NCBI GenBank assembly: GCA_032250835.1 | Contig: JAVVEA010000002.1 | Coordinates: 176,415-240,414, forward strand | Length of the DNA stretch: 64,000 nt | DNA from: a bacterium | Lineage (GTDB): Bacteria; SAR324; XYD2-FULL-50-16 | Direction: 5' to 3' | In this document: positions 1 through 64,000 of the stretch, in pieces | How positions within the stretch are numbered: the stretch's first letter is position 1 | Layout: every line of letters starts with the position of its first letter | The notes under the pieces: generated by a model | What the model was told of the DNA's origin: nothing | Databases searched by the model: none | What the model saw: the letters and a program-made list of their open reading frames with translations, nothing else | Made by a program: the position numbers and the translations under genes

Positions 1-1053
1 AAAGTTATAATTAAAGTCCCGGCGGCGCGGGGTGAGCTCCGCGTCTTCGATCAACTTGCGGGCCTGCTCTTCAGTCGCCAAGCCATGGCTGCGCAAAACG
101 TTTTCTTCTAAGACCGGACTAGAAATGTCGTTAGCGCCCATGTGCAGGGCCAACTTGCCGATCTCGGGCCCTAAGACCATCACCGAAACCTCGATGTTTA
201 AGATGTTGTCCAAATAGAGGCGGCAAAGCGCTAGTAGCTTCAAGTATTGGTGGTGCGGGATCTTCTGGACCGGGAAGTCCTTGGTTTGGGGCTGGAAGGT
301 CCAGGGGATAAAGCTCGAAAAGCCGCCGGTCTGGTCTTGGACCTGGCGCACCAACTCTAAGTGCCCGATCACCTCTTTTTGGGTCTCCACCGAACCGATC
401 ACAATATTGGCTGAGCCGCCCAGGCCCATCTGGTGGCATTCGCCCAAGATCAGGGCCCATTCTTCGGGGCTACATTTTTTGGGGCTCAAGAGGTCGCGCA
501 CCCGCTCGGCTAAAATCTCGGCCCCCGCACCTGGAACTGAGTCTAGGCCCGCCTCCTTAAGTTGGCGGATCAAGTCTGGCAGCGGCACGCCCGAAGACTT
601 GGCTAAGTCCCGCAGTTCGACGGGAGAGAAACCCCGGATATGGCAACCAAAGCGCTCTTTGACCGCCGAAAGGGCCTCAAGGTAGTAGTCCAACCCTAAC
701 GCCGGGTTGACGCCGCCTTGGAAAAATATCTGGTCCGCGCCCCGGTCATGAGCTTCTTGGGTGGCCTGTAAGACTTCTTCGACGGGCATTACATAAGCCC
801 GTTGTTCGCCGGGATTTTTTTTGAAGCTGCAAAAGGTACAGTCGATGTTGCAGATGTTGGTGTAGTTGATGATCCGGAACATGGTGTAGGAAGCCCAACC
901 GGCCCCGATTTGGGCAATGCGCCGCTGCTGAGCCAATTGGCCCAGTTCCAACCAACTGGCTTTTTCCAGCAAAAACAATCCCTGGTCCGGGGTGATCCGC
1001 TCGCCCGCCTCGATGGCTTGATAAAGCTCTTTTAGCTGGGGGTCTTGGGTCAT
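1..1053 (-). CDS. Radical SAM enzyme of the MqnC/MqnE (futalosine-pathway menaquinone) family. C-terminus runs off the window start (351 codons, no stop).
   Basis: Hand translation of the minus strand from ATG at 1053 gives MTQDPQLKELYQAIEAGERITPDQGLFLLE...INYTNICNIDCTFCSFKKNPGE with a Cx3Cx2C radical-SAM cluster motif. No stop through position 1. Start overlaps the mnmG stop (ATGA). Missing from the ORF track because it has no in-window stop. Confidence 0.6.
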   Translation of the reverse strand, partial: MTQDPQLKELYQAIEAGERITPDQGLFLLEKASWLELGQLAQQRRIAQIGAGWASYTMFRIINYTNICNIDCTFCSFKKNPGEQRAYVMPVEEVLQATQEAHDRGADQIFFQGGVNPALGLDYYLEALSAVKERFGCHIRGFSPVELRDLAKSSGVPLPDLIRQLKEAGLDSVPGAGAEILAERVRDLLSPKKCSPEEWALILGECHQMGLGGSANIVIGSVETQKEVIGHLELVRQVQDQTGGFSSFIPWTFQPQTKDFPVQKIPHHQYLKLLALCRLYLDNILNIEVSVMVLGPEIGKLALHMGANDISSPVLEENVLRSHGLATEEQARKLIEDAELTPRRRDFNYNF

Positions 1054-2906
1054 TTTTTCCTTTTATTTAAGGCCACCATCAAGAGGGTGATGGCCGCAGG
1101 GGTCACGCCGCTGATCTTGGCTGCTTGCCCCAAGGTTTGGGGCCGGGCCTGACTCAATTTTTGGGTCACTTCGATGCTCAGCCCGCTGACGCCGGCATAG
1201 TCGAAGTCGGTGGGCACACGGATGGCCTCGATCTTTAAATAGTTGTGCACCTGAGATTCCTGCCGCCGGATATAGCCCTCATATTTGAGTTCCGTTTCCA
1301 CATGGTGGCGAACCGCCTCGTCGAAGGGAGCCAGCTCAGCCAACTCACCCGAAGCGATCAAGGGGTCTAAGTCTTTGAACTGGTGGTCCGGCTTTTTTAG
1401 GTAAGCCCCCAGTTTGAGTCGTGAATCCAAGGCCGGGGCCCCCGGCGTTTCGCTGCGCGGCACCACCAGGTCTTCGGTCAGTTGGACCAACTGGGCTATG
1501 GCCTGGGTCTTGGTCTCGAAACGGGCCCATTTGAGGTCATCTAAGAGGCCCAACTGGCGGCCCAGTGGGCTCAAGCGGCGGTCGGCGTTGTCTTCGCGTA
1601 GCAGCAAGCGGTATTCAGCGCGGCTGGTGAACATCCGGTAAGGTTCGGCGGTGCCTTTAGAGACCAAGTCATCAATCAAAACGCCGATGTAGCCTTCGTT
1701 GCGTTTTAAGACCAGTGGCTCCCGCTCCAAAACCCGCTGCGCGGCGTTGATGCCTGCCATTAAGCCCTGGGCGGCGGCTTCTTCGTAGCCGCTGGTGCCG
1801 TTGATCTGTCCGGCGCAGAAAAATCCGTCTAAGTCTTTGTGTTCTAGGGTCGCTTGTAACTGGGTCGGTTGCAGAAAGTCGTATTCGATAGCGTAGCCGG
1901 GGCGCACGATCTCTACTTTTTCCAGGCCGGTGATGCTGCGCATGAACTCAATCTGCACCTCCAAAGGCAGGCTGGTGGACATGCCGTTGGGGTAAAATTC
2001 AAAGCTTTGTAGGCTGGTGGGCTCGATAAAGATCTGGTGCCGGTCTTTGTCGGGGAACTTTTTGATCTTGTCTTCGATCGAGGGGCAATAGCGGGGCCCC
2101 GTGCCGGTAATGGCCCCGGAATACATGGCCGAACGGTGTAGGTTCTTTTCGATGATGCCCTGTCCCTCGGGCGTGGTGTGGGTGATGTAACAGGGCACCT
2201 GAGTTAGCGGGACCGAAGTTTCCCAAAAGGAAAAGGGGGCCATGTCGGCGTCGCCGGGCTGTAATTCCATCTGGCTAAAATCAATGGTCCGGCCGTCGAG
2301 GCGGGGGGTGGTACCCGTCTTCAGCCGTCCGACCTCCAAGCCCATGGCGCGCAGTTGTTCGCCTAAAGGCAGACTGGGAAATTCCCAAGCCCGTCCCGCT
2401 GGGTATTGGCGGTCGCCAATGTGGATCAGGCCGTTTAAGAAGGTCCCTGCGGTCAAGACTACCGAGTGGGCCTGCAACTGCTGGCCCATTTGGGTGGTCA
2501 CGCCGGTCACTTGCTGGCCCTCGATAATCAGGCCGGTCACCTCCGCTTGACGCAGCGTCAGGCCCGGTTGGGCTTCAATGCGCCGCCGCATTTCGGCCTT
2601 GTAGGCGATCATGTCGCTTTGGCAGCGGCTCGCCTGCACCGCCGGGCCCTTGGCGCGGTTGAGCAGGCGGAATTGGATGGCCGTTTGGTCGGCCACTAAG
2701 CCCATTTCGCCGCCCAGGGCGTCGATCTCTTTGACCAAATGTCCCTTGGCCAGCCCTCCGATGGCCGGGTTGCAGCTCATGGCCGCCACGTTGTCCACCG
2801 TTTGGGTCAACAGCAAACAAGAGACGCCCATGCGCGCCGCCGCCAAGGCTGCTTCAGCCCCGGCGTGGCCCGCGCCGACCACAATCACGTCCCATTTTTC
2901 CATCAA
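1050..2906 (-). CDS. mnmG: tRNA uridine 5-carboxymethylaminomethyl modification enzyme MnmG/GidA
   Basis: 618 aa. N-terminal FAD-binding VIVVGAGHAGAEAA, and full-length GidA-like sequence. Confidence 0.95.
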   Translation of the reverse strand: MMEKWDVIVVGAGHAGAEAALAAARMGVSCLLLTQTVDNVAAMSCNPAIGGLAKGHLVKEIDALGGEMGLVADQTAIQFRLLNRAKGPAVQASRCQSDMIAYKAEMRRRIEAQPGLTLRQAEVTGLIIEGQQVTGVTTQMGQQLQAHSVVLTAGTFLNGLIHIGDRQYPAGRAWEFPSLPLGEQLRAMGLEVGRLKTGTTPRLDGRTIDFSQMELQPGDADMAPFSFWETSVPLTQVPCYITHTTPEGQGIIEKNLHRSAMYSGAITGTGPRYCPSIEDKIKKFPDKDRHQIFIEPTSLQSFEFYPNGMSTSLPLEVQIEFMRSITGLEKVEIVRPGYAIEYDFLQPTQLQATLEHKDLDGFFCAGQINGTSGYEEAAAQGLMAGINAAQRVLEREPLVLKRNEGYIGVLIDDLVSKGTAEPYRMFTSRAEYRLLLREDNADRRLSPLGRQLGLLDDLKWARFETKTQAIAQLVQLTEDLVVPRSETPGAPALDSRLKLGAYLKKPDHQFKDLDPLIASGELAELAPFDEAVRHHVETELKYEGYIRRQESQVHNYLKIEAIRVPTDFDYAGVSGLSIEVTQKLSQARPQTLGQAAKISGVTPAAITLLMVALNKRKK

Positions 2907-3006
2907 ATCGCCTTAGGCAGGATAAAGATTAAGGGGGCCAAGGGCCTAAAGGTCTGAACAAACCGAGGATTGGCATTGTATTCGCATCGCTTAGGAGGTA
3001 ACCGGA

Positions 3007-3030
3007 GACCGCCTGTGGCGGTTTCTTTAT
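3007..3030 (+). terminator. Orphan intrinsic-terminator-like hairpin (GACCGCC-tgt-GGCGGT followed by TTCTTTAT) with no upstream + strand gene
   Basis: Stem, loop and T-rich tail read directly from the sequence. A perfect AGGAGG lies at 2993-2998 just upstream. Confidence 0.3.
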
Positions 3031-3093
3031 CGGGTCCTAAAGGGTTAAGCTATCGGGACCGCAAAATTGCGTCAATTGTAGCCGGAGGATGTT

Positions 3094-3324
3094 ATGAACA
3101 CCATGGGGTACTTGCAGTTCTTTGAAGGGCTCGCAGAAAAGACCCAGGGCGCTTTTTTGATGGAGCGGCTGGGTTCTCGCCGAGCCAAACCGGACCCCTG
3201 CGGTCAAGTCTTTACCCACCGCTGTCGATTCGAACGCGGCAAGGACCGTTTTGAAGGTCGTGGGGTCTCACGTAAAGAGGCTTTACAGGAGCTTTACCGC
3301 CAGCTTAGAAAAATCAAACCCTAA
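3094..3324 (+). CDS. Hypothetical small basic protein (76 aa)
   Basis: GGAGGA Shine-Dalgarno 5 nt upstream of the ATG. Sits in a 590 bp divergent intergenic region. No recognisable domain. Confidence 0.3.
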   Translation: MNTMGYLQFFEGLAEKTQGAFLMERLGSRRAKPDPCGQVFTHRCRFERGKDRFEGRGVSRKEALQELYRQLRKIKP

Positions 3325-3498
3325 GGAACTTTAAGCCTCCTTCCGCTGCCCTAAACTGTTAAGGGGGCTTTACTGTTCTTTGCGGCCCCCACAATTCCGC
3401 TTTTTCATCGACAAATCGACTCATTGCCCGTAGAGTCCTTAGTTCCGTAAAACCAACTCCCAAACAGCAACGGATCGACTCCCAACTTTTGGCAGGCC

Positions 3499-4512
3499 AT
3501 GACTGCGAAAAAGATGAACAAACCCGCATTCTACAAAGCACTCAACGACCCGGACTTCTATCCCGAAGCGAACCGGCAGATTAAGTGCGACGAATCCAAC
3601 TCATTTTGGATTTTTAAGACCGGACCCTGGGTCTATAAGGTCATGAAACCGGTCCCTAAATTGAGCCCGATGCTTCAAGAGGCCTACCTCTCGGAGCTGG
3701 TTGCCGCCTCAAACCGCCTTTCGCCGCAACTGGAAACCAGCATGACCGGCTTGGTCGGCGAAGGGGACCAGTGGAAGCTTGCCAGTGGTTTGGCGCCTGG
3801 AGCAGCCCCTTTTTATGTGCTCAAACAAAAGCAACTGACCGACCGTGGGTTCTTAGACCAGCTCTTAGCTAAAGATAAACTGGGTGCCAAGCAAGCCAAA
3901 GACGTAGCTAAGGCTCTTTGGACCTTCCACGAAGGCCTGGGGCAAATCAATCCCAAAGAAGCGCCGGGGCCTGACGAGCTGCTAGAAAAGCTAAAGGACC
4001 TCTATTACCAGTCCAAAAAGTTCCTGGGCCAAACCTTGACCAAGGCCATGGTGGACCTCAGCACCCGTCCCTTGGAGGTTTATCTGACAGACCGCAAGAA
4101 GCTGCTGGCCCGCCGGGTCCGCAAGGGGTTTGTGAGTTATTACCACGGTTCCTTAGACCTCAAACGGGTCCATTGGGCCTCCGACGGGGTGGCCTTCATC
4201 GCTAAGAGTGAAGAGGCCGTCAAGGACCGTTATGGCGACCGGATCAGCGACCTGGCGGATCTTTGTGTGGCTTTGGAGCATGAAGGAAAAGGCGAGTGGT
4301 CCCAAGTTTTGGTCGAAGAATACCAAAAACACTGTGGCGACCCGGACGTTGCCGAGTTACTGCCCCTTTACCGGGCTATGCGCACGCTTAAGATGGGCCT
4401 ACATCATTCGGTGGTCATGGGCCTCGGCGGTCCTGAAGCCGAAGTCGAAGCTGAGAAAGCGCTGGCCAAGAGCTATTTTGAACAGACCGTAATCATTGCT
4501 AACAGTTTGTAA
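3499..4512 (+). CDS. Hypothetical protein, possibly a degenerate protein-kinase-like fold
   Basis: 337 aa. VYKVMKP (VAIK-like Lys), EAYLSEL (alphaC Glu), HGSLDLKRV (HRDLKPEN-like loop), SDGVAF (DFG-like). Motifs are degenerate. Stop at 4510-4512 lies 1 nt before the next gene's ATG. Confidence 0.45.
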   Translation: MTAKKMNKPAFYKALNDPDFYPEANRQIKCDESNSFWIFKTGPWVYKVMKPVPKLSPMLQEAYLSELVAASNRLSPQLETSMTGLVGEGDQWKLASGLAPGAAPFYVLKQKQLTDRGFLDQLLAKDKLGAKQAKDVAKALWTFHEGLGQINPKEAPGPDELLEKLKDLYYQSKKFLGQTLTKAMVDLSTRPLEVYLTDRKKLLARRVRKGFVSYYHGSLDLKRVHWASDGVAFIAKSEEAVKDRYGDRISDLADLCVALEHEGKGEWSQVLVEEYQKHCGDPDVAELLPLYRAMRTLKMGLHHSVVMGLGGPEAEVEAEKALAKSYFEQTVIIANSL

Positions 4513-4513
4513 T

Positions 4514-7225
4514 ATGAAGAGATTGGTGCTTGTCCTGCTGGCCCTTTTGGTCAGCGGGTCTTTGATGGCTGAGCGCTTTGTGCCGCACTCGGACCTGATT
4601 CCTCATGTGTTGGAGTTAGTCAACCGGGGCTATGTGGACCAGAACCGCGCCCAGCCCTTGAAAATGCTCGAAGGGGCTTTAGAGCGGGTCAGCGCTGCGG
4701 TGGCACCGGTCTTGACTCGGGTGAAAACCCTTGATGGGAAGGTCATCATCGAGGTCCATGTCGATAAGTTCGATAAAACCATCACGGCCAAGATCCCCAA
4801 AGACCTAGGTGAGCTGAATGGGCTGTTGCAGGAGGTGGCCTATTTCATCAAACTGCACCTGAACAATGACGATGACCCTGGCGAGGTGGACTACGCCTTA
4901 ATCAACGGCTTCTTAAAGCAGCTCGACCCCCACACCACCCTATTGGTGCCCGACGTCTATTCCGAATTCTCCACCAGCACCAGTGGGAACTTTGGTGGCG
5001 TGGGCATGATGATCGGTCTACGAAAAGGCGACCTGACCATCATCAGCCCGATCGACGGCACCCCGGCCAGCCGCGCCGGACTACGCGCCAAGGACCGGAT
5101 CGTCCAGATCGATGATGAATCAACGGTCAACATGTCGCTCAGCGACGCGGTCAAAAAGTTACGCGGCGAGATCAACACCAAGGTGGTGATCTACATTCTG
5201 CGCGAAGGCATCGCCTCGCCGAAAAAGGTGGTGATCACCCGGGCCTTGATTAAGGTCAACTCAGTGGAGTCCCACGTTTATGAAGTGCAAGGTAAGCGGG
5301 TGGGTTATATCCAACTCAAAACCTTCCAGAAAAACACCATCGAAGAAATCAACGAAGCACTCGACGGGATGGACTACGACCTCAACAGCTTCGGCGGGTT
5401 GATCTTAGACCTACGCAATAACCCAGGTGGTTTGTTGTCCCAGGCGATTCAGGTGAGCGACCGCTTCATCAAAAAAGGTGTGATTGTCGCTACGGCCGGT
5501 TTAGATGCCGGTTCGGTCCAGGCCTACAAGGCCCAATGGTTTGCTAGCTTAACCGAGATCCCCATGGTGGTCTTGATCAACACGGGCTCGGCCTCGGCCT
5601 CAGAGATCGTCACCGCTGCATTGAAGAAAAACGACCGCGCTGTGGTCTTGGGCAACCGCTCTTTCGGTAAGGGATCGGTCCAGCAGGTGATCCCCCTGCC
5701 CGGCGGTTCCGCGCTGAAGATGACCACGTCAAAATACCTGACCCCCGGCAATATATCGATCCAGTCGGTGGGCGTCAGTCCTCATATTGAGGTGGTTCCC
5801 TACTATATCTCCAAAGACTTTGTGCGGGTCACGCCCGAATCACCGGACTCCACCGAAGGCAGCCTGGACGAAAATTTCGCCGAATGGGGCGACAAAGCTG
5901 AAGACCCCGAACGGACCGTTTTTTATCTCTTCAAAGAAGAACCGAAAATAGAAGAGGGCCACGAGCCTGAAGAGCCCATTGACGAAAGCGAAGAGGCCAA
6001 ATGGGAGCGTTTGGGCGAAGACTTTTTGGTCCAAAGCGGCCTGAATATCTTAGCCAAGAACGACAGCCCCCGGCAGCCCAAATTGCTCGCCGAGGCTCAC
6101 CGGTACATGATCGCAGAGGAAAAAGGGCAAGAAGAAAAATTGGCCCAGCGCTTCAAGGAGTTTGACACCGACTGGACCGCTTTGCCCCTAAAAGGCCAGC
6201 CCAAGTTGGCTGTAGACGCTTGGTTAGAAGTCAAAGAAGGCGAGCAATGGAAGCGCAGCAAGGGACCCCTCAAAGCCAAAGACCAAGCACGTTTCCACCT
6301 GAAGGTGACCAATCAAGGCGGCGGCAATGCCTCCCGCTTGATCGCCACCAGCAAGAGCGAAAACCCCATCTTTGACGAACGACAATTCGCCTTTGGCAGC
6401 CTCAAGCCCGGCCAAAGTTCCGAGTGGTCGGTGCCCGTTGAAGTGCCCGAAGGCGTGGTTGCGCGCAACGACCGGGTGGAATTTAAATTCACCGACCAGC
6501 GCGAGAAGGTCTTGGCGAGCGACGAACTGGCCGTTGGGATCGAACCCCGGCCTTGGCCCAGCTTCGCCTATAAAATCACCTTTACGGACCAGGGTCACGG
6601 AGCCAGCGGCAACGGAGACGGTTTGGTGCAGCCCGGCGAAACCATTGCCGTGAAGGTGGAAGTGACCAACCAGGGTGCCGGTGACGCCAGCAAGGTGACG
6701 CTGCTCTGGAAAAACGGCGAAGGAGAAAAGGTCTTTTTGAAAAATGGCCGGATCAACTTAGAGGACCTCAAGGCGGGGCAAAGCAGCACCGCTTGGTTCC
6801 TCTTTGACTACAAAGAAAAGGCGCTCGACGGGGTCTTGGACTTTAGTTTTGACCTGCTCGACTCGGTTTTCCCGCTGGCCTCAGCGAACCAGAAGATCAA
6901 GCTGCCTTTAGACCAAAAGAACTTTAGCCTGAGCAACGGTTTGGCCCAGTTTAGTTTCTCCAACGCCGATCCGGTGGTTTCGGGCCACCAGCTGCTGCTA
7001 AAGGGTCAAGTAGCAGACCCTAACGGGGTCAAAGATGTCTATGCCTTCGTGGACAAGACCAAGGTCTACTACCAAAACTTTGAAAGCGACGCCAAAACCA
7101 CGGCCGCAGACTTCCAGATTCCCCTGGAATTGGGTGCCGAGAGCAACCGGGTGATTTTAGTCACCCGAGACCGAGCCAACGTGGCGGTGCAGAAGACTCT
7201 GTTCATCCGCAAAGCGGCGAAATAG
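4514..7225 (+). CDS. S41 family C-terminal processing (tail-specific) peptidase with a C-terminal extension carrying two CARDB-like domains
   Basis: Signal peptide MKRLVLVLLALLVSGSLMA. PDZ/S41 core (GMMIGL, DLRNNPGG, GSASASEI, GKGSVQ). Then two VTNQGxGxAS motifs (HLKVTNQGGGNAS, VEVTNQGAGDAS) typical of CARDB. Confidence 0.8.
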   Translation: MKRLVLVLLALLVSGSLMAERFVPHSDLIPHVLELVNRGYVDQNRAQPLKMLEGALERVSAAVAPVLTRVKTLDGKVIIEVHVDKFDKTITAKIPKDLGELNGLLQEVAYFIKLHLNNDDDPGEVDYALINGFLKQLDPHTTLLVPDVYSEFSTSTSGNFGGVGMMIGLRKGDLTIISPIDGTPASRAGLRAKDRIVQIDDESTVNMSLSDAVKKLRGEINTKVVIYILREGIASPKKVVITRALIKVNSVESHVYEVQGKRVGYIQLKTFQKNTIEEINEALDGMDYDLNSFGGLILDLRNNPGGLLSQAIQVSDRFIKKGVIVATAGLDAGSVQAYKAQWFASLTEIPMVVLINTGSASASEIVTAALKKNDRAVVLGNRSFGKGSVQQVIPLPGGSALKMTTSKYLTPGNISIQSVGVSPHIEVVPYYISKDFVRVTPESPDSTEGSLDENFAEWGDKAEDPERTVFYLFKEEPKIEEGHEPEEPIDESEEAKWERLGEDFLVQSGLNILAKNDSPRQPKLLAEAHRYMIAEEKGQEEKLAQRFKEFDTDWTALPLKGQPKLAVDAWLEVKEGEQWKRSKGPLKAKDQARFHLKVTNQGGGNASRLIATSKSENPIFDERQFAFGSLKPGQSSEWSVPVEVPEGVVARNDRVEFKFTDQREKVLASDELAVGIEPRPWPSFAYKITFTDQGHGASGNGDGLVQPGETIAVKVEVTNQGAGDASKVTLLWKNGEGEKVFLKNGRINLEDLKAGQSSTAWFLFDYKEKALDGVLDFSFDLLDSVFPLASANQKIKLPLDQKNFSLSNGLAQFSFSNADPVVSGHQLLLKGQVADPNGVKDVYAFVDKTKVYYQNFESDAKTTAADFQIPLELGAESNRVILVTRDRANVAVQKTLFIRKAAK

Positions 7226-7254
7226 TTGCAATTTGTTGCCGGGACTGGTAACAA
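7226..7254 (+). promoter_or_regulatory. Sigma70-like promoter (TTGCAA, 17 nt spacer, TAACAA) for the 7371 gene
   Basis: Hexamers and spacing read from the sequence. Leaves a ~110 nt leader ending in the AAAGGAGAG Shine-Dalgarno. Confidence 0.3.
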
Positions 7255-7370
7255 TCGAGAAACTCAGAACTACCTGCTTGAGCGGTTCAGATGGCAACGA
7301 GGGAAGCCCTCTGAAGTGATCGTTCAAGTTAATTGAGGTTATCCTCAAATCGACCGAAAGGAGAGCAGCA

Positions 7371-9212
7371 ATGGCACGCGAGACCTTCACCAGGGGCCCC
7401 AATTACGTACACCCCGAAAAACCCTCAGCAGTGGGCTCACGCAACAGCTTGAACCGCACGGACCGCAACGAGTACGAAGAGGCCAAACAGGTTATTGACG
7501 AGGAAGTGGATAAGATCATCAACCACATCCACGCCAAGCTTCCGCCCGAGGTGTTGGAGCGCCTAGATGTGATGGGTTCGATCAAATCGAAGCTGCACAA
7601 CTACTTCAACCAAGATTTCCAGAACATGCTTAACCGCTATATCGTCACTATGGAAGACGAGATGGCGAAGAAGTTTCGGGATTTGGTCGACAAGGAAGAG
7701 AACCGCGCCTTAGCGGGCTACACCCCCCGAGGGATCACCGATATTTTAGAGCGCATCGGCGCGGCCGATAACCTCAATACCGGTGAGATTGAGCGCAGCA
7801 TCGTCAACATGTACGGCCATTTGCAGGGCCATATCGAGCGGGGCGTACGCGATCTTGAGGCGCACACCAACTCCTTGTTGCGCGAAAAGAGCGACGTCGG
7901 TGCCTTTGTGCGCGGCGACAACAGCTACGCCATCGTCAAATGCAGCTTCCGCGACAACCACAAGCGCCCCAAGGCGGTGATGGACCTGAAGCTTTCGATC
8001 AGCATCTTAGACTCAGAACTGATCAGCCCCATCTACCACTACCAAGTGCCCGTGACCTCTTTGGTCAAAGACGTGGTCGCCAAAAACATCCACAGCTTGA
8101 TCGACAAAGAGATCGACGAGTTGGCCAATGAGCGGATGGAAGCAGGCCAAACCTTAGGCGACCAGGACAAAGTCTTCGAGAAGTTTAAGGTCTTAGACAA
8201 GTACGTCAGCGACGAAGACGAGGAAATCCGCTACCAGTTCGTGGCCAAGCGCTTCTTGGACGCTGTCGAAGGCATCGGTGCCGAGATCGACGCCCAAGAC
8301 TACGACGCTCTGGGTATCCGCGAGAACATCAAAAAGATCATCGATAACCAGAACCTGCGCAACCGTGGCTTCAACACGGCGGTCAATGCCATCACCGGCA
8401 TTTTGGACAACAGCCGCATGGGTTATCAGTTCATCGAGAACTACAAAAACGCCCGCGAATGTGTTATCCGCGAGTATGAAGACGAAGATGAATACCGCTT
8501 GCCCGACGAGCGCTACAGCATCCGCTTGGCCTATTATGACCAAGAACAATTAAGCAGCCTACGCGGAGCTTACTTGAAGCAGGTCGAAGAACTGGACCGC
8601 GAAGTCAAACATCTTTGGGACGTCTGCGAGGGCATCTACAAGTCTGACCGCAGCAACAAGGGGTATGACGATTGGGAAACCTTATCTAAGAAGATGTTGC
8701 AGGGCGTCCCTACCGCCGCCGCTGCCGACAAGAAGAAAAAGAAGAAAGGTGAGCCCGAGGTGGCCGAAGAGGTTGAAGTCGCTCCTGAGAAAGAAGCCGC
8801 TTGGAACGAGATCAGCTTCATTGCCCCGGAAGTGACCCATGTGGACGAGAAGAACCCCACCTTGGAGCACAAGCTACAAGAGGTGGCTAACCGGTTCCCC
8901 TTGATGGCCGAAAAGATGACCAAAGTCTTCCACGACCAAAACGACGAAGTCCGTGTGGTGGTCGAGAAGCGTCTGGCTTTCTTAAAGAGCCAGTTCGAAG
9001 AGTTCAGCAACCTGATCAACCCCTTCCATATCCAACCGGGGTTGCTGTTGGACATCGACATCACCAGCATCAAGAAAAAGCAGACCACCATGAAGAACAT
9101 GTCGAACGTGATCAACGAGTTCCTCTATTCGGTCAGCAAAGGCTTTACTGATGAAGTGTTCTTGGGCTTCAACGCGCAAGAAGACATCACCCGGTCCGAG
9201 ATGGCCTCTTAA
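7371..9212 (+). CDS. Hypothetical 613-aa highly acidic, coiled-coil-rich soluble protein with no recognisable domain
   Basis: Strong Shine-Dalgarno AAAGGAGAG. Strong preference for C-ending two-fold codons (aac, gac, atc, ttc, cac). Internal AAAADKKKKKKGEPEVAEE linker. No transmembrane segment or signal peptide. Followed by an intrinsic terminator. Confidence 0.7.
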   Translation: MARETFTRGPNYVHPEKPSAVGSRNSLNRTDRNEYEEAKQVIDEEVDKIINHIHAKLPPEVLERLDVMGSIKSKLHNYFNQDFQNMLNRYIVTMEDEMAKKFRDLVDKEENRALAGYTPRGITDILERIGAADNLNTGEIERSIVNMYGHLQGHIERGVRDLEAHTNSLLREKSDVGAFVRGDNSYAIVKCSFRDNHKRPKAVMDLKLSISILDSELISPIYHYQVPVTSLVKDVVAKNIHSLIDKEIDELANERMEAGQTLGDQDKVFEKFKVLDKYVSDEDEEIRYQFVAKRFLDAVEGIGAEIDAQDYDALGIRENIKKIIDNQNLRNRGFNTAVNAITGILDNSRMGYQFIENYKNARECVIREYEDEDEYRLPDERYSIRLAYYDQEQLSSLRGAYLKQVEELDREVKHLWDVCEGIYKSDRSNKGYDDWETLSKKMLQGVPTAAAADKKKKKKGEPEVAEEVEVAPEKEAAWNEISFIAPEVTHVDEKNPTLEHKLQEVANRFPLMAEKMTKVFHDQNDEVRVVVEKRLAFLKSQFEEFSNLINPFHIQPGLLLDIDITSIKKKQTTMKNMSNVINEFLYSVSKGFTDEVFLGFNAQEDITRSEMAS

Positions 9213-9237
9213 GGCTGTTTCGCCACCGCAACCAAAT

Positions 9238-9275
9238 CCCCCCGGACCCCATCTGTGGAGTGCGGGGGGTTTTTT
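9238..9275 (+). terminator. Rho-independent terminator (CCCCCCG...CGGGGGG followed by TTTTTT)
   Basis: GC-rich stem plus T6 run immediately after the 7371..9212 stop. Confidence 0.7.
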
Positions 9276-9289
9276 CGTTATAGGCCCCC

Positions 9290-10246
9290 ATGTACGTTTT
9301 GGAATTTGAAAAGCCCATTGTGGCGCTTCGGGCGAAGATCGAAGAACTCCGTTCGATGATGGAAGACGGAAACTTAGAAGGTTCTGAAGAGATTGAGCGG
9401 CTTGAGCAGAAGGCCGCTCGTTTAGAAGAAGAAACCTTCAAAAACCTAAGCAACTGGGATAAGACCCTGCTAGCGCGCCACCCCGGCCGCCCAGACACCC
9501 TAGACTTCATTGAACTGGCCACCGAAGATTTCCAGGAATTACACGGCGACCGAGCTTACCGCGATGACCCGGCGATTGTCGGCGGCTTTTGCCGGATTGA
9601 TGGCCAGCGGTTTTTGGTGGTTGGCCACCAGCGGGGCCGCAACACCGCCGAAAACGTGCGCCGTAACTTTGGCATGGCCCACCCCGAAGGCTACCGCAAG
9701 GCCTTGCGGTTGATGAAGACCGCCGAACGGTTTGGGATACCCATCTTGACGCTGATCAATACTAAGGGTGCCTATCCCGGCATGAGTGCCGAAGAGCGCG
9801 GCCAGAGCGAAGCTATTGCGGTCAACTTGCGCGAGATGGCCGCTATGACGGTGCCCATCATTGCTGTGGTGATCGGCGAAGGCGGCTCCGGCGGAGCCTT
9901 GGCCTTGGGCGTGGCCAACCGGGTTTTGATGTTTGAACATTCCATCTATTCGGTGATCAGCCCCGAGGGCTGCGCCTCGATCCTTTTTAACGATTCTACC
10001 CGCGCCCAAGAAGCCGCCACGGCGCTTAAGTACACCGCTAAGGAATTACAGAAGTTCAAGATCATCGATGGGATCGTCCCCGAGCCCATCGGCGGAGCCC
10101 ACGCCAATCCTCAAGAGGCGATGGACAGCTTGAAAAAGGCGGCGTTGCGCCACCTGACCCAATTAGAGAATTTAACCAGCGACGAACTGATCGAGGACCG
10201 CTATGAGAAATTCCGGCAAATCGGGGTCTTTGCCGAAAGCGAATAG
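9290..10246 (+). CDS. accA: Acetyl-CoA carboxylase carboxyltransferase alpha subunit
   Basis: 318 aa. LDFEKPIVALRAKIEEL-type N-terminus, and PEGYRKALRLMKTAERFGIPILTLINTKGAYPG matching AccA. Confidence 0.95.
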   Translation: MYVLEFEKPIVALRAKIEELRSMMEDGNLEGSEEIERLEQKAARLEEETFKNLSNWDKTLLARHPGRPDTLDFIELATEDFQELHGDRAYRDDPAIVGGFCRIDGQRFLVVGHQRGRNTAENVRRNFGMAHPEGYRKALRLMKTAERFGIPILTLINTKGAYPGMSAEERGQSEAIAVNLREMAAMTVPIIAVVIGEGGSGGALALGVANRVLMFEHSIYSVISPEGCASILFNDSTRAQEAATALKYTAKELQKFKIIDGIVPEPIGGAHANPQEAMDSLKKAALRHLTQLENLTSDELIEDRYEKFRQIGVFAESE

Positions 10247-10251
10247 GCTCT

Positions 10252-11586
10252 ATGAGCGGCCTGTTTCTTACCGCCAATGAATGGGCCTTAGTGGCTCCCG
10301 GTCAGCAGCTGCGCGTTCCGCGCAGCGAGCCGTTGGATGTGGGCTTGGCCGGGTTTTTTGCTCAAGCGGCACAATTGCTCTCGCCGGACGCCCGCAAGCT
10401 GGATCTAGTCATAGACCAGAGCCTCTTCCATTTTCTCTCCCTACGCCTGCCGCTGTCGGCGGCCCGCAGACTCCAAGCACTCCTGCCTTTTGAACTAGAA
10501 AACCACCTGCTGATGCCGGTCGCGAAGCTGAATCTGCCCTATGAGCGCCGCCTAGATAAACAGCAGTCGGTGACCTGGGTGGCTATCTACGGGGTAGAGC
10601 GCGAATGGCTGGCTCATCTACGGAAGTTGGCGGGTGAGGCGGGCTTGGAGCTAAAGCGGGTCTTTGCTCTAGAGAACTTATTGGGGCTCGAAATGCCTCC
10701 GCAGGCTAGTGGCCTGCACTTACGGTTATGCCTGGAGTCCGGCTTGGCCCGCTTGCTGCTCTACCGCGACGGCTTTCCTACCGCCTTCAGTAGCCTGGAA
10801 ATCGCCGAAGGGGAAGGCTTTGAGGCCTATCAAGCCTGGGTCAAGGACCTCAATGCCGTGATCGCCGCTGCTGGTTTGGAAGAAGGAGCTTTAAACCTAA
10901 GCTTGGACCGCAGCGCCCAGTTGTATTTTGAGGTCGAGGACAACCGACTGCAACTGCGCCAACCCTTTGAACCCAAACCACTGCCCTCGGCGGCAAGGGC
11001 CGAACTGTTGGCCCCGGCTTTGCTCAAGCGCAAAGGCTTGGTTCCTTTGATGGCCGAGCAGGGGGCTTGGCGCAAAGAAATCATCAAACATAAAAGCCAA
11101 TTGATCCGCACAAGCGGCTTTGCTGCGGGCTTGGGTTTGCTCTGGGTCTTATGGTTAGGGTTGGGGCTAGTTCAGGGCAATAAACAGGTAGCCCGCCTAC
11201 AAGCTCAGTATGCCCAAGCCTTGTCCCAAGTAGCCCCGGGCCTGAACCCGACCAATGGATTAGAAGTATTGCAAGAACGGGTGGCCAGCCTCAAAGGCAG
11301 CGCCGCCGGCACTGCGGCGGAGCCCTACCTCAACAGCCGCCGGTTAGCCGAGTTATCAAGTCTACGCGAAAAGGCCCCCAGCTTTGAGTTGAAGCGCCTC
11401 TCGGCGAAAGGCAAAGATTGGACGTTAACGGGCAAAACCACCTCGGCACAGGACTTAGAAAAGGCCAAAGTCGAATTGCAGCGTCTCTTTCCGGCCGAAA
11501 GCTACGGCATGAGTCTTTCGCAACAAGCCAAAGGAGACTCTGAGGTTAACTTTTCGATCAGTCTAGTCCACAAGGGGGGCCGATGA
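10252..11586 (+). CDS. gspL: Type II secretion system protein L (GspL-like)
   Basis: Cytoplasmic domain with LLPFELENHLL and WVAIYGVEREWLAHLRKLAGEAGLELKRVFALENLL, resembling the GspL ALPFALEEQL / WLxxLxxAGL pattern. Single transmembrane helix near residue 285 (FAAGLGLLWVLWLGLGLV), then a ~140-aa periplasmic tail. Confidence 0.55.
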   Translation: MSGLFLTANEWALVAPGQQLRVPRSEPLDVGLAGFFAQAAQLLSPDARKLDLVIDQSLFHFLSLRLPLSAARRLQALLPFELENHLLMPVAKLNLPYERRLDKQQSVTWVAIYGVEREWLAHLRKLAGEAGLELKRVFALENLLGLEMPPQASGLHLRLCLESGLARLLLYRDGFPTAFSSLEIAEGEGFEAYQAWVKDLNAVIAAAGLEEGALNLSLDRSAQLYFEVEDNRLQLRQPFEPKPLPSAARAELLAPALLKRKGLVPLMAEQGAWRKEIIKHKSQLIRTSGFAAGLGLLWVLWLGLGLVQGNKQVARLQAQYAQALSQVAPGLNPTNGLEVLQERVASLKGSAAGTAAEPYLNSRRLAELSSLREKAPSFELKRLSAKGKDWTLTGKTTSAQDLEKAKVELQRLFPAESYGMSLSQQAKGDSEVNFSISLVHKGGR

Positions 11587-12059
11587 TGGACCGGTTGAAC
11601 CCGAGGGAGCGCCTATTGGCCTATCTGGCTTTAGGCCTCTTAGGCCCGCTGATTTTATTTCGGTTGGTTTTGTTTCCTTTAATGGATCTGCGTGACCAAT
11701 ACCAAGCCAAGGCGGCCCGTCTGGAGAAACAGGTCCTTTTGGTGCGGCAACTAGGGGGCGAATTGCGCCAGTTACAAGCCAGCCAGCCCCAGCGCGCCGA
11801 AAGCTTAAATGGGCGGATTGGGCGAGTGTTAAGGGAATTGGATGTATTAGAGCGCGCCAGCTTGGCCAGCCAAAATGCCCAGGGCGGGGTCCAGAGTCTC
11901 TTGGTGCAGCTTGACAACCTAACCCTTTACGAGGCTTCGGCCGTGGTCTACCAGACCGAACATTTAAGGCCCCAGATACAAATCGAAAATCTTGACCTGA
12001 TGGTGAGTTTCCAAAATTCCGAGCGACTTAAGCTCTCGATGGTGGTGAGCGCGCCATGA
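11583..12059 (+). CDS. GspM-like inner-membrane protein
   Basis: 158 aa with one N-terminal transmembrane helix. Translationally coupled to gspL (ATGATG overlap). Size and topology fit GspM. Confidence 0.4.
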   Translation: MMDRLNPRERLLAYLALGLLGPLILFRLVLFPLMDLRDQYQAKAARLEKQVLLVRQLGGELRQLQASQPQRAESLNGRIGRVLRELDVLERASLASQNAQGGVQSLLVQLDNLTLYEASAVVYQTEHLRPQIQIENLDLMVSFQNSERLKLSMVVSAP

Positions 12060-12901
12060 TCAAGCGCCTCAAACTATTGGGCTGGGTCTTGGCTTGGCTG
12101 ATGTTCTTTTGGTGGGCCTTTTGGCTCACCCTGGATGGTCGGATCTTAGAGCGCTTGATTGAACGGCAGGTCAACCCCCAGCTAGAGTTTGGTCGTCTTG
12201 ATCTGCAAGGAGTCGAGACCACTTGGTTTGGTTTGAAAGCCGAGACGGTGGTGTTCATCGGAAACTCTGCCTTGCCTTTGCTGCAGGTGCAAGAGTTGAG
12301 TCTGAGTTGGGCTCCTTGGTACCTTTTAAGAGGCCGGTTGGGGCTGGGTGCAAGGCTCTACGAAGGTTCCTTGGAAGCTCAATGGGTACTCTATTCAGGG
12401 CGCTTTGAATTGGCAGGTGAAGGCATAAGGCCGAACCGGAACCTAAGGTTGCGCGAAAAGGGACTGATCGCCAGCAACCCCAAATTGGATTTTGCCGCTT
12501 CAACCGGCCTATGGGGCCCGCCTCGCGGAACGCTGGAACTGACCTTGAAGGAATTAAAGCTTTCGGGCAAAACAGAACAGACCGGCTTGGTCATCGACCT
12601 GCCCAACACCTCCTTTGATGCGTTGAGCCTCAAAGCCCGGTGGCAGGAGGTCCAATTGGAATTAGAAGGCCAGACTCAAGGGGATATAAACGCCCAGGTA
12701 ACCGGGCAGGTGGTTCTTGATTGGAACCGAATGGAGAGCTCTCGCTTGAATTTACGGCTGAGCGCGGCCCTGCTACCCGCTTTTGAAGAGCAGTTGGATG
12801 GCTTGGTCAAATCACTATTGTCCGCCTACCGCAATGCGGAAGGCCGAATTTCTGTCGAATTGAGCGGGCCCGCCAGAGTTCCGCAGATCAAAAGGATTTG
12901 A
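12056..12901 (+). CDS. GspN-like protein
   Basis: 281 aa with an N-terminal transmembrane helix (LLGWVLAWLMFFWWAFWL). Coupled by ATGA overlap to the previous gene. Position and topology fit GspN. Confidence 0.35.
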   Translation: MIKRLKLLGWVLAWLMFFWWAFWLTLDGRILERLIERQVNPQLEFGRLDLQGVETTWFGLKAETVVFIGNSALPLLQVQELSLSWAPWYLLRGRLGLGARLYEGSLEAQWVLYSGRFELAGEGIRPNRNLRLREKGLIASNPKLDFAASTGLWGPPRGTLELTLKELKLSGKTEQTGLVIDLPNTSFDALSLKARWQEVQLELEGQTQGDINAQVTGQVVLDWNRMESSRLNLRLSAALLPAFEEQLDGLVKSLLSAYRNAEGRISVELSGPARVPQIKRI

Positions 12902-12902
12902 G

Positions 12903-13928
12903 ATGAAACGCTGGATTATTATCCTGGCTATCCTGGGGCTATTGTTGCCTGCTGGGTTGGGCCTTTGGCTGGTTGGTGGCTTAAACAGCGGCTACCAGGG
13001 ATATAGCGGCCCCGCTGCCGAGGTGGCCATTGAAAGCGGCATGAGTTTGGGGCATATTGCGGCCACCCTCAGCCAAGCTGGGGTGATCGAATCCGCCCGC
13101 CTCTTTAAGCTCGGTGCCCGACTGCGTGGTAAGGCCACCCTTTTTAAGCGTGGTTACTACCGCTTTGAGGGGGCTTTAAGTCCCTTAGAGGTGATGGACA
13201 TCTTAGAAGAGGGCCGCGAATTATTGGTCAAAGTGACGCTGCCCGAGGGGACCCGGATGCGCGATATCTTTGCGGCGGTCCAGGCGGCGGGCATCAAGAA
13301 CGAAGGGCGGTACGAGGATTGGGCCCAGGACCGGGGCTTTATCAAAAGCCTGAACCTGCCGGTCCAGCCGCCGCATCTTGAGGGCTTTTTGTTCCCTGAA
13401 ACCTATAGCTTCAGCCCCCGGGCCGACGAACGAAAGGTGATCTCGAGTATGGTCGAGATGTTTTTGCAGAAGATCCCCGGTGACTATGCCCGCCGGGCCG
13501 AGATGGTGGGGCTGAGTTGGTATCAGGCAGTGGTCCTGGCTTCGATCATCGAAAAGGAGACGGGCCGCGCCGAGGAACGTCCGGTGATCTCTTCAGTCTT
13601 CCATAACCGTTTGGCCCGAGGGATGAAGCTACAGACCGACCCCACCGTGATCTACGGCATTTCGGATTACCAAGGCAACATCCGGCGCAAACACCTCAAG
13701 GACAAAAATCCTTACAATACCTACGTGATCAACGGCCTACCGCCGACCCCCATCGCCAGCCCCGGCTTGGGGGCTTTAGACGCGGCCGTTGAGCCGGCGC
13801 AGACCAGCTATTTGTATTTTGTCGGCAAGGGCGACGGCAGCCATCATTTCACCACCAATTACGCCGACCACCAGCGGGCAGTGAAAAAGTACCAGCTGCG
13901 CCGTAGGCAAGACTACCGTTCCTATTGA
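12903..13928 (+). CDS. mltG: Endolytic murein transglycosylase MltG (YceG family)
   Basis: N-terminal transmembrane helix, YceG-like domain. Starts 1 nt after the gspN-like stop. Confidence 0.8.
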   Translation: MKRWIIILAILGLLLPAGLGLWLVGGLNSGYQGYSGPAAEVAIESGMSLGHIAATLSQAGVIESARLFKLGARLRGKATLFKRGYYRFEGALSPLEVMDILEEGRELLVKVTLPEGTRMRDIFAAVQAAGIKNEGRYEDWAQDRGFIKSLNLPVQPPHLEGFLFPETYSFSPRADERKVISSMVEMFLQKIPGDYARRAEMVGLSWYQAVVLASIIEKETGRAEERPVISSVFHNRLARGMKLQTDPTVIYGISDYQGNIRRKHLKDKNPYNTYVINGLPPTPIASPGLGALDAAVEPAQTSYLYFVGKGDGSHHFTTNYADHQRAVKKYQLRRRQDYRSY

Positions 13929-14003
13929 GCCAGCCCTTGACGGGGCTGGTGAATCAGGCGAAACTGAAACCTATTACGATTTTAAACCCCAACAAGACAC
14001 AAA

Positions 14004-15146
14004 ATGAGTGAACCTGGAAACCCCTGGGGCAACCGCGGGGGAAAAAAGCCAGCCGATTTGGACGAATTGATCGCCAAGGGGCTCAAAAACCTTTTTGGCG
14101 GCGGCGGCAAAAAACCGGGCCCAATGGGTACCGGCGGCGGCGGTCCAAAGGACGCCAGCCCGAAGAACCTGGGCGGAATGGCCCTGTTGCTGGTCTTCGG
14201 TTTGATGGCCTATCTCTCAGTGTACCAGATCCAACCGGGCGAACAGGGGGTGATCCTCCGGTTCGGGCAGTTCCATAACACCAGCCAACCGGGCTTGAAC
14301 TTCCTGATCCCTTTCATCGAAAAGGTGATTAAGGTGGATGTAGAAACGATCCGTAAAGAAGAATTCGGTACCACCCGCACCACCAACCGCTTCGGTGAGC
14401 CGGTCTCGAATTCGGGCACGGACCTTCAGTCACTGATGCTCACGGCTGATTTAAACGTAATCCAGCTCAACTGGGTGGTTCAGTTTAAGATCCGCGACCC
14501 GGAGATGTTTTTATTTAACATCGAAAGCCCCCGGGCTGCGGTGCGTGACATCAACGAAGCGGTGGTCCGCCGATTGGTGGGCAACCGGGACTTCAACTAT
14601 GTCTTAAACAACCGCGAAGAACTGGCCGAATCGACCCGCCAAGAAATGCAGGACGTTTTAGACTCCTATAACTCCGGCATCCAGTTGGTGACCGTGCAGT
14701 TATTGGACGTGAACCCGCCCGACCCGGTGCGCCCCAGTTTTAACGAAGTCAACGAGGCCGAACAAGACAAGATCCGCTTGGGCAACGAGGCCCAGCAAGA
14801 GGCCAACCGACGCCTACCTAAGGCCAAGGGTACGGCCCGACAGATGGTCGAAGAGGCCGAAGGTTACGCCATCGAAAAGCTAAACAACGCGCGCGGTGAC
14901 TCGGGCCGTTATCAGGCGATTCTTGCTCAGTATAAAAAGGCCAAAGACGTCACCCGCACCCGGATTTATTTAGAGACGCTTAAAGAAGCGTTGCCCCAGG
15001 TGCAAGAGGTGATCATCGTGGACCAAACCAACAAGGGGATGACCCCGTTGATCAATATCGGCGCCGCAGCCGCGATCAACAACCAGAAGGCCGCAACCCA
15101 AACGACCAGCCCGACGACGACCTCGTCGAGCAGTCAAACCAACTAG
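14004..15146 (+). CDS. hflK: HflK (SPFH/band-7 modulator of FtsH)
   Basis: Gly-rich N-terminus, single transmembrane helix, band-7 domain, C-terminal Thr/Ser tail. Followed by hflC. Confidence 0.9.
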   Translation: MSEPGNPWGNRGGKKPADLDELIAKGLKNLFGGGGKKPGPMGTGGGGPKDASPKNLGGMALLLVFGLMAYLSVYQIQPGEQGVILRFGQFHNTSQPGLNFLIPFIEKVIKVDVETIRKEEFGTTRTTNRFGEPVSNSGTDLQSLMLTADLNVIQLNWVVQFKIRDPEMFLFNIESPRAAVRDINEAVVRRLVGNRDFNYVLNNREELAESTRQEMQDVLDSYNSGIQLVTVQLLDVNPPDPVRPSFNEVNEAEQDKIRLGNEAQQEANRRLPKAKGTARQMVEEAEGYAIEKLNNARGDSGRYQAILAQYKKAKDVTRTRIYLETLKEALPQVQEVIIVDQTNKGMTPLINIGAAAAINNQKAATQTTSPTTTSSSSQTN

Positions 15147-15154
15147 GAAACCAA

Positions 15155-16084
15155 ATGAACAAACAGGTAACCGCCCTGGTGGGCTTACTGGCACTCTTGT
15201 TCGTCGGGTTCAACTCGCTCTTTGTGATCAACGAAGGCGAACAAGCGGTGATCACCCGCTTTGGTGAACCCGTGCGTGGCCCCGTGGCTAAGGCTGGTCT
15301 CTACTTTAAGATCCCCATGGTCGAGAAGATCCATCTCTTCGACAAGCGGATCCTTAAATGGGACGGCGACCCCAACGAAATCCCCACGAAGGATAAAAAA
15401 TATATCTGGGTGGATACGACCGCTCGGTGGAAGATCGTAGACCCCCTGTTGTTCTTGCAGCGTATGGGCAGCATGAACCGGGCGAATATGACCATGTCCG
15501 ACTTGATCAACGGTGCCGTGCGCGACTTTGTGACCAAAAACAACTTGGTAGAAATCGTGCGTAGCTCCGACTGGGACGCTCAGTACATGATGACCACCGA
15601 AGAAGCCCGCGCCACCCAGGCGGTAAAGGTGGGCCGTGATGGTTTCTCGACCTTGGTCTTGAACACCGTGGCTGGTCGGGTTTCGGATTTTGGTATTGAG
15701 TTGCTTGACGTCTTGGTCAAGCGGGTCAATTATACCGACCAAGTCCGCGAAAAGGTTTATGCCCGGATGATCTCCGAGCGGAACCGGATTGCCACCCAGC
15801 GCCGCTCTGAAGGTGAGGCTGTAAAGGCCCAAATCTTGGGTGAAACCGAAAAAGAAATGAAACAGGTGATTTCTACGGCTTACAAAAGCTCACAGGAAAT
15901 CCGGGGTAAAGCCGATGCCGAGGCGACCAAAATCTTCGGTGAAGCCTTTAACAGTGATCCTGAGTTTTACCGCTTCATCGCCACCATGGAAGCCTACAAA
16001 ACCACCTTGGGGAAAAACACCCGCTTGGTGATCGACGCGCAGTCGCCGTTGTATAACTTCTTGGCTGGCGGCAAGGGCCGCTAA
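15155..16084 (+). CDS. hflC: HflC
   Basis: N-terminal transmembrane helix plus band-7 domain. Canonical hflK-hflC pairing. Confidence 0.9.
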   Translation: MNKQVTALVGLLALLFVGFNSLFVINEGEQAVITRFGEPVRGPVAKAGLYFKIPMVEKIHLFDKRILKWDGDPNEIPTKDKKYIWVDTTARWKIVDPLLFLQRMGSMNRANMTMSDLINGAVRDFVTKNNLVEIVRSSDWDAQYMMTTEEARATQAVKVGRDGFSTLVLNTVAGRVSDFGIELLDVLVKRVNYTDQVREKVYARMISERNRIATQRRSEGEAVKAQILGETEKEMKQVISTAYKSSQEIRGKADAEATKIFGEAFNSDPEFYRFIATMEAYKTTLGKNTRLVIDAQSPLYNFLAGGKGR

Positions 16085-16092
16085 TTTTCGTC

Positions 16093-16116
16093 AGCTCCCG
16101 GCGTTCGTCGGGAGCT
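16093..16116 (+). terminator. Hairpin after hflC (AGCTCCCG-8nt-CGGGAGCT), weak T-tail
   Basis: Perfect 8 bp stem read from the sequence. No strong T-run. Confidence 0.3.
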
Positions 16117-16170
16117 TAAACCCCATAGGGGGCTGGGGATTCTACCAAACCATCAAAAATAAAACGGAAC

Positions 16171-17103
16171 ATGATCCGAGCGATCGAACTCAGAAAGAGT
16201 TATGGCAATCTTGCCGCGGTCGATGGTATCTCCTTTGAGGTACAACGCGGTGAAATTCTGGGCTTCTTGGGCCCCAATGGGGCGGGCAAGTCCACCACTA
16301 TGCGGATGTTGACCGGCTATATAGAGCCCAGTTCGGGCCAAGCCATGGTGGCGGGCTTTGATCTGGCCACGGAACCCAAAGCGGCGAAGCGGAAGATCGG
16401 CTACCTGCCCGAAAGCGCAGCTAGCTACCCGGCCATGACGGTCTTAGAATACCTGCATTTCTGCGCCGAGTTGCGCGGCATCGTTGAGCCCGCCCGTCAG
16501 GCGGCGGTGCAAGCGGCAATGGAAAAGACCCAACTCTTTAGCGCGGCTAATAAAACCATCGCCACCCTCTCGAAGGGCTACCGCCAAAGGGTCGGCTTTG
16601 CTCAGGCGTTGGTCCACGACCCGCCGGTATTGATCCTCGACGAGCCCACCGATGGCTTGGACCCCAACCAAAAACACGAAGTCCGTCAGTTGATCCGCCA
16701 AATGGCCCAAGACAAGGCCATCCTGCTTTCTACCCATATCTTAGAAGAAGCCGAAGCAGTCTGCGACCGGGTGCTGGTGATCCACCGGGGACGCATCTGT
16801 GCTTCGGGAACCCCAGCGGAACTGCTGACCCGGTCTAGCCTATACCAGGCCGTCGAATTCCGCCCGCTCCGACCCTTGAGCGAGGCCGAGCAGGCACAGC
16901 TTAAGGGTCTTGAAGGGGCTAAGGAACTGGTAATTAGCGAACAGCCAGGGCTTTGGCGACTCCTGCCCCAACCGGGGGCCAACCTCTTAAGCGCCGTCAC
17001 TAGGCTCTTAAGCGAACTGGGCCAAGGGCCCGAAGAGATCTATCTACTGAAAGGACGGATGGACGAGGTCTTCCGTAACCTGACCGCCCAGGAGGCCCCA
17101 TGA
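16171..17103 (+). CDS. ABC transporter ATP-binding protein (GldA-like)
   Basis: Walker A GPNGAGKST, ABC signature, Walker B ILDEPT. Confidence 0.9.
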   Translation: MIRAIELRKSYGNLAAVDGISFEVQRGEILGFLGPNGAGKSTTMRMLTGYIEPSSGQAMVAGFDLATEPKAAKRKIGYLPESAASYPAMTVLEYLHFCAELRGIVEPARQAAVQAAMEKTQLFSAANKTIATLSKGYRQRVGFAQALVHDPPVLILDEPTDGLDPNQKHEVRQLIRQMAQDKAILLSTHILEEAEAVCDRVLVIHRGRICASGTPAELLTRSSLYQAVEFRPLRPLSEAEQAQLKGLEGAKELVISEQPGLWRLLPQPGANLLSAVTRLLSELGQGPEEIYLLKGRMDEVFRNLTAQEAP

Positions 17104-17837
17104 ACGAAATCAAGGCGCTCTATAAAAAGGAATTGGTCGGCTATTTCCATTCGCCGGTGGCCTACGTGTTCATGATCATCTTCCTGCTCAGTACCGTGGG
17201 CACCACCTTTTTTTTGGGCAAGTTTTTTGAGTCCAATCAAGCCAGCCTGGAACGGTTCTTTTTGTTCCATCCCTGGCTTTACCTCTTTTTGATCCCCGCG
17301 GTGGGCATGGGCCTTTGGGCTGAGGAGCGCAGCCAGGGGACGCTGGAATTACTCTTTACGCTACCCATCAGCTTGCCCGAAGCGGTGGTGGCTAAGTTTA
17401 TGGCCGCCTGGAGTTTCGTAGGTCTGGCGTTGGCCTTGACCTTCCCGATGGTCTTGACGGTATATTATTTGGGCACACCGGACCCCGGCGTGATCGCTGC
17501 CAGTTATTTGGGCAGTTTTTTGATGGCCGGGGGCTATTTGGCGATCACCAGCGTGACCAGTGCCTTGACCCGCAATCAGGTGATTGCCTTTATTTTGAGC
17601 GTGATCCTCTGCTTTATGTTGGTCCTAGCGGGCTGGGGGATTTTCGTGGAATTGCTGAACCACTTCCTGCCCCTTTGGTTGACCGAAGGGTTGTCGCGCT
17701 TTAGCTTCACCACCCATTTTGAAGCGATCACCAAAGGGGTGATCGACCTGCGCGATTTGGTTTTTTTCTTCTCTTTGATCTTTGGGGGGCTCGCGGCGAC
17801 GACGCTGGTCTTAGAACACAAAAGAGGGAGGGATTAA
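17100..17837 (+). CDS. ABC-2 type permease (GldF-like)
   Basis: Six transmembrane helices. ATGA-coupled to the ATPase. Confidence 0.85.
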   Translation: MNEIKALYKKELVGYFHSPVAYVFMIIFLLSTVGTTFFLGKFFESNQASLERFFLFHPWLYLFLIPAVGMGLWAEERSQGTLELLFTLPISLPEAVVAKFMAAWSFVGLALALTFPMVLTVYYLGTPDPGVIAASYLGSFLMAGGYLAITSVTSALTRNQVIAFILSVILCFMLVLAGWGIFVELLNHFLPLWLTEGLSRFSFTTHFEAITKGVIDLRDLVFFFSLIFGGLAATTLVLEHKRGRD

Positions 17838-17840
17838 GCC

Positions 17841-19694
17841 ATGAAAAACCGATGGACCAGGTCTTTGACCTTACAACTGTTGGGCGTGGCGGCCATTGTG
17901 GCGGCGTTGAACCTATTGGTGGCACCGCTTTCTTGGCGCATCGACATCACCCAAGAACAGCTCTACAGCTTAAGCCCCGGCACCCAAAAAATCGCCGAGG
18001 AACTCAAACACCCGGTGACCCTAAAGCTTTATTTTTCCAGTTCCGCCGCCGGGGTGCCGCTCCAGTATAAATCCTATGGCCAGCGGGTACGCGAGGTCTT
18101 GGCCGAATACCAACGGCTCAATCCCGACAAAATCAGCTTAAGGGTCTTCGACCCCAAGCCTGATTCGGACGAAGAGCTTTGGGCCGACAAGTACGGTCTC
18201 AAGGGCGCTGACCTAGGCAACGGCAGCCGCTTCTTCTTAGGGCTTGCCGGACAAAGCGAAGAGCGGGAGCGGGCCTTGCCTTTCTTGGACCCCCGCAGCG
18301 AATCGAGCCTGGAATACGACCTAAGCGAGTTGATCCTGCGTTTGCAAAGTGAGGTTAAACCCAAGCTAGGCTTGATCAGCAGCCTGCCGGTGCTGGGGAG
18401 CGAGCCCGATGCCATGGCGCGCCTTTCTGGGGCGCAACCTAGAGGGCCTTGGGCGGTTTTTGGGGAACTCTCTAGGGCCTATGAGATCGAACCGATCGAA
18501 GCCGGGGCCCCCATTGAAGATGACATCACCTTGTTGATGGTCCTGCACCCCAAGCAACTAAGCGACGCCGCCCAGTACCGGATCGAACAATATCTGCTTA
18601 AGGGCGGCAAACTGATGGTCTTCGTCGACCCCCATGCCCGCGCCGATCAGGTCGCCCAACAGATGGGCCAGATGGGGCAGGCCGTGACTGCTGCGAGCGA
18701 CTTACCCAAACTCTTTGAAGCCTGGGGTGTAGACTACAACGCGGCCCAGATCTTAGGCGACTTGGACCGCGCCGCCCAGGTCAACGCCGGGGGGGCAGCG
18801 GTCCCCTTTGCGCTGTGGCAAACTTTGGGCATTGAGGCGATCAACCAAGAGATGCCCCCCACCAAGGGGCTAGAGAAGATGCTGGTCGTTGAGCCCGGCG
18901 GCTTCCGTCTAACCGAAAACAGCCCCTTAAGCTTAGAGCCGCTGTTGAGCGCCTCGGATAAAGCAGGTCTGGTAGATAGCACGTTGCTGCGTTATATGGG
19001 GCCCCTGCAACTAAACCAGAAGGTCGAGACCGCGCCAAAACCCTTGTACTTGGCCGCCTTGCTTAAAGGGAAGCCGAAAAGCGCCTTTGACCAAGTGCCG
19101 GATTTTGGAGACCAGCCCGCGCCAGGGCCTCACTTAGCTCAGGCCCAACAATCGGTCTTTATCCTGCTGGTGGCGGATGTGGACTTTTTGTTCGACCGCT
19201 TTGCGGTAGACGCCTTCAACCTACTGGGGCAAACCATTGTGCAGCCGAAAAACGATAACTTGGGCTTCTTCTTGAACCTGACCGAGTTCTTTTCGGGCGC
19301 CGACGAACTGATGTCGATCCGTAGCCGGGGACGCTTCAGCCGCCCCTTTGAGCGCTTCGAGGCGCTCGAACAGGCCGCTTCACAGCGATACCAACAGGCC
19401 GAGGCGGAGCTGAATGCAGAGTTGCAACAGGTCCAGGCGAAGCTGGCCGAATTAGACCGGCAACAGGGCCCCCAAAGCGCGGGCTTGAGTGCCGAACAAC
19501 TGGCCGAAGTGCAGCAATTCCGAGACAAAGAAAAGGAAACCAAAGGCGAATTGCGGCAAATCCGCAAATTGCTGCGCCAGGGGATCGAATCGGAGATCAC
19601 TTGGTTGACCCTGCTGAACCTGTTGCTGGTCCCCATGGGGCTGGTGGGCTTTAGTGTTTGGGTTTATCGCCGCCGCTTTAAACGAGGCTTTTGA
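17841..19694 (+). CDS. GldG-like ABC transporter auxiliary component
   Basis: 617 aa. N-terminal and C-terminal transmembrane helices, large periplasmic domain. Genomic context after ABC ATPase and ABC-2 permease. Confidence 0.75.
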   Translation: MKNRWTRSLTLQLLGVAAIVAALNLLVAPLSWRIDITQEQLYSLSPGTQKIAEELKHPVTLKLYFSSSAAGVPLQYKSYGQRVREVLAEYQRLNPDKISLRVFDPKPDSDEELWADKYGLKGADLGNGSRFFLGLAGQSEERERALPFLDPRSESSLEYDLSELILRLQSEVKPKLGLISSLPVLGSEPDAMARLSGAQPRGPWAVFGELSRAYEIEPIEAGAPIEDDITLLMVLHPKQLSDAAQYRIEQYLLKGGKLMVFVDPHARADQVAQQMGQMGQAVTAASDLPKLFEAWGVDYNAAQILGDLDRAAQVNAGGAAVPFALWQTLGIEAINQEMPPTKGLEKMLVVEPGGFRLTENSPLSLEPLLSASDKAGLVDSTLLRYMGPLQLNQKVETAPKPLYLAALLKGKPKSAFDQVPDFGDQPAPGPHLAQAQQSVFILLVADVDFLFDRFAVDAFNLLGQTIVQPKNDNLGFFLNLTEFFSGADELMSIRSRGRFSRPFERFEALEQAASQRYQQAEAELNAELQQVQAKLAELDRQQGPQSAGLSAEQLAEVQQFRDKEKETKGELRQIRKLLRQGIESEITWLTLLNLLLVPMGLVGFSVWVYRRRFKRGF

Positions 19695-20653
19695 TGAAAG
19701 GGAATCCCCTATTTTATTGGGCCGCAGGCCTTTTGTTGCTGGCTGGGTTAGTGCAGGGCTTGACCCAAGACCCCGAATCTAGCGAAGACCCTCGTTTGGG
19801 CCAACCGCTGGTTAGCAATCCACAGGTCGCCCAGATGGACCGGTTGGTTTTGCAGGGCCCCCAGGGAACCATAACGATCCAAAAGCAAGGCGAGCAGTGG
19901 CAACTCGCCGAACGCCAGTTTCCGGCCGATGCCGGAAAGTTACGCCGCCTGATGGCGCAACTGAGCCAGGCCCAAGTTTCTTTTTTGGTCAGTGATCAGG
20001 CCGAGAGCCTGGAGCGGTTGGAACTAGGCCCAGGACAGGGGACCCTGGTGCAACTCTATGAAGGGGATAAGCTACTGGCTCAGTTGCAGGTTGGCGCTTT
20101 CCGGCCGCCCGCGCAGGGACCCGCCGACGATGCCGACGGGACTTATGTCCGCTTGGGTGACCAGGCCTATTTGGTCAAGGAGACCTTGAGCCCGCCGGTA
20201 GAGGTCCAAAGCTGGCTAGCCGACCAATTGGCGGCGCTGCCGGAGGTGCAAATCAAGTCCCTGAGCGGTCCCGGCTGGTCGGTGAGCCGCCCAGATGACC
20301 AGCAGCCTTGGCGGGATTCGTCTGGAAAGGAATTAGCCCCCGGCGCTTTGGCTGGTCCCTTGCGGCTGCTTTCCAATTGGCGCTTTACTGAAGCAATCCC
20401 GCTAGAACAGATCGACCGGACCCGTTATCTAGCGCCCCAGGTTGGATCGGTGACAACCTTCGGCGGAGCCCGGTTGGAATTTAGCTTTTTGGGGTCTAAG
20501 CAAGGGCCGGAACCCGGTTTGTTGCTGGTGACGCCTCAGGCCACTGGGGGCCAAGTCTTTGCGTTGGCCCACCAACTAGCCCCAAAGTGGGCTTTTGTGG
20601 TGCCGGCATGGCAGCGGGCGACCTGGACCGAACGGCCATCGACAATGCCTTAG
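19691..20653 (+). CDS. DUF4340-like periplasmic protein (GldG partner)
   Basis: N-terminal anchor, then Gln/Leu-rich periplasmic domain. Coupled (ATGA) to the GldG-like gene. Confidence 0.55.
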   Translation: MMKGNPLFYWAAGLLLLAGLVQGLTQDPESSEDPRLGQPLVSNPQVAQMDRLVLQGPQGTITIQKQGEQWQLAERQFPADAGKLRRLMAQLSQAQVSFLVSDQAESLERLELGPGQGTLVQLYEGDKLLAQLQVGAFRPPAQGPADDADGTYVRLGDQAYLVKETLSPPVEVQSWLADQLAALPEVQIKSLSGPGWSVSRPDDQQPWRDSSGKELAPGALAGPLRLLSNWRFTEAIPLEQIDRTRYLAPQVGSVTTFGGARLEFSFLGSKQGPEPGLLLVTPQATGGQVFALAHQLAPKWAFVVPAWQRATWTERPSTMP

Positions 20654-22327
20654 ATGAGGACCCCTGAGGCCGCAGCCGCCAAACGCTTGGGCTGGATTTT
20701 AGGGCTTAGCATGTTTTCCATGGGCATCTGCGGGCTCTCTTACGAGTATAGCTTTTCGCGCTTGGCGACCCAAATACTGGGTGATTCCACCAAACAATGG
20801 GCGTTGGTGATTGGCGTGATGATGCTTTTTATGGGCCTCGGTGCGGACCTGCAAAAGTACCTAGGTGAGCGTTGGTTGGTGGAGCGCTTCATTGGCCTGG
20901 AGATCCTTCTGGGGTTGGTCGGCGGTTTGGGGCCGGCGCTGAGTCTTTATGTCTTTGGTGCGGCCCATGAGCTTTTCATCTTGGTTCATTATCTCTTGAT
21001 CGCTACCGTGGGCCTGTTGATCGGCCTGGAAATCCCCTTGATGGCGCGGGTCAACGAGGCTTGCTTGACCCGCCTCAAAGACAATCTAGGGATGATCCTC
21101 AAAATGGACTACATCGGCAGCTTCGTCGGGGCGCTGGTGTGGGTTTTTGTGTTGCCCCAGTTTTTTGATTTCTTGGAAATCCCCTACCTACTGGGGCTGG
21201 TCAATTTAACGGTGGCCTTGGTCACTCTCTGGGCTTTTCGTAGCTTTGTGGGCAAGCCCTGGCTTTTGGCGTTGCCTGCCTTGATGGCGATAGCCCTGCT
21301 CGGTGGGGCGATGTATCAGGGCCAAGCGATCCGGTTGCATCTGGAACAAAAGCTCTTTAAGGACCCGATCATCTTCAGCCACACCAGCCGCTACCAGCAT
21401 ATTGTGATGACTAAAAACCGGCGCGGCGAGCTGGACACCTACATCAACGGTCATTTGCAGTTTTCCTCGCGCGACGAGGCCATTTACCACGAATTTTTAG
21501 TCCATCCAGTCATGGCCGCCAGCGACAACCCCAAGCGGGTGTTGGTGATGGGGGGCGGGGATGGATTGGCGGTGCGAGAACTGCTGCGCTGGCCCATCGA
21601 ATCGGTCACTTTGGTGGACCTGGACCCCGAGATGGTCGAATTGGCCCGCACCCAACCTGAGTTGGTGGCACTGAACCAAGGCAGCCTGCGTGATGCCCGG
21701 GTCAATGACCAGCCAGCTAAAGGGGTGGGCTCTGGTGGTTTGCAGGAATTGTATCTGCCCGGTCAGGGCTATTTTAGGCGCAGTGAAAACTTCGGGCCTG
21801 TCGAGGTGCAGGCCTTGACGCTTGACGCCTTTGAATTCGCCACCAGTGCGCCGGGCGTCTTTGATGTGATCATCCTGGACTTCCCGGACCCTAATGACCC
21901 GCAACTTTCGAAGCTCTATAGCCTGGAGTTTTACCAGCAACTACGCCAAAAGCTCAAACCCGGCGGTCTAATGGTGCAGCAGTCCACCAGCCCGGCCTTT
22001 GCTTTGCCTGCCTTTAGGATCATTGGGCGGACCCTGCAAGCAGCGGGGTGGTCGGTAGCGGCATTGCACCATCCGGTGCCCAGCTTTGGTGATTGGGGCT
22101 TTTGGGTCGCCGGGCCCCAGGAGTTTTTTGGCCAGCGGGGCTTACAGCAACGTTTGGCACAGATCAACCAATTGCCCGAAGACCTCAAGTACCTAACCCC
22201 GGAGCTGATACCGGCGGCTCAGGTTTTTGGTAAAAACCAGTTGGATTTGAGCCAAGCGCCGGTCAACCGTCTGCTGGCTGAGCGGCTTTATCAAGCCTAC
22301 CAACAGTCTTGGGCAAGGTTGCAGTAG
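20654..22327 (+). CDS. Polyamine aminopropyltransferase (spermidine synthase-like) with a 7-8 TM N-terminal membrane domain
   Basis: C-terminal SpeE motifs (KRVLVMGGGDGLAVRELL, DVIILDFPDP). Multiple N-terminal transmembrane helices. Starts at the nucleotide after the previous stop. Confidence 0.8.
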   Translation: MRTPEAAAAKRLGWILGLSMFSMGICGLSYEYSFSRLATQILGDSTKQWALVIGVMMLFMGLGADLQKYLGERWLVERFIGLEILLGLVGGLGPALSLYVFGAAHELFILVHYLLIATVGLLIGLEIPLMARVNEACLTRLKDNLGMILKMDYIGSFVGALVWVFVLPQFFDFLEIPYLLGLVNLTVALVTLWAFRSFVGKPWLLALPALMAIALLGGAMYQGQAIRLHLEQKLFKDPIIFSHTSRYQHIVMTKNRRGELDTYINGHLQFSSRDEAIYHEFLVHPVMAASDNPKRVLVMGGGDGLAVRELLRWPIESVTLVDLDPEMVELARTQPELVALNQGSLRDARVNDQPAKGVGSGGLQELYLPGQGYFRRSENFGPVEVQALTLDAFEFATSAPGVFDVIILDFPDPNDPQLSKLYSLEFYQQLRQKLKPGGLMVQQSTSPAFALPAFRIIGRTLQAAGWSVAALHHPVPSFGDWGFWVAGPQEFFGQRGLQQRLAQINQLPEDLKYLTPELIPAAQVFGKNQLDLSQAPVNRLLAERLYQAYQQSWARLQ

Positions 22328-22328
22328 G

Positions 22329-22943
22329 CTAGGTGTAGGGTTGGCGGATTAGGGTCTTCCAGTTCGCCGGATTGCCCCGGCGGATGTCGCTCAGGTAGAT
22401 TTCATGGTGCAAACCGGCCAAACTTTTGCCTTGGTTGGCAATGAACTGGTGCAGTCGGCTGATGGTCGGTCCTTCGTCATCGAAGGGGCCTTGGTGTAAA
22501 ACCTGGGCGCAGGGACCTTCGGCAAAGGGGCCAAATTCTAGCCGAGACAGCCAAGGCAGGTCTTTCTTAGCACCCACCTGACCGCGCAACCGCTCCACCA
22601 TTTCCGCATCAACCCATTGGGGCTGATGGATCAGCAAACGCCACTGCCACTGGCTTTTGTCGCGCCGCTCCTTAAAGTGGGTCATGTCAGGGGCCCACCA
22701 GAGACCCTCAAGGGGCATCACAGCATAGTCAATACCCAGCGGACCCTTCTTCAGGTGGAACTTGAGGGCATAAGACAGCGAAAAGAGAGCCTCTACAGCC
22801 CCCTTAAACTCGGCACTTTGGTTGGGGTCGCCTTGGCCTTCAGCGCTAAGGTAATTGAAGCTGGGTAGTTCTATCAGGCGGGGCCCCGCCGGGCGGGGAG
22901 CGTAAAACTCTTTGAGTTCTTTCTTCAGGTCGATCTTTTCCAT
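22329..22943 (-). CDS. GyrI-like small-molecule-binding domain protein
   Basis: 204 aa. YAVMPLEGLWW plus duplicated half-domains typical of GyrI-like or DUF proteins. Confidence 0.6.
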   Translation of the reverse strand: MEKIDLKKELKEFYAPRPAGPRLIELPSFNYLSAEGQGDPNQSAEFKGAVEALFSLSYALKFHLKKGPLGIDYAVMPLEGLWWAPDMTHFKERRDKSQWQWRLLIHQPQWVDAEMVERLRGQVGAKKDLPWLSRLEFGPFAEGPCAQVLHQGPFDDEGPTISRLHQFIANQGKSLAGLHHEIYLSDIRRGNPANWKTLIRQPYT

Positions 22944-22957
22944 CTCACCAGCCTAAC

Positions 22958-25033
22958 TCAAAAGACTTCCACCGTGTTGGTTCCCTGGACCTTGAGGATT
23001 TTGAGGTCCTTTTGCAGTTCTCCGTTGGACAAGGTGGTGACCTTGCCGCTGATCACCGGGAATTCCTTTAAGCCTGCTAAGGCATCGCGTAGCACTTCGC
23101 GGTTGTGGTTGTTGGGGTCTTTGAGTAGTTCGGTCAAAATTTCCAAGGCCTCGTAGCCATATACGCCGTAGGAGGTTGGCGGGCGGTAACGGGGCACATG
23201 GTTGTAGTGACGCCAGTGGGATTCGAAAAAGGGCAACAGGTAGGTGTTGGCCCCGCTGATCGGATAACTGTCCGCAAAACGCAGTTTCGCCGCAGAATCG
23301 ATCAGTTGGTTTTCTGCCTCGTTGAGTTCATGGCCCGCTAAAAAGTAAATTTTTTCGGCTTCAAAGAGCGCGGCAAACTGGGTCAGGATGTTCATCGTGT
23401 AGGGCCTGACCGGAGCATAGATGGCGTCAAAGTCCACTTCGGGGTCGATCCGGTCGCGGGTCTTTTCCATTTCCGCACGGTCTTCTTCGCTGATGGGCTT
23501 AAAGCCTCCGGTAAAGCTGGCGAAGTCTTCTTGGAAGTCCACTTGTCTGGCTCCGATGGGCCGGACGCCGACAATCTGTCCGCCCTGTTCGCGGAAGGTT
23601 TTGACAAAGGTTTCCATCCGCCTAAAGCCGGTCTTGTCGGGGTGGTAGAGCACCACCACTCGTTTGGCCTGTAAGTAATCGGCGGCGTAGTGGGCGATTA
23701 CCTGGGCTTCTTGTAGGTCGTTGCGTTGGTAGCGGAACAAGAAAGGTAGGTCTTCGCCCAAATTTTCGGTCAGCGAAAAGCTGATCACCGGTATCTTGTA
23801 GGGTTCCGCCGCTTCACCGGCGGCGATGGAGGTGTCTTTGGCCAGAGGGCCCAAGATGGCCACCACCTTGTCTTCAAGCACCAATTCCCGGACCAGTTCG
23901 CCGATCAGGTCGCGCCGCTCTTTGCCCATGCGGGTTTCTCCGCCCGCGTCGCGGGCCGAGTCTTTTAAGACCAACTCAATCGGTTGCTCCGCAGTGGCGA
24001 AGCGGGCCAGTCCGATCTCAAGGCCTTCTAAGACCTGCTGGGCCAAATGCCCAAAGCGCTTGTGCGAGAAGGGCAGGATCACGCCGATCCGGTAGGGCCG
24101 GGTCTGGCTGGCGTTTTCGATGAAGCCGCCTAAGGCGACGAACTCGGCGTATAGCTTGGGGTCGATGCCGCCGTCTTTAAGCAAGTCCGTCAGGTAAGCT
24201 TGGGCTTTGTCGAACTCGACGGTGCGCACCCAAAGCTGGATTTTGCGCAGCTTAAGCCTAGCGGTCAGCCAAGGGTTGGCGGTGTAGCGCTCGATCAGGT
24301 CGTCTAGGTCGCCTTGGTTGTTGAATTGGTCGATGATCTCCCCGGCCCAGCGTTGGTATTCGGGGATCAAACCTTGATCAAAGGTCTCTAAATAACTAAA
24401 GGCCTCGTAGACCTTACTCCGCTTGAGCGCGTCGCGGATCAAAAGGTCGCGTAGGGTCATGGCTTCTGAAGGGGCCAGAGCCGTAAAAAACTCCTCGTCC
24501 ACCAGCGAAGTGGATTCCAGCAATTGGCCTTGCTTGGCCAGTGACTGGGCCAGTCTAAAGTAGACTTGGTGGAAGTTGGACCCGCCGCCCCATTGCCTTA
24601 AGAAGTACCGCGCTTTTTCCGATACCTCGGCGTAGCGCCCCAACTCAAAGAGCAGCCGGATTTCGGTGGCGTAACGCCGCTCTTCTAAAACAAACTTTTC
24701 CCCGTCGGGGCGTCGGGGCAGAGCTTGCAGCGTCGCTAGGGCTAAATTGGATTCGCCCCGTTGGGCCTGGGCCTCGATTTGCTCTAAAGACTCTAGGGTA
24801 AAGGGCAGTTCCGGCACCACCAAAGCGGGGGCCGGGACTTCGGCGGGCAATTCGGGCGCTTCTTGCTCAGGGTTTAAGCTACCTAAGAGGCGCAACCGCT
24901 CTTTCTTGGCTTGGCCAAAAAAGCCCCCCTGGGCCTCCACTTCCGGTTGGGTTGGGTAGCTCAGAAAGCTCTGCGCCTGGGCGCTGGGGGCGCTAAGCAG
25001 GGCCAGACAAATTAAGAGGAGCAGGCTTCTCAT
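22958..25033 (-). CDS. Periplasmic TPR plus type-I periplasmic-binding-fold protein (LpoA-like architecture)
   Basis: Signal peptide ending AQA with no lipobox Cys. Helical N-terminal half, and a C-terminal LivJ-like fold (VVAILGPLAKDTSIAAGE). Confidence 0.5.
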   Translation of the reverse strand: MRSLLLLICLALLSAPSAQAQSFLSYPTQPEVEAQGGFFGQAKKERLRLLGSLNPEQEAPELPAEVPAPALVVPELPFTLESLEQIEAQAQRGESNLALATLQALPRRPDGEKFVLEERRYATEIRLLFELGRYAEVSEKARYFLRQWGGGSNFHQVYFRLAQSLAKQGQLLESTSLVDEEFFTALAPSEAMTLRDLLIRDALKRSKVYEAFSYLETFDQGLIPEYQRWAGEIIDQFNNQGDLDDLIERYTANPWLTARLKLRKIQLWVRTVEFDKAQAYLTDLLKDGGIDPKLYAEFVALGGFIENASQTRPYRIGVILPFSHKRFGHLAQQVLEGLEIGLARFATAEQPIELVLKDSARDAGGETRMGKERRDLIGELVRELVLEDKVVAILGPLAKDTSIAAGEAAEPYKIPVISFSLTENLGEDLPFLFRYQRNDLQEAQVIAHYAADYLQAKRVVVLYHPDKTGFRRMETFVKTFREQGGQIVGVRPIGARQVDFQEDFASFTGGFKPISEEDRAEMEKTRDRIDPEVDFDAIYAPVRPYTMNILTQFAALFEAEKIYFLAGHELNEAENQLIDSAAKLRFADSYPISGANTYLLPFFESHWRHYNHVPRYRPPTSYGVYGYEALEILTELLKDPNNHNREVLRDALAGLKEFPVISGKVTTLSNGELQKDLKILKVQGTNTVEVF

Positions 25034-25977
25034 CGATAGACAATGGTGGCGTTGTCTCTAAGTTCTTTCAGATAGGCCTCGGCCTTGTTTTGGTACTGCG
25101 CTTGGTATTCCCGGCTGTGCAGCTGGTCGCGGACTTGGGCAAAGGGGATGACCGGCATCTTTTTCTTTTCTAATACTTCGATCAAGTGGAAGCCAAAGCG
25201 GCTGCGTACCGGGCCGCTCAACTGGCCAGGAGGCAAGTTGAAGGCGGCGTCGGCAAAGTCCGGGTCCATGTCTTCTTTTTTGAAGAAGCCCAAGTCGCCT
25301 TGGTTGTCGGCGGCTAAGGGGTCTTCTGAGTTTTTAGCCGCCAATTCGCCGAAGTTGGCTCCGCTGGTGATCTGTTCGCGCAGCGCCAAGATACGTTTGC
25401 GCGCGGCCTCGATCTCGGCCTTGGGGGCCGTTTTTTTTGCCAGGATCAGTAGGTGGCGGGCGTGGACCTTCTCGACGACTGGCGTGTTTTTTAGGTGCTC
25501 TTGCTTGAGTAACTCTTCGTTGATCGAAATCTGTGAGCCGACCTCTTGCTGCATCACCCGCTCGCGCTTGAGCCGCTCTTCGATGCGTTGTTTAAAGTCC
25601 GCTAGGGTGATGTGTTGGTATTCCAGGCTGTCTTCAAAGCGGCGCTCCGTTAGGCCCTGCTGGGTGCGGAATTTATCCACCCCTTGGTCCACCTCTTCGG
25701 GGGATATTTGGATGTTCAGGCTCTCGGCGCGGTGGTCTAAGAGCGCTTCATTGATCAGCTCTTCGGTCACTTCGGCCCGGGCGCGTTCATTGGCCAACAG
25801 GTTCAGCCCACTGGCCGGTCCGCCCTGGCGGGCTTGAACGCGCAGTTCGATCTCATGTTCAGTGATCGCTTGGTTGTAGACTTCGATCTTGATCTGGTCG
25901 ATCACCTCGCCAGCAAGGACCGGAGCTGCCCAAATCAGGCTAGCGGCCCAAAGCGAAATCCAAAGTGGTCGGTTCAT
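25030..25977 (-). CDS. SurA-like periplasmic chaperone / parvulin-type peptidyl-prolyl isomerase
   Basis: Signal peptide, SurA_N-like helical region, single PpiC domain (FGFHLIEV). Confidence 0.75.
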   Translation of the reverse strand: MNRPLWISLWAASLIWAAPVLAGEVIDQIKIEVYNQAITEHEIELRVQARQGGPASGLNLLANERARAEVTEELINEALLDHRAESLNIQISPEEVDQGVDKFRTQQGLTERRFEDSLEYQHITLADFKQRIEERLKRERVMQQEVGSQISINEELLKQEHLKNTPVVEKVHARHLLILAKKTAPKAEIEAARKRILALREQITSGANFGELAAKNSEDPLAADNQGDLGFFKKEDMDPDFADAAFNLPPGQLSGPVRSRFGFHLIEVLEKKKMPVIPFAQVRDQLHSREYQAQYQNKAEAYLKELRDNATIVYR

Positions 25978-26761
25978 CCAAGGTTCCTATGTCGTTTTTG
26001 TATTGCTCTAAAAGATCACGCCGCGCCCGAGAAAGACCACGGGTTTTTAAAGGACCAATCTGGGCCTCTTTATACAGCCTTCCGGCGACGTAATAACGGA
26101 TCGTTTGGGGTAGCGCTTTTATGCGGCTATGAACCCCGATAAATAGAATCTGCAAGGGGAAGTCGCGCCCGTCAAGGTTCAACCTGCGGTTGATCGCCAA
26201 GATGCGGAAGGTCTTGGGGTCGATCAAGATATTTTCTTCGGGGCCCCCTAAGCGGTACAAGACGTTGTAGCCTTGGCGCTCAGTGCCCACTTGGGCCGGG
26301 TCGATGCCTAATTGGGCAAGCCTACCCTTGAAAATCGCCGGGTGTTTGGTGATCGGCAGGAGCGGCAAAAACTGGGCTTCCTCTTGGGAAAAGAGTCGGT
26401 TGGAAGAGAAGTTTTTATCCAGTTGCTTCGCCATCTGGGCAATGGTAAGATGCAATAAATCACCTTTTAACCCTTTGGTTTCAACGACGATCACCTCGTC
26501 TCGGATCATCAAAGAGTCTTGGCGGTACCCCTGGTTAGGTAGCTCGCTGGGCGGTGCCTGCTCGGACAAGGCTTCACCCAAGGGTGCCAAGGCTTCGGGA
26601 TCAAAAACCCGGTAGGTCACCTCTAGGTCAAATTGACGCACTGATTCGTAGTGTTCGAGGATCTTTAAGATCAACCCTTCCGGTTCGATCAGTTTGGCTC
26701 GGGCCGGGCTGGCCGCCAAGAGAAGAAAGACGGTAAGAAGGGCGAAGCTGGATTTCGTCAT
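25940..26761 (-). CDS. Hypothetical secreted protein
   Basis: Signal peptide MTKSSFALLTVFLLLAASPARA. First gene of a three-gene minus-strand unit. Confidence 0.55.
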   Translation of the reverse strand: MTKSSFALLTVFLLLAASPARAKLIEPEGLILKILEHYESVRQFDLEVTYRVFDPEALAPLGEALSEQAPPSELPNQGYRQDSLMIRDEVIVVETKGLKGDLLHLTIAQMAKQLDKNFSSNRLFSQEEAQFLPLLPITKHPAIFKGRLAQLGIDPAQVGTERQGYNVLYRLGGPEENILIDPKTFRILAINRRLNLDGRDFPLQILFIGVHSRIKALPQTIRYYVAGRLYKEAQIGPLKTRGLSRARRDLLEQYKNDIGTLDEPTTLDFALGR

Positions 26762-26817
26762 GATGGCTAAGTTTCGCGCGTCTGTATAAATACCTTTTTT
26801 AACAAGTAGCCGCTAAG

Positions 26818-29800
26818 ATGTCTCCCCAATTCGTACATCTCCATTTCCACACCCATTATTCCCTGTTAGACGGTGCCATCAAGGTTAAGGGCCTAGGCCA
26901 GAAATTGGCCGACAAAGGCTTTAGTGCCAGCGCCATCACCGACCACGGCAACCTACACGGGGCGGTAGAGTTCCACCACGACCTCAAGAAGGCCGGGGTC
27001 AAACCGATCATCGGGATGGAGGCCTACGTAGCCAAGGGTGACCGGTTCTTGCGCAAGTACGACAGGCCGGGGCCCAATGCCTACCATGCCGTGTTGTTGG
27101 CCATGGACCATGAGGGCTACATCAACCTGGGCAAGATGGCCAGCCAGGGCTTTTCTCAAGGGAAGTTTTACGGCAAGCCCCGGATCGATCGGGATCTGTT
27201 AGAACAACACAACAAAGGGATCATCGTGCTTTCGGCCTGTTTGCAGGGCGAGTTAGCCAACCGCCTTAAAAACGGCGAGGTCGAAGGGGCTTACGAGGCC
27301 GCCCGGTGGTATTCCCAGGTCTTTGATGGCCGGTATTACGTAGAGTTGCAGGCCAACGGCATAGAAGACCAAAACCGGGTCAACCCGCAGCTGATCCAAC
27401 TGGCGAAGGACCTAAATCTACCCTTGGTGGGCACCAACGACTGCCACTACCCGACCAGAGAGGTCGCCGAGGCTCATTATATCCTGCAACTGATGGGCTG
27501 GCAGAAGCGCATCACCGATCCGGGCATTGCCCAGTCCCCCCAAACCTCTGAACTCTTCCTCAAAAGCCCCGAAGAGATGTGGGCCGCCTTTGAGGGCCTG
27601 CCCCCCGAGGCTTTGGAAAATACACTCAAGATCGCCGAGCAGTGTGAGGTGGACCTGACCAACAAGAAATATTACCTGCCCGATTACCCGCTGGAACGGA
27701 CCGACAATTTATCGGACGAATTGGTGGTTGTCGCCAGGGAAGGCCTGGAAGCGCGCATCGAACAACTGACCCGGATTCAGGAGTGGGACCCAGCAAAGGT
27801 GGCCGAAAACCGTAAGGTTTACGGAGCCCGGCTGGACTTTGAGCTGGACGTGATCAACAAGATGGGCTTTCCGGGGTATTTTCTGATCGTCGCCGACTTC
27901 ATCAACTGGGCCAAGGAAAACGGCGTGCCGGTGGGGCCGGGACGGGGCTCCGGGGCGGGGTCCTTGGTGGCTTATTCACTGCGGATCACGGACATCGACC
28001 CGATTGAATATGACCTCCTCTTTGAGCGCTTTTTAAACCCCGACCGGATCAGCATGCCGGACTTCGATATCGACTTCGAGGTGGAAGGGCGCGAACGGGT
28101 GATCGACTATGTGCGCAAGAAGTATGGCGAAAAAAATGTCTGCCAGATTGCCGCGATTGGTTCCTTGCTGGCCAAAGGTGCGTTGCGCGGCGTGGCGCGG
28201 GTTTTAGACATCCCCTACGCCGAGGCCGACAAAATCGCCAAGCTGATCCCTGATGAGTTGGGTATCACCCTGCAAAAGGCTATGGAAAAGGAGCCGGAAC
28301 TCAACCGAATGCATGAGTCGGGCACGGCACAAGAAAAGAAGTTGATTGATATTGCCTTGCAGTTAGAGGGGCTCAACAACAACCTGAGCACCCACGCCGC
28401 CGGGGTGATCATCATGAACTCCGACGTGACGGATGTGATGCCCACCTGTACGCCCACCAAGGGCGAAGGCATCCAGTCCATGTACAGCATGAAGTACGCC
28501 GAGGACCAAGGGGCGGTTAAGTTTGACTTCTTAGGCCTGCGCAACCTGACGGTGATCGATAAAGCCGTGCAACTGATCAACCAGCGCCGCCCGGCAGATG
28601 ATCAGCTGGACATTGCCGCCATCAAGATGGACGGCAAAAAAGACCCGATGGCCAAAAAGGCCTTTGAGCTACTCGCCAAGGGCGACACCACCGGCGTCTT
28701 CCAGTTGGAATCTCCGGGCATGAAGGAATTGATCAAGAAACTCAAGCCCACCGAATTTGAAGAGATCATCGCCTTGGTGGCGCTCTACCGCCCGGGTCCG
28801 TTGGGTTCGGGGATGGTGGATGACTTTGTGGAATGTAAACATGGCCGCCAGCAGATCAAATACACCCACCCCTTGATGGCCGATGTACTGCGCGAGACCT
28901 ATGGTGTGATGGTTTATCAGGAGCAGGTCATGCGGGTGGTGCAAGTCCTAGCGGGGTTCAGCCTGGGCCAAGCGGACTTGCTGCGCCGCGCTATCGGCAA
29001 AAAGATCCAAGAAGAGATGGTCCGCCAGCGCGACCACTTTGCCGAAGGCTGCGCTGCCAATGAAGAATACGTAAAGGGCTGCGGCAATCAAGACCCCTAC
29101 AAGAAAGCGGGCGAAATCTTTGACCTGATCGACCACTTTGCGGGTTACGGCTTCAACAAGAGCCACTCGGCCGCCTATGCGTTGGTCAGCTACCAGACCG
29201 CTTGGCTCAAGGCGAATTATAAGGTGGAGTTCATGGCGGCGTTGTTGACCGCCGACATCAACAAGCCCGACAGCATCGTCAAGCTGATCACCGAGTGCCG
29301 CGAGATGGGCATTGAAGTCTTGCCGCCGGACGTCAACCAATCGGACATGGTGTTTACCACCGTGGACGGGGCGATCCGCTTTGGCCTCTCGGCCATTAAG
29401 GGCGTGGGCTCCAGTGCGTTGCTCTCGTTGATCGAGGTACGCAAAGAGGTCGGGCGCTTTGAAGACCTACCGGACCTTTTTACCCAGATTGATGCATCAA
29501 AGGTCAACAGTCGGGTGATGGAAGCGCTGGTCAAGTCCGGTGTCTTTGACTCCCTTGAGCCCAACCGCCGCAGGCTCTATGAAGGCATCGACAGCTGCCT
29601 GCGTTTGGCGGCGGCCGAAAAGTCCATGAAGATCGAAAACCAGACCAGCCTGTTTGATATGCTGGATGAGGCCGAAAGCGCTAAATGCAAGGCCCGCTTG
29701 GACCTGCCCGAGGTGGACGACTGGAAGCCCAAGGAGCGGCTCAAACACGAACACGAAGCCTTGGGCTTCTTCATTTCCGGTCACCCGCTGGACCCCTACA

Positions 29801-30399
29801 TAGAAGAGGTGAAGCGCTTCGTTACCTTAACCCCGTCTAGTGACCTGCGCGACGAGGAAAAGGACTTCAACCGCCGCACCCAGCTGCGTATGGTCGGCGT
29901 GTTGCAGCTTAAGACCGTCAAATTAACCAAGAAAAACGACAAGATGGCGGTGCTCAAGTTTGAAGACCTACACGGCAGCTTTGAAGCGGTGGTCTTTCCT
30001 AAGCTGTTTGTGGAGCTAGAGCCCCTTTTAGAAGGTGGCGAGCCGATGTTGCTGACGGGGCGCTACAATCAAGGTAGCCTCAACGCAGAGCGGATCACGT
30101 TGCTGCGCGACCTACGCGAAACGGTGGCTAGTGAGATGCTGCTGGAGCTTCCACAGGGCTTTGGGAGCGAATCACTGTTCCGCCTGCGGGGCTTGATTTC
30201 CGAATACCCTGGCAAGTGCCGGGTCCTAGCACAGGTCACTACTGCGGCGGGGGACAAGGTGGTGCTTGACTTGGGTGCTCAGGTGAGGCCGGTGGAATCT
30301 TTTGTGGATGAAGTGTCCGAATTGATCGAGGGATTGAACTTCCGCTTCACGCTAGAGTACCGGGCTGAAGAGGCAGAGCAACTCTCCAAGAGTGGCTAG
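26818..30399 (+). CDS. dnaE: DNA polymerase III alpha subunit
   Basis: 1193 aa. PHP domain (HLHFHTHYSLLDG), polymerase core, OB-fold. Confidence 0.97.
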   Translation: MSPQFVHLHFHTHYSLLDGAIKVKGLGQKLADKGFSASAITDHGNLHGAVEFHHDLKKAGVKPIIGMEAYVAKGDRFLRKYDRPGPNAYHAVLLAMDHEGYINLGKMASQGFSQGKFYGKPRIDRDLLEQHNKGIIVLSACLQGELANRLKNGEVEGAYEAARWYSQVFDGRYYVELQANGIEDQNRVNPQLIQLAKDLNLPLVGTNDCHYPTREVAEAHYILQLMGWQKRITDPGIAQSPQTSELFLKSPEEMWAAFEGLPPEALENTLKIAEQCEVDLTNKKYYLPDYPLERTDNLSDELVVVAREGLEARIEQLTRIQEWDPAKVAENRKVYGARLDFELDVINKMGFPGYFLIVADFINWAKENGVPVGPGRGSGAGSLVAYSLRITDIDPIEYDLLFERFLNPDRISMPDFDIDFEVEGRERVIDYVRKKYGEKNVCQIAAIGSLLAKGALRGVARVLDIPYAEADKIAKLIPDELGITLQKAMEKEPELNRMHESGTAQEKKLIDIALQLEGLNNNLSTHAAGVIIMNSDVTDVMPTCTPTKGEGIQSMYSMKYAEDQGAVKFDFLGLRNLTVIDKAVQLINQRRPADDQLDIAAIKMDGKKDPMAKKAFELLAKGDTTGVFQLESPGMKELIKKLKPTEFEEIIALVALYRPGPLGSGMVDDFVECKHGRQQIKYTHPLMADVLRETYGVMVYQEQVMRVVQVLAGFSLGQADLLRRAIGKKIQEEMVRQRDHFAEGCAANEEYVKGCGNQDPYKKAGEIFDLIDHFAGYGFNKSHSAAYALVSYQTAWLKANYKVEFMAALLTADINKPDSIVKLITECREMGIEVLPPDVNQSDMVFTTVDGAIRFGLSAIKGVGSSALLSLIEVRKEVGRFEDLPDLFTQIDASKVNSRVMEALVKSGVFDSLEPNRRRLYEGIDSCLRLAAAEKSMKIENQTSLFDMLDEAESAKCKARLDLPEVDDWKPKERLKHEHEALGFFISGHPLDPYIEEVKRFVTLTPSSDLRDEEKDFNRRTQLRMVGVLQLKTVKLTKKNDKMAVLKFEDLHGSFEAVVFPKLFVELEPLLEGGEPMLLTGRYNQGSLNAERITLLRDLRETVASEMLLELPQGFGSESLFRLRGLISEYPGKCRVLAQVTTAAGDKVVLDLGAQVRPVESFVDEVSELIEGLNFRFTLEYRAEEAEQLSKSG

Positions 30400-30417
30400 C
30401 CTTGGGATTGTCTTTTT

Positions 30418-30442
30418 AGAGGCATTCCGTTAGAATGCCTCT
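30418..30442 (+). terminator. Perfect 10 bp hairpin (AGAGGCATTC-cgtta-GAATGCCTCT) right after dnaE. No downstream T-run.
   Basis: Read from the sequence. Preceded by TCTTTTT. Confidence 0.35.
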
Positions 30443-30540
30443 TGGCCGAAATCTTCATTTATAAATCGGCAGGGGCCGCCCACTGTTTGACCGTCAGGTC
30501 TAGGTTCCTGCCAACGCCCTTTTGGGGCAACCATAGGTTC

Positions 30541-31761
30541 ATGAGCAAAAAATTCGACTCAATTGCCGAGGCGATTGAGGATATACGCCAGGGCAAAATG
30601 ATCGTCCTGGTTGACGATGAGGACCGCGAAAACGAGGGGGACCTCGTTTGTGCCGCTGAATACGCCACCCCTGCGGCGGTCAACTTTATGGCCCGTTATG
30701 GCCGTGGTTTGATCTGCTTGGCTCTGTGCGAAGAGCAGGTGGACCGCCTGAAATTACCCATGATGACCGTCAGCGGCGACACGCCATACGGCACCAACTT
30801 CACCGTCAGCATCGAAGCCGCCAGCGGCGTGACCACGGGCATCTCGGCCGCAGACCGCAGCCACACCATTCTGACCGCCATCGGTCCCGATGCGCAACCT
30901 GGCGACATCTGCATGCCTGGCCATATCTTTCCGCTAAAGGCCCGCCTGGGCGGCGTCTTGCAGCGCAGCGGCCATACCGAAGCCAGCGTGGATTTGGCTC
31001 GTTTAGCGGGCGGCAATCCCTCGGGCGTGATCTGTGAGATCATGAACGAAGACGGCACCATGGCCCGCTATACGGAACTCAAGGCCTTCGCCCAGGAGCA
31101 CGACCTAAAAATCTGCACCATCGCCGACCTGATCAAATACCGCATGGCCAACGAGTCCATGGTGGAGTTGGCCGCAGAATCAAACTTACCGACCAGCATT
31201 GCCGGTGATTTTCGGATCAAAGGCTACGTCAACAAGCTCAACGGCGAAAATTATATCGCCTTGGTCAAAGGTGAGCTAACGCCCAACGAACCGGTTTTGG
31301 TGCGGGTCCATAGTGAATGTTTGACTGGAGACGTCTTCGCTTCGGCCCGTTGCGACTGTGGCAACCAACTCCATGAGGCCATGCGGCTGATTGAAAAAGA
31401 GGGCCAAGGGGTGGTACTTTATCTAGCCCAAGAGGGCCGCGGTATTGGCATCATCAATAAAATTAAAGCATACAATCTGCAAGACCAAGGGGCAGACACC
31501 GTCGAGGCCAACGAACAACTGGGCTTCGATGCGGACCTGCGGGACTACGGCTTTGGGGCCCAGGTTCTAGCTCATTTGGGCTTGAAAAAAATTAAGCTGA
31601 TCACCAACAACCCCCGCAAGATCGTCGGGTTGGAGGGGTACGGCCTGCAAGTGGTGGAGCGCGTTCCTTTAGAAATGCTCGCCCACGAACAAAACAGTCA
31701 TTATTTGCAAACCAAGAAAAATAAGCTCGGCCATATGCTGAGCTTAAAAGACCATCCTTGA
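30541..31761 (+). CDS. ribBA: Bifunctional 3,4-dihydroxy-2-butanone-4-phosphate synthase / GTP cyclohydrolase II
   Basis: RibB N-terminus ([15 protein letters not shown]) and RibA C-terminus with the CDCGNQL zinc site. True start MSKKFD at 30541. Confidence 0.95.
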
Positions 31762-31771
31762 GGGAGGCCAG

Positions 31772-32242
31772 ATGAGTTACCATAGTTTAGAGGGGCATTT
31801 CAACGCAGCGGGCATTAAGCTGGCTATTGTGGTGGCCCGGTTCAACGATTTCATTACCGGCAAATTGCTCGAAGGCGCGCTAGACGCCTTCAAGCGCCAT
31901 GGCGGCGACCTAGCCCAAGTGACCGTGGTCCGCGTGCCCGGCGCTTACGAGATCCCCCTGACCTGCCAAAAGGTGGCGGCTACGGGCCAGTATGACGGAA
32001 TTTTGGCCCTCGGCGCGGTGATCCGCGGAGGGACGCCTCATTTTGATTATGTCGCCTCAGAAGTGGCCAAAGGTGTGGCTCAAGTGGGCTTAAACAGCGG
32101 CGTGCCCGTGTCCTTCGGCGTGTTGACCACCGACAGCATCGAACAGGCGATCGAGCGCGCCGGGACCAAGGCGGGCAACAAAGGCAGCGACAGCATGAAT
32201 GGATTGATCGAAATCATTGATCTTTATAAAAAGATCAACTAA
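31772..32242 (+). CDS. ribH: 6,7-dimethyl-8-ribityllumazine synthase
   Basis: 156 aa. [13 protein letters not shown]...VPGAYEIP. Confidence 0.95.
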
Positions 32243-32585
32243 TTTCAAAGCCAAGCCGACTTAGTCGGCCCCACTAAACCAACAGTCAGGCGACTGGGGC
32301 AGGATGCCCGGTAATCGTTGACTGTTTAAAGTTATAAACGGAAAACCCAACCAAAGCAGACCGCACCAACTTGTTACAGTCCACCGGACCTAACCCGCTT
32401 TGGAACCATATTTTTCGGCGTTGATTGCCTGCGGATAACCCCACAAGACGCTTCTTGTCGACCCCTCGAAGCGGACTTTACGCAAGGCTACCCAAACCCG
32501 AAGTTCCAAAGGATTCAGGCCGCGTGGTACCCCTCGTTGGTTGAGGTACGCCTAAAGTTGTGGTCCCTTCGGGAGCACCCACCTA

Positions 32586-34109
32586 ATGGGCAAAAAAATC
32601 ATTATCAACCACGCCAAGCACGAGATTCGTGTGGCTCTATTAGAGAATGGCGAGGTCCAAGAACTATTTTACGAGCGCGAAAAAAACAAAAGCGTTGTTG
32701 GCAACATCTACAAAGGGCGTGTCCTCAAGGTATTACCGGGGATGGAATCGGCCTTTATCGACATCGGCCTAGAGAAAGCCGCTTTTTTGTATGTCGACGA
32801 CATCCGCACCGATGACGACGAGGTCGAAGAACCCGACGAAAGCGGCGAAGACGAAGAAGCTAGCGAGCCCAAACCGCGCCGCAGCGGGCACAAACGAAAA
32901 AACCGTCTAGAGATCGGCCAACTGATCAAAGAAGGCCAGGACATCATGGTTCAGGTCAGTAAAGGCCCCATTGGCACCAAAGGAGCCAGGATCACCTGCA
33001 ACATCACCCTACCGGGGCGCAACTTGGTCTTCATGCCCCATGTCAACAACGTGGGCGTCAGCCGCCAAATCCGCGACGAAAAGGAACGGGCTCGGTTGCG
33101 CAAGATCGTCAGTAGCGTCAAGCCCGAGGGGACCGGCTTCATTGTCCGCACCGTTGCCGCCGGGCGTTCGGAAGAAGAATTTAAAAATGATGTGGATTAT
33201 CTCTGCTCGACCTGGGCCGAGGTAGAACGCAAGTTCAAGACGCTGAAGTCTCCGGCTATCTTATACGAAGACCTCAACCTGACCTTCCGCACCATCCGCG
33301 ACATGCTCAGCCCCGAGGTGGAAGCCTTGGTGATTGACGACAATACGGAGTTTGAGAAGCTCAAGAAGCATTTAGCCACCTACCTGCCCAAATATTCGGG
33401 GATTTTAAAGCTTTTTAAGCGCCGTACGCTGATCTATGACCATTACGGCATCAGCGCCGAGATTGACCGGGCACTTTCGCGCAAAGTTTGGCTGAAATCA
33501 GGCGGGTCTTTGGTGATCGACCAGACCGAGGCCCTGACGGCCATCGACGTCAACACCGGCAGCTTCACCGGTAGCTCGAACCACGAAGACACCATCTTGA
33601 CCACCAACCTAGAGTCGGCGGTGGAGATTGTGCACCAGCTTAAATTGCGCGACATCGGCGGGATCATCATCATCGACTTCATCGATATGGAAAATCCCGA
33701 AAACCGCCAGAAGGTCTATAACCTTCTCAAAGAAGAACTTAAGCGCGACAAAGCCCGCACCAAGATCTTGCCGATCAGCGAGATGGGCTTGGTGGAGATG
33801 ACGCGTAAACGCAACCGCGAGAACCTGGGCCGCTTCCTGCGCGAGGCTTGCCCCTACTGTGACGGGCGGGCGCGGATCAAATCCCAGGCGACCATGGTCT
33901 ACGAAGTCTACCGTGAGATTGCCCGGTTGGCTAAAGAATCGGACCCGCCAGAAAACCTGTTGCTGGGGGTACACCCCGACCTGGGCGAGTATTTAGAGGT
34001 CGAAGAGCTAGACACCTTCCGCAGTATGGAAAAGCTGATCAAAGGAAGTATCTCTTTGCAGACTTCCGAGCGCTACCACCATGAACAGTTTGAACTCTTC
34101 GAGCTCTAA
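32586..34109 (+). CDS. rng: Ribonuclease E/G family endoribonuclease (RNase G-sized)
   Basis: 507 aa. S1 domain with an acidic insertion (DDDEVEEPDESGEDEEASEP), and catalytic core (DFIDMENPENRQKV, zinc-link CPYC). Confidence 0.9.
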   Translation: MGKKIIINHAKHEIRVALLENGEVQELFYEREKNKSVVGNIYKGRVLKVLPGMESAFIDIGLEKAAFLYVDDIRTDDDEVEEPDESGEDEEASEPKPRRSGHKRKNRLEIGQLIKEGQDIMVQVSKGPIGTKGARITCNITLPGRNLVFMPHVNNVGVSRQIRDEKERARLRKIVSSVKPEGTGFIVRTVAAGRSEEEFKNDVDYLCSTWAEVERKFKTLKSPAILYEDLNLTFRTIRDMLSPEVEALVIDDNTEFEKLKKHLATYLPKYSGILKLFKRRTLIYDHYGISAEIDRALSRKVWLKSGGSLVIDQTEALTAIDVNTGSFTGSSNHEDTILTTNLESAVEIVHQLKLRDIGGIIIIDFIDMENPENRQKVYNLLKEELKRDKARTKILPISEMGLVEMTRKRNRENLGRFLREACPYCDGRARIKSQATMVYEVYREIARLAKESDPPENLLLGVHPDLGEYLEVEELDTFRSMEKLIKGSISLQTSERYHHEQFELFEL

Positions 34110-35053
34110 TGGAGGCTATCGAGGTTAGTGCAGAAGACGCGGGCCAACGGCTTGACCAGTGGTTGGCCGCCCAGGTGGGTACCCGGAGCAAGGCCCAGCG
34201 CATGGTTAAGATGGGTTTGGTTTTGGTTGACGGAAAGGTTGCTCAAGCCGCCAAGATACCGGTAGCCTTAGGGCAACAGATCAGTTTCGAGTTGCCTCCG
34301 AGCTTGCCTGAGCGGGCCGTAGCGGTGGAGCATCCTTTGGATGTGGTCTATGAGGACGAGAGCATTATTCTTGTCAATAAACCACGGGGTGTGGTAACAC
34401 ATCCTTCGCCGGGACATAACGAAGACAGCTTGGTGAATTACCTGCTGCACCACACAGAACTGACCAAACAGGGGGGTATCCGGCCCGGCATTGTCCACCG
34501 TATCGACAAGGACACCTCGGGCCTGTTGGTGATTGCAAAGAATGACGAAGCCCAAGAACTCCTAGCCGAGCAGTTTCGAGAACACAGCATCGAACGCCGC
34601 TATTTGGCGCTGGTTTGGGGGGAGATGGTTCAGCCTTTGGGGATGATAGACCAACCCATTGGCCGGCACCCCAAGGAGCGCAAGAAATTTGCGGTGCGCC
34701 AGGGGGGCAAGCGGGCGGTCACCCATTGGAGACGAATTAAAAGCTACCGGAAACTGACGCTGATCGAGTGTCGGCTAGAGACGGGGCGCACCCACCAGAT
34801 CCGGGTGCATTTGGCCCATTTGGGTCATCCCTTGGTGGGTGATCCACTTTATGGACGCTACCGGGACCTAAGCCGAATCTATGGAAGTGAAATAATTTCG
34901 GCCTTAAAGTCCTTTAAGGGCCAAGCCTTGCATGCTACCAGCCTGGGCTTGATCCATCCGGCCACTTCCGAGGAAGTTTACTTTGAAGTGCCACCACCAG
35001 AAGAGCTGGCCCATTTGATCCGGCTCTTAGACGAGGATAACGGTGAAGGTTGA
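34109..35053 (+). CDS. rluD: 23S rRNA pseudouridine synthase, RluD/RluA family
   Basis: S4 domain plus HRIDKDTSGLLVIAKN catalytic motif. Confidence 0.9.
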   Translation: MEAIEVSAEDAGQRLDQWLAAQVGTRSKAQRMVKMGLVLVDGKVAQAAKIPVALGQQISFELPPSLPERAVAVEHPLDVVYEDESIILVNKPRGVVTHPSPGHNEDSLVNYLLHHTELTKQGGIRPGIVHRIDKDTSGLLVIAKNDEAQELLAEQFREHSIERRYLALVWGEMVQPLGMIDQPIGRHPKERKKFAVRQGGKRAVTHWRRIKSYRKLTLIECRLETGRTHQIRVHLAHLGHPLVGDPLYGRYRDLSRIYGSEIISALKSFKGQALHATSLGLIHPATSEEVYFEVPPPEELAHLIRLLDEDNGEG

Positions 35054-35525
35054 ATACATTAACCCTTTTATAATCGCCACCAAGAAGGTCCTTTCGACCA
35101 TGGCGTTCATGGAGTCCAAGCCCGGAAAGCCCGCGCTTAAAGACCCCACGAACCATAAGGCGATGGGCGATATCTCGGCAGTGATCGAACTGACCGGGGA
35201 ATCCAGGGGGTCGATCTCCATCAGCTTCACCCGCAATTGCATCCTCGCCGTGGCCCAGCAGATGTTCGGGCAAGAATATGCCGACATTGACGACGAAATT
35301 GTCGATATGGTCGGCGAGATTGTCAACATGGTTAGCGGCGAAGCCCGCCGCGAACTGGCCAAACTGGGTTTTCATTTCTCCGCCGGCATCCCCACTACCT
35401 CACAGGGCGAAGGCCACGACATCACCCACTTTGTTGAAGCTCGGGTGATCATGATCCCCTTCGAGACCCAAGCGGGCAAATATTACATCGAAGCGGCCTT
35501 CGACTCCAAGAAATTCCTGGGCTAA
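35043..35525 (+). CDS. CheX-like chemotaxis phosphatase family protein
   Basis: GTG start. MKVEYINPFIIATKKVLSTMA is a typical CheX N-terminus. 160 aa. Confidence 0.7.
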   Translation: MKVEYINPFIIATKKVLSTMAFMESKPGKPALKDPTNHKAMGDISAVIELTGESRGSISISFTRNCILAVAQQMFGQEYADIDDEIVDMVGEIVNMVSGEARRELAKLGFHFSAGIPTTSQGEGHDITHFVEARVIMIPFETQAGKYYIEAAFDSKKFLG

Positions 35526-35680
35526 GCCCCTCCCGGCCTTTGGCGCTCCCAAATATTTATGGGTAAGGCTCTGCTGAGTTTTACCCGTCTTTTTTGCAGT
35601 TTATACCCTCCCTTTATGGCTTCCAGCGACCTCTTGTATAGAGTAAAGCTTTAGTCTTAACTCATGATGAAGGGCAGGCC

Positions 35681-36460
35681 ATGGCAAGGAAGGGCGTAAA
35701 AGGGGTTTTATTCAATCTGGTTGCCGAGGAAGGACGCTTTAATTGCCAAGTGGGGATTCCCCTTGATCAGCGACTTCATCTACGGCGGCTTTGCTTGGGC
35801 TGTAAACATCAGTTTGGCTTGAGCCCCCAATCGGCAGAGGAACCCCAACTGCTCTGCCCGAACTGTGAGGCTCGCGGCGGTTTTGGTGACTTCCACCTAC
35901 CGGAACAACAGTGCTTGATCCAACATACCCTAAGGTCCGAGGCGCTTGAGCGGTATGCTTACCGGCAAAGCTCCAACCCCGTAAAGCGCTGGTTCCTAAA
36001 AGAACAAACCAAGTCATATGATTATCTGCGGCTGTTGATTCCCCAGACCTTGGCCGCCATCCCCTCCCACCCCGGAAGGAAGCCGCCCATTCGGCAGTTG
36101 AAGCCGTTGCCCTTTCTGTTTCGTTGCGACCTATGTGGGCGTGAATTTTCCAGCGAAGTTAAATCCCAACGTTGTCTCTATTGTGGTCATGCCGGACGCT
36201 TGGCGACGGCTGGCACCTTGGGTGATGTGGTGCAGAAAACTCCGGCGGCACCGGATTCACAGGGTCTTAGGGGCAATTTATTGGTTGATGGAACCAAGCC
36301 TGCTCCTGAAGTTGAACTCGTCAATGGGTTGCAAATCCACGAAGAGCGAGGCTACCGCATCCACCCCAAAAAACTGTGGGGTTGCTTGGCGGTTTTGTTC
36401 GGACCTTGGTTGGCCCTTTACGGATTTGGGCGGTTCATCACTTGGCTGGGAGGGCCTTAG
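35681..36460 (+). CDS. Double zinc-ribbon protein with a C-terminal transmembrane anchor
   Basis: Two CxxC...CxxC pairs (CLGC..CPNC and CDLC..CLYC), and a C-terminal hydrophobic helix LWGCLAVLFGPWLALYGF. Confidence 0.55.
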   Translation: MARKGVKGVLFNLVAEEGRFNCQVGIPLDQRLHLRRLCLGCKHQFGLSPQSAEEPQLLCPNCEARGGFGDFHLPEQQCLIQHTLRSEALERYAYRQSSNPVKRWFLKEQTKSYDYLRLLIPQTLAAIPSHPGRKPPIRQLKPLPFLFRCDLCGREFSSEVKSQRCLYCGHAGRLATAGTLGDVVQKTPAAPDSQGLRGNLLVDGTKPAPEVELVNGLQIHEERGYRIHPKKLWGCLAVLFGPWLALYGFGRFITWLGGP

Positions 36461-36463
36461 GGC

Positions 36464-37438
36464 TTAACCCAGGGTCCGCCAAACCAGCACGGACAGGTAG
36501 GCAAGGTAGCCGCCGAAGAATAAGGCCCCTTCAAAGCGGGAGATGACCTTGCCGGTGATGAAGATCGGTAGGCAGGCGAGGGTTGCCAAGAGGAGGATCG
36601 GGAGGTCGAATTCTAAGATGTTGGGGTCTACGCCCAGACCTCCGGGGGTGATCATCGACGAGATGCCGAGGATCATCAACAGGTTGAAGATGTTGCTGCC
36701 CACCACGTTGCCTACCGCCAAGTCGCGCTCGCCTTTGAAGGTTGCCATGAGGCTGGTCATCAACTCGGGCAGGCTGGTCCCGGCGGCGACCAGCGTCAAG
36801 CCGATCACCACTTCAGAGACCCCAAAGGCGCGGGCGATGCCCGTCGCCCCTTCAACCAACCAGTCAGAACCAAAGCTCAGCGCTACGGCTCCTCCGGCAA
36901 TCAACAACAATTGACCGCTCAGGCCCCGCTCAAACCAATTGGTTGGGGGCGCGGCCAACTCAGCGAATTCATCAGCATCTTCGGGGTGGGCTTTAGAATG
37001 GCGCAGCAGCCAGACCGTATAGGCCACCGCCAAGCCAAAGAGCAAGGCTCCCTCAAGGGCCGAAATCTGTCCGTTCCAGGCGATACCCGCGACTAACAAG
37101 GAGACACCGATCATCACCGGTACATCCAGCTTAACCAGTTGGGTCTTGATCACCAATGGCGCGATTAGGCCACAAAGACCTAAAATTAACAGGGTGTTGA
37201 AAAGGTTGCTGCCCACCACGTTGGCCAGAGCCAAGTCGCTGCTGCCCTTGAGCCCGGCGGCAACGCCTACCGCCAATTCTGGTGCACTGGTGCCGTAGGC
37301 CACCACGGTCAAGCCGATCACTAATGGCGAGATTCCCAGGCGCACCGCTAAGTGGGACGCACCGCGTACTAGTAATTCACCTCCACCGACTAGGGCAAAA
37401 AAGCCCAAAGCCACCAGCAGGATATACATCCAATCCAT
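36464..37438 (-). CDS. Ca2+/cation antiporter (CaCA family, YrbG-like)
   Basis: Two alpha-repeats with GTSAPEL and GTSLPEL. Ten transmembrane helices. Confidence 0.85.
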   Translation of the reverse strand: MDWMYILLVALGFFALVGGGELLVRGASHLAVRLGISPLVIGLTVVAYGTSAPELAVGVAAGLKGSSDLALANVVGSNLFNTLLILGLCGLIAPLVIKTQLVKLDVPVMIGVSLLVAGIAWNGQISALEGALLFGLAVAYTVWLLRHSKAHPEDADEFAELAAPPTNWFERGLSGQLLLIAGGAVALSFGSDWLVEGATGIARAFGVSEVVIGLTLVAAGTSLPELMTSLMATFKGERDLAVGNVVGSNIFNLLMILGISSMITPGGLGVDPNILEFDLPILLLATLACLPIFITGKVISRFEGALFFGGYLAYLSVLVWRTLG

Positions 37439-37466
37439 TAGCGCCCCTCATCAAGTCAAAAAAAAA

Positions 37467-37495
37467 GCCCGCCTAAAAGGCGGGCTTTTCCCGGT
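37467..37495 (-). terminator. Rho-independent terminator (GCCCGCC-ttttag-GGCGGGC followed by T9 on the minus strand)
   Basis: Stem and T-run read from the sequence, immediately downstream of the BI-1 gene. Confidence 0.75.
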
Positions 37496-37511
37496 TGAAA
37501 ACCGATCCCTT

Positions 37512-38198
37512 TTAGTCTCGTTGGCCTATTAGGCGCAACAATGACAGAAAAAGGTTTAATACGTCCAGATAGAGCGACAGGGTCGCTGAAATATACTCGT
37601 CGGTGGGGTAGCGGTTTAAGATATTGAAGGTATCGTAAACGATGAACCCACTAAACAAAAAGGCTCCACCCGCAGCGAACAGAAAAGACATGCCACTGGA
37701 CTGGAACAAAAAGAGATTCAGTAATCCGCCCACCACCAGGATGATCAATCCGGTGGTCAACATACCGCCCATAAAGGAGAAATCCTTTTTGCTGGTGATG
37801 GTGTAAACCGAGAGGCCCACGAAAATCAAACCGGTCAGTATCGCCGCGTTGACGATAGACCCGCCGGTGTAGATTAGCAGGATCGGCGCAGTGGTCACCC
37901 CGGTTAGGCTGGTGAAGGTAAACAGGGCCACAAGGCCTAAGGTTTCCTTCTTACGAGCCCAGAAGGTCAAAAAGATGGCACCGATTTCTAGAATGAAAAA
38001 CAGCAGCATGTTGTTGCGCACTGTCATCAAAAAGCCTTCGTTTGTCGCAGTCACCCAGGCGGCACCGGCCGCCATGAACACACTGATCGCCAACAGCCCA
38101 TAGATCTTTCTTAAAAAAGCCATGCGCTCTTCGATCGGGACCAGGGCGGCCACCGGTTGACTGGCGTATGCGTCCGCTTGATACATCGTACTCCTCAT
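37512..38198 (-). CDS. Bax inhibitor-1 / YccA family membrane protein
   Basis: 228 aa, seven transmembrane helices. Characteristic C-terminal region. Confidence 0.8.
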   Translation of the reverse strand: MRSTMYQADAYASQPVAALVPIEERMAFLRKIYGLLAISVFMAAGAAWVTATNEGFLMTVRNNMLLFFILEIGAIFLTFWARKKETLGLVALFTFTSLTGVTTAPILLIYTGGSIVNAAILTGLIFVGLSVYTITSKKDFSFMGGMLTTGLIILVVGGLLNLFLFQSSGMSFLFAAGGAFLFSGFIVYDTFNILNRYPTDEYISATLSLYLDVLNLFLSLLRLIGQRD

Positions 38199-38286
38199 GA
38201 TGAGTTAAAATCCCCCAAGGGTTAGAGACGAGTTCTAAGATACAGTGACTTGGGTAGCTTTGCAAGTAGTGCCGATTACCAGAGAC

Positions 38287-39936
38287 TCAACGGTAGGTGT
38301 AGCTATAGATGCGGTAGCTTGCGTTGGTGGTGCCGTCGGAATTTTGGGTGATCGTTGACGTCAAGAATCCATTGCTATCATAGAGATAGCTGGTAAAGCC
38401 AGCTTCTGTCGGGAAGGCCGGGATGGTCAGGTCGTAGGTCTGGAGCTGGGTGATCTGATGGCTGCTGTTGTAGGTATAACCCAACTTGCTGGTCAAGGTG
38501 AAGGTGCCCGAGGCATAGGTAGCCACCTCGACGCTTGTTTTGTCAAAGTTGGTATCATAGGTGGTGACTGTCCTCCCGCTCGGATCGGTGGAGAGGGTCG
38601 TACCCGAGCAATCGTAGGTAGTCTTGGTGACCCCGTAGAGCGTTGCCCCGGCGGCGCTAGTGTACTGAGTATAACTCATGTCATAGCTGCCCGCAGCGCA
38701 GCTGTCGGCCCCCGAAGAGATGCTGTAGTTACGCACCGTCTCAAGACGGTAGGAGCTATCGTAGGTGTAATCGGTCCGGTAGGTTGCCGTGCCGCTTGAA
38801 TTTTGGACTTCAACCGAAGTGGGGCGTCCACGGCTGTTTCGGGTCGTTACGGTGGAGGTATTTAGAATGGCCACGCCGCTGCTCACCGTATAGACCTTTT
38901 GGGTTGTTAAAAAACCGTCGGTATAGAGGTCTACCGTCTTGGCTGCCAAGGTCTCGGTACCGCCGCTGACGGTGTATTCACTGCTAGTAACGCTGATCGG
39001 CACTCGGGTGGTGATGTCCTCATAATAGCTTTGGACCACCTTTTTGTAGATCGCCGTGGTTTCGTCGGAATACCAAGTTTCGGTAGCCACCACGCTGTCC
39101 GAGGAAATATCGGTGGTGGCGTCGGTATAAGTGCCCAACTGGTGTACATACTTGACGGCGGTGCTACCGTTTTTGGTCCCGAAGCTAGAATAACTAAAAT
39201 CTGCCAAGGTCCCGCTGGAGTTGTAATTACGCTGGGTGGTGGTTTCGACCTCGTTGTTCCCGCTGGTAACTACGCTGATGGTGGTTGCTTGGGAGCCCAG
39301 CGAGGTCAGCGAAGTACCCGAATAGACTGCGTAGGTGCTTTGGTAATAGTCGCTATAAGAGCGGGGGTCGGTGGTGAAGCTGTAGATATAGGTCAGGTCA
39401 AGTACCCCTGCGGTGGTATAGGTCTTATACGAAGCGGCACTGATCAACCCCGTCTGGCTATCGTAGGCGACATTGTAGGTGTCGGGCGTTGAAGAGGTGG
39501 TTACATTCCCGCTAGAGTCATAATCTTCGTAAGTATAACCGGTAATTTCTTTGGGCCGCAGCACCCCGGTATGGACATAATTGCGTGGCCAAGTCCCGTC
39601 GGCAAAGTTGATTAGGTAATAGGACTCGTAGCTGTTGGTCGGTAGCGGTTGGTCCCAAGTGGCACGATAGGTTAAGGCGGTGGTGCCGCTTAAGCTGGCT
39701 TCTTGATTTTCCCAGCCCCAATAGCCCGAATCAAAGGCCTGCGAAGAACTAACTTGAGGGTTGATGGCCCCACCCACGCGGGTCGAGTAGGACCGGTTGA
39801 TCTTGAGGTACTTGGCGTAGGGCAGCAGCAACTCCGAGTTGGCCATGCCCTCTTTAAATTTGTTGTCCGAGCGGCAGGAGGCCAAGGAGGCGAGGCCCAA
39901 GGCGCAGATCAAACTGGTTTTGATGAGGTGCTTCAT
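38287..39936 (-). CDS. Thr/Ser/Tyr-rich lipoprotein with YD (Rhs-type) repeats
   Basis: Lipobox LASC. YD-like repeats (TATYRTDYTYDSSYRLETV, GRTVTTYDTNFDKTSVEV, LGYTYNSSHQITQLQTYD, YLYDSNGFLTST, YRIYSYTY). Composition is heavily T/S/Y/G. Confidence 0.7.
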   Translation of the reverse strand: MKHLIKTSLICALGLASLASCRSDNKFKEGMANSELLLPYAKYLKINRSYSTRVGGAINPQVSSSQAFDSGYWGWENQEASLSGTTALTYRATWDQPLPTNSYESYYLINFADGTWPRNYVHTGVLRPKEITGYTYEDYDSSGNVTTSSTPDTYNVAYDSQTGLISAASYKTYTTAGVLDLTYIYSFTTDPRSYSDYYQSTYAVYSGTSLTSLGSQATTISVVTSGNNEVETTTQRNYNSSGTLADFSYSSFGTKNGSTAVKYVHQLGTYTDATTDISSDSVVATETWYSDETTAIYKKVVQSYYEDITTRVPISVTSSEYTVSGGTETLAAKTVDLYTDGFLTTQKVYTVSSGVAILNTSTVTTRNSRGRPTSVEVQNSSGTATYRTDYTYDSSYRLETVRNYSISSGADSCAAGSYDMSYTQYTSAAGATLYGVTKTTYDCSGTTLSTDPSGRTVTTYDTNFDKTSVEVATYASGTFTLTSKLGYTYNSSHQITQLQTYDLTIPAFPTEAGFTSYLYDSNGFLTSTITQNSDGTTNASYRIYSYTYR

Positions 39937-39943
39937 GGGGGTC

Positions 39944-40528
39944 TTAAAAGGGGATCCTAGCCGCTAATTGTAGTTGGTTCGAGCCGGTGGCCAGTTCGAT
40001 GTCCACAACTTTTTTCGTGCCTGTAGAGGGTACTTTAAAACTCATCCACTGCATTCCGAAGATCAAGCCGTCTAAGTCGTACTGCATCCCGGTGCCGTAT
40101 ACCAAGCCGTACGCCTGACTGTTTTGGTCGCCCACGCCGCTGCCTAGGCTGAGTACAAAGGTTTGGTACGTGATCCCCAGCAGGGTATAAAACCCACCTT
40201 TTTCGGTCAGGTCCCAGCGCCATGCTCCATACCAGGAGGTAGTGGCCAATTGAACAGCCCAGTCAACCTCGTAAAGGTTGTAGTCCATATAAGAGGTGGC
40301 GCTGTTGTAGCCTACCCTTAGTGCCTGCCAGTCAAAGCTGAGGTCTAGAGTCTGAGCCGTGCGGTCAAAGTCTTTTTCTTCTGGTTGGTTGCTGACGCCC
40401 GAGGCGAGACCGATGGACATTTCGGCTTGTTGTGCCCAGGTCGCTTGGGGCAGGCAAAAAATGCCTAGACACAGCAGCAGCGCGGCGAGATACGACCAAG
40501 TTGGAATCGCTGGATTGGGCTTCATCAA
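39944..40528 (-). CDS. Small outer-membrane beta-barrel protein (C-terminal Phe)
   Basis: Signal peptide, alternating amphipathic beta-strands, terminal ARIPF. Lies 7 nt upstream of the lipoprotein gene. Confidence 0.65.
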   Translation of the reverse strand: MMKPNPAIPTWSYLAALLLCLGIFCLPQATWAQQAEMSIGLASGVSNQPEEKDFDRTAQTLDLSFDWQALRVGYNSATSYMDYNLYEVDWAVQLATTSWYGAWRWDLTEKGGFYTLLGITYQTFVLSLGSGVGDQNSQAYGLVYGTGMQYDLDGLIFGMQWMSFKVPSTGTKKVVDIELATGSNQLQLAARIPF

Positions 40529-40745
40529 AGGGCCATCAAGGGTTCAAACCGAAAGGTTCGCAATGCGGCACCGGAGTTTTATCAAAAATATTTTGGCCAA
40601 TCTTAGGCCTACGCCTTGGTCTGTGCAAGGCTCATTCCCAATAGTTTCCAAAGAGTAACTTCTTTGCTCTTCAAGGGAAAGAGGGTTTCCAGGTTGACGG
40701 ACCGGAAGAATAAAGTTACATATGAAACTATAACAAAGGAAACTA

Positions 40746-41180
40746 ATGAGTAGCACCCACCCATCTCTCGGTAGGCAGGTTTATTTAACCTACCGTGCGG
40801 CCCGTAGCCTATTGGAATCTCTATTGGTTGAGGCGGGCTATCCGCTTCCCTTAGAGGCCTTCCAATTGCTCAACCGACTCTTTGAAGCCGAAGGCGGCAC
40901 CCAAAACGAACTGGCCGAGCAGCTCGCTTTTGGCAAGACCGCCCTGACCCGCTTGGTCGATAAATTGGAGGCCGAAGGGTTGGTCGAACGCCGCAGCGAC
41001 ACCCAAGACCGCCGGTCCAAACGCATCTTTTTGACCCCCCAGGGCCGCCAAGCCAAAGGACCCTTGCGCCATGCGGCCGACCGTTCTAGCCAATTGGCCG
41101 GTGCCGGGCTGAGCGACGCAGAACTCAAGGAATTTTTCCGCCTTTTAGACCACATCCGTTCCAATTTGGAGCCTAAATGA
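40746..41180 (+). CDS. MarR family transcriptional regulator
   Basis: 144 aa with a winged helix-turn-helix (LAEQLAFGKTALTRLVDKLEAEGLVERR). Confidence 0.85.
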   Translation: MSSTHPSLGRQVYLTYRAARSLLESLLVEAGYPLPLEAFQLLNRLFEAEGGTQNELAEQLAFGKTALTRLVDKLEAEGLVERRSDTQDRRSKRIFLTPQGRQAKGPLRHAADRSSQLAGAGLSDAELKEFFRLLDHIRSNLEPK

Positions 41181-42328
41181 AAAAGTTGACCCTTTTGCTG
41201 ATCAGCAGCCTCCCGGTCATGGCCGGAGCCATCATTGCCGCCGCCGTGCCGCACCTTGCCGAGGTCTTTGTGCCCTATGGGGGCGATGCGCGCCTGTTGG
41301 CCAAGTTGATGGTCACCCTGCCTGCACTCTTTGTCGCCTTTTTTGCGCCCTTGATGGGCTACCTCTCGGACCGCTATGGCCGTTTGCCGGTTTTGTTGAG
41401 TGGCTTGATGCTCTTTGTGCTCGCCGGGACCAGCGGGCTCTACCTAGTCCACCCCTATGCCCTCTTGACCGGGCGTGCTCTGTTGGGCGTGGGCGTGGCG
41501 GCGATCATGACCACTAGTGTGGCGCTCGCCGGGGACCTCTTCGATGGGGCCGAACGGCAAGCCTTCTTGGGGCAGCAGGGTTCCTTCATGGCCCTGGGCG
41601 GACTGGTCTATTTGACGCTAGGCGGCTGGCTCGCCGACTTCCATTGGCGGCTTCCTTTTATCATCTACTTTATCGCGTTGGTTTTTGTGCTGCTCGCCAA
41701 GTTACACTTCCCTAAGTCTGGCCGCCCGGTAGCACCGCAGACCGACTTGGCCCATGAGGCCGCCGCCATCCCCTGGAAACCCCTTTCGGGGCTTTATAGC
41801 CTATCCTTTTTGTGCATGTTGGCCTTTTATTTGATCCCTATCCAAGCGCCCTTTGTGCTCAAAGAACGCTTCGGGGCCGACGGCTTGGTCATTGGTCTGA
41901 CCATCGGCTTCAGCACGTTCTTCTCGGCGGCCACCGGCTTAGCTTACGGAAAGTTAAAGGCGCGGCTGAGTTATCAGCGCATCCAAGGCTTGGGGTTGGT
42001 GGTGATGGCGCTGGGTTATTATCTCTTCCAGATAGCCCCCAGTCTGCCCTTGGCCATTGCCGCCATGGTCCCGGCGGGCTTAGGGATGGGCGTGACCATC
42101 CCCAACATCAATACTTGGCTGGTCAGCTTCGCCCCCGCCGCCCAGCGCGGACGCATGCTCGGCGGCCTGACCTTCTTTTTCTTTATCGGCATGTTCTTGT
42201 CCCCCGTCGCCAGCAGCCTCCTGCCCAGCGCCCAGGGCGTCTTTTCCGCCGCTTCCTTAGGCCTGCTGCTGTTGGGCCTGTTGTTGCTGGCCCTTTCGCT
42301 GCGCCCGGCTAAGCTGGCGGTGGCCTGA
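41177..42328 (+). CDS. MFS transporter
   Basis: Twelve transmembrane helices, GYLSDRYGR motif. ATGA-coupled to marR. Confidence 0.85.
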   Translation: MKKLTLLLISSLPVMAGAIIAAAVPHLAEVFVPYGGDARLLAKLMVTLPALFVAFFAPLMGYLSDRYGRLPVLLSGLMLFVLAGTSGLYLVHPYALLTGRALLGVGVAAIMTTSVALAGDLFDGAERQAFLGQQGSFMALGGLVYLTLGGWLADFHWRLPFIIYFIALVFVLLAKLHFPKSGRPVAPQTDLAHEAAAIPWKPLSGLYSLSFLCMLAFYLIPIQAPFVLKERFGADGLVIGLTIGFSTFFSAATGLAYGKLKARLSYQRIQGLGLVVMALGYYLFQIAPSLPLAIAAMVPAGLGMGVTIPNINTWLVSFAPAAQRGRMLGGLTFFFFIGMFLSPVASSLLPSAQGVFSAASLGLLLLGLLLLALSLRPAKLAVA

Positions 42329-42485
42329 AGGGGGGGGCGAAACTAGCGGTACACCGCTAGTTAAGTAAATGAGCCGATAAATCCAAAACAAGGGGCCTAT
42401 AAAAACCTAGCCACCCTCTTGGCGGAGTGCGACAAACAGCGGTATGAATGGGTCGTAAGACAACCAGTGCAAAAGTAACCGGAAC

Positions 42486-42914
42486 ATGAGCAAGAAAGAC
42501 ATCCGCTGGATTCAGCGGTTCCGCAATTTTCAAAAAGCATTGAGCCAGCTGGATAAGTTTGTAGCTAAAGGCCAACTCAACGAACTTGAGGCACAAGGCT
42601 TGGTGAAAGCCTTCGAGTACTCCTTTGAATTGGCCTGGAATCTATTGAAGGACTATTTGGAGTATCAAGGCATCAACGGGTTGATTGGATCTCGCGATTC
42701 CATCAAGGAAGGATTTAAACAGAACCTATTGGGCGATACTGAAGCGGCAGGTTTGGTCTGGATGGCGATGATCAAAAGCCGGAATCTTACGGCACATGCC
42801 TATAACGAACAGGTGGTTCTGGAGGTTACGACCTCTATTTTAAAGGACTATTACCCCGCTTTCCAAGCTTTACAAGCGCGCATGGGACCTTTGGCTGAGC
42901 GCGAAGATGGCTGA
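42486..42914 (+). CDS. HEPN-domain toxin (HepT / HI0074-like nucleotidyltransferase substrate-binding protein)
   Basis: Rx4H motif (RNLTAH) near the C-terminus. 142 aa, helical. Confidence 0.75.
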   Translation: MSKKDIRWIQRFRNFQKALSQLDKFVAKGQLNELEAQGLVKAFEYSFELAWNLLKDYLEYQGINGLIGSRDSIKEGFKQNLLGDTEAAGLVWMAMIKSRNLTAHAYNEQVVLEVTTSILKDYYPAFQALQARMGPLAEREDG

Positions 42915-43224
42915 AGCTTTTGGACTCAGCACTTTCGTGATCAATCAAATCCAAAGGGTTTTTGCCCAACACTCTCGGGTTGAGAAAGCGGTGATTTATG
43001 GGTCACGGGCCAAGGGGAACTATAAAACCGGTTCTGATATAGATTTGACGGTATTTGGTGCCCTGGATTTGCACGAATTGATGATGCTTAACGAGGAATT
43101 AGAACAATTACCGATACCCTACCAGTTTGACCTTTCCTTATATGACCGGATCGAAAATCCAGACCTAGTGGATCACATTGACCGGGTAGGGAAGAGTTTT
43201 TACGAAAAAGAGGTATCAAAATAA
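42907..43224 (+). CDS. Minimal nucleotidyltransferase (MNT) antitoxin
   Basis: GSRAKGNYKTGSDIDL, the polymerase-beta-type GSx9-13DxD motif. 8 nt overlap with the HEPN gene. Confidence 0.8.
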   Translation: MAEAFGLSTFVINQIQRVFAQHSRVEKAVIYGSRAKGNYKTGSDIDLTVFGALDLHELMMLNEELEQLPIPYQFDLSLYDRIENPDLVDHIDRVGKSFYEKEVSK

Positions 43225-43404
43225 ACCCTGCTAAGGATTCCTTGCATTCCCCCTTGGTGGCGGCATAGGCGCTACAGAGGGCTTTTGGACCTTGCCAGTA
43301 AATCGAAAGGGCGCTGTCACCTCCCTTTTTTCTCACCTCCCCCCAAAGGTTGGCAAAACCCTTGGACCACGACTTTTATTGACTTCGGCACTTTAGGCCT
43401 CCGG

Positions 43405-44532
43405 CTACTTTTGCAGCAGGTCCGCCAAAAACTTCCCGGTTTTGGCGTAAGCGCCGGGCTCGCCTAGTTTGGTCAACAGTTCTGCCAAGTGATCTTTCTG
43501 GGCCGCGTAGGCTTGGGGGTCGTCTAAGAGGCGCAGGAGGTGCTCGGCCATCCGGTCCGGTTCGGTCTTCGCCTGCACCATCTCGGGTACGGCCTCGCGG
43601 CCTAGGACGATGTTGGGCAGGCCAATGGCCTTGATCCCCAAAAGGTATTTGCCGATGGCGTAGGTGGTGTTGGTGACCTTGTAAAAGATCAACAACGGCG
43701 TCTGTAAGATGGCTGTCTCTAGGGTGGCGGTGCCCGAGGCCACCACCGCCAAGTCCGCCGCCGACACCGCGTCATAGGTGCGGCCTTCAACCAAGCTGAT
43801 GGGCAGGCCCGTTAAGGCAGGCTCGACCTCTGAGCGCTTGACTGTCGAAGCTAAGGGATAAACAAAGCGGATCTCTGGGCGTTCGGTGGTCAGCTTGCGG
43901 GCCACCTCGGCGAGCAAGGGTAGGTGCTTGAGCACCTCGTTGCGGCGCGAGCCGGGCAGTAGGGCCACCAAACGCTGGTCTTCGCTCAGGCCCAATTCAC
44001 GGCGGAAGGCCTCCTTGGGGGTGCTGGGAAAGACAATGTCTAAGAGGGGGTGCCCAAAACAATGGGCGGTGATGCCCTCTTTGGCGAAGAAGTCCACCTC
44101 GAAGGGGAAGAGCACGAGCAGGTGGTCGATCACCTGGCGCATGGTTTTGACCCGCCCCTTCTTCCAGGCCCAAACCTGTGGGGCAACGTAGAAGATGACC
44201 GGAATGCCCCGGGCCTTGGCTTCTTTGGCGAAGCGCAGGTTAAAGCCCGCGTAGTCCACTAAAAAGACGGCATCGGGCCGCTCAGAATCGAGCTTGGCGA
44301 CCATGTCGTTGAAGATGCCTTTGTAATAGGAATAATTACGCAGCACCTCCTTAAAGCCGATCACCGCCATGTCTTCGGCGCGGTAAAAAAGCTTGGTTCC
44401 CGCCTGCTCTAATTGTTGGCCGCCGGTGCCGAATAGCTCTACTTGCGGCATCAGCTTCTTCAACTCGGCGATTACATGCCCGCCGTGCAAATCTCCTGAC
44501 GCCTCTCCGGCAATTACCATCAGCTTAGTCAT
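43405..44532 (-). CDS. lpxB: Lipid-A-disaccharide synthase
   Basis: MVIAGEASGDLHG and DYAGFNLRFAK motifs. Confidence 0.9.
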   Translation of the reverse strand: MTKLMVIAGEASGDLHGGHVIAELKKLMPQVELFGTGGQQLEQAGTKLFYRAEDMAVIGFKEVLRNYSYYKGIFNDMVAKLDSERPDAVFLVDYAGFNLRFAKEAKARGIPVIFYVAPQVWAWKKGRVKTMRQVIDHLLVLFPFEVDFFAKEGITAHCFGHPLLDIVFPSTPKEAFRRELGLSEDQRLVALLPGSRRNEVLKHLPLLAEVARKLTTERPEIRFVYPLASTVKRSEVEPALTGLPISLVEGRTYDAVSAADLAVVASGTATLETAILQTPLLIFYKVTNTTYAIGKYLLGIKAIGLPNIVLGREAVPEMVQAKTEPDRMAEHLLRLLDDPQAYAAQKDHLAELLTKLGEPGAYAKTGKFLADLLQK

Positions 44533-44604
44533 GGGGTCCTTTAGCTAAACCTGCTTGAGCCAGCCAGAAGCGCAACCTCCTCCCGATCCACTGGCCCAAG
44601 CGCA

Positions 44605-45615
44605 TTAGCGGTTGAGTTGGATGGTCACGCCGCCCTTCTCGATACTTTCTTGGGCCGCCGCCAACATGCGCACAATCTCCAAGCCAAAATGGCCGTCTGA
44701 GATCGGTGTCTCGCCCTTTTGGATGCAGTCCACAAAATGTTGGCACTCCAAGCGCAAGGCCTCGACGTTTTCTAACTTAGGCGAGTACACGTCCCCGGTG
44801 CGGTAGCTGATCAGGGCCTTATAGACCTCTTCACGGGTCTGGACGTTGACGCCGGAATCAAAGATTTTGATCTTCTCGACGTTTTCCATGTCGTTGAAAA
44901 GGATCATCTTCTCGCTACCGCCGATCAGGATCTGGCGCACCTTGACCGGGCTGAGCCAGTTCACGTTGAAGTGGGCGATGGTGCTGTCTTCGAAGAAGAC
45001 GCTGACAAAAGCCAAGTTCTCGGGATGCCCCTCGACATGCGCCACACCGTGGGCAGCCACGGCCATAGGTTTTTTGTCGATCACCCGCAACATGATCGAA
45101 AGGTCGTGGGGTGCCAAGTCCCAGATCACGTTCACGTCACTCTGAAACAGCCCCAGGTTCACCCGCATGCTGTCGAAGTAATAAACCTTGCCTAAGGTAC
45201 CCGAATCGACCAGTTCCTTGATCTTACGCACCGCACCGGTGAACAAGAAGGTGTGGTCGGTCATCAAGACTAAGCCTTTCTCTTCGGCGAGCTTGACGAT
45301 CTCTTCACCCGAGGCGACCGAGTCGGTCATGGGTTTTTCGACCAATACATGCTTGCCGGCCAATAAGGCCATTTTGGCCAGCGGGGCGTGGGTCTGCACC
45401 GGGGTGCTGATGGCGACGGCCTCGATGCTGGGGTCGTCTAAGACTTCTTGGTAGTTGGTGGTGGTTTTGCCTACGTTGGGGAACATAGCGCTGACCTTGG
45501 CCAACTGTTTGGGGTCTAAGTCGCAGACATAAGCGACTTCAACTCCAGGGGTCCAAGAGAAGTTGCGGACCAAGTTCGGACCCCAGTAACCATAACCAAT
45601 GACGGCAATTTTCAT
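44605..45615 (-). CDS. Gfo/Idh/MocA family NAD-dependent oxidoreductase (GnnA-like; UDP-GlcNAc 3-dehydrogenase candidate)
   Basis: MKIAVIGYGYWGPNLVRNF Rossmann fold. Located between lpxA and lpxB. Confidence 0.8.
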   Translation of the reverse strand: MKIAVIGYGYWGPNLVRNFSWTPGVEVAYVCDLDPKQLAKVSAMFPNVGKTTTNYQEVLDDPSIEAVAISTPVQTHAPLAKMALLAGKHVLVEKPMTDSVASGEEIVKLAEEKGLVLMTDHTFLFTGAVRKIKELVDSGTLGKVYYFDSMRVNLGLFQSDVNVIWDLAPHDLSIMLRVIDKKPMAVAAHGVAHVEGHPENLAFVSVFFEDSTIAHFNVNWLSPVKVRQILIGGSEKMILFNDMENVEKIKIFDSGVNVQTREEVYKALISYRTGDVYSPKLENVEALRLECQHFVDCIQKGETPISDGHFGLEIVRMLAAAQESIEKGGVTIQLNR

Positions 45616-45620
45616 AGTCT

Positions 45621-46409
45621 TTAGCGGAGGACGCCCCGTTGGGAGCTGTTGACGAAATGGATGAATCGGTCCAGCCGTTCGCTTGGCGGCATTTCGGCGC
45701 TTAAGCGTTCCAGGGCATGGTCCTTGGAGAGGCCCGACAAAAAGAAGATGCGGTAAATGCGGTTGATTTCTTCGAGCGCGTCTTTATCAAAGCCGTTGCG
45801 CTCTAAACCCACAAAGTTTAAACCCGCCACCTTGGCGCGGTTGCCTGCGGCGATTACATAAGGGGCTACATCTTGGGGGATCATCGACTGCCCGCCGGTC
45901 AAGGCGAACTGGCCGACCCGGCAGAACTGGTGCACCGCCGTCATGCCCCCTAAGACCGCATGGTCCCCAATCTCTACATGTCCGCCTAAGGTCGTTCCGT
46001 TGGCCATCACGATGTGAGAGCCCACTTGGCAGTCGTGGGCAATATGGCAATAGGCCATGATCCAGTTGTGGTCACCCACGCGGGTGATCGAACCGCCCGC
46101 TTCGCTGCCCCGGTTGATGGTCACGTGCTCGCGGATCAAGTTGTCTGAGCCCACTTCTAAGTAGCTGATTTCGCCGTGGAATTTTTTGTCTTGGGGTTCT
46201 AGGCCAATGCAGGCAAAGGGGAAGACCCGGGTACGCGGGCCGATCTTACTGGGCCCTTCGACCACCGCGTGGTGTTGGATTTCGCAATCCTCGAAGATTT
46301 CCACATCGGCACCAATGTAGGCATAGGCACCGATACGGGCACGGTCGTGGACCGTTGCACTGGGGTCGATGATCGCGGTGGGGTGGATGACCGCCTGGGG
46401 GTGGATCAT
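45621..46409 (-). CDS. lpxA: UDP-N-acetylglucosamine O-acyltransferase
   Basis: MIHPQAVIHPTAIIDP...hexapeptide repeats...MAYCHIAHDC matches LpxA. The ORF-track N-terminal extension (start 46484) is an artefact. Confidence 0.95.
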   Translation of the reverse strand: MIHPQAVIHPTAIIDPSATVHDRARIGAYAYIGADVEIFEDCEIQHHAVVEGPSKIGPRTRVFPFACIGLEPQDKKFHGEISYLEVGSDNLIREHVTINRGSEAGGSITRVGDHNWIMAYCHIAHDCQVGSHIVMANGTTLGGHVEIGDHAVLGGMTAVHQFCRVGQFALTGGQSMIPQDVAPYVIAAGNRAKVAGLNFVGLERNGFDKDALEEINRIYRIFFLSGLSKDHALERLSAEMPPSERLDRFIHFVNSSQRGVLR

Positions 46410-46419
46410 GGGTCGCCCC

Positions 46420-46866
46420 TTATTGGGGTGCTGGGACGGTGGCCAACTTAAAGTCGGCGCTGGCAACCAGCTTATCGCCCACAAAGGCTTCGCCGCGCAT
46501 AAACCAGATGTTGCGCTTGCGGTTGACGAAGTATGACTTCAAAATCAACTGATCCCCAGGAGTGACGGGTACGCGGAACTTGACGTTGTCAAAACCAGCA
46601 AAGTAGCTCAGGTCTTTTTCGGCGTCAGCATGCAGCGTATACCCGGCGATTCCGGCGCACTGGGCCATGGCTTCTACGATCAAAACGCCCGGAAAGATGG
46701 GCATTTCGGGGAAGTGGCCTTGGAAGATCGCCTCGTTGATGCTGATGTTCTTGATCGCTGTGCAGGATTCCCCCTCCACTAATTCGATCACGCGGTCGAT
46801 CAGCAAAAAGGGATAGCGGTGCTTGAGGCGCTTTCTGATTTCCAGAATATCCAAAACCGATTCCAT
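46420..46866 (-). CDS. fabZ: 3-hydroxyacyl-ACP dehydratase
   Basis: LLIDRV...HFPEMPIFPGVLIVEAMAQ hotdog-fold motif. Confidence 0.95.
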   Translation of the reverse strand: MESVLDILEIRKRLKHRYPFLLIDRVIELVEGESCTAIKNISINEAIFQGHFPEMPIFPGVLIVEAMAQCAGIAGYTLHADAEKDLSYFAGFDNVKFRVPVTPGDQLILKSYFVNRKRNIWFMRGEAFVGDKLVASADFKLATVPAPQ

Positions 46867-46885
46867 GGGCAGGTTCGTAGCGGGG

Positions 46886-47416
46886 TTAATGTTTGCCTTT
46901 CGTCTTGTTGTATTCGGTCACCACCTCTTCGGTGATGTCGGTGACGGGCTGGCGGCTGTAGAGTAGGGTCTGTTGGAGCGTAGATTCGATCACTAGATCA
47001 TAGCCTTGGCGTTCACCGATGGCTTTGATGGTCAGGGAAACCTCTTGAGCGATCCGCTGGAGATGTTGCATCTCTTCTTTGCGGTACTCTTCTTGGGCTT
47101 TTTGAACCGCTTCTTGTAGGCTGCGCTTGAGGCCGTTTAGTTCTTGTAACTTCTGATTCCGGGCCTCTTCTGCAAGCATCATATTGTTTTCTAATGATTC
47201 TTGCTTTTTTCGGATTTCGGCTCCCTGGGCACGGAATTTAGCTTCTTGCGCTTGGGCGGTTTTCTGGAAATATTCGGTGCTTTTCTTGCCTTCTAAGGAA
47301 AGGTTGATAGCCGCTTTCATATTCACCACAGCGACTTTAAAGCTTCCAGCCGCTTCGAGCGCAGGGCTCCAAGAAAAGGTGAGGGCCAAAAGGAGCGCGA
47401 TTTGCAGAATTCTCAT
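46886..47416 (-). CDS. skp: OmpH/Skp periplasmic chaperone
   Basis: Signal peptide MRILQIALLLALTFSWSPALEA, then Lys/Gln/Glu-rich coiled coils. Position upstream of fabZ-lpxA. Confidence 0.75.
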   Translation of the reverse strand: MRILQIALLLALTFSWSPALEAAGSFKVAVVNMKAAINLSLEGKKSTEYFQKTAQAQEAKFRAQGAEIRKKQESLENNMMLAEEARNQKLQELNGLKRSLQEAVQKAQEEYRKEEMQHLQRIAQEVSLTIKAIGERQGYDLVIESTLQQTLLYSRQPVTDITEEVVTEYNKTKGKH

Positions 47417-47498
47417 GCCTTGGGTAATGAATTTAAGGGTTGGAATGCTTTGACGGTGCTTTTGGGGAAGTTTGCCCGCTTTGTCTGGGCCTGTCAAT

Positions 47499-48197
47499 TC
47501 AGGAAAGAATCACCAAAATGTCGTAGAAGGCGTGCGCCATGGCTACCACAGCAAACCCGCGAGCCGCAAAAAGCAGGGCGAACCAGCAACCGCCAAAGAA
47601 GCGGAACAGGAAGCTATATAGCGAAAAGGCATCGCCCAGACTGCCAATATAGTGGACCCAAGCAAAGAGCAGACTAGCTAACAAGACCGCCCCCAGCACC
47701 GCCAGCCAACGGGGCCAAAACCGCCCAAATAGCCAGATCAACCCACCGGTCAAAAGCACCCGAAAGAAAAACTCTTCAAAGAGCCCCGCCCCGATAGCCA
47801 AGCCTAATTGGGTCATCAGCCCAACCTGCGCCATGCCCGCCGCCAGAAAGATTTGGCCCAAGACCCATTGCACCACGATCCCACTGGCCACGCCCCAGAG
47901 CATGGCCTCGGGGATCATCAGCAAAAACAACTTGGGCCGGAACCGATCGATCCCCCGGTAGGTGAGCGGGAGCGCAGCGAGGCTGAAGGTGATCAAGACA
48001 AAGGTCAGGTACTGGGGCGCGACGCCAGCGAAATAAAAGAGGGTCCGCATCCAGGCCTCGGGCGCGTTGCGGATTTGACCACCGGGCCCGAAGGGTTCGA
48101 TGACCAGTAAAATTTCGTAGGCCATAAACATGACCAGGGCTACCAAGGCCCCATAAAAGGGGTGCGACGATTGCCTTAGATAGCCCGCAGGGCTCAT
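47499..48197 (-). CDS. CPBP (CAAX-protease / bacteriocin-processing) family intramembrane metalloprotease
   Basis: EEFFFRVLL (motif 1, EExxxR) and WVHYIGS...H motifs. Multi-pass membrane protein. Confidence 0.75.
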   Translation of the reverse strand: MSPAGYLRQSSHPFYGALVALVMFMAYEILLVIEPFGPGGQIRNAPEAWMRTLFYFAGVAPQYLTFVLITFSLAALPLTYRGIDRFRPKLFLLMIPEAMLWGVASGIVVQWVLGQIFLAAGMAQVGLMTQLGLAIGAGLFEEFFFRVLLTGGLIWLFGRFWPRWLAVLGAVLLASLLFAWVHYIGSLGDAFSLYSFLFRFFGGCWFALLFAARGFAVVAMAHAFYDILVILS

Positions 48198-49459
48198 GCC
48201 GCCTTTTCTGGTTTGATTTTAACGTACCAAAACAAAGCGCTGAGCAACAGCACCAACAATAAAGTGGCGGGGTAAAAGAGCCGCTTCTGGGGAATCAGGT
48301 TCACGTCTACTTCAAATTCCACTTGGCTGGTGCTCGCCGGAAGGATCGTCTTTTTCGAAAAAAACGCTTCTTGGCCGTGGCCCTGCTTGGTTTCGAGCAC
48401 ATTCGAAGCCAGGGCTCCTAAGAAGCTTACATCAAAGCCTTCGCTGGTGCGCACCAGTTCCACTTCTCGGGTGCCCGGCAAGATGCCTGCGGTCATGGGG
48501 CCGCCCAGTTCACTGCGCTTGAGCTCGTAGGAGTAAAAAATTTGGCCTCGACCCGGCTCCATGGCCAGAGAGATAAAGGCCTTGTTGCCTACGGCGGCAG
48601 CCTTGACTCCTTCGTCGGAGCGCATCAGGGCAAAGTTTTCGGCTCCCTGGGGAAGCTCCTTAGAGAAGGGTTTTTCGCTTAAGTCCAAGGTGCCTGCAAA
48701 TTGGTTTTCCACCAAGATGATCTCCGAGACCCGCACCATTTCTTCTAAAAGCTCAAAGAAGAACAGGTTTTTGACCACCTGCAATTGGGCCGGGTCATGG
48801 CTGACCGGTAAGAAGGCTAGGTCCATCTGCACCTTATAAACGCCGGGCCGCAGGGGTTTGGGCTGGCTCGAAGCGCTCCGCGCGCCCAGTCCGGCGACCA
48901 CGAAATAAAGGGAGTGTTTGTGGGCTTGGGGCAAGAGGAGTGAAAAGCTCCCGTCGGCCTTTGCATCGGCTTGGGCGACTACCCTCCCGTCGGGTTGGCT
49001 GATGGTCATCTCCACCAAGCTCAACTTAGCCCCAGCGACCGAAAAGCCCGCTTCGGCGTTCAAGCGGCCTTCAAAGCGGAATTTGCCTTCTAAGAGGTCC
49101 TCGGTTGCAGCCGCGTTCACCGGGCTGGCGGCGACGGTGACGTTGACTTCGGCGGTCTGCCCATCAAAGCTAAAGGGCTGTGACGCAGCGCGGGTTTGGC
49201 CGAGGCGGGTGCCCACCACATACTGCGAGCTGCTGTCTACTGCTTCGAGGGTCAATTCGTAGCTGCCGTCCGGCTGGGTCTGCGCCATTGCCAAGGGGCC
49301 GGCCGGGGCTTTATTGGGATTTTGCTCGATCAGTACCACGTTGACCCCAGCCGCCGGAGCGCCCGCGTCGGTGGTGATTTTTCCGTGGACAATATGGGCC
49401 GCTTGGGCGCTGGCCCCAATCAAAAAAAAGAGGGCAAGGGTCAAGGAAAGCAAACGCAT
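48194..49459 (-). CDS. Secreted protein with two carboxypeptidase-regulatory-like (CarbopepD_reg) domains and a C-terminal transmembrane anchor
   Basis: Signal peptide. HGKITTDAGAPAAGVNVVLIE...TQPDGSYEL, plus a second similar module. C-terminal LFYPATLLLVLLLSALFWYV helix. ATGA-coupled to the CPBP gene. Confidence 0.6.
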   Translation of the reverse strand: MRLLSLTLALFFLIGASAQAAHIVHGKITTDAGAPAAGVNVVLIEQNPNKAPAGPLAMAQTQPDGSYELTLEAVDSSSQYVVGTRLGQTRAASQPFSFDGQTAEVNVTVAASPVNAAATEDLLEGKFRFEGRLNAEAGFSVAGAKLSLVEMTISQPDGRVVAQADAKADGSFSLLLPQAHKHSLYFVVAGLGARSASSQPKPLRPGVYKVQMDLAFLPVSHDPAQLQVVKNLFFFELLEEMVRVSEIILVENQFAGTLDLSEKPFSKELPQGAENFALMRSDEGVKAAAVGNKAFISLAMEPGRGQIFYSYELKRSELGGPMTAGILPGTREVELVRTSEGFDVSFLGALASNVLETKQGHGQEAFFSKKTILPASTSQVEFEVDVNLIPQKRLFYPATLLLVLLLSALFWYVKIKPEKAA

Positions 49460-49678
49460 GGAAAACCTGAATAGGAGGTTGGTTCTGCTCAGCGGTTAAC
49501 TGGAACATCGGTTGCATAAACACCGAGGTCAACCGGCACCCCCCAGCGGGGTTGAGGCCCAGTGTGCGGCGGCGAGGCGGCAATTTTACCGATTCCTCAC
49601 CGGTTGCTGTGCGCGGGCCGAAAAAATTCCGGTAAAACTTGCAGTACAGCCCTGTCAGGGTTGGCCATTTTTTAGGCT

Positions 49679-49707
49679 TTGTCAACTGGCCCCAAAGGGC
49701 CTAGAAT
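49679..49707 (+). promoter_or_regulatory. Sigma70-like promoter (TTGTCA, 17 nt spacer, TAGAAT) for the 49723 gene
   Basis: Near-consensus hexamers with 17 nt spacing. ATG lies 15 nt downstream. Confidence 0.4.
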
Positions 49708-49722
49708 GATAACTACAGGACC

Positions 49723-50385
49723 ATGACCGGCAATCCCTTTGATATGCTCGACCAAGTTGTTATCACCTATTCGCTGAAGTATCTTCCCTGCTCCAAGGAA
49801 GACTGCTTGACCTGCCTGACGGCTAAGGGTCACGGTCCCTATTGGTACGCCCATTTTACCTTGGGCGGCGAGGCGAAGGATATTTTCCTGGGCCGCAGCT
49901 TTAAGCCCATGGATTTAACCAAAATCCTGATGAGCGATTTGCTCAACGGCAAGCGCATGACCCAGGTGGACCAGGAAGAACAGGCCCGCGCCTATGAAGA
50001 GGGACAGGCCCATTGCCATCTAGATGAAGGGATTGAAGATATCAGCGGCAATACCGCCACGGCCACTGAAGTGCAGATGGAGGCTGAAGAGCAGGTCCAA
50101 GCCGCTCCGGCTCAGCCCGAAGGGCCCCGTATCGACCGGGTCGGCCCGGTGCCGCGTAGGCCTTTGACCAAAAAACGCGCCGCCCCCGTCACCCAACCGC
50201 CTAGCTTGGCCGACTTCGAGCAGGATTTAAGGATGCTCGAAGGGGCCGCCAAGAGCGAGAACTTCAAGCTCGTCTACCGTAAGCTGATCAAAAAATACCA
50301 TCCCGACCAATATGCCAGCGACTCTCGGCTCAACCAATGGATGAGCCAAATCAACGGCACCTACAACCGCCTCCGCAGCCGCTAG
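49723..50385 (+). CDS. J-domain protein: C-terminal DnaJ domain and an N-terminal Cys-containing domain of unknown function
   Basis: C-terminal KLIKKYHPDQ (HPD motif). N-terminal CSKEDCLTCLTAKGHGPYWYAHF. Confidence 0.75.
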   Translation: MTGNPFDMLDQVVITYSLKYLPCSKEDCLTCLTAKGHGPYWYAHFTLGGEAKDIFLGRSFKPMDLTKILMSDLLNGKRMTQVDQEEQARAYEEGQAHCHLDEGIEDISGNTATATEVQMEAEEQVQAAPAQPEGPRIDRVGPVPRRPLTKKRAAPVTQPPSLADFEQDLRMLEGAAKSENFKLVYRKLIKKYHPDQYASDSRLNQWMSQINGTYNRLRSR

Positions 50386-50403
50386 TTAAGCAGCAAGCAG
50401 CCG

Positions 50404-52362
50404 CTAGGTCTCGTCTGGGGCTAGCACCACCAGTTGGTCTCCTTCGGTGATCCAAAAGGACTGGCTTTTTTCAGGGATCAAAAACAATCCCAAGTTTTGT
50501 TCGGGGTCTTCGGCCAAGCGCTTTAAGACCAAACCAAAACAGATTTCTCCCCGCTCCTGGGCCGCTTGGATCAAGTCGGCAAAATAAACTTCTTGGTCCA
50601 ACTCAGCTAAGTAGAGCTTGGCAGGCTTGAGGTAGATTTCGCTGCCTTCGGATTTAAAGAGGTCCTGATACACCTCAAGCATGTCCGGCTCTTCGGCAAT
50701 TTGCGCCAACATCTTCGAAAGCACCCGGTTGCTGACCATCAGGTTGCGTAAGCCTGCGCTTTGCATCAGCGTGGCCGACTGGCTGCGCTGCACCTCGGCG
50801 AGCAGTTGGGTCTTGGCGGGCTTGCCGGTGGCCTCTTCCCGCTCTAAGAAGTAGCTGCGGAATTTGAGCAACAGGCCAAAGGTCTGGCTGTCTACCTGTT
50901 CGGGCGTGCCTTCTTCGGAGCTTAACAAGACCACCGCTTTGTAGCGCTCGGGCTTGAGCTTTTCGGGGAAGTCCGGCGCGTTGACGTTCACTTGACCCAG
51001 GCCCAACTGGATATTTTTGTACTGCTCAAAGGCTTCCTTGAAGCGCCGTTCCACCTTCTCGTTGACTTCCGGCAAGATCAAATTCACCACCGATCCGGCG
51101 GGCAAATAATCGTTGTATTCCTTTAGCATCAAGGGGGTTTTTCGGTTCCAACCGAAAACCAAATAATGTTCTGCCTTACGTTGAGCCCGAACGCCCGCAA
51201 GGGCCAAGCCGCGTGGCGCAATCACCGGGCGGTCGAACCAACGGATTTGGTGGGGGTCTTCGGCGAGCAGAACCAGCTGATCGCCCGGTTCGGTCACATA
51301 GGCTTGGTGGGGGTTCAACTCAACGGTACCGTCAGCGTAGCGCAACCCTAAGGGCACGGGCTCGGCAAAATAAAAGGCCAGCTCGCCAAAGCGCTTACCC
51401 ACCAAATTTTTGGGTAGCCCAAAAAAATAGGTTTCGCTCCCCTCGAATCCCGCCAAATCAGCGTAGACCCGGCTCAATCCGGGCAGGCGAGAGGTCTGGG
51501 TCAAAATTTTGGCTAAGACCTCATCTTCATTAAAGGCCGTCAGACGCCCTTTGGCGAGATTTTGGGCCAATTGCAGGTTGCGCTTGTAGTGCATCGTGAC
51601 GGCCATTGGCGGCGGGCTGCCACCGCTGGCGCTGACCACAGACATGACCGCCATTTGCATCTTTGAATCCCCGGCATGCTTAACGCTCGGCTCGTCCCAG
51701 GGACGAGCCGGGTTGATCAAGACCACCGACCGGGCGGCTTGGACTTTAAGTTCTTTGAGGGCAATGGAACTGGTGGGATTGCCTTGGCGGCAGATAAGGC
51801 GGCTGTTGGCAAAGTCGGCAATGCCTTCTCTTAATTGCCGCTCGATCTGGGCGGCCTCTTCTTCGGCGAAGACCACCACCACCGGATTTTTGCGGTACCG
51901 GTTGGCCTCGACTAGTTCGGCGACGACGTCGATGCACTGCTCGCCCATACCTAAAATCACGCTGTGATCCTGGGCGAACAGGGGGCCCTGAGCCTGACGG
52001 CTGGTCCATATCCGCACCGCTAGATGAGCGCTTAAGAGACTCCACATAAAAAATAGTAACCCGCCGCCGATCAGCGTGCTCAGGACTCCAACCAACCGGT
52101 TGGCGGGCCCAGAAAGCTCTTCTTTGCCCAATCCGGCGAAGTTTCCGGTTTCGATCACCGCCCGCCAAAGGGCTTCATCCCAGGTCCCGGCGTTTGGGTC
52201 TTGCAGGTCCGGTATCCATTGGTTGACGCCGAGGCGGAGTAAAAAGCCGAAGCCGATGGAGCCGACTAGCGCATACAAAAACATGCGGGCCAAGGACCAG
52301 CCGCCTTTAAAGAGGCGCTGTTCGATCCGGATCGAGAGGGGCGGTTTTTTCATGGGCGTCAT
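50404..52362 (-). CDS. 2-TM ion-channel-like protein with tandem RCK/TrkA-N-like domains (CASTOR/POLLUX/DMI1-like architecture)
   Basis: Two N-terminal transmembrane helices flanking a short re-entrant segment (VIETGNFAGLG). Then HSVILGMGEQC and HYLVFGWNRKT Rossmann-like starts. No canonical TVGYG filter. Confidence 0.55.
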   Translation of the reverse strand: MTPMKKPPLSIRIEQRLFKGGWSLARMFLYALVGSIGFGFLLRLGVNQWIPDLQDPNAGTWDEALWRAVIETGNFAGLGKEELSGPANRLVGVLSTLIGGGLLFFMWSLLSAHLAVRIWTSRQAQGPLFAQDHSVILGMGEQCIDVVAELVEANRYRKNPVVVVFAEEEAAQIERQLREGIADFANSRLICRQGNPTSSIALKELKVQAARSVVLINPARPWDEPSVKHAGDSKMQMAVMSVVSASGGSPPPMAVTMHYKRNLQLAQNLAKGRLTAFNEDEVLAKILTQTSRLPGLSRVYADLAGFEGSETYFFGLPKNLVGKRFGELAFYFAEPVPLGLRYADGTVELNPHQAYVTEPGDQLVLLAEDPHQIRWFDRPVIAPRGLALAGVRAQRKAEHYLVFGWNRKTPLMLKEYNDYLPAGSVVNLILPEVNEKVERRFKEAFEQYKNIQLGLGQVNVNAPDFPEKLKPERYKAVVLLSSEEGTPEQVDSQTFGLLLKFRSYFLEREEATGKPAKTQLLAEVQRSQSATLMQSAGLRNLMVSNRVLSKMLAQIAEEPDMLEVYQDLFKSEGSEIYLKPAKLYLAELDQEVYFADLIQAAQERGEICFGLVLKRLAEDPEQNLGLFLIPEKSQSFWITEGDQLVVLAPDET

Positions 52363-52518
52363 CGTTAGCCTAGCCGGTGGGTTGGACGGGGTTGTTCCCC
52401 TTCCTTTCTATTGAAATTTCTTGGCTCCCGTCAAGAAAGAATCCCCCTGCCCGTTGACGGAGCAGAGGTTACAGGGTTAGCTACGGGTTAGCCACCAATT
52501 ATAGGAGATCGGCCCTCG

Positions 52519-54465
52519 ATGATCAACGTTTCAGAACTTTCGATGAACTTCGGCAAGCAAGTCCTCTTTGAGGACGCTAGCTTCCAACTCAATCCCGGTG
52601 GCCGTTACGGCTTAGTCGGGGCCAACGGCTCGGGCAAGTCCACCTTGCTTAAAATCATGTCTGGTCAGGTTAAGGCCGAGGCGGGCGAAGTCAATATGCC
52701 CAGCGACATGAAGTTAGGGCTCTTGCGCCAGGACCATTTTGAATATGAGGAGCACCGCATCCTTGACGTGGTGATGATGGGCCGCCCGGCACTTTGGAAT
52801 GCACTGAAGGAAAAAGAAGCCTTGGCCGCTGCGGGCGGGGACGTCTCGTCCGAGGTGGGCCACCGGTTGGGCGAATTGGAGATGGTCATTGCCGATCAAG
52901 ACGGCTATCAGGCCGAACCAGACGCTTCGGAACTTTTGGCTGGCTTGGGGGTAGGCGACGTAGAGCGCCCGCTAAAGGCCCTTTCGGGTGGTTATAAGTT
53001 GCGGGTCCTATTGGCCCAGTGCCTCTTCGGGCGACCAGATTTCCTGTTCCTGGATGAGCCGACCAACCACTTGGACTTGGCCAGTATCGCTTGGTTAGAG
53101 TCTTACCTAGAAGCCTTTGAGGGCGCTTTTGTGATCATCAGCCACGACCGGCACTTCCTCAACCAAGTCTGCAACCAGATGATCGACATCGATTATGAGG
53201 AAATCCGGGTCTATAAGGGCAACTACGACGGCTTCATCCGCCAAAAAGCCCTAGAGCGCGAGCAGAAAGAAAGCGAAATCCAGCGCCAAGAAAAGAAAAA
53301 AGAAGATTTGCAGGCCTTTGTGGACCGCTTTAAGGCCAAAGCCTCTAAGGCGAGACAGGCCTCGAGTAAGTCCAAACAGATTGAGAAGATGGATGACATC
53401 GTCATCAAGCGCAGCTCGCGCATCAAGCCCAAGTTCCGCTTTGAACAAACCCGCCCCAGCGGGAAAGAAGCCTTGAACATCAAAGGGCTATCTAAATCTT
53501 TTGGCGAAAAGAAGGTGATCAACGGATTGGACCTGAAGGTCCTGCGCGGCCAACGGCTAGCGATTATCGGGCCCAACGGCATCGGTAAGTCCACGCTACT
53601 CAAGATCATCTTGGGCCAACTGACTGCCGACGCAGGCGAGGTGGAACCGGGTCATGAGGTGCAGATTGGCTACTTCCCCCAGGACCACCACGAACAGGTT
53701 CCGCCGAATAGCACGCCCTATGAATGGCTCTATAGCTTTGAGTCCGGTGCCCCCATTGGCAAGATCCGGGGTCTTTTGGCGCGGGTTTTGTTGGGTGATG
53801 ACGACGTACATAAATCGACGGGCAACATCTCGGGCGGCGAGGCGGCTCGTTTGATCTTAGCCCGGATCATGTTAGAGCAGCCCAACCTTTTGCTGATCGA
53901 TGAGCCCACCAACCACATGGACATCGAGTCTATCGAAGCCCTTTCCGAGGCGCTCTGCGCCTTTGATGGCACCCTAATCTGCGTGAGCCACGACCGCCGT
54001 TTCATTGAGTCGGTGGCCACCTCGATCTTGGAATTGACCCCCGCAGGCTTCACCTACTTTGAAGGGAGCTACCACGAATATTTGGCCAAAGAAGGGGCCG
54101 ACTATCTAGACCGCAGCGCTCAGCCTTCGAGCCGCCCGGCGGTAACCACGCCGAAGGTCGAAAAGCCCGCCGGTAAGAGCAGCCAAGACAGCTACAACGC
54201 CAAAAAGGACGCCAACCGCTTAAAAAAGGCGGTACGCAATAAGGAAAAGAAGGTGGGGCAGCTTGAAAGCAAGGTCAAGGCGATCGATGCCGAACTGGCC
54301 GAAGGCACGTTATTTAAGCCCGTATTCAAGAAGGAGTTGGCCGAGAAGCTGGCCGAAAAGGCGGACCTGGAATCACAGGTCACCGCCGCCGAGGCCGAAT
54401 GGAGCGAGGCCCAAGACAAATTGGACCAATTGCTGGCGGAGTTCCCTGAAGTAGCGCCGGACTAG
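52519..54465 (+). CDS. ABC-F family ATPase (Uup/YbiT-like; two ABC domains, no transmembrane domain)
   Basis: Two Walker A motifs (GANGSGKST, GPNGIGKST), two signature/Walker B sets, C-terminal coiled coil. Confidence 0.9.
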   Translation: MINVSELSMNFGKQVLFEDASFQLNPGGRYGLVGANGSGKSTLLKIMSGQVKAEAGEVNMPSDMKLGLLRQDHFEYEEHRILDVVMMGRPALWNALKEKEALAAAGGDVSSEVGHRLGELEMVIADQDGYQAEPDASELLAGLGVGDVERPLKALSGGYKLRVLLAQCLFGRPDFLFLDEPTNHLDLASIAWLESYLEAFEGAFVIISHDRHFLNQVCNQMIDIDYEEIRVYKGNYDGFIRQKALEREQKESEIQRQEKKKEDLQAFVDRFKAKASKARQASSKSKQIEKMDDIVIKRSSRIKPKFRFEQTRPSGKEALNIKGLSKSFGEKKVINGLDLKVLRGQRLAIIGPNGIGKSTLLKIILGQLTADAGEVEPGHEVQIGYFPQDHHEQVPPNSTPYEWLYSFESGAPIGKIRGLLARVLLGDDDVHKSTGNISGGEAARLILARIMLEQPNLLLIDEPTNHMDIESIEALSEALCAFDGTLICVSHDRRFIESVATSILELTPAGFTYFEGSYHEYLAKEGADYLDRSAQPSSRPAVTTPKVEKPAGKSSQDSYNAKKDANRLKKAVRNKEKKVGQLESKVKAIDAELAEGTLFKPVFKKELAEKLAEKADLESQVTAAEAEWSEAQDKLDQLLAEFPEVAPD

Positions 54466-55028
54466 AACTTAAAGTTCAGGCCCACCCCGCTGCGGGTTTG
54501 GCGGTTTTCGGCAAAAAATACGGGGTTGAAGCTGGGGCCCCGTGCTGGGGGGGGCGCTTGGGCTCGGCTGTTGCGGATCAAGGGTTGGTAGACCGACTTG
54601 GTGCCGACCGCCATCGCGATCAAGATACCGCTCACTAGACCCACACCCAAATAGCGGGTGTTGTCGCGGGCGTCACCGCCTTGTAACAACGCGATCCAAC
54701 CGCCTAAGGCTAGGCCGGTGCCGATACCATAAATCATGTTTTCAGGTAGCAGCCGACTGTCTTTTTCCAGCGCGGCGGCAATATTGACCTGCGGCCCACG
54801 GCCCATACGAGCCGCTTCTTCATAGGCTTTGAGCTTTTCGTCGCCGATGTACTCGCCGCTGCTTTCACCTAAAGGATCATCCAGGTCGTCGGATTCAATG
54901 AAGGCGTCTTGTTGCCACAGGCCGGAGCCTTCGTCTTCAAGGTAGATCGGCTGTTGGGCATGGGCGTCCAGGACGTAGAAAGATACGAACAGGATCAACA
55001 GCACAAAAAATTTAAATCGGTCGCTCAT
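54462..55028 (-). CDS. Small secreted / outer-membrane protein (C-terminal GLNFKF)
   Basis: True start MSDRFKFFVLLILFVSFYVLDAHA (signal peptide) at 55028. The ORF-track extension to 55385 is an artefact. C-terminal aromatic residue. Confidence 0.5.
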   Translation of the reverse strand: MSDRFKFFVLLILFVSFYVLDAHAQQPIYLEDEGSGLWQQDAFIESDDLDDPLGESSGEYIGDEKLKAYEEAARMGRGPQVNIAAALEKDSRLLPENMIYGIGTGLALGGWIALLQGGDARDNTRYLGVGLVSGILIAMAVGTKSVYQPLIRNSRAQAPPPARGPSFNPVFFAENRQTRSGVGLNFKF

Positions 55029-55191
55029 GGCGGAGGCGATTTGGGGATGAAAAAAGTTTCCCTTTTGGGTATGATCTCTCCTGAGAGCGGTGCCGTACGC
55101 GTCGCTCAGAGGTTCTTCGGAAGATAAATGCAAGGCCTGTGCAAGCGGGACCAGATTGGGCGCGAAAACCCCAAAAAAAGGAGTCTTACTC

Positions 55192-55620
55192 TTGAAGCAT
55201 AAGAAATATTTTGCCCAGCCGGGCGTTAGCTTCATCGAAATTTTGATCGTGATCGTCATCATGGCGGGCATTGCCGCCTTGGTCGGTCCGGCGCTGTTCA
55301 GCAAGCTAGACGAGTCCAAGATAGACACCGCCAAGATCCAAATGAAGAGCTTGGCCAGCACCTTGGAGTTGTACCGCCTAGACAACCACCGCTACCCTAG
55401 CACCGAACAGGGCCTAGACGCCTTGGTCCACCAGCCTACCTTGGGCCAAGTGCCGGCCGGGTGGCGCGGACCTTACCTGAGCTCAAAACAAGTGCCCAAG
55501 GACCCTTGGGGCAATGATTATGCCTACCGCTCTGAGGGATCGACCTTTGAACTAGAGAGCCTTGGCGCCGATGGGGCCCGCGGTGGCGATGGGTTGGACG
55601 CAGACATCTCCTTTGAATAG
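55192..55620 (+). CDS. gspG: Type II secretion major pseudopilin GspG
   Basis: TTG start 9 nt after AAGGAG. Prepilin signal KKYFAQPG|VSFIEILIVIVIMAGIAAL with Glu at +5. Conserved DPWGNDYAY near the C-terminus. Confidence 0.85.
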   Translation: MKHKKYFAQPGVSFIEILIVIVIMAGIAALVGPALFSKLDESKIDTAKIQMKSLASTLELYRLDNHRYPSTEQGLDALVHQPTLGQVPAGWRGPYLSSKQVPKDPWGNDYAYRSEGSTFELESLGADGARGGDGLDADISFE

Positions 55621-56155
55621 ACCGGCCAAGCAACCGGGCGTCAGCCTCTTAGAGGTGAGTCTGGTCTTGGTGTTGATTGTCTTGGTCACGGGCGTGGCGC
55701 TGCCGCGCTTCGCCCTGCTCTTTGATTCCCCTTTAGATACCGACGCCAAGCGGGTTCAATACCTCCTTTCCCGGCTCCAAAAAGAAGCCCTGCTTAAGGG
55801 GCGCGGCTTTAAGCTGCGCTTCGACGCCGCCCAAAACCGGGTGGAGGTATTCGAGCAAGACGGGGCGGACCCGGAGCTTTACCACCCCTTAAAAGAAAAG
55901 GGCCTTTCAGGCTTTACGCTGGACCCTAGCGTATCCATGAAGCCCGTAAAAAAACGGCAGGACCAACAATTCCAAATGGGCTTTCAGGCCCTTGATTTTG
56001 ACCCCATTTTTGGACTCGCTTCAGAGGTGTTCATCGACCCGGCGGGTTTGGTGGACCTCTTCAGCTTGGAGTTGGTTACCGATCAGGCCAAGGTGACCTT
56101 AAGCGTCGAGAACGTGATGGGCCAAATGACCCGAGTGCGGAGCGAGCGCCTATGA
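55613..56155 (+). CDS. Minor pseudopilin (GspH-like)
   Basis: TTG start overlapping the gspG stop. Prepilin-like KQPG|VSLLEVSLVLVLIVLV. Confidence 0.5.
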   Translation: MNRPAKQPGVSLLEVSLVLVLIVLVTGVALPRFALLFDSPLDTDAKRVQYLLSRLQKEALLKGRGFKLRFDAAQNRVEVFEQDGADPELYHPLKEKGLSGFTLDPSVSMKPVKKRQDQQFQMGFQALDFDPIFGLASEVFIDPAGLVDLFSLELVTDQAKVTLSVENVMGQMTRVRSERL

Positions 56156-56514
56156 AGCCTGGGTTCACCCTGCTTGAAGTGCTGGTCAGCTTCGCCATCC
56201 TTTCGGGGTTGTTGGCGTTGCTGTTGCAATCCCAGGGGGAGGCAATCTTTTTTATGCAGCGCACGGCCCAGCTAGAACAGGTCCAGCAGGAAGCCCAGGT
56301 CCGTTTGTTGGAGGTCGAACGTCTAGGTAAGCTGCCGGAGCCCGCCGAAGGAACCTTCCCCGAAGGCCATTATTTGGCCGGGGGGCGTTGGGCTTTGGAG
56401 CTGGGCACCGAAGAGTTTATGGGCTTCGAGCTGAGCCGCATCCGGATCTTGATCGAATACCCCGACCGCGGCAAAACCGCCTTATACCAGACCCAAATCT
56501 GGGGGGACCTGTGA
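56152..56514 (+). CDS. gspI: Minor pseudopilin GspI
   Basis: MKPGFTLLEVLVSFAILSG. 120 aa. ATGA overlap with the upstream gene. Confidence 0.7.
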   Translation: MKPGFTLLEVLVSFAILSGLLALLLQSQGEAIFFMQRTAQLEQVQQEAQVRLLEVERLGKLPEPAEGTFPEGHYLAGGRWALELGTEEFMGFELSRIRILIEYPDRGKTALYQTQIWGDL

Positions 56515-57197
56515 AGGCGCGGGGCTTTACCTTAATCGAGTTGCTGGTGGCTATGGCCCTCTTTGGGGGCATCCTTTCCTTGTTGTTGACCAGCTTCTTC
56601 CAGTTTCAGGGTACCGGTTCGCGCCTCGAATCAACCCTGGCGGCACGCCAGGAACTCCGGAACCTAGAGGCTTTGATCCGCCAGGACCTAGCCTCGGCGG
56701 TTTATCTGCCCCATTACGCCACCGCTGTGGACGGCCAAGCACCGCCCAGCGGCATCGTCGGCGTCAACAATCAGGACGAGGGCCAAGAGCGTGACCTGGT
56801 GTCGATGCATGTGGCCGCTCGGGGGCGATTTTATACGGGCTTCCGGCGGGCGCTCAACCCCGAGTTGTTTGAAGTCGCCTACCGCTTTAAGCGAGATGCC
56901 CAAGGCGTCTTGGGCTTTTACCGGCGCGAAGGCTATTATCTAGGCGGCCCCTTGGACGAAGGGGAAGAGGCCATCGAACACCGGCTTTCGACACGCCTGA
57001 AAAGCCTAGACCTCAAGTATTATGGCCAAGATAACCTAGCGCTGGACAGTTGGAACTCTAACGCCGAGCAGCCGATGCCTTTGGGGGTGATGGTGGTTTT
57101 AGGCCTAGAGGAAGCCCCCGGCCAGGTGATCGAGAGCCGCTTTGTGCTGAACCTGCGCCCTAGCATGGGGCCAGGCGTGAGTTGGAGGGACCGATGA
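56511..57197 (+). CDS. gspJ: Minor pseudopilin GspJ
   Basis: GTG start overlapping the gspI stop. KARGFTLIELLVAMALFGG. Confidence 0.7.
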   Translation: MKARGFTLIELLVAMALFGGILSLLLTSFFQFQGTGSRLESTLAARQELRNLEALIRQDLASAVYLPHYATAVDGQAPPSGIVGVNNQDEGQERDLVSMHVAARGRFYTGFRRALNPELFEVAYRFKRDAQGVLGFYRREGYYLGGPLDEGEEAIEHRLSTRLKSLDLKYYGQDNLALDSWNSNAEQPMPLGVMVVLGLEEAPGQVIESRFVLNLRPSMGPGVSWRDR

Positions 57198-58252
57198 ACC
57201 GCCGACCGGGCATGGCCCTACTCTTGACCTTGACGCTGCTGCTGATTCTCTCCATCGCTTTGGCCAAAAGCTTTGAGGACCGGGCCTTGGAGCGTCGGCA
57301 CTTAGAGGCCCAGGAAGCGAAGTTCCAGATGGAAAATACCGCCCGTTCGGTGCTGCGGGGTCTGATCCAGGTTTTGCGTTCCGTCGGCTATTGGCAGGTG
57401 GCGGTGGGGCCCATGGGCCTCAAACGCATCCCTGCCGGGGCGGTGGTGCCCCTAGGTGAGGGGGGCGTCAGCAACCTGACCATCACCCCCATGGACCAGC
57501 GGTTTAATCTGAGCGGGCGTTATGATGCCGATGATCGGGCCAAAGCCAAGCTCTTTGAAGCCACCTTGGGTAGCATCTATCGCCAGCGGGAGCAGACCAC
57601 CTACCCAGCCAACGTAGAGGAGGTGATCGGTGCGATCAGCGACTTTGAAGACACCGACCAAGACCCCGCCTCAGTATACGGGGTGGAACAATACCCCCAG
57701 TCCCACCCGGCTTTCCAGGTGAAAAATGCGGAACTGGACCAGCTCAGTGAGGTCAAGGTGATCCCGGCTTTCCAGCGCCTGGGCTTGACGCAAAGGGAGT
57801 TGGAACAAAACTTTCGGGTCTTAGGTGACCCGCTGCCTAGCCTAGACGTAAACAGCGCCAGTAAAGAAGAGATTGTTCGGTTTATCGAACAATACAGCGA
57901 AGTGGGGGCTCCGTTTTTAAACCTCTCGCGGCTTAAAGACGATCTGGTGGAAATCCTCAGCAAGAAGGACAAGCTGGGTCTGGGGCCCTACTTTGACCAC
58001 CCCTTTGTCAAAAGGGGTCAGTCCGTCTTCGAGCGGGAACTGGCGGCGCGGGGCTTGGGCGAGCAGATGAGTGAACGAGAAAAGGGTTTATTTAAGGCTG
58101 TCCCCGATCTATTGGAAATCCGCTACAACGTCCATTATGGTGAGTTTGTCCGGCAGGTGACCGCCCAGCTTAGCTTAGAGTGGGGCGGGCAAAGCAAGTC
58201 GAAGACGCCCAGCCTGACTAAGGTGGTGATCGAGCGTTTTGAAATCCGCTAA
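57194..58252 (+). CDS. gspK: Type II secretion protein GspK
   Basis: MNRRPGMALLLTLTLLLILSIALA N-terminus. About 350 aa. Follows gspJ with overlap. Confidence 0.7.
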   Translation: MNRRPGMALLLTLTLLLILSIALAKSFEDRALERRHLEAQEAKFQMENTARSVLRGLIQVLRSVGYWQVAVGPMGLKRIPAGAVVPLGEGGVSNLTITPMDQRFNLSGRYDADDRAKAKLFEATLGSIYRQREQTTYPANVEEVIGAISDFEDTDQDPASVYGVEQYPQSHPAFQVKNAELDQLSEVKVIPAFQRLGLTQRELEQNFRVLGDPLPSLDVNSASKEEIVRFIEQYSEVGAPFLNLSRLKDDLVEILSKKDKLGLGPYFDHPFVKRGQSVFERELAARGLGEQMSEREKGLFKAVPDLLEIRYNVHYGEFVRQVTAQLSLEWGGQSKSKTPSLTKVVIERFEIR

Positions 58253-59316
58253 AAACCGGCGCTAAAGTAAGCTAAAATCCGCTCGCTGCTTTTGACCTTC
58301 GCCGCCGAGCTGCCGATTTCTTCAAAATACCGCGCCGCGCCCAGGATGATGGCGTGGTTGCCGATGTTAAACTCCACCCCCGAAGTCGGGTAGCCCTCGT
58401 TGGTCCCGCCGCGCAGGGAAATCCAATTCCCGCCGGTTTCATTAGGGAAGAGCCCTACCTCCAAGCCCGAATGGATGCGGTTGCTGCGCTCCCTGGGGGT
58501 CGAAAGCCCCCGTATATCGATGGTGGGTACCAGACGCATCACCCCCAGGTCGAGGTCCAGGTTAAACCCCAAGTGGACCTCTTGGGGTTCGGCGTCGGTC
58601 GCGGTGCCGATGTCCATTCCGCCGATGTTCTGCGCCGCTAGAGCTAAGGTAGCATGGGCCGCTCCGGGCACCCGCCAGAGGATGCCTAGGTCATAAGCGC
58701 TGCCCTGTTCATATTCGCCGAAGCTGGGGACCGTCGCCGCATCGCTGGTGGCGTCGCGCCGTTGGATTTGCCGCACCCCTAGGCCGACCACAAAGGACCC
58801 CGAGAAGAGAGGGAGCGAAAAGCCCCCTTGAGTGATCCGGTCATTGCGTTGGTATAGCAGGCTGTTATCCTCCAAACCCTGCATCACCACCTCACGCAGG
58901 TAGTTGGCCCCGATGGCCGTACCGGCGTCACTTACCTGGGCCACAAAGTTGATCCCCGCGTTGGCGCGGATGTGTGGCTGGTCTTTGGTCAAGAAGCTGG
59001 TGCGGGTGTCTTCGACCATCCCGTCTTCTTTCAGGTAAGGGTAATTGATCTGCGCTACATTGGGCAGCACGTCTAAGGCGGTCAACCCATTGCTCCCTTC
59101 GACGGTCCAGGCGGCATAGTCAACCCACCATTTGCGGGTGTTGGCCAAGACAGCGGGGTTGTAGCTTAAGGCATAAGAATCATTGGCTGAGGCCACGCCG
59201 GTGTTGCCCATGGCCAGGGCTCGGGGGCTCTTGAGGGGTTGGTAATACTCCTCGGCCTGGGCGTTGTGGTAGCCGAACAGCGCCAACAAAATAAATAAGA
59301 GGGTCGATTTCGACAT
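58249..59316 (-). CDS. Outer-membrane beta-barrel protein (C-terminal Phe)
   Basis: Signal peptide MSKSTLLFILLALFGYHNAQA. Amphipathic strands, ends YFSAGF. Convergent 4-nt overlap with gspK. Confidence 0.6.
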   Translation of the reverse strand: MSKSTLLFILLALFGYHNAQAEEYYQPLKSPRALAMGNTGVASANDSYALSYNPAVLANTRKWWVDYAAWTVEGSNGLTALDVLPNVAQINYPYLKEDGMVEDTRTSFLTKDQPHIRANAGINFVAQVSDAGTAIGANYLREVVMQGLEDNSLLYQRNDRITQGGFSLPLFSGSFVVGLGVRQIQRRDATSDAATVPSFGEYEQGSAYDLGILWRVPGAAHATLALAAQNIGGMDIGTATDAEPQEVHLGFNLDLDLGVMRLVPTIDIRGLSTPRERSNRIHSGLEVGLFPNETGGNWISLRGGTNEGYPTSGVEFNIGNHAIILGAARYFEEIGSSAAKVKSSERILAYFSAGF

Positions 59317-59493
59317 TTTGAGTCCTTTTATAGTCTCTAGCCAGCGATTGCGGCAGTTTAGGTATCGTCTGGGCATCATCTGGATATCATCTCTGTAAAT
59401 ACTGCAAGCTTCCGGCCAAGCTGGGCCGGGGTAACCAACAGTCCGACCGGACTTGCCCTAGAATCTCATGGGGTCTATGCTGAGGCCTAACTT

Positions 59494-60159
59494 TTGGAGA
59501 GCCCCTTGGACATTACCCTGCATTGTACCCTCAGCCTAGATGGTCGCCCCAGCGGCTGGCCCCAGGACAAAACCGCCCACGCCGATTGTTTGGCCGCCTT
59601 GGGCGCTAAATTCCACCTGATGGGCGCCGATAGCTTGGCTGATTACCACTTCGAACCATTAGACTTGGGCCCCGTAGAAATTCCCGAAGGGTCCACCGAG
59701 CGGCCTCTTTTGGTGGTCGTCGATGGCCGCGGTAGGGTGTTAGACTACCTACGTTTGGCTCAGTCGGGCAAGTGGTCTGGTTTTGTGGTCTTGACCGCTC
59801 CTAGAGCCTCACCCGCTTATCTCTCGATGATCGAGGCCCAAGGCGTCACCCGCATCGTCACTGGCGGGCAGCGGGTGGACCTGCCAGAGGCGCTGGACTA
59901 TTTGGAGCAACAATTCGGGCCGGGGAGTTTGGTGGTCGAGTCGGCAGGGCGTTTGGCCGCCGCGCTGTTGAGCGAGCGGATGGTGGAGCACTTGAGCTTG
60001 TTGTATAATTCCGTGTTAGTCGGCGGGCTATCGCCTCATGGAGTTTTTGGCCCCGGACGTTGGTTTGATCCCGTGGGGCCCTTGGTTTGGGAATTGACCT
60101 CGGCCCAGGCCTTAACCGGCGGCACCCTCTGGACCCGGTACCAGCGCTTTGTGCGCTAA
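59494..60159 (+). CDS. RibD C-terminal (dihydrofolate-reductase-like) domain protein
   Basis: LDITLHCTLSLDGRPSGW start typical of RibD_C/DHFR-like reductase domains. 221 aa. Confidence 0.65.
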   Translation: MESPLDITLHCTLSLDGRPSGWPQDKTAHADCLAALGAKFHLMGADSLADYHFEPLDLGPVEIPEGSTERPLLVVVDGRGRVLDYLRLAQSGKWSGFVVLTAPRASPAYLSMIEAQGVTRIVTGGQRVDLPEALDYLEQQFGPGSLVVESAGRLAAALLSERMVEHLSLLYNSVLVGGLSPHGVFGPGRWFDPVGPLVWELTSAQALTGGTLWTRYQRFVR

Positions 60160-62990
60160 TCTGGCTCGATCCTGCCGCGCCTTAGGAACTCCTCAAATTC
60201 ATGGGCTGGAAGGGGGCGGGCGTAATAGTAGCCCTGGATTCTAAAACAGCCCAACTGTTGCAGCACCCGCTTCTGGGCTTCGTTTTCGACCCCTTCGGCG
60301 ATCACCGAGAGGTTTAAGGAGTGGCCCAGGCTGATCACCGCTTTGGCGATCGAGGAATCCTGCACGAGGTCGATCACAAAAGCCCGGTCGATCTTTAGGT
60401 CACTGATAGGGAACCGGTTGAGGTAGCTCAGGGAAGAATATCCGGTCCCGAAGTCGTCCACCGAAGCGTGTATCTGGCGGTCCCGCAGTTTGGTTAGGGT
60501 CTCGATGGTGTGTTGCACTTCCACCATCAACAAGCCTTCGGTGATCTCCACCTTCAAGAACCTAGATTCAAGCCCGACCTCTGCTAAGACCCGGTCGATC
60601 ATGGCCACCACGTCGGTCTTTTGGAACTGGCGCACCGAAAAGTTCACCGACATAACCAATTCGGGTAAGCCCAAATCTTGCCAAGCCTTGGTCTGAAGGC
60701 AAGCGGTCTTTAAGACCCATTCTCCTAAGGGTAGGATCAGGCCGGTCTCTTCGGCGACGGGGATGAATTCGACAGGGGAAATAGAGCCCTGTTCAGGGTG
60801 CTGCCAACGCACCAAAGCCTCGGCCCCGATGATCACCCCATCGCGAGAGTCTACCTGGGGTTGGTAGAGAACCTGAAATTCTTGGTTCTCCAAGGCCCGG
60901 TGCAGGTTAGAGATCAAGAACATCTTGCGGTCGGCATCTTTGGCGAGGTTGGGGGTATAGAAGCTAACCTGTCCTTTTCCACGCTCCTTGGCTTGGTACA
61001 TGGCGGCGTCGCCCTTTCGGAGTAACTCCTCTGCATCACCGCCATCTTGGGGGTAGATGGCGATGCCGATGCTGCAATGAGTGTAGACTTCCTGGTTTTG
61101 GATCAATAAGGGGCGGTGGAACTTGGTTAATATTTCGTTGGCCACCGTTGCGGCCGTGCCGGGATCTTTGACGTCGATCAAGGCCACCACAAATTCGTCG
61201 CCGCCCAGGCGAGCCACTAGGTCCGATGCCCGGATGCTGTCTTGCAACATCCTGGAGGCTTCGATCAGTAACTGGTCTCCGGCGGCATGGCCTAGCGAAT
61301 CGTTGACATGTTTGAAGTTGTCTAAGTCTAAAAACAATAGGGCAATGTTAAAACCGCGCCGCTTGGCCAGCTGGATGTGGTGGTTTAATTGGTCTAAGAA
61401 ATAAAGCCGGTTGGGCAGGTCCGTGAGGCCGTCATAATAGGCCCGGCGGCGCAACTCTTCTTCGGTCTGCTTGACCCGACTGATGTCGTTGAAAACCGCC
61501 AAATAGTTGGTTTGGTAGCTGATTTCGTCAGTGAACCGGGTGATGGAGGCGAACTTGGGGTAGATCTCCCCATTTTTGCGTCGGTCCCATATCTCGCCGG
61601 TCCATTGGCCCTGCTCGAGCAGTAAACCCCACATTTGTTCATAAAAATCTTGATCATGCCGCCCGCTGGATAGGACTTTAGGGTCCTTACCGCGAACTTC
61701 GTCTAGGCTGTAACCAGTAATCTGTTCAAAGGCTTGGTTTGTTTCGATGATCTGGTTGTTGTGGTCTGTGATCATGATCGCTTCGCTGGCGCTTTCAAAA
61801 ACCTTGGCCAGGAGGCTAATTCTTTTGAGGCGGATTTTGTCTTCGGTGATGTCGCGCACCACGCCCAGTAATTTGATGGGGGCGCCAAACTCGTCTAACA
61901 TGACCTCCCCTTCGCCACGAAGAATCCGCTCGGCACCACTCGGTTGGATCAGTCGATGTTCCACCAAAAAAGGTTGGTGGGTTTCTAGGGTTTGGGCCAC
62001 CGCCAGATTGACGCGCTCGCGGTCTTCGGGGTGGATCAGCGAGAGGTAGGTTTCGTAAGCTGGCGAGAACTCTTCTGGGTTGGTGCCGAAGAGGATATGG
62101 GTGGTCGGCGACCAGTCGATTTGATTGGAGTTTATGTCCCATTCCCAACTGCCCAGTTTGGCCACCGCTTGGGCCCGCGCCAAGCTGGCTAAACTTTGGC
62201 GTGATTTCTCGTCGGCTTGGCTGCGTTGGGCGGCCATCTCTTCAATCTTGCGGGCCAGTTGGGCCAATTCATCAGAGCCCCCCACACCGGTGACCAAGCC
62301 TGTTGCCCCTTGGCTGAAACGTTCGGTCGCCGCCACCAGCCGCCGTACCCTAGCGGTCACCATAAAATGTAGCGCCACCGCAAAGAGCAGCGCCGCCCAA
62401 GCAAACAAAAGTCCTAAGGTGATGATGCGTTGGCGCATCACCGAGAAGATAGACTCTTTGGCATGGTCTAGCGTTTCTTCGATAAAGAGTAGGCCCCTCT
62501 GGTTGGCCGGGTCATTGCTTAAAGCTTCACTGAGGCGGATCGAGGCTAGGCCGTATAGGCTGTTGCCTTGATTGCCCAATTGGTATTGCGCGAGTTGAAA
62601 GCGGGTGACTTCGGCCGCCTTTTGCTTCAGCCAAACCGCCGCGTGGTCGTTTTCTTTTTCGACCACCGCAAAGAGGTCTTTTTGCAAGTCCGCCAGTTGG
62701 GTCGAAGCGATGACGCGCCCCCGACCGTCGGCAAAGATAGCCCGAGTTAAACGAGGCTCGGAGGTAAGCTCGGTCACTTCTTCGGCGGCCAGCAGAGGCT
62801 TGCCTTCGGCCAGAGCCCGCTCCATGGACCGTTGGGAATGGTTGATCAAGATCCGCAGCTCTTCTAAGGACTGGCTCTCTACCAGACGGGCCGTTTCGGA
62901 GCGCGTCACTTGGAGTGTGCCTAAAGAAAGAGACAGAATAAAGAGCAGTAAGATCAGCGGCAGGCTGTACCTTAGCGGGATCGTGGTCAT
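60156..62990 (-). CDS. Membrane sensor with periplasmic domain, HAMP, two PAS, GGDEF and EAL domains
   Basis: Two transmembrane helices flanking a ~150-aa periplasmic domain. PAS (WEWDINSNQIDWS). Intact RLGGDEF. EAL domain (GAEALVRWQHP, DDFGTGYSSL). Confidence 0.9.
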   Translation of the reverse strand: MTTIPLRYSLPLILLLFILSLSLGTLQVTRSETARLVESQSLEELRILINHSQRSMERALAEGKPLLAAEEVTELTSEPRLTRAIFADGRGRVIASTQLADLQKDLFAVVEKENDHAAVWLKQKAAEVTRFQLAQYQLGNQGNSLYGLASIRLSEALSNDPANQRGLLFIEETLDHAKESIFSVMRQRIITLGLLFAWAALLFAVALHFMVTARVRRLVAATERFSQGATGLVTGVGGSDELAQLARKIEEMAAQRSQADEKSRQSLASLARAQAVAKLGSWEWDINSNQIDWSPTTHILFGTNPEEFSPAYETYLSLIHPEDRERVNLAVAQTLETHQPFLVEHRLIQPSGAERILRGEGEVMLDEFGAPIKLLGVVRDITEDKIRLKRISLLAKVFESASEAIMITDHNNQIIETNQAFEQITGYSLDEVRGKDPKVLSSGRHDQDFYEQMWGLLLEQGQWTGEIWDRRKNGEIYPKFASITRFTDEISYQTNYLAVFNDISRVKQTEEELRRRAYYDGLTDLPNRLYFLDQLNHHIQLAKRRGFNIALLFLDLDNFKHVNDSLGHAAGDQLLIEASRMLQDSIRASDLVARLGGDEFVVALIDVKDPGTAATVANEILTKFHRPLLIQNQEVYTHCSIGIAIYPQDGGDAEELLRKGDAAMYQAKERGKGQVSFYTPNLAKDADRKMFLISNLHRALENQEFQVLYQPQVDSRDGVIIGAEALVRWQHPEQGSISPVEFIPVAEETGLILPLGEWVLKTACLQTKAWQDLGLPELVMSVNFSVRQFQKTDVVAMIDRVLAEVGLESRFLKVEITEGLLMVEVQHTIETLTKLRDRQIHASVDDFGTGYSSLSYLNRFPISDLKIDRAFVIDLVQDSSIAKAVISLGHSLNLSVIAEGVENEAQKRVLQQLGCFRIQGYYYARPLPAHEFEEFLRRGRIEPD

Positions 62991-63979
62991 GGTGTGTTGC
63001 GGGCGCGCTCGACAAAGTATTGGGAAATAGCGTCGTTTAAATCAGGCATTTGTGTTAAAAGCCCTTGGTCCTTTAATAGTTGAGCTAGTCGGGTCATGGT
63101 CTGCCTGAGCGAGCCTTTATCGGGCTCCAGCATGATAGTAACCTCCTCATTGGGCGGCAAGCGCATGCCTTGGTAACTGCTGAGGACCTGCTCGGGTGAA
63201 AGCTTAAGGCGTTGGGCTAAAATCCGGGCCGCCTGAATTGGTTGCTTTTCCATACGGTCCAGCGCGAGAAACCAACCATCCACCAAGGCCTGAACCCTGG
63301 GGTCCTGCGACTCAACCAAGGAGTTATGGACCACCAATACATCCAGGATCTCACCGGGAATTTGGCGGCTGTCAAAGACCGGGCGGGCCCCTTCGGCGAT
63401 CAGTTGGCTGCGTACCGGCTCGAAGGTGATGGCTCCGTCGATTTTCTGGTTGCGGTAGGCTTCTAAATGGCCGTTGACCGGGATTTTTTGGTATTGAAAC
63501 TGGTCAGCCTTCAATCCGTAAAGAGTTAAGGCCCGCGCCAGCATAAACCTGCCCAAGACATTGTCTTCTGGGGCGATCACCTTGCCTTTAAGGTCGACCA
63601 AGGTTTTTGCAGGAGGACGGGCCAAGAGGGCATCGCCGCCGTCGGAAATGTCCATCACCAAGACCACCGTAACGGGCAGGCCGCTTTGTAGTAAGAGTAG
63701 CGCCTCGTCGAGCGTCAAGGCCGCCGCATCGATCAACCCGTTGCGCAAGGCGCGGCTGGACTGATTGACCGAGGCGTATTCGGCTAGCCGGACCTGTTGG
63801 GGGCTGAAGAATCTCTCGGCGCGCGCCAAGTAGAGGGGCTCATAGCCCGGCCAAAGATTGGTACCGACCACCAAAGGGCCGCTTGGTAGGGAGGGCGGGT
63901 CATTTTGACTGCTGACTAGGGTCAAGAGCCCGGCTAAGACTAAAAAAACCAAAACGCCCCAAAGGCCACGTAGCCTCAT
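62987..63979 (-). CDS. Periplasmic solute-binding protein (NMT1/SsuA/PhnD-like ABC substrate-binding fold)
   Basis: Signal peptide. Class-II periplasmic-binding-like sequence. ATGA overlap with the downstream sensor gene. Confidence 0.65.
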   Translation of the reverse strand: MRLRGLWGVLVFLVLAGLLTLVSSQNDPPSLPSGPLVVGTNLWPGYEPLYLARAERFFSPQQVRLAEYASVNQSSRALRNGLIDAAALTLDEALLLLQSGLPVTVVLVMDISDGGDALLARPPAKTLVDLKGKVIAPEDNVLGRFMLARALTLYGLKADQFQYQKIPVNGHLEAYRNQKIDGAITFEPVRSQLIAEGARPVFDSRQIPGEILDVLVVHNSLVESQDPRVQALVDGWFLALDRMEKQPIQAARILAQRLKLSPEQVLSSYQGMRLPPNEEVTIMLEPDKGSLRQTMTRLAQLLKDQGLLTQMPDLNDAISQYFVERARNTP

Positions 63980-64000
63980 GTATTCCCCTGAAAAACCATC

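Follow-up and report, generated by a model that had tools for sequence, protein, structure and literature searches.

A full-length member of the CfpA cytoplasmic filament family in a Lambdaproteobacteria/SAR324-type bacterium

The 613-aa protein encoded at 7371-9212 of the window (the whole stretch of 64,000 nucleotides analysed here) is a full-length member of the CfpA family, and it comes from a bacterium of the Lambdaproteobacteria/SAR324 type and not from a spirochete. We consider it probable (roughly 0.8) that it is a cytoskeletal protein which forms a membrane-proximal filament and plays a part in division and in organising the chromosome. As a homologue of treponemal CfpA, the protein would self-assemble independently of nucleotides, and its filaments would run along the cell beneath the cytoplasmic membrane, where they would help the cell to divide and to organise its chromosome. 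That it forms filaments, where it lies in the cell and what it does in this host are all extrapolated from homology only. The family is already known and the protein is already automatically annotated as CfpA at NCBI; what is new here is the family's occurrence in a lineage whose CfpA has not been studied. The features discussed below are the following.

7226-7254, + strand: promoter-like element, made of a -35 box TTGCAA (7226-7231), a 17-nt spacer and a -10-like box TAACAA (7249-7254)
7255-7370, + strand: putative 5' leader of ~110 nt, from a predicted transcription start
7357-7365, + strand: Shine-Dalgarno sequence AAAGGAGAG, 5 nt before the ATG
7371-9212, + strand: cfpA open reading frame, encoding a CfpA-family protein of 613 aa (70.7 kDa, pI 5.2)
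7401-7460, + strand: codons 11-30, encoding the N-terminal peptide NYVHPEKPSAVGSRNSLNRT, near-invariant in Spirochaetota and SAR324
8691-8804, + strand: variable, disordered linker (aa 441-478) containing a K6 run
9238-9275, + strand: intrinsic-terminator-like hairpin (stem 9238-9269) followed by T6 (9270-9275)

Family membership, host and distribution

Profile searches assigned the protein to NCBIfam NF040882 (cytoplasmic filament protein CfpA, equivalog) with 766.6 bits, above the cutoff of 500. The match ran end to end, with residues 7-611 aligned to positions 3-599 of the 605-position profile, against which Treponemataceae proteins reach 1195-1235 bits. The protein was 100% identical to a MAG protein already named CfpA at NCBI, and all close homologues carried the precomputed assignment PF27473 (PF27473.1). 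A local Pfam-A search with the 613-aa protein returned no family above cutoff because PF27473 is newer than the Pfam copy searched. The IFT20 match (24.8 bits versus a cutoff of 27) was, like the other sub-threshold matches, compositional or coiled-coil noise. The first-pass annotation had seen no recognisable domain and no family, and had named a confident hit to a well-characterised family as the result that would overturn this view; the NF040882 match is such a hit. Its guess of a structural or cytoskeletal protein was borne out by membership of a cytoplasmic-filament family.

With close Treponemataceae proteins serving as proxies in place of the T. pallidum and T. denticola sequences, the protein showed 52% identity over 611 aa to the CfpA of Gracilinema caldarium, a cultured treponeme (P0318), 51% over 611 aa to CfpA of a Treponemataceae MAG (P0281) and 47% to a Treponema sp. 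protein (P0290). Another protein tried as a Treponema representative, P0210, turned out to belong to a distant subgroup.

The window was syntenic with the corresponding locus of Candidatus Lambdaproteobacteria RIFOXYD2_FULL_56_26 (L001, SAR324 lineage), the encoded proteins being 73% (MnmG), 63% (S41 peptidase), 86% (CfpA), 76% (AccA) and 71% (HflK) identical, and the flanking genes 63-87%. This synteny assigned the host to that lineage. Loci L001-L029 all belong to SAR324/Lambdaproteobacteria-type genomes, some of them on sequences as long as 2.4 Mb (contigs or chromosomes), and housekeeping genes in a conserved order adjoin cfpA in the window and its clade-B relatives. Reviews describe CfpA as exclusive to spirochaetes, and no mention of CfpA in SAR324 was found in the searchable literature. 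The restriction to spirochetes does not hold for the window or for L001-L029; SAR324-type hosts of cfpA therefore correct the literature statement and do not exclude CfpA membership.

A phyletic survey of the kind first proposed found the family in at least 580 species-level genomes, the best 80 all being SAR324-type or Spirochaetota; the protein is therefore neither an orphan nor the lineage-specific factor considered earlier. CfpA makes up a small, coherent family of 190 representative clusters in a set of 1.84 billion proteins. SAR324/Lambdaproteobacteria genomes carry one to two cfpA copies (two in eight MAGs), and their CfpA sequences form a clade of their own with three subclades, of which clade B includes the window protein.

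Most Spirochaetota loci, like those of SAR324 clade C, have cfpA in a block with a gene for a ~340-aa protein of unknown function and a pyruvate phosphate dikinase (PPDK) gene, an arrangement that T. pallidum TP0748 and TP0746 fit. Clade-B loci lack both of these neighbours, and searching the window found neither of them, nor a second cfpA copy. Two genes upstream of cfpA in the window, orf337 and the 909-aa gene, agree in size with the conserved ~340-aa and ~870-aa neighbours of cfpA but differ from them in identity: the ~870-aa neighbour is PPDK-like whereas the 909-aa gene encodes an S41 peptidase, and orf337 aligned with the ~340-aa partner family at an hhalign probability of 0.13%.

Transcription signals and codon use

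The open reading frame at 7371-9212 and its neighbours were as first described. Upstream lies a gene for an S41/PDZ peptidase of the MXAN_5808 family (4496-7225, 909 aa, TIGR03900), and downstream lies accA (9290-10246). The promoter-like element starts right behind the TAG stop codon of the peptidase gene; TTGCAA and TAACAA match the consensus at four and three of six positions, respectively, and a TG inside the spacer (7246-7247) provides an extended -10. A consensus promoter scan gave no match, and phylogenetic footprinting was therefore applied instead. Alignment of 8 related clade-B loci showed that TAG-TTGC..TT-N12-TG.TA was invariant with fixed spacing and that the remaining intergenic sequence was unalignable, which supports the presence of a -35 box and an extended -10 at cfpA. 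The promoter proposed by the first-pass annotation is thus found and its footprint is conserved, but its resemblance to the consensus is weak.

The Shine-Dalgarno sequence was found as proposed, and GGAG directly 5' of the cfpA ATG is kept in relatives. No Rfam family matched anywhere in the window, so a known leader RNA element is absent; a tRNA scan of the whole window was also empty. At the 3' end, the predicted terminator hairpin was present (stem CCCCCCG...CGGGGGG), and the T6 run ends 14 nt from the accA start codon. Its folding energy was -29.8 kcal/mol, with a z-score of only -1.56 versus shuffles, and it escaped the consensus terminator scan because its stem is bulged. Equivalent hairpins occur at the same position 3' of cfpA in six relatives (L001, L002, L004, L007, L009 and L041). 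The conserved promoter footprint and these hairpins support the stand-alone transcription unit suggested earlier: cfpA is apparently transcribed alone, from a sigma70-type promoter with an extended -10 to a hairpin terminator.

Codon use was biased as first noted. The C-ending fraction among two-fold pyrimidine codons was 0.79 (GC3, 0.76), the second highest among the 49 ORFs of the window (range 0.35-0.80, typically ~0.6), a comparison made within a window that holds no ribosomal-protein genes as a reference. cfpA may be highly expressed in its host.

Predicted structure and alternative readings

The composition of the protein (E 10.6%, K 8.0%, D 7.7%, N 6.2%), its pI of 5.19 and its net charge of -26 agreed with the first description of an acidic, D/E/K/N-rich protein. 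Also in line with that description, searching the 613-aa protein revealed no Walker A or other NTP-binding motif and no signal peptide, and the maximum 19-residue hydropathy (KD19) of 1.06 indicated that it has no transmembrane segment.

The AF2 monomer model (mean pLDDT 67.8, moderate confidence) contained 57% helix, including several helices of 30-50 residues (66-115, 137-172, 228-257 and 391-430). Three beta-hairpin or sheet elements (186-213, 354-389 and 557-567) interrupt the helices, and the model showed compact sub-domains instead of a single continuous rod. The predicted fold is therefore mixed alpha/beta and not a plain coiled coil; the earlier coiled-coil label fits the long helices but not the beta elements that interrupt them. 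Foldseek of the model against the PDB, a search the first-pass annotation had proposed, gave no match at E <= 0.001, and a PDB sequence search with the protein gave nothing relevant. The N-terminal peptide NYVHPEKPSAVGSRNSLNRT showed 67-73% cross-phylum identity, yet its pLDDT was 33-43; it may provide a subunit-subunit or anchoring contact. The poly-Lys linker seen at first is the K6 run at aa 454-459 (nt 8730-8747), within a predicted disordered region (pLDDT < 50 for residues 445-478) that is poorly conserved (11-12% identity for blocks 441-470).

The alternative that survives best, which we regard as unlikely, accepts CfpA by descent and gives it another role in SAR324, where it might be nucleoid-associated or serve as a scaffold without building a spirochete-style ribbon. 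The window and clade B have lost both the ~340-aa partner and the PPDK-like gene, and CfpA function may differ there if assembly or anchoring depends on this partner. A C-terminal extension is missing, and no periplasmic flagella are reported in the lineage for a ribbon to run alongside. The three SAR324 subclades, together with the paralogues in eight MAGs, leave room for sub- or neofunctionalisation, and the nucleoid phenotype of the T. denticola mutant, as summarised in PMC3398590, also speaks for this reading. Set against this are the 51-52% full-length identity to treponemal CfpA, a score that exceeds the equivalog cutoff, and the conservation across phyla of the N-terminal peptide and of residues 41-110, 330-390 and 551-590, a pattern that points to strong purifying selection acting on a shared structure and shared interfaces.

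Far less probable is a canonical intermediate-filament-like coiled coil of the crescentin/FilP type, that is, a long heptad-repeat rod with a short head and tail. The long predicted helices and the weak IFT20 match of coiled-coil type are compatible with it, and CfpA has been called 'intermediate-like' and predicted to be rich in coiled coils (PMC2776988). The beta elements nevertheless break up the helices, and Pfam gave no intermediate filament or crescentin profile match. Rod domains are typically far less conserved than 50% across phyla, and the ~50% cross-phylum conservation seen here exceeds their usual level.

Many older NCBI and JGI records list close relatives (P0022, P0027, P0029, P0031, P0038, P0044, P0049 and others) as 'cytochrome C oxidase subunit II' or 'tetratricopeptide (TPR) repeat protein', but we give either identity practically no credence: the protein has no transmembrane segment, no COX2 or TPR domain was found in Pfam even at E <= 10, and the proteins so named match the CfpA model and have PF27473 assigned to them. 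These names look like propagated misannotation. A CfpA-family cytoskeletal protein remains our preferred reading.

Implications and comparison with known filament systems

CfpA function is poorly understood and has been studied only in treponemes, which are hard to handle. SAR324/Lambdaproteobacteria, an abundant and environmentally important lineage, carries a 50%-identical orthologue that could be used to test flagella-independent filament function. We propose tentatively, at somewhat below even odds, that the CfpA filament system is a cytoskeleton common to two phyla and not a spirochete invention; the retention of the ~340-aa and PPDK-like neighbours by one SAR324 subclade suggests an ancient en-bloc transfer or the common inheritance of three genes. 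Should SAR324 CfpA form ribbons without periplasmic flagella, filament function would not be tied to flagella, and the ~340-aa neighbour would be a prime candidate for the anchoring or bridging component in treponemal tomograms. The cross-phylum comparison also lists constrained residues, above all the disordered yet invariant N-terminal peptide, and corrects the widespread 'cytochrome c oxidase subunit II' misannotation of CfpA. An apparent orphan has thus been resolved into a known, auto-annotated family, and the residual value of the locus is comparative.

The closest known system is treponemal CfpA (T. pallidum TP0748, T. denticola, T. phagedenis); with Treponemataceae CfpA the window protein aligned over its full length, at the identities given above. 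Both share the N-terminal HPEKPSAVGSRNSL peptide and the motifs NRY(I/M)VT.EDEM, LPDERY, GFNTA.N.IT.ILD..(K/R)MGYQ(F/Y)IEN.KNARE and INP(F/Y)HIQPGLLLD(I/V)DITSIK; both are acidic, cytoplasmic and devoid of a nucleotide-binding motif, and both genes have a promoter-like element of their own. Apart from the host lineage, they differ in length, the window protein (613 aa) lacking a C-terminal extension of ~70-90 aa found in treponemal CfpA (678-700 aa; 678 aa in T. pallidum, PMC3373638). The K6 run of the linker is absent from relatives, and the gene context is S41 peptidase-cfpA-accA in the window as opposed to cfpA followed by the ~340-aa protein and PPDK in spirochetes. Filaments are known from treponemes, whereas CfpA of the SAR324 lineage is known here from its sequence alone. 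Izard and colleagues are said to have put the width of CfpA filaments at about 5-7 nm in 2004. Treponemal CfpA polymerises into a filament ribbon under the cytoplasmic membrane (PMC13398306), and a T. denticola cfpA mutant, according to the summary given in PMC3398590, lost its filaments and showed cell filamentation and chromosome condensation, that is, defects in division and chromosome structure.

The paralogous SAR324 clades A and C (for example L013/L025 from MAG JACZRV and L017/L022 from MAG JACZVE) contain the same family in the same phylum-level lineage, with 50-58% identity to the window protein. Clade C proteins are 630-659 aa long, and genes for a ~345-aa unknown protein and a PPDK-like protein lie immediately 5' of cfpA; clade A cfpA has an unrelated gene context, and clade B, that of the window, has cfpA with the S41 peptidase gene and accA.

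Reviews place CfpA among intermediate-filament-like proteins (PMC3296230, PMC2776988). Crescentin, FilP and Ccrp are, like CfpA, helix-rich, acidic proteins presumed to form nucleotide-free cytoskeletal filaments, but they have no sequence or profile similarity to it. CfpA is predicted to be mixed alpha/beta with compact sub-domains whereas crescentin-type proteins consist of one heptad-repeat rod, and its conservation is much above that of crescentin, FilP and Ccrp.

Family membership of the 613-aa protein

The protein encoded by the window gene is a member of a known family, already recognised by automated annotation; we consider it a known kind because databases already label such proteins CfpA. 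Residues 7-611 matched positions 3-599 (of 605) of the NCBIfam equivalog profile NF040882, 'cytoplasmic filament protein CfpA', scoring 766.6 bits (cutoff 500; E = 2e-230); Treponemataceae proteins scored 1195-1235 bits on the same profile. A large protein search returned an identical (100%) NCBI MAG protein, encoded on a 405,880-bp contig and already carrying the name 'cytoplasmic filament protein CfpA [bacterium]'. The local Pfam copy gave nothing above cutoffs for the window protein; PF27473, a newer Pfam family, was found on every one among the matches listed. Over 611 aa, window CfpA was 51% identical to CfpA from a Treponemataceae MAG (P0281) and 52% identical to that of the cultured Gracilinema caldarium (P0318); identity was 47% with a Treponema sp. 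protein (P0290) and 37% with CfpA from a Spirochaetota MAG (P0134). The first-pass annotation was largely confirmed in its description of the gene, and its guess of a cytoskeletal protein is supported by family membership; its claim that no family could be recognised is refuted by the profile match and the named identical protein.

In NCBI, UniRef and JGI, the names 'cytochrome C oxidase subunit II' and 'TPR repeat protein' are attached to many members of the CfpA family (P0022, P0027, P0029, P0031, P0038, P0049, P0107, P0284, P0301, P0337 and others). Neither identity was retained: neither a COX2 nor a TPR domain could be detected in window CfpA, nor could a transmembrane segment, and judging from sequence these names look like propagated misannotation. 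A CfpA-family protein of 841 aa with 46% identity to window CfpA (P0127) is catalogued under the freshwater mussel Potamilus streckersoni as a hypothetical protein; its probable source is bacterial contamination or a symbiont contig in that assembly.

Window CfpA has a mass of 70.7 kDa and a pI of 5.19 (D+E = 112, K+R = 86), and neither a Walker A motif nor a hydrophobic segment was found in the whole 613-aa protein. An AF2 model using 45 homologues (mean pLDDT 67.8, pTM 0.49) contained 57% helix (residues 34-56, 66-115, 137-172, 228-257, 391-430 and 499-546) and 9% strand, with beta elements at 186-213, 354-389 and 557-567. This combination makes the proposed label 'coiled-coil protein' only a partial description. 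Residues 11-30 (..HPEKPSAVGSRNSL..) were 67-73% conserved across phyla, yet their pLDDT of 33-43 predicts disorder; disorder is also predicted for the poly-Lys linker (441-470), which was 11-12% conserved. These values suggest a role in interactions for the N-terminal peptide, perhaps as a contact between subunits or for anchoring, and a linker that serves as a flexible spacer, the K6 run (454-459) being no family feature.

The proposed cfpA transcription unit

Features around cfpA (window positions)
3499-4512, + strand: orf337, no Pfam or NCBIfam match
4496-7225, + strand: S41/PDZ peptidase gene (909 aa), followed by a 145-nt intergenic region
7226-7254, + strand: proposed promoter TTGCAA-17-TAACAA, poor fit to the sigma70 consensus
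7357-7365: Shine-Dalgarno AAAGGAGAG, 5 nt before the ATG
7371-9212, + strand: cfpA ORF (613 aa)
9238-9269: terminator-like hairpin CCCCCCG...CGGGGGG (-29.8 kcal/mol), then TTTTTT at 9270-9275
9290-10246: accA, after a 77-nt spacer
10252-12059, + strand: GspL-like and GspM-like genes directly after accA, both weak and under Pfam cutoffs
Between the GspM-like gene and YceG/MltG: gene for a 281-aa protein of unknown function
12903-13928: YceG/MltG
14004-16084: HflK/HflC-type SPFH genes

Because the consensus match of the promoter was poor and a consensus promoter scan found nothing upstream of cfpA, intergenic regions were aligned from eight related loci with CfpA proteins that share 65-87% identity with window CfpA. 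These regions were unalignable except for an invariant block (TAG, TTGC, TT, 12 nt, TG.TA), in which TAG is the stop codon of the upstream gene, abutting the -35 box, and the remainder corresponds to the proposed -35 box followed, at a constant distance, by an extended -10 (TGnTA). This footprint across relatives is reasonable evidence that the promoter is real, despite its weak sigma70 match. The terminator-like hairpin has a z of only -1.56 against dinucleotide shuffles and went unreported by a simple terminator scan. GC-rich hairpins also lie directly 3' of cfpA in six related loci (L001, L002, L004, L007, L009 and L041), several followed by T-runs. The Shine-Dalgarno was found as proposed. 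Together, the invariant block and the downstream hairpins support cfpA as a stand-alone transcription unit, and read-through out of the S41 gene may occur. Of the two-fold pyrimidine codons, a fraction of 0.79 ended in C (GC3 0.76), second highest among 49 long window ORFs (range 0.35-0.80, typically ~0.6); the claimed codon bias is partly borne out, in a window with no ribosomal-protein genes as a proper reference.

Host, distribution and gene neighbourhood

The window DNA is not spirochete-derived. Its closest locus is L001, from Candidatus Lambdaproteobacteria bacterium RIFOXYD2_FULL_56_26, with which it shares the order mnmG / orf337 / S41 / cfpA / accA / gspL-like / gspM-like / orf281 / yceG / hflK at 40-86% protein identity (63-86% for MnmG, S41, CfpA, AccA, GspM, YceG and HflK). 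GC content is 55.9%, and the other window genes are ordinary chromosomal housekeeping genes (among them DnaE, RibBA, RibH, RNase G, pseudouridine synthase, SurA-like PPIase, HflK/C, ABC transporters and CheX). With one genome per GTDB species, CfpA relatives were encoded in at least 580 stretches, the best 80 of which came from SAR324, Lambdaproteobacteria, 'Deltaproteobacteria' or unclassified MAGs (50-87% identity) and from Spirochaetota (50-54%). The family is small, since only 190 clusters matched at E <= 1e-3 among 1.84 billion representative proteins. Some loci lie on long sequences (a 2.39-Mb chromosome for L010, a 982-kb contig for L018), which argues against binning artefacts.

A neighbour-joining tree, distance-based, unbootstrapped and good for a coarse picture only, recovered Spirochaetota and SAR324-type sequences as separate clades, the latter divided into three subclades, and placed window CfpA in subclade B. 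L055, labelled Spirochaetota, branched basal to the SAR324-type clade. Eight SAR324-type MAGs each carried two divergent cfpA genes on different contigs, one of subclade A and one of subclade C (L008/L052, L011/L028, L012/L036, L013/L025, L014/L029, L015/L023, L017/L022 and L018/L062), indicating that these are paralogues; among the best 80 of at least 580 loci, subclade B was single-copy per genome.

Throughout subclade B, L010 excepted, cfpA follows the S41 gene; in the window, the product of this gene has CARDB-like repeats at its C-terminus and matched TIGR03900 ('MXAN_5808 family serine peptidase') at 720 bits, above the 661-bit cutoff. Upstream of this gene, orf337 is syntenic (33-54% identity) in subclade-B loci L001-L007, L009, L027 and L041. 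In subclade-C loci, as in the window, a YceG gene lies ~3-4 kb downstream of cfpA.

Nearly every Spirochaetota locus has two further genes after cfpA: the first encodes a ~340-aa protein that matched nothing in Pfam or NCBIfam, the second a PPDK-like protein of about 870-878 aa (646-684 bits on TIGR01828, under the 843-bit cutoff). The gene order is inverted between the two phyla: in SAR324 subclade C and in L010, both genes are immediately upstream of cfpA.

The three-gene block in loci outside the window
L030, 10001-15708
L079, 10001-15848
L024, 6250-11845
L010, 6265-11803

Between phyla, the ~340-aa protein keeps 55-67% identity over its C-terminal ~108 residues, and it is a candidate CfpA partner. 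Both genes are missing from the window's subclade, and neither was found anywhere in the 64-kb window. Window genes of similar size were rejected as counterparts, the upstream gene being the S41 peptidase and orf337 matching the partner family with an hhalign probability of 0.13%.

Within the searchable library, no paper pairs SAR324 with 'cytoplasmic filament', and none among those listed connects CfpA to SAR324 or Lambdaproteobacteria; this is a known family in a lineage without prior study or discussion of CfpA. The gene in itself is ordinary. The family's non-spirochete distribution, its paralogy and the conserved cfpA/unknown/PPDK block are of value as leads for CfpA biology.

Comparison with treponemal filaments

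Treponemal cytoplasmic filaments run the length of the cell just under the cytoplasmic membrane, parallel to the periplasmic flagella (PMC13398306). The window contains a CheX chemotaxis phosphatase gene (35043-35525, + strand), which hints at a motile and chemotactic host, and no flagellar genes were found in its 64 kb to show the flagellar type. A T. denticola cfpA mutant had no filaments; it showed filamentation and condensed chromosomes, attached less and lost its virulence (PMC3398590). Because full-length identity reaches 51-52% and the score exceeds the equivalog cutoff, window CfpA most likely polymerises as in treponemes, and its filaments would function similarly in cell division and in organising the nucleoid. 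In T. pallidum, TP0748 (cfpA) and TP0746 (PPDK, 901 aa) are on the same strand ~1.1 kb apart (PMC3373638), and these published coordinates fit the three-gene block. Treponemal CfpA is longer (678 aa for TP0748 (PMC3373638), 700 aa for P0281), the difference being a C-terminal extension absent from the 613-aa window protein.
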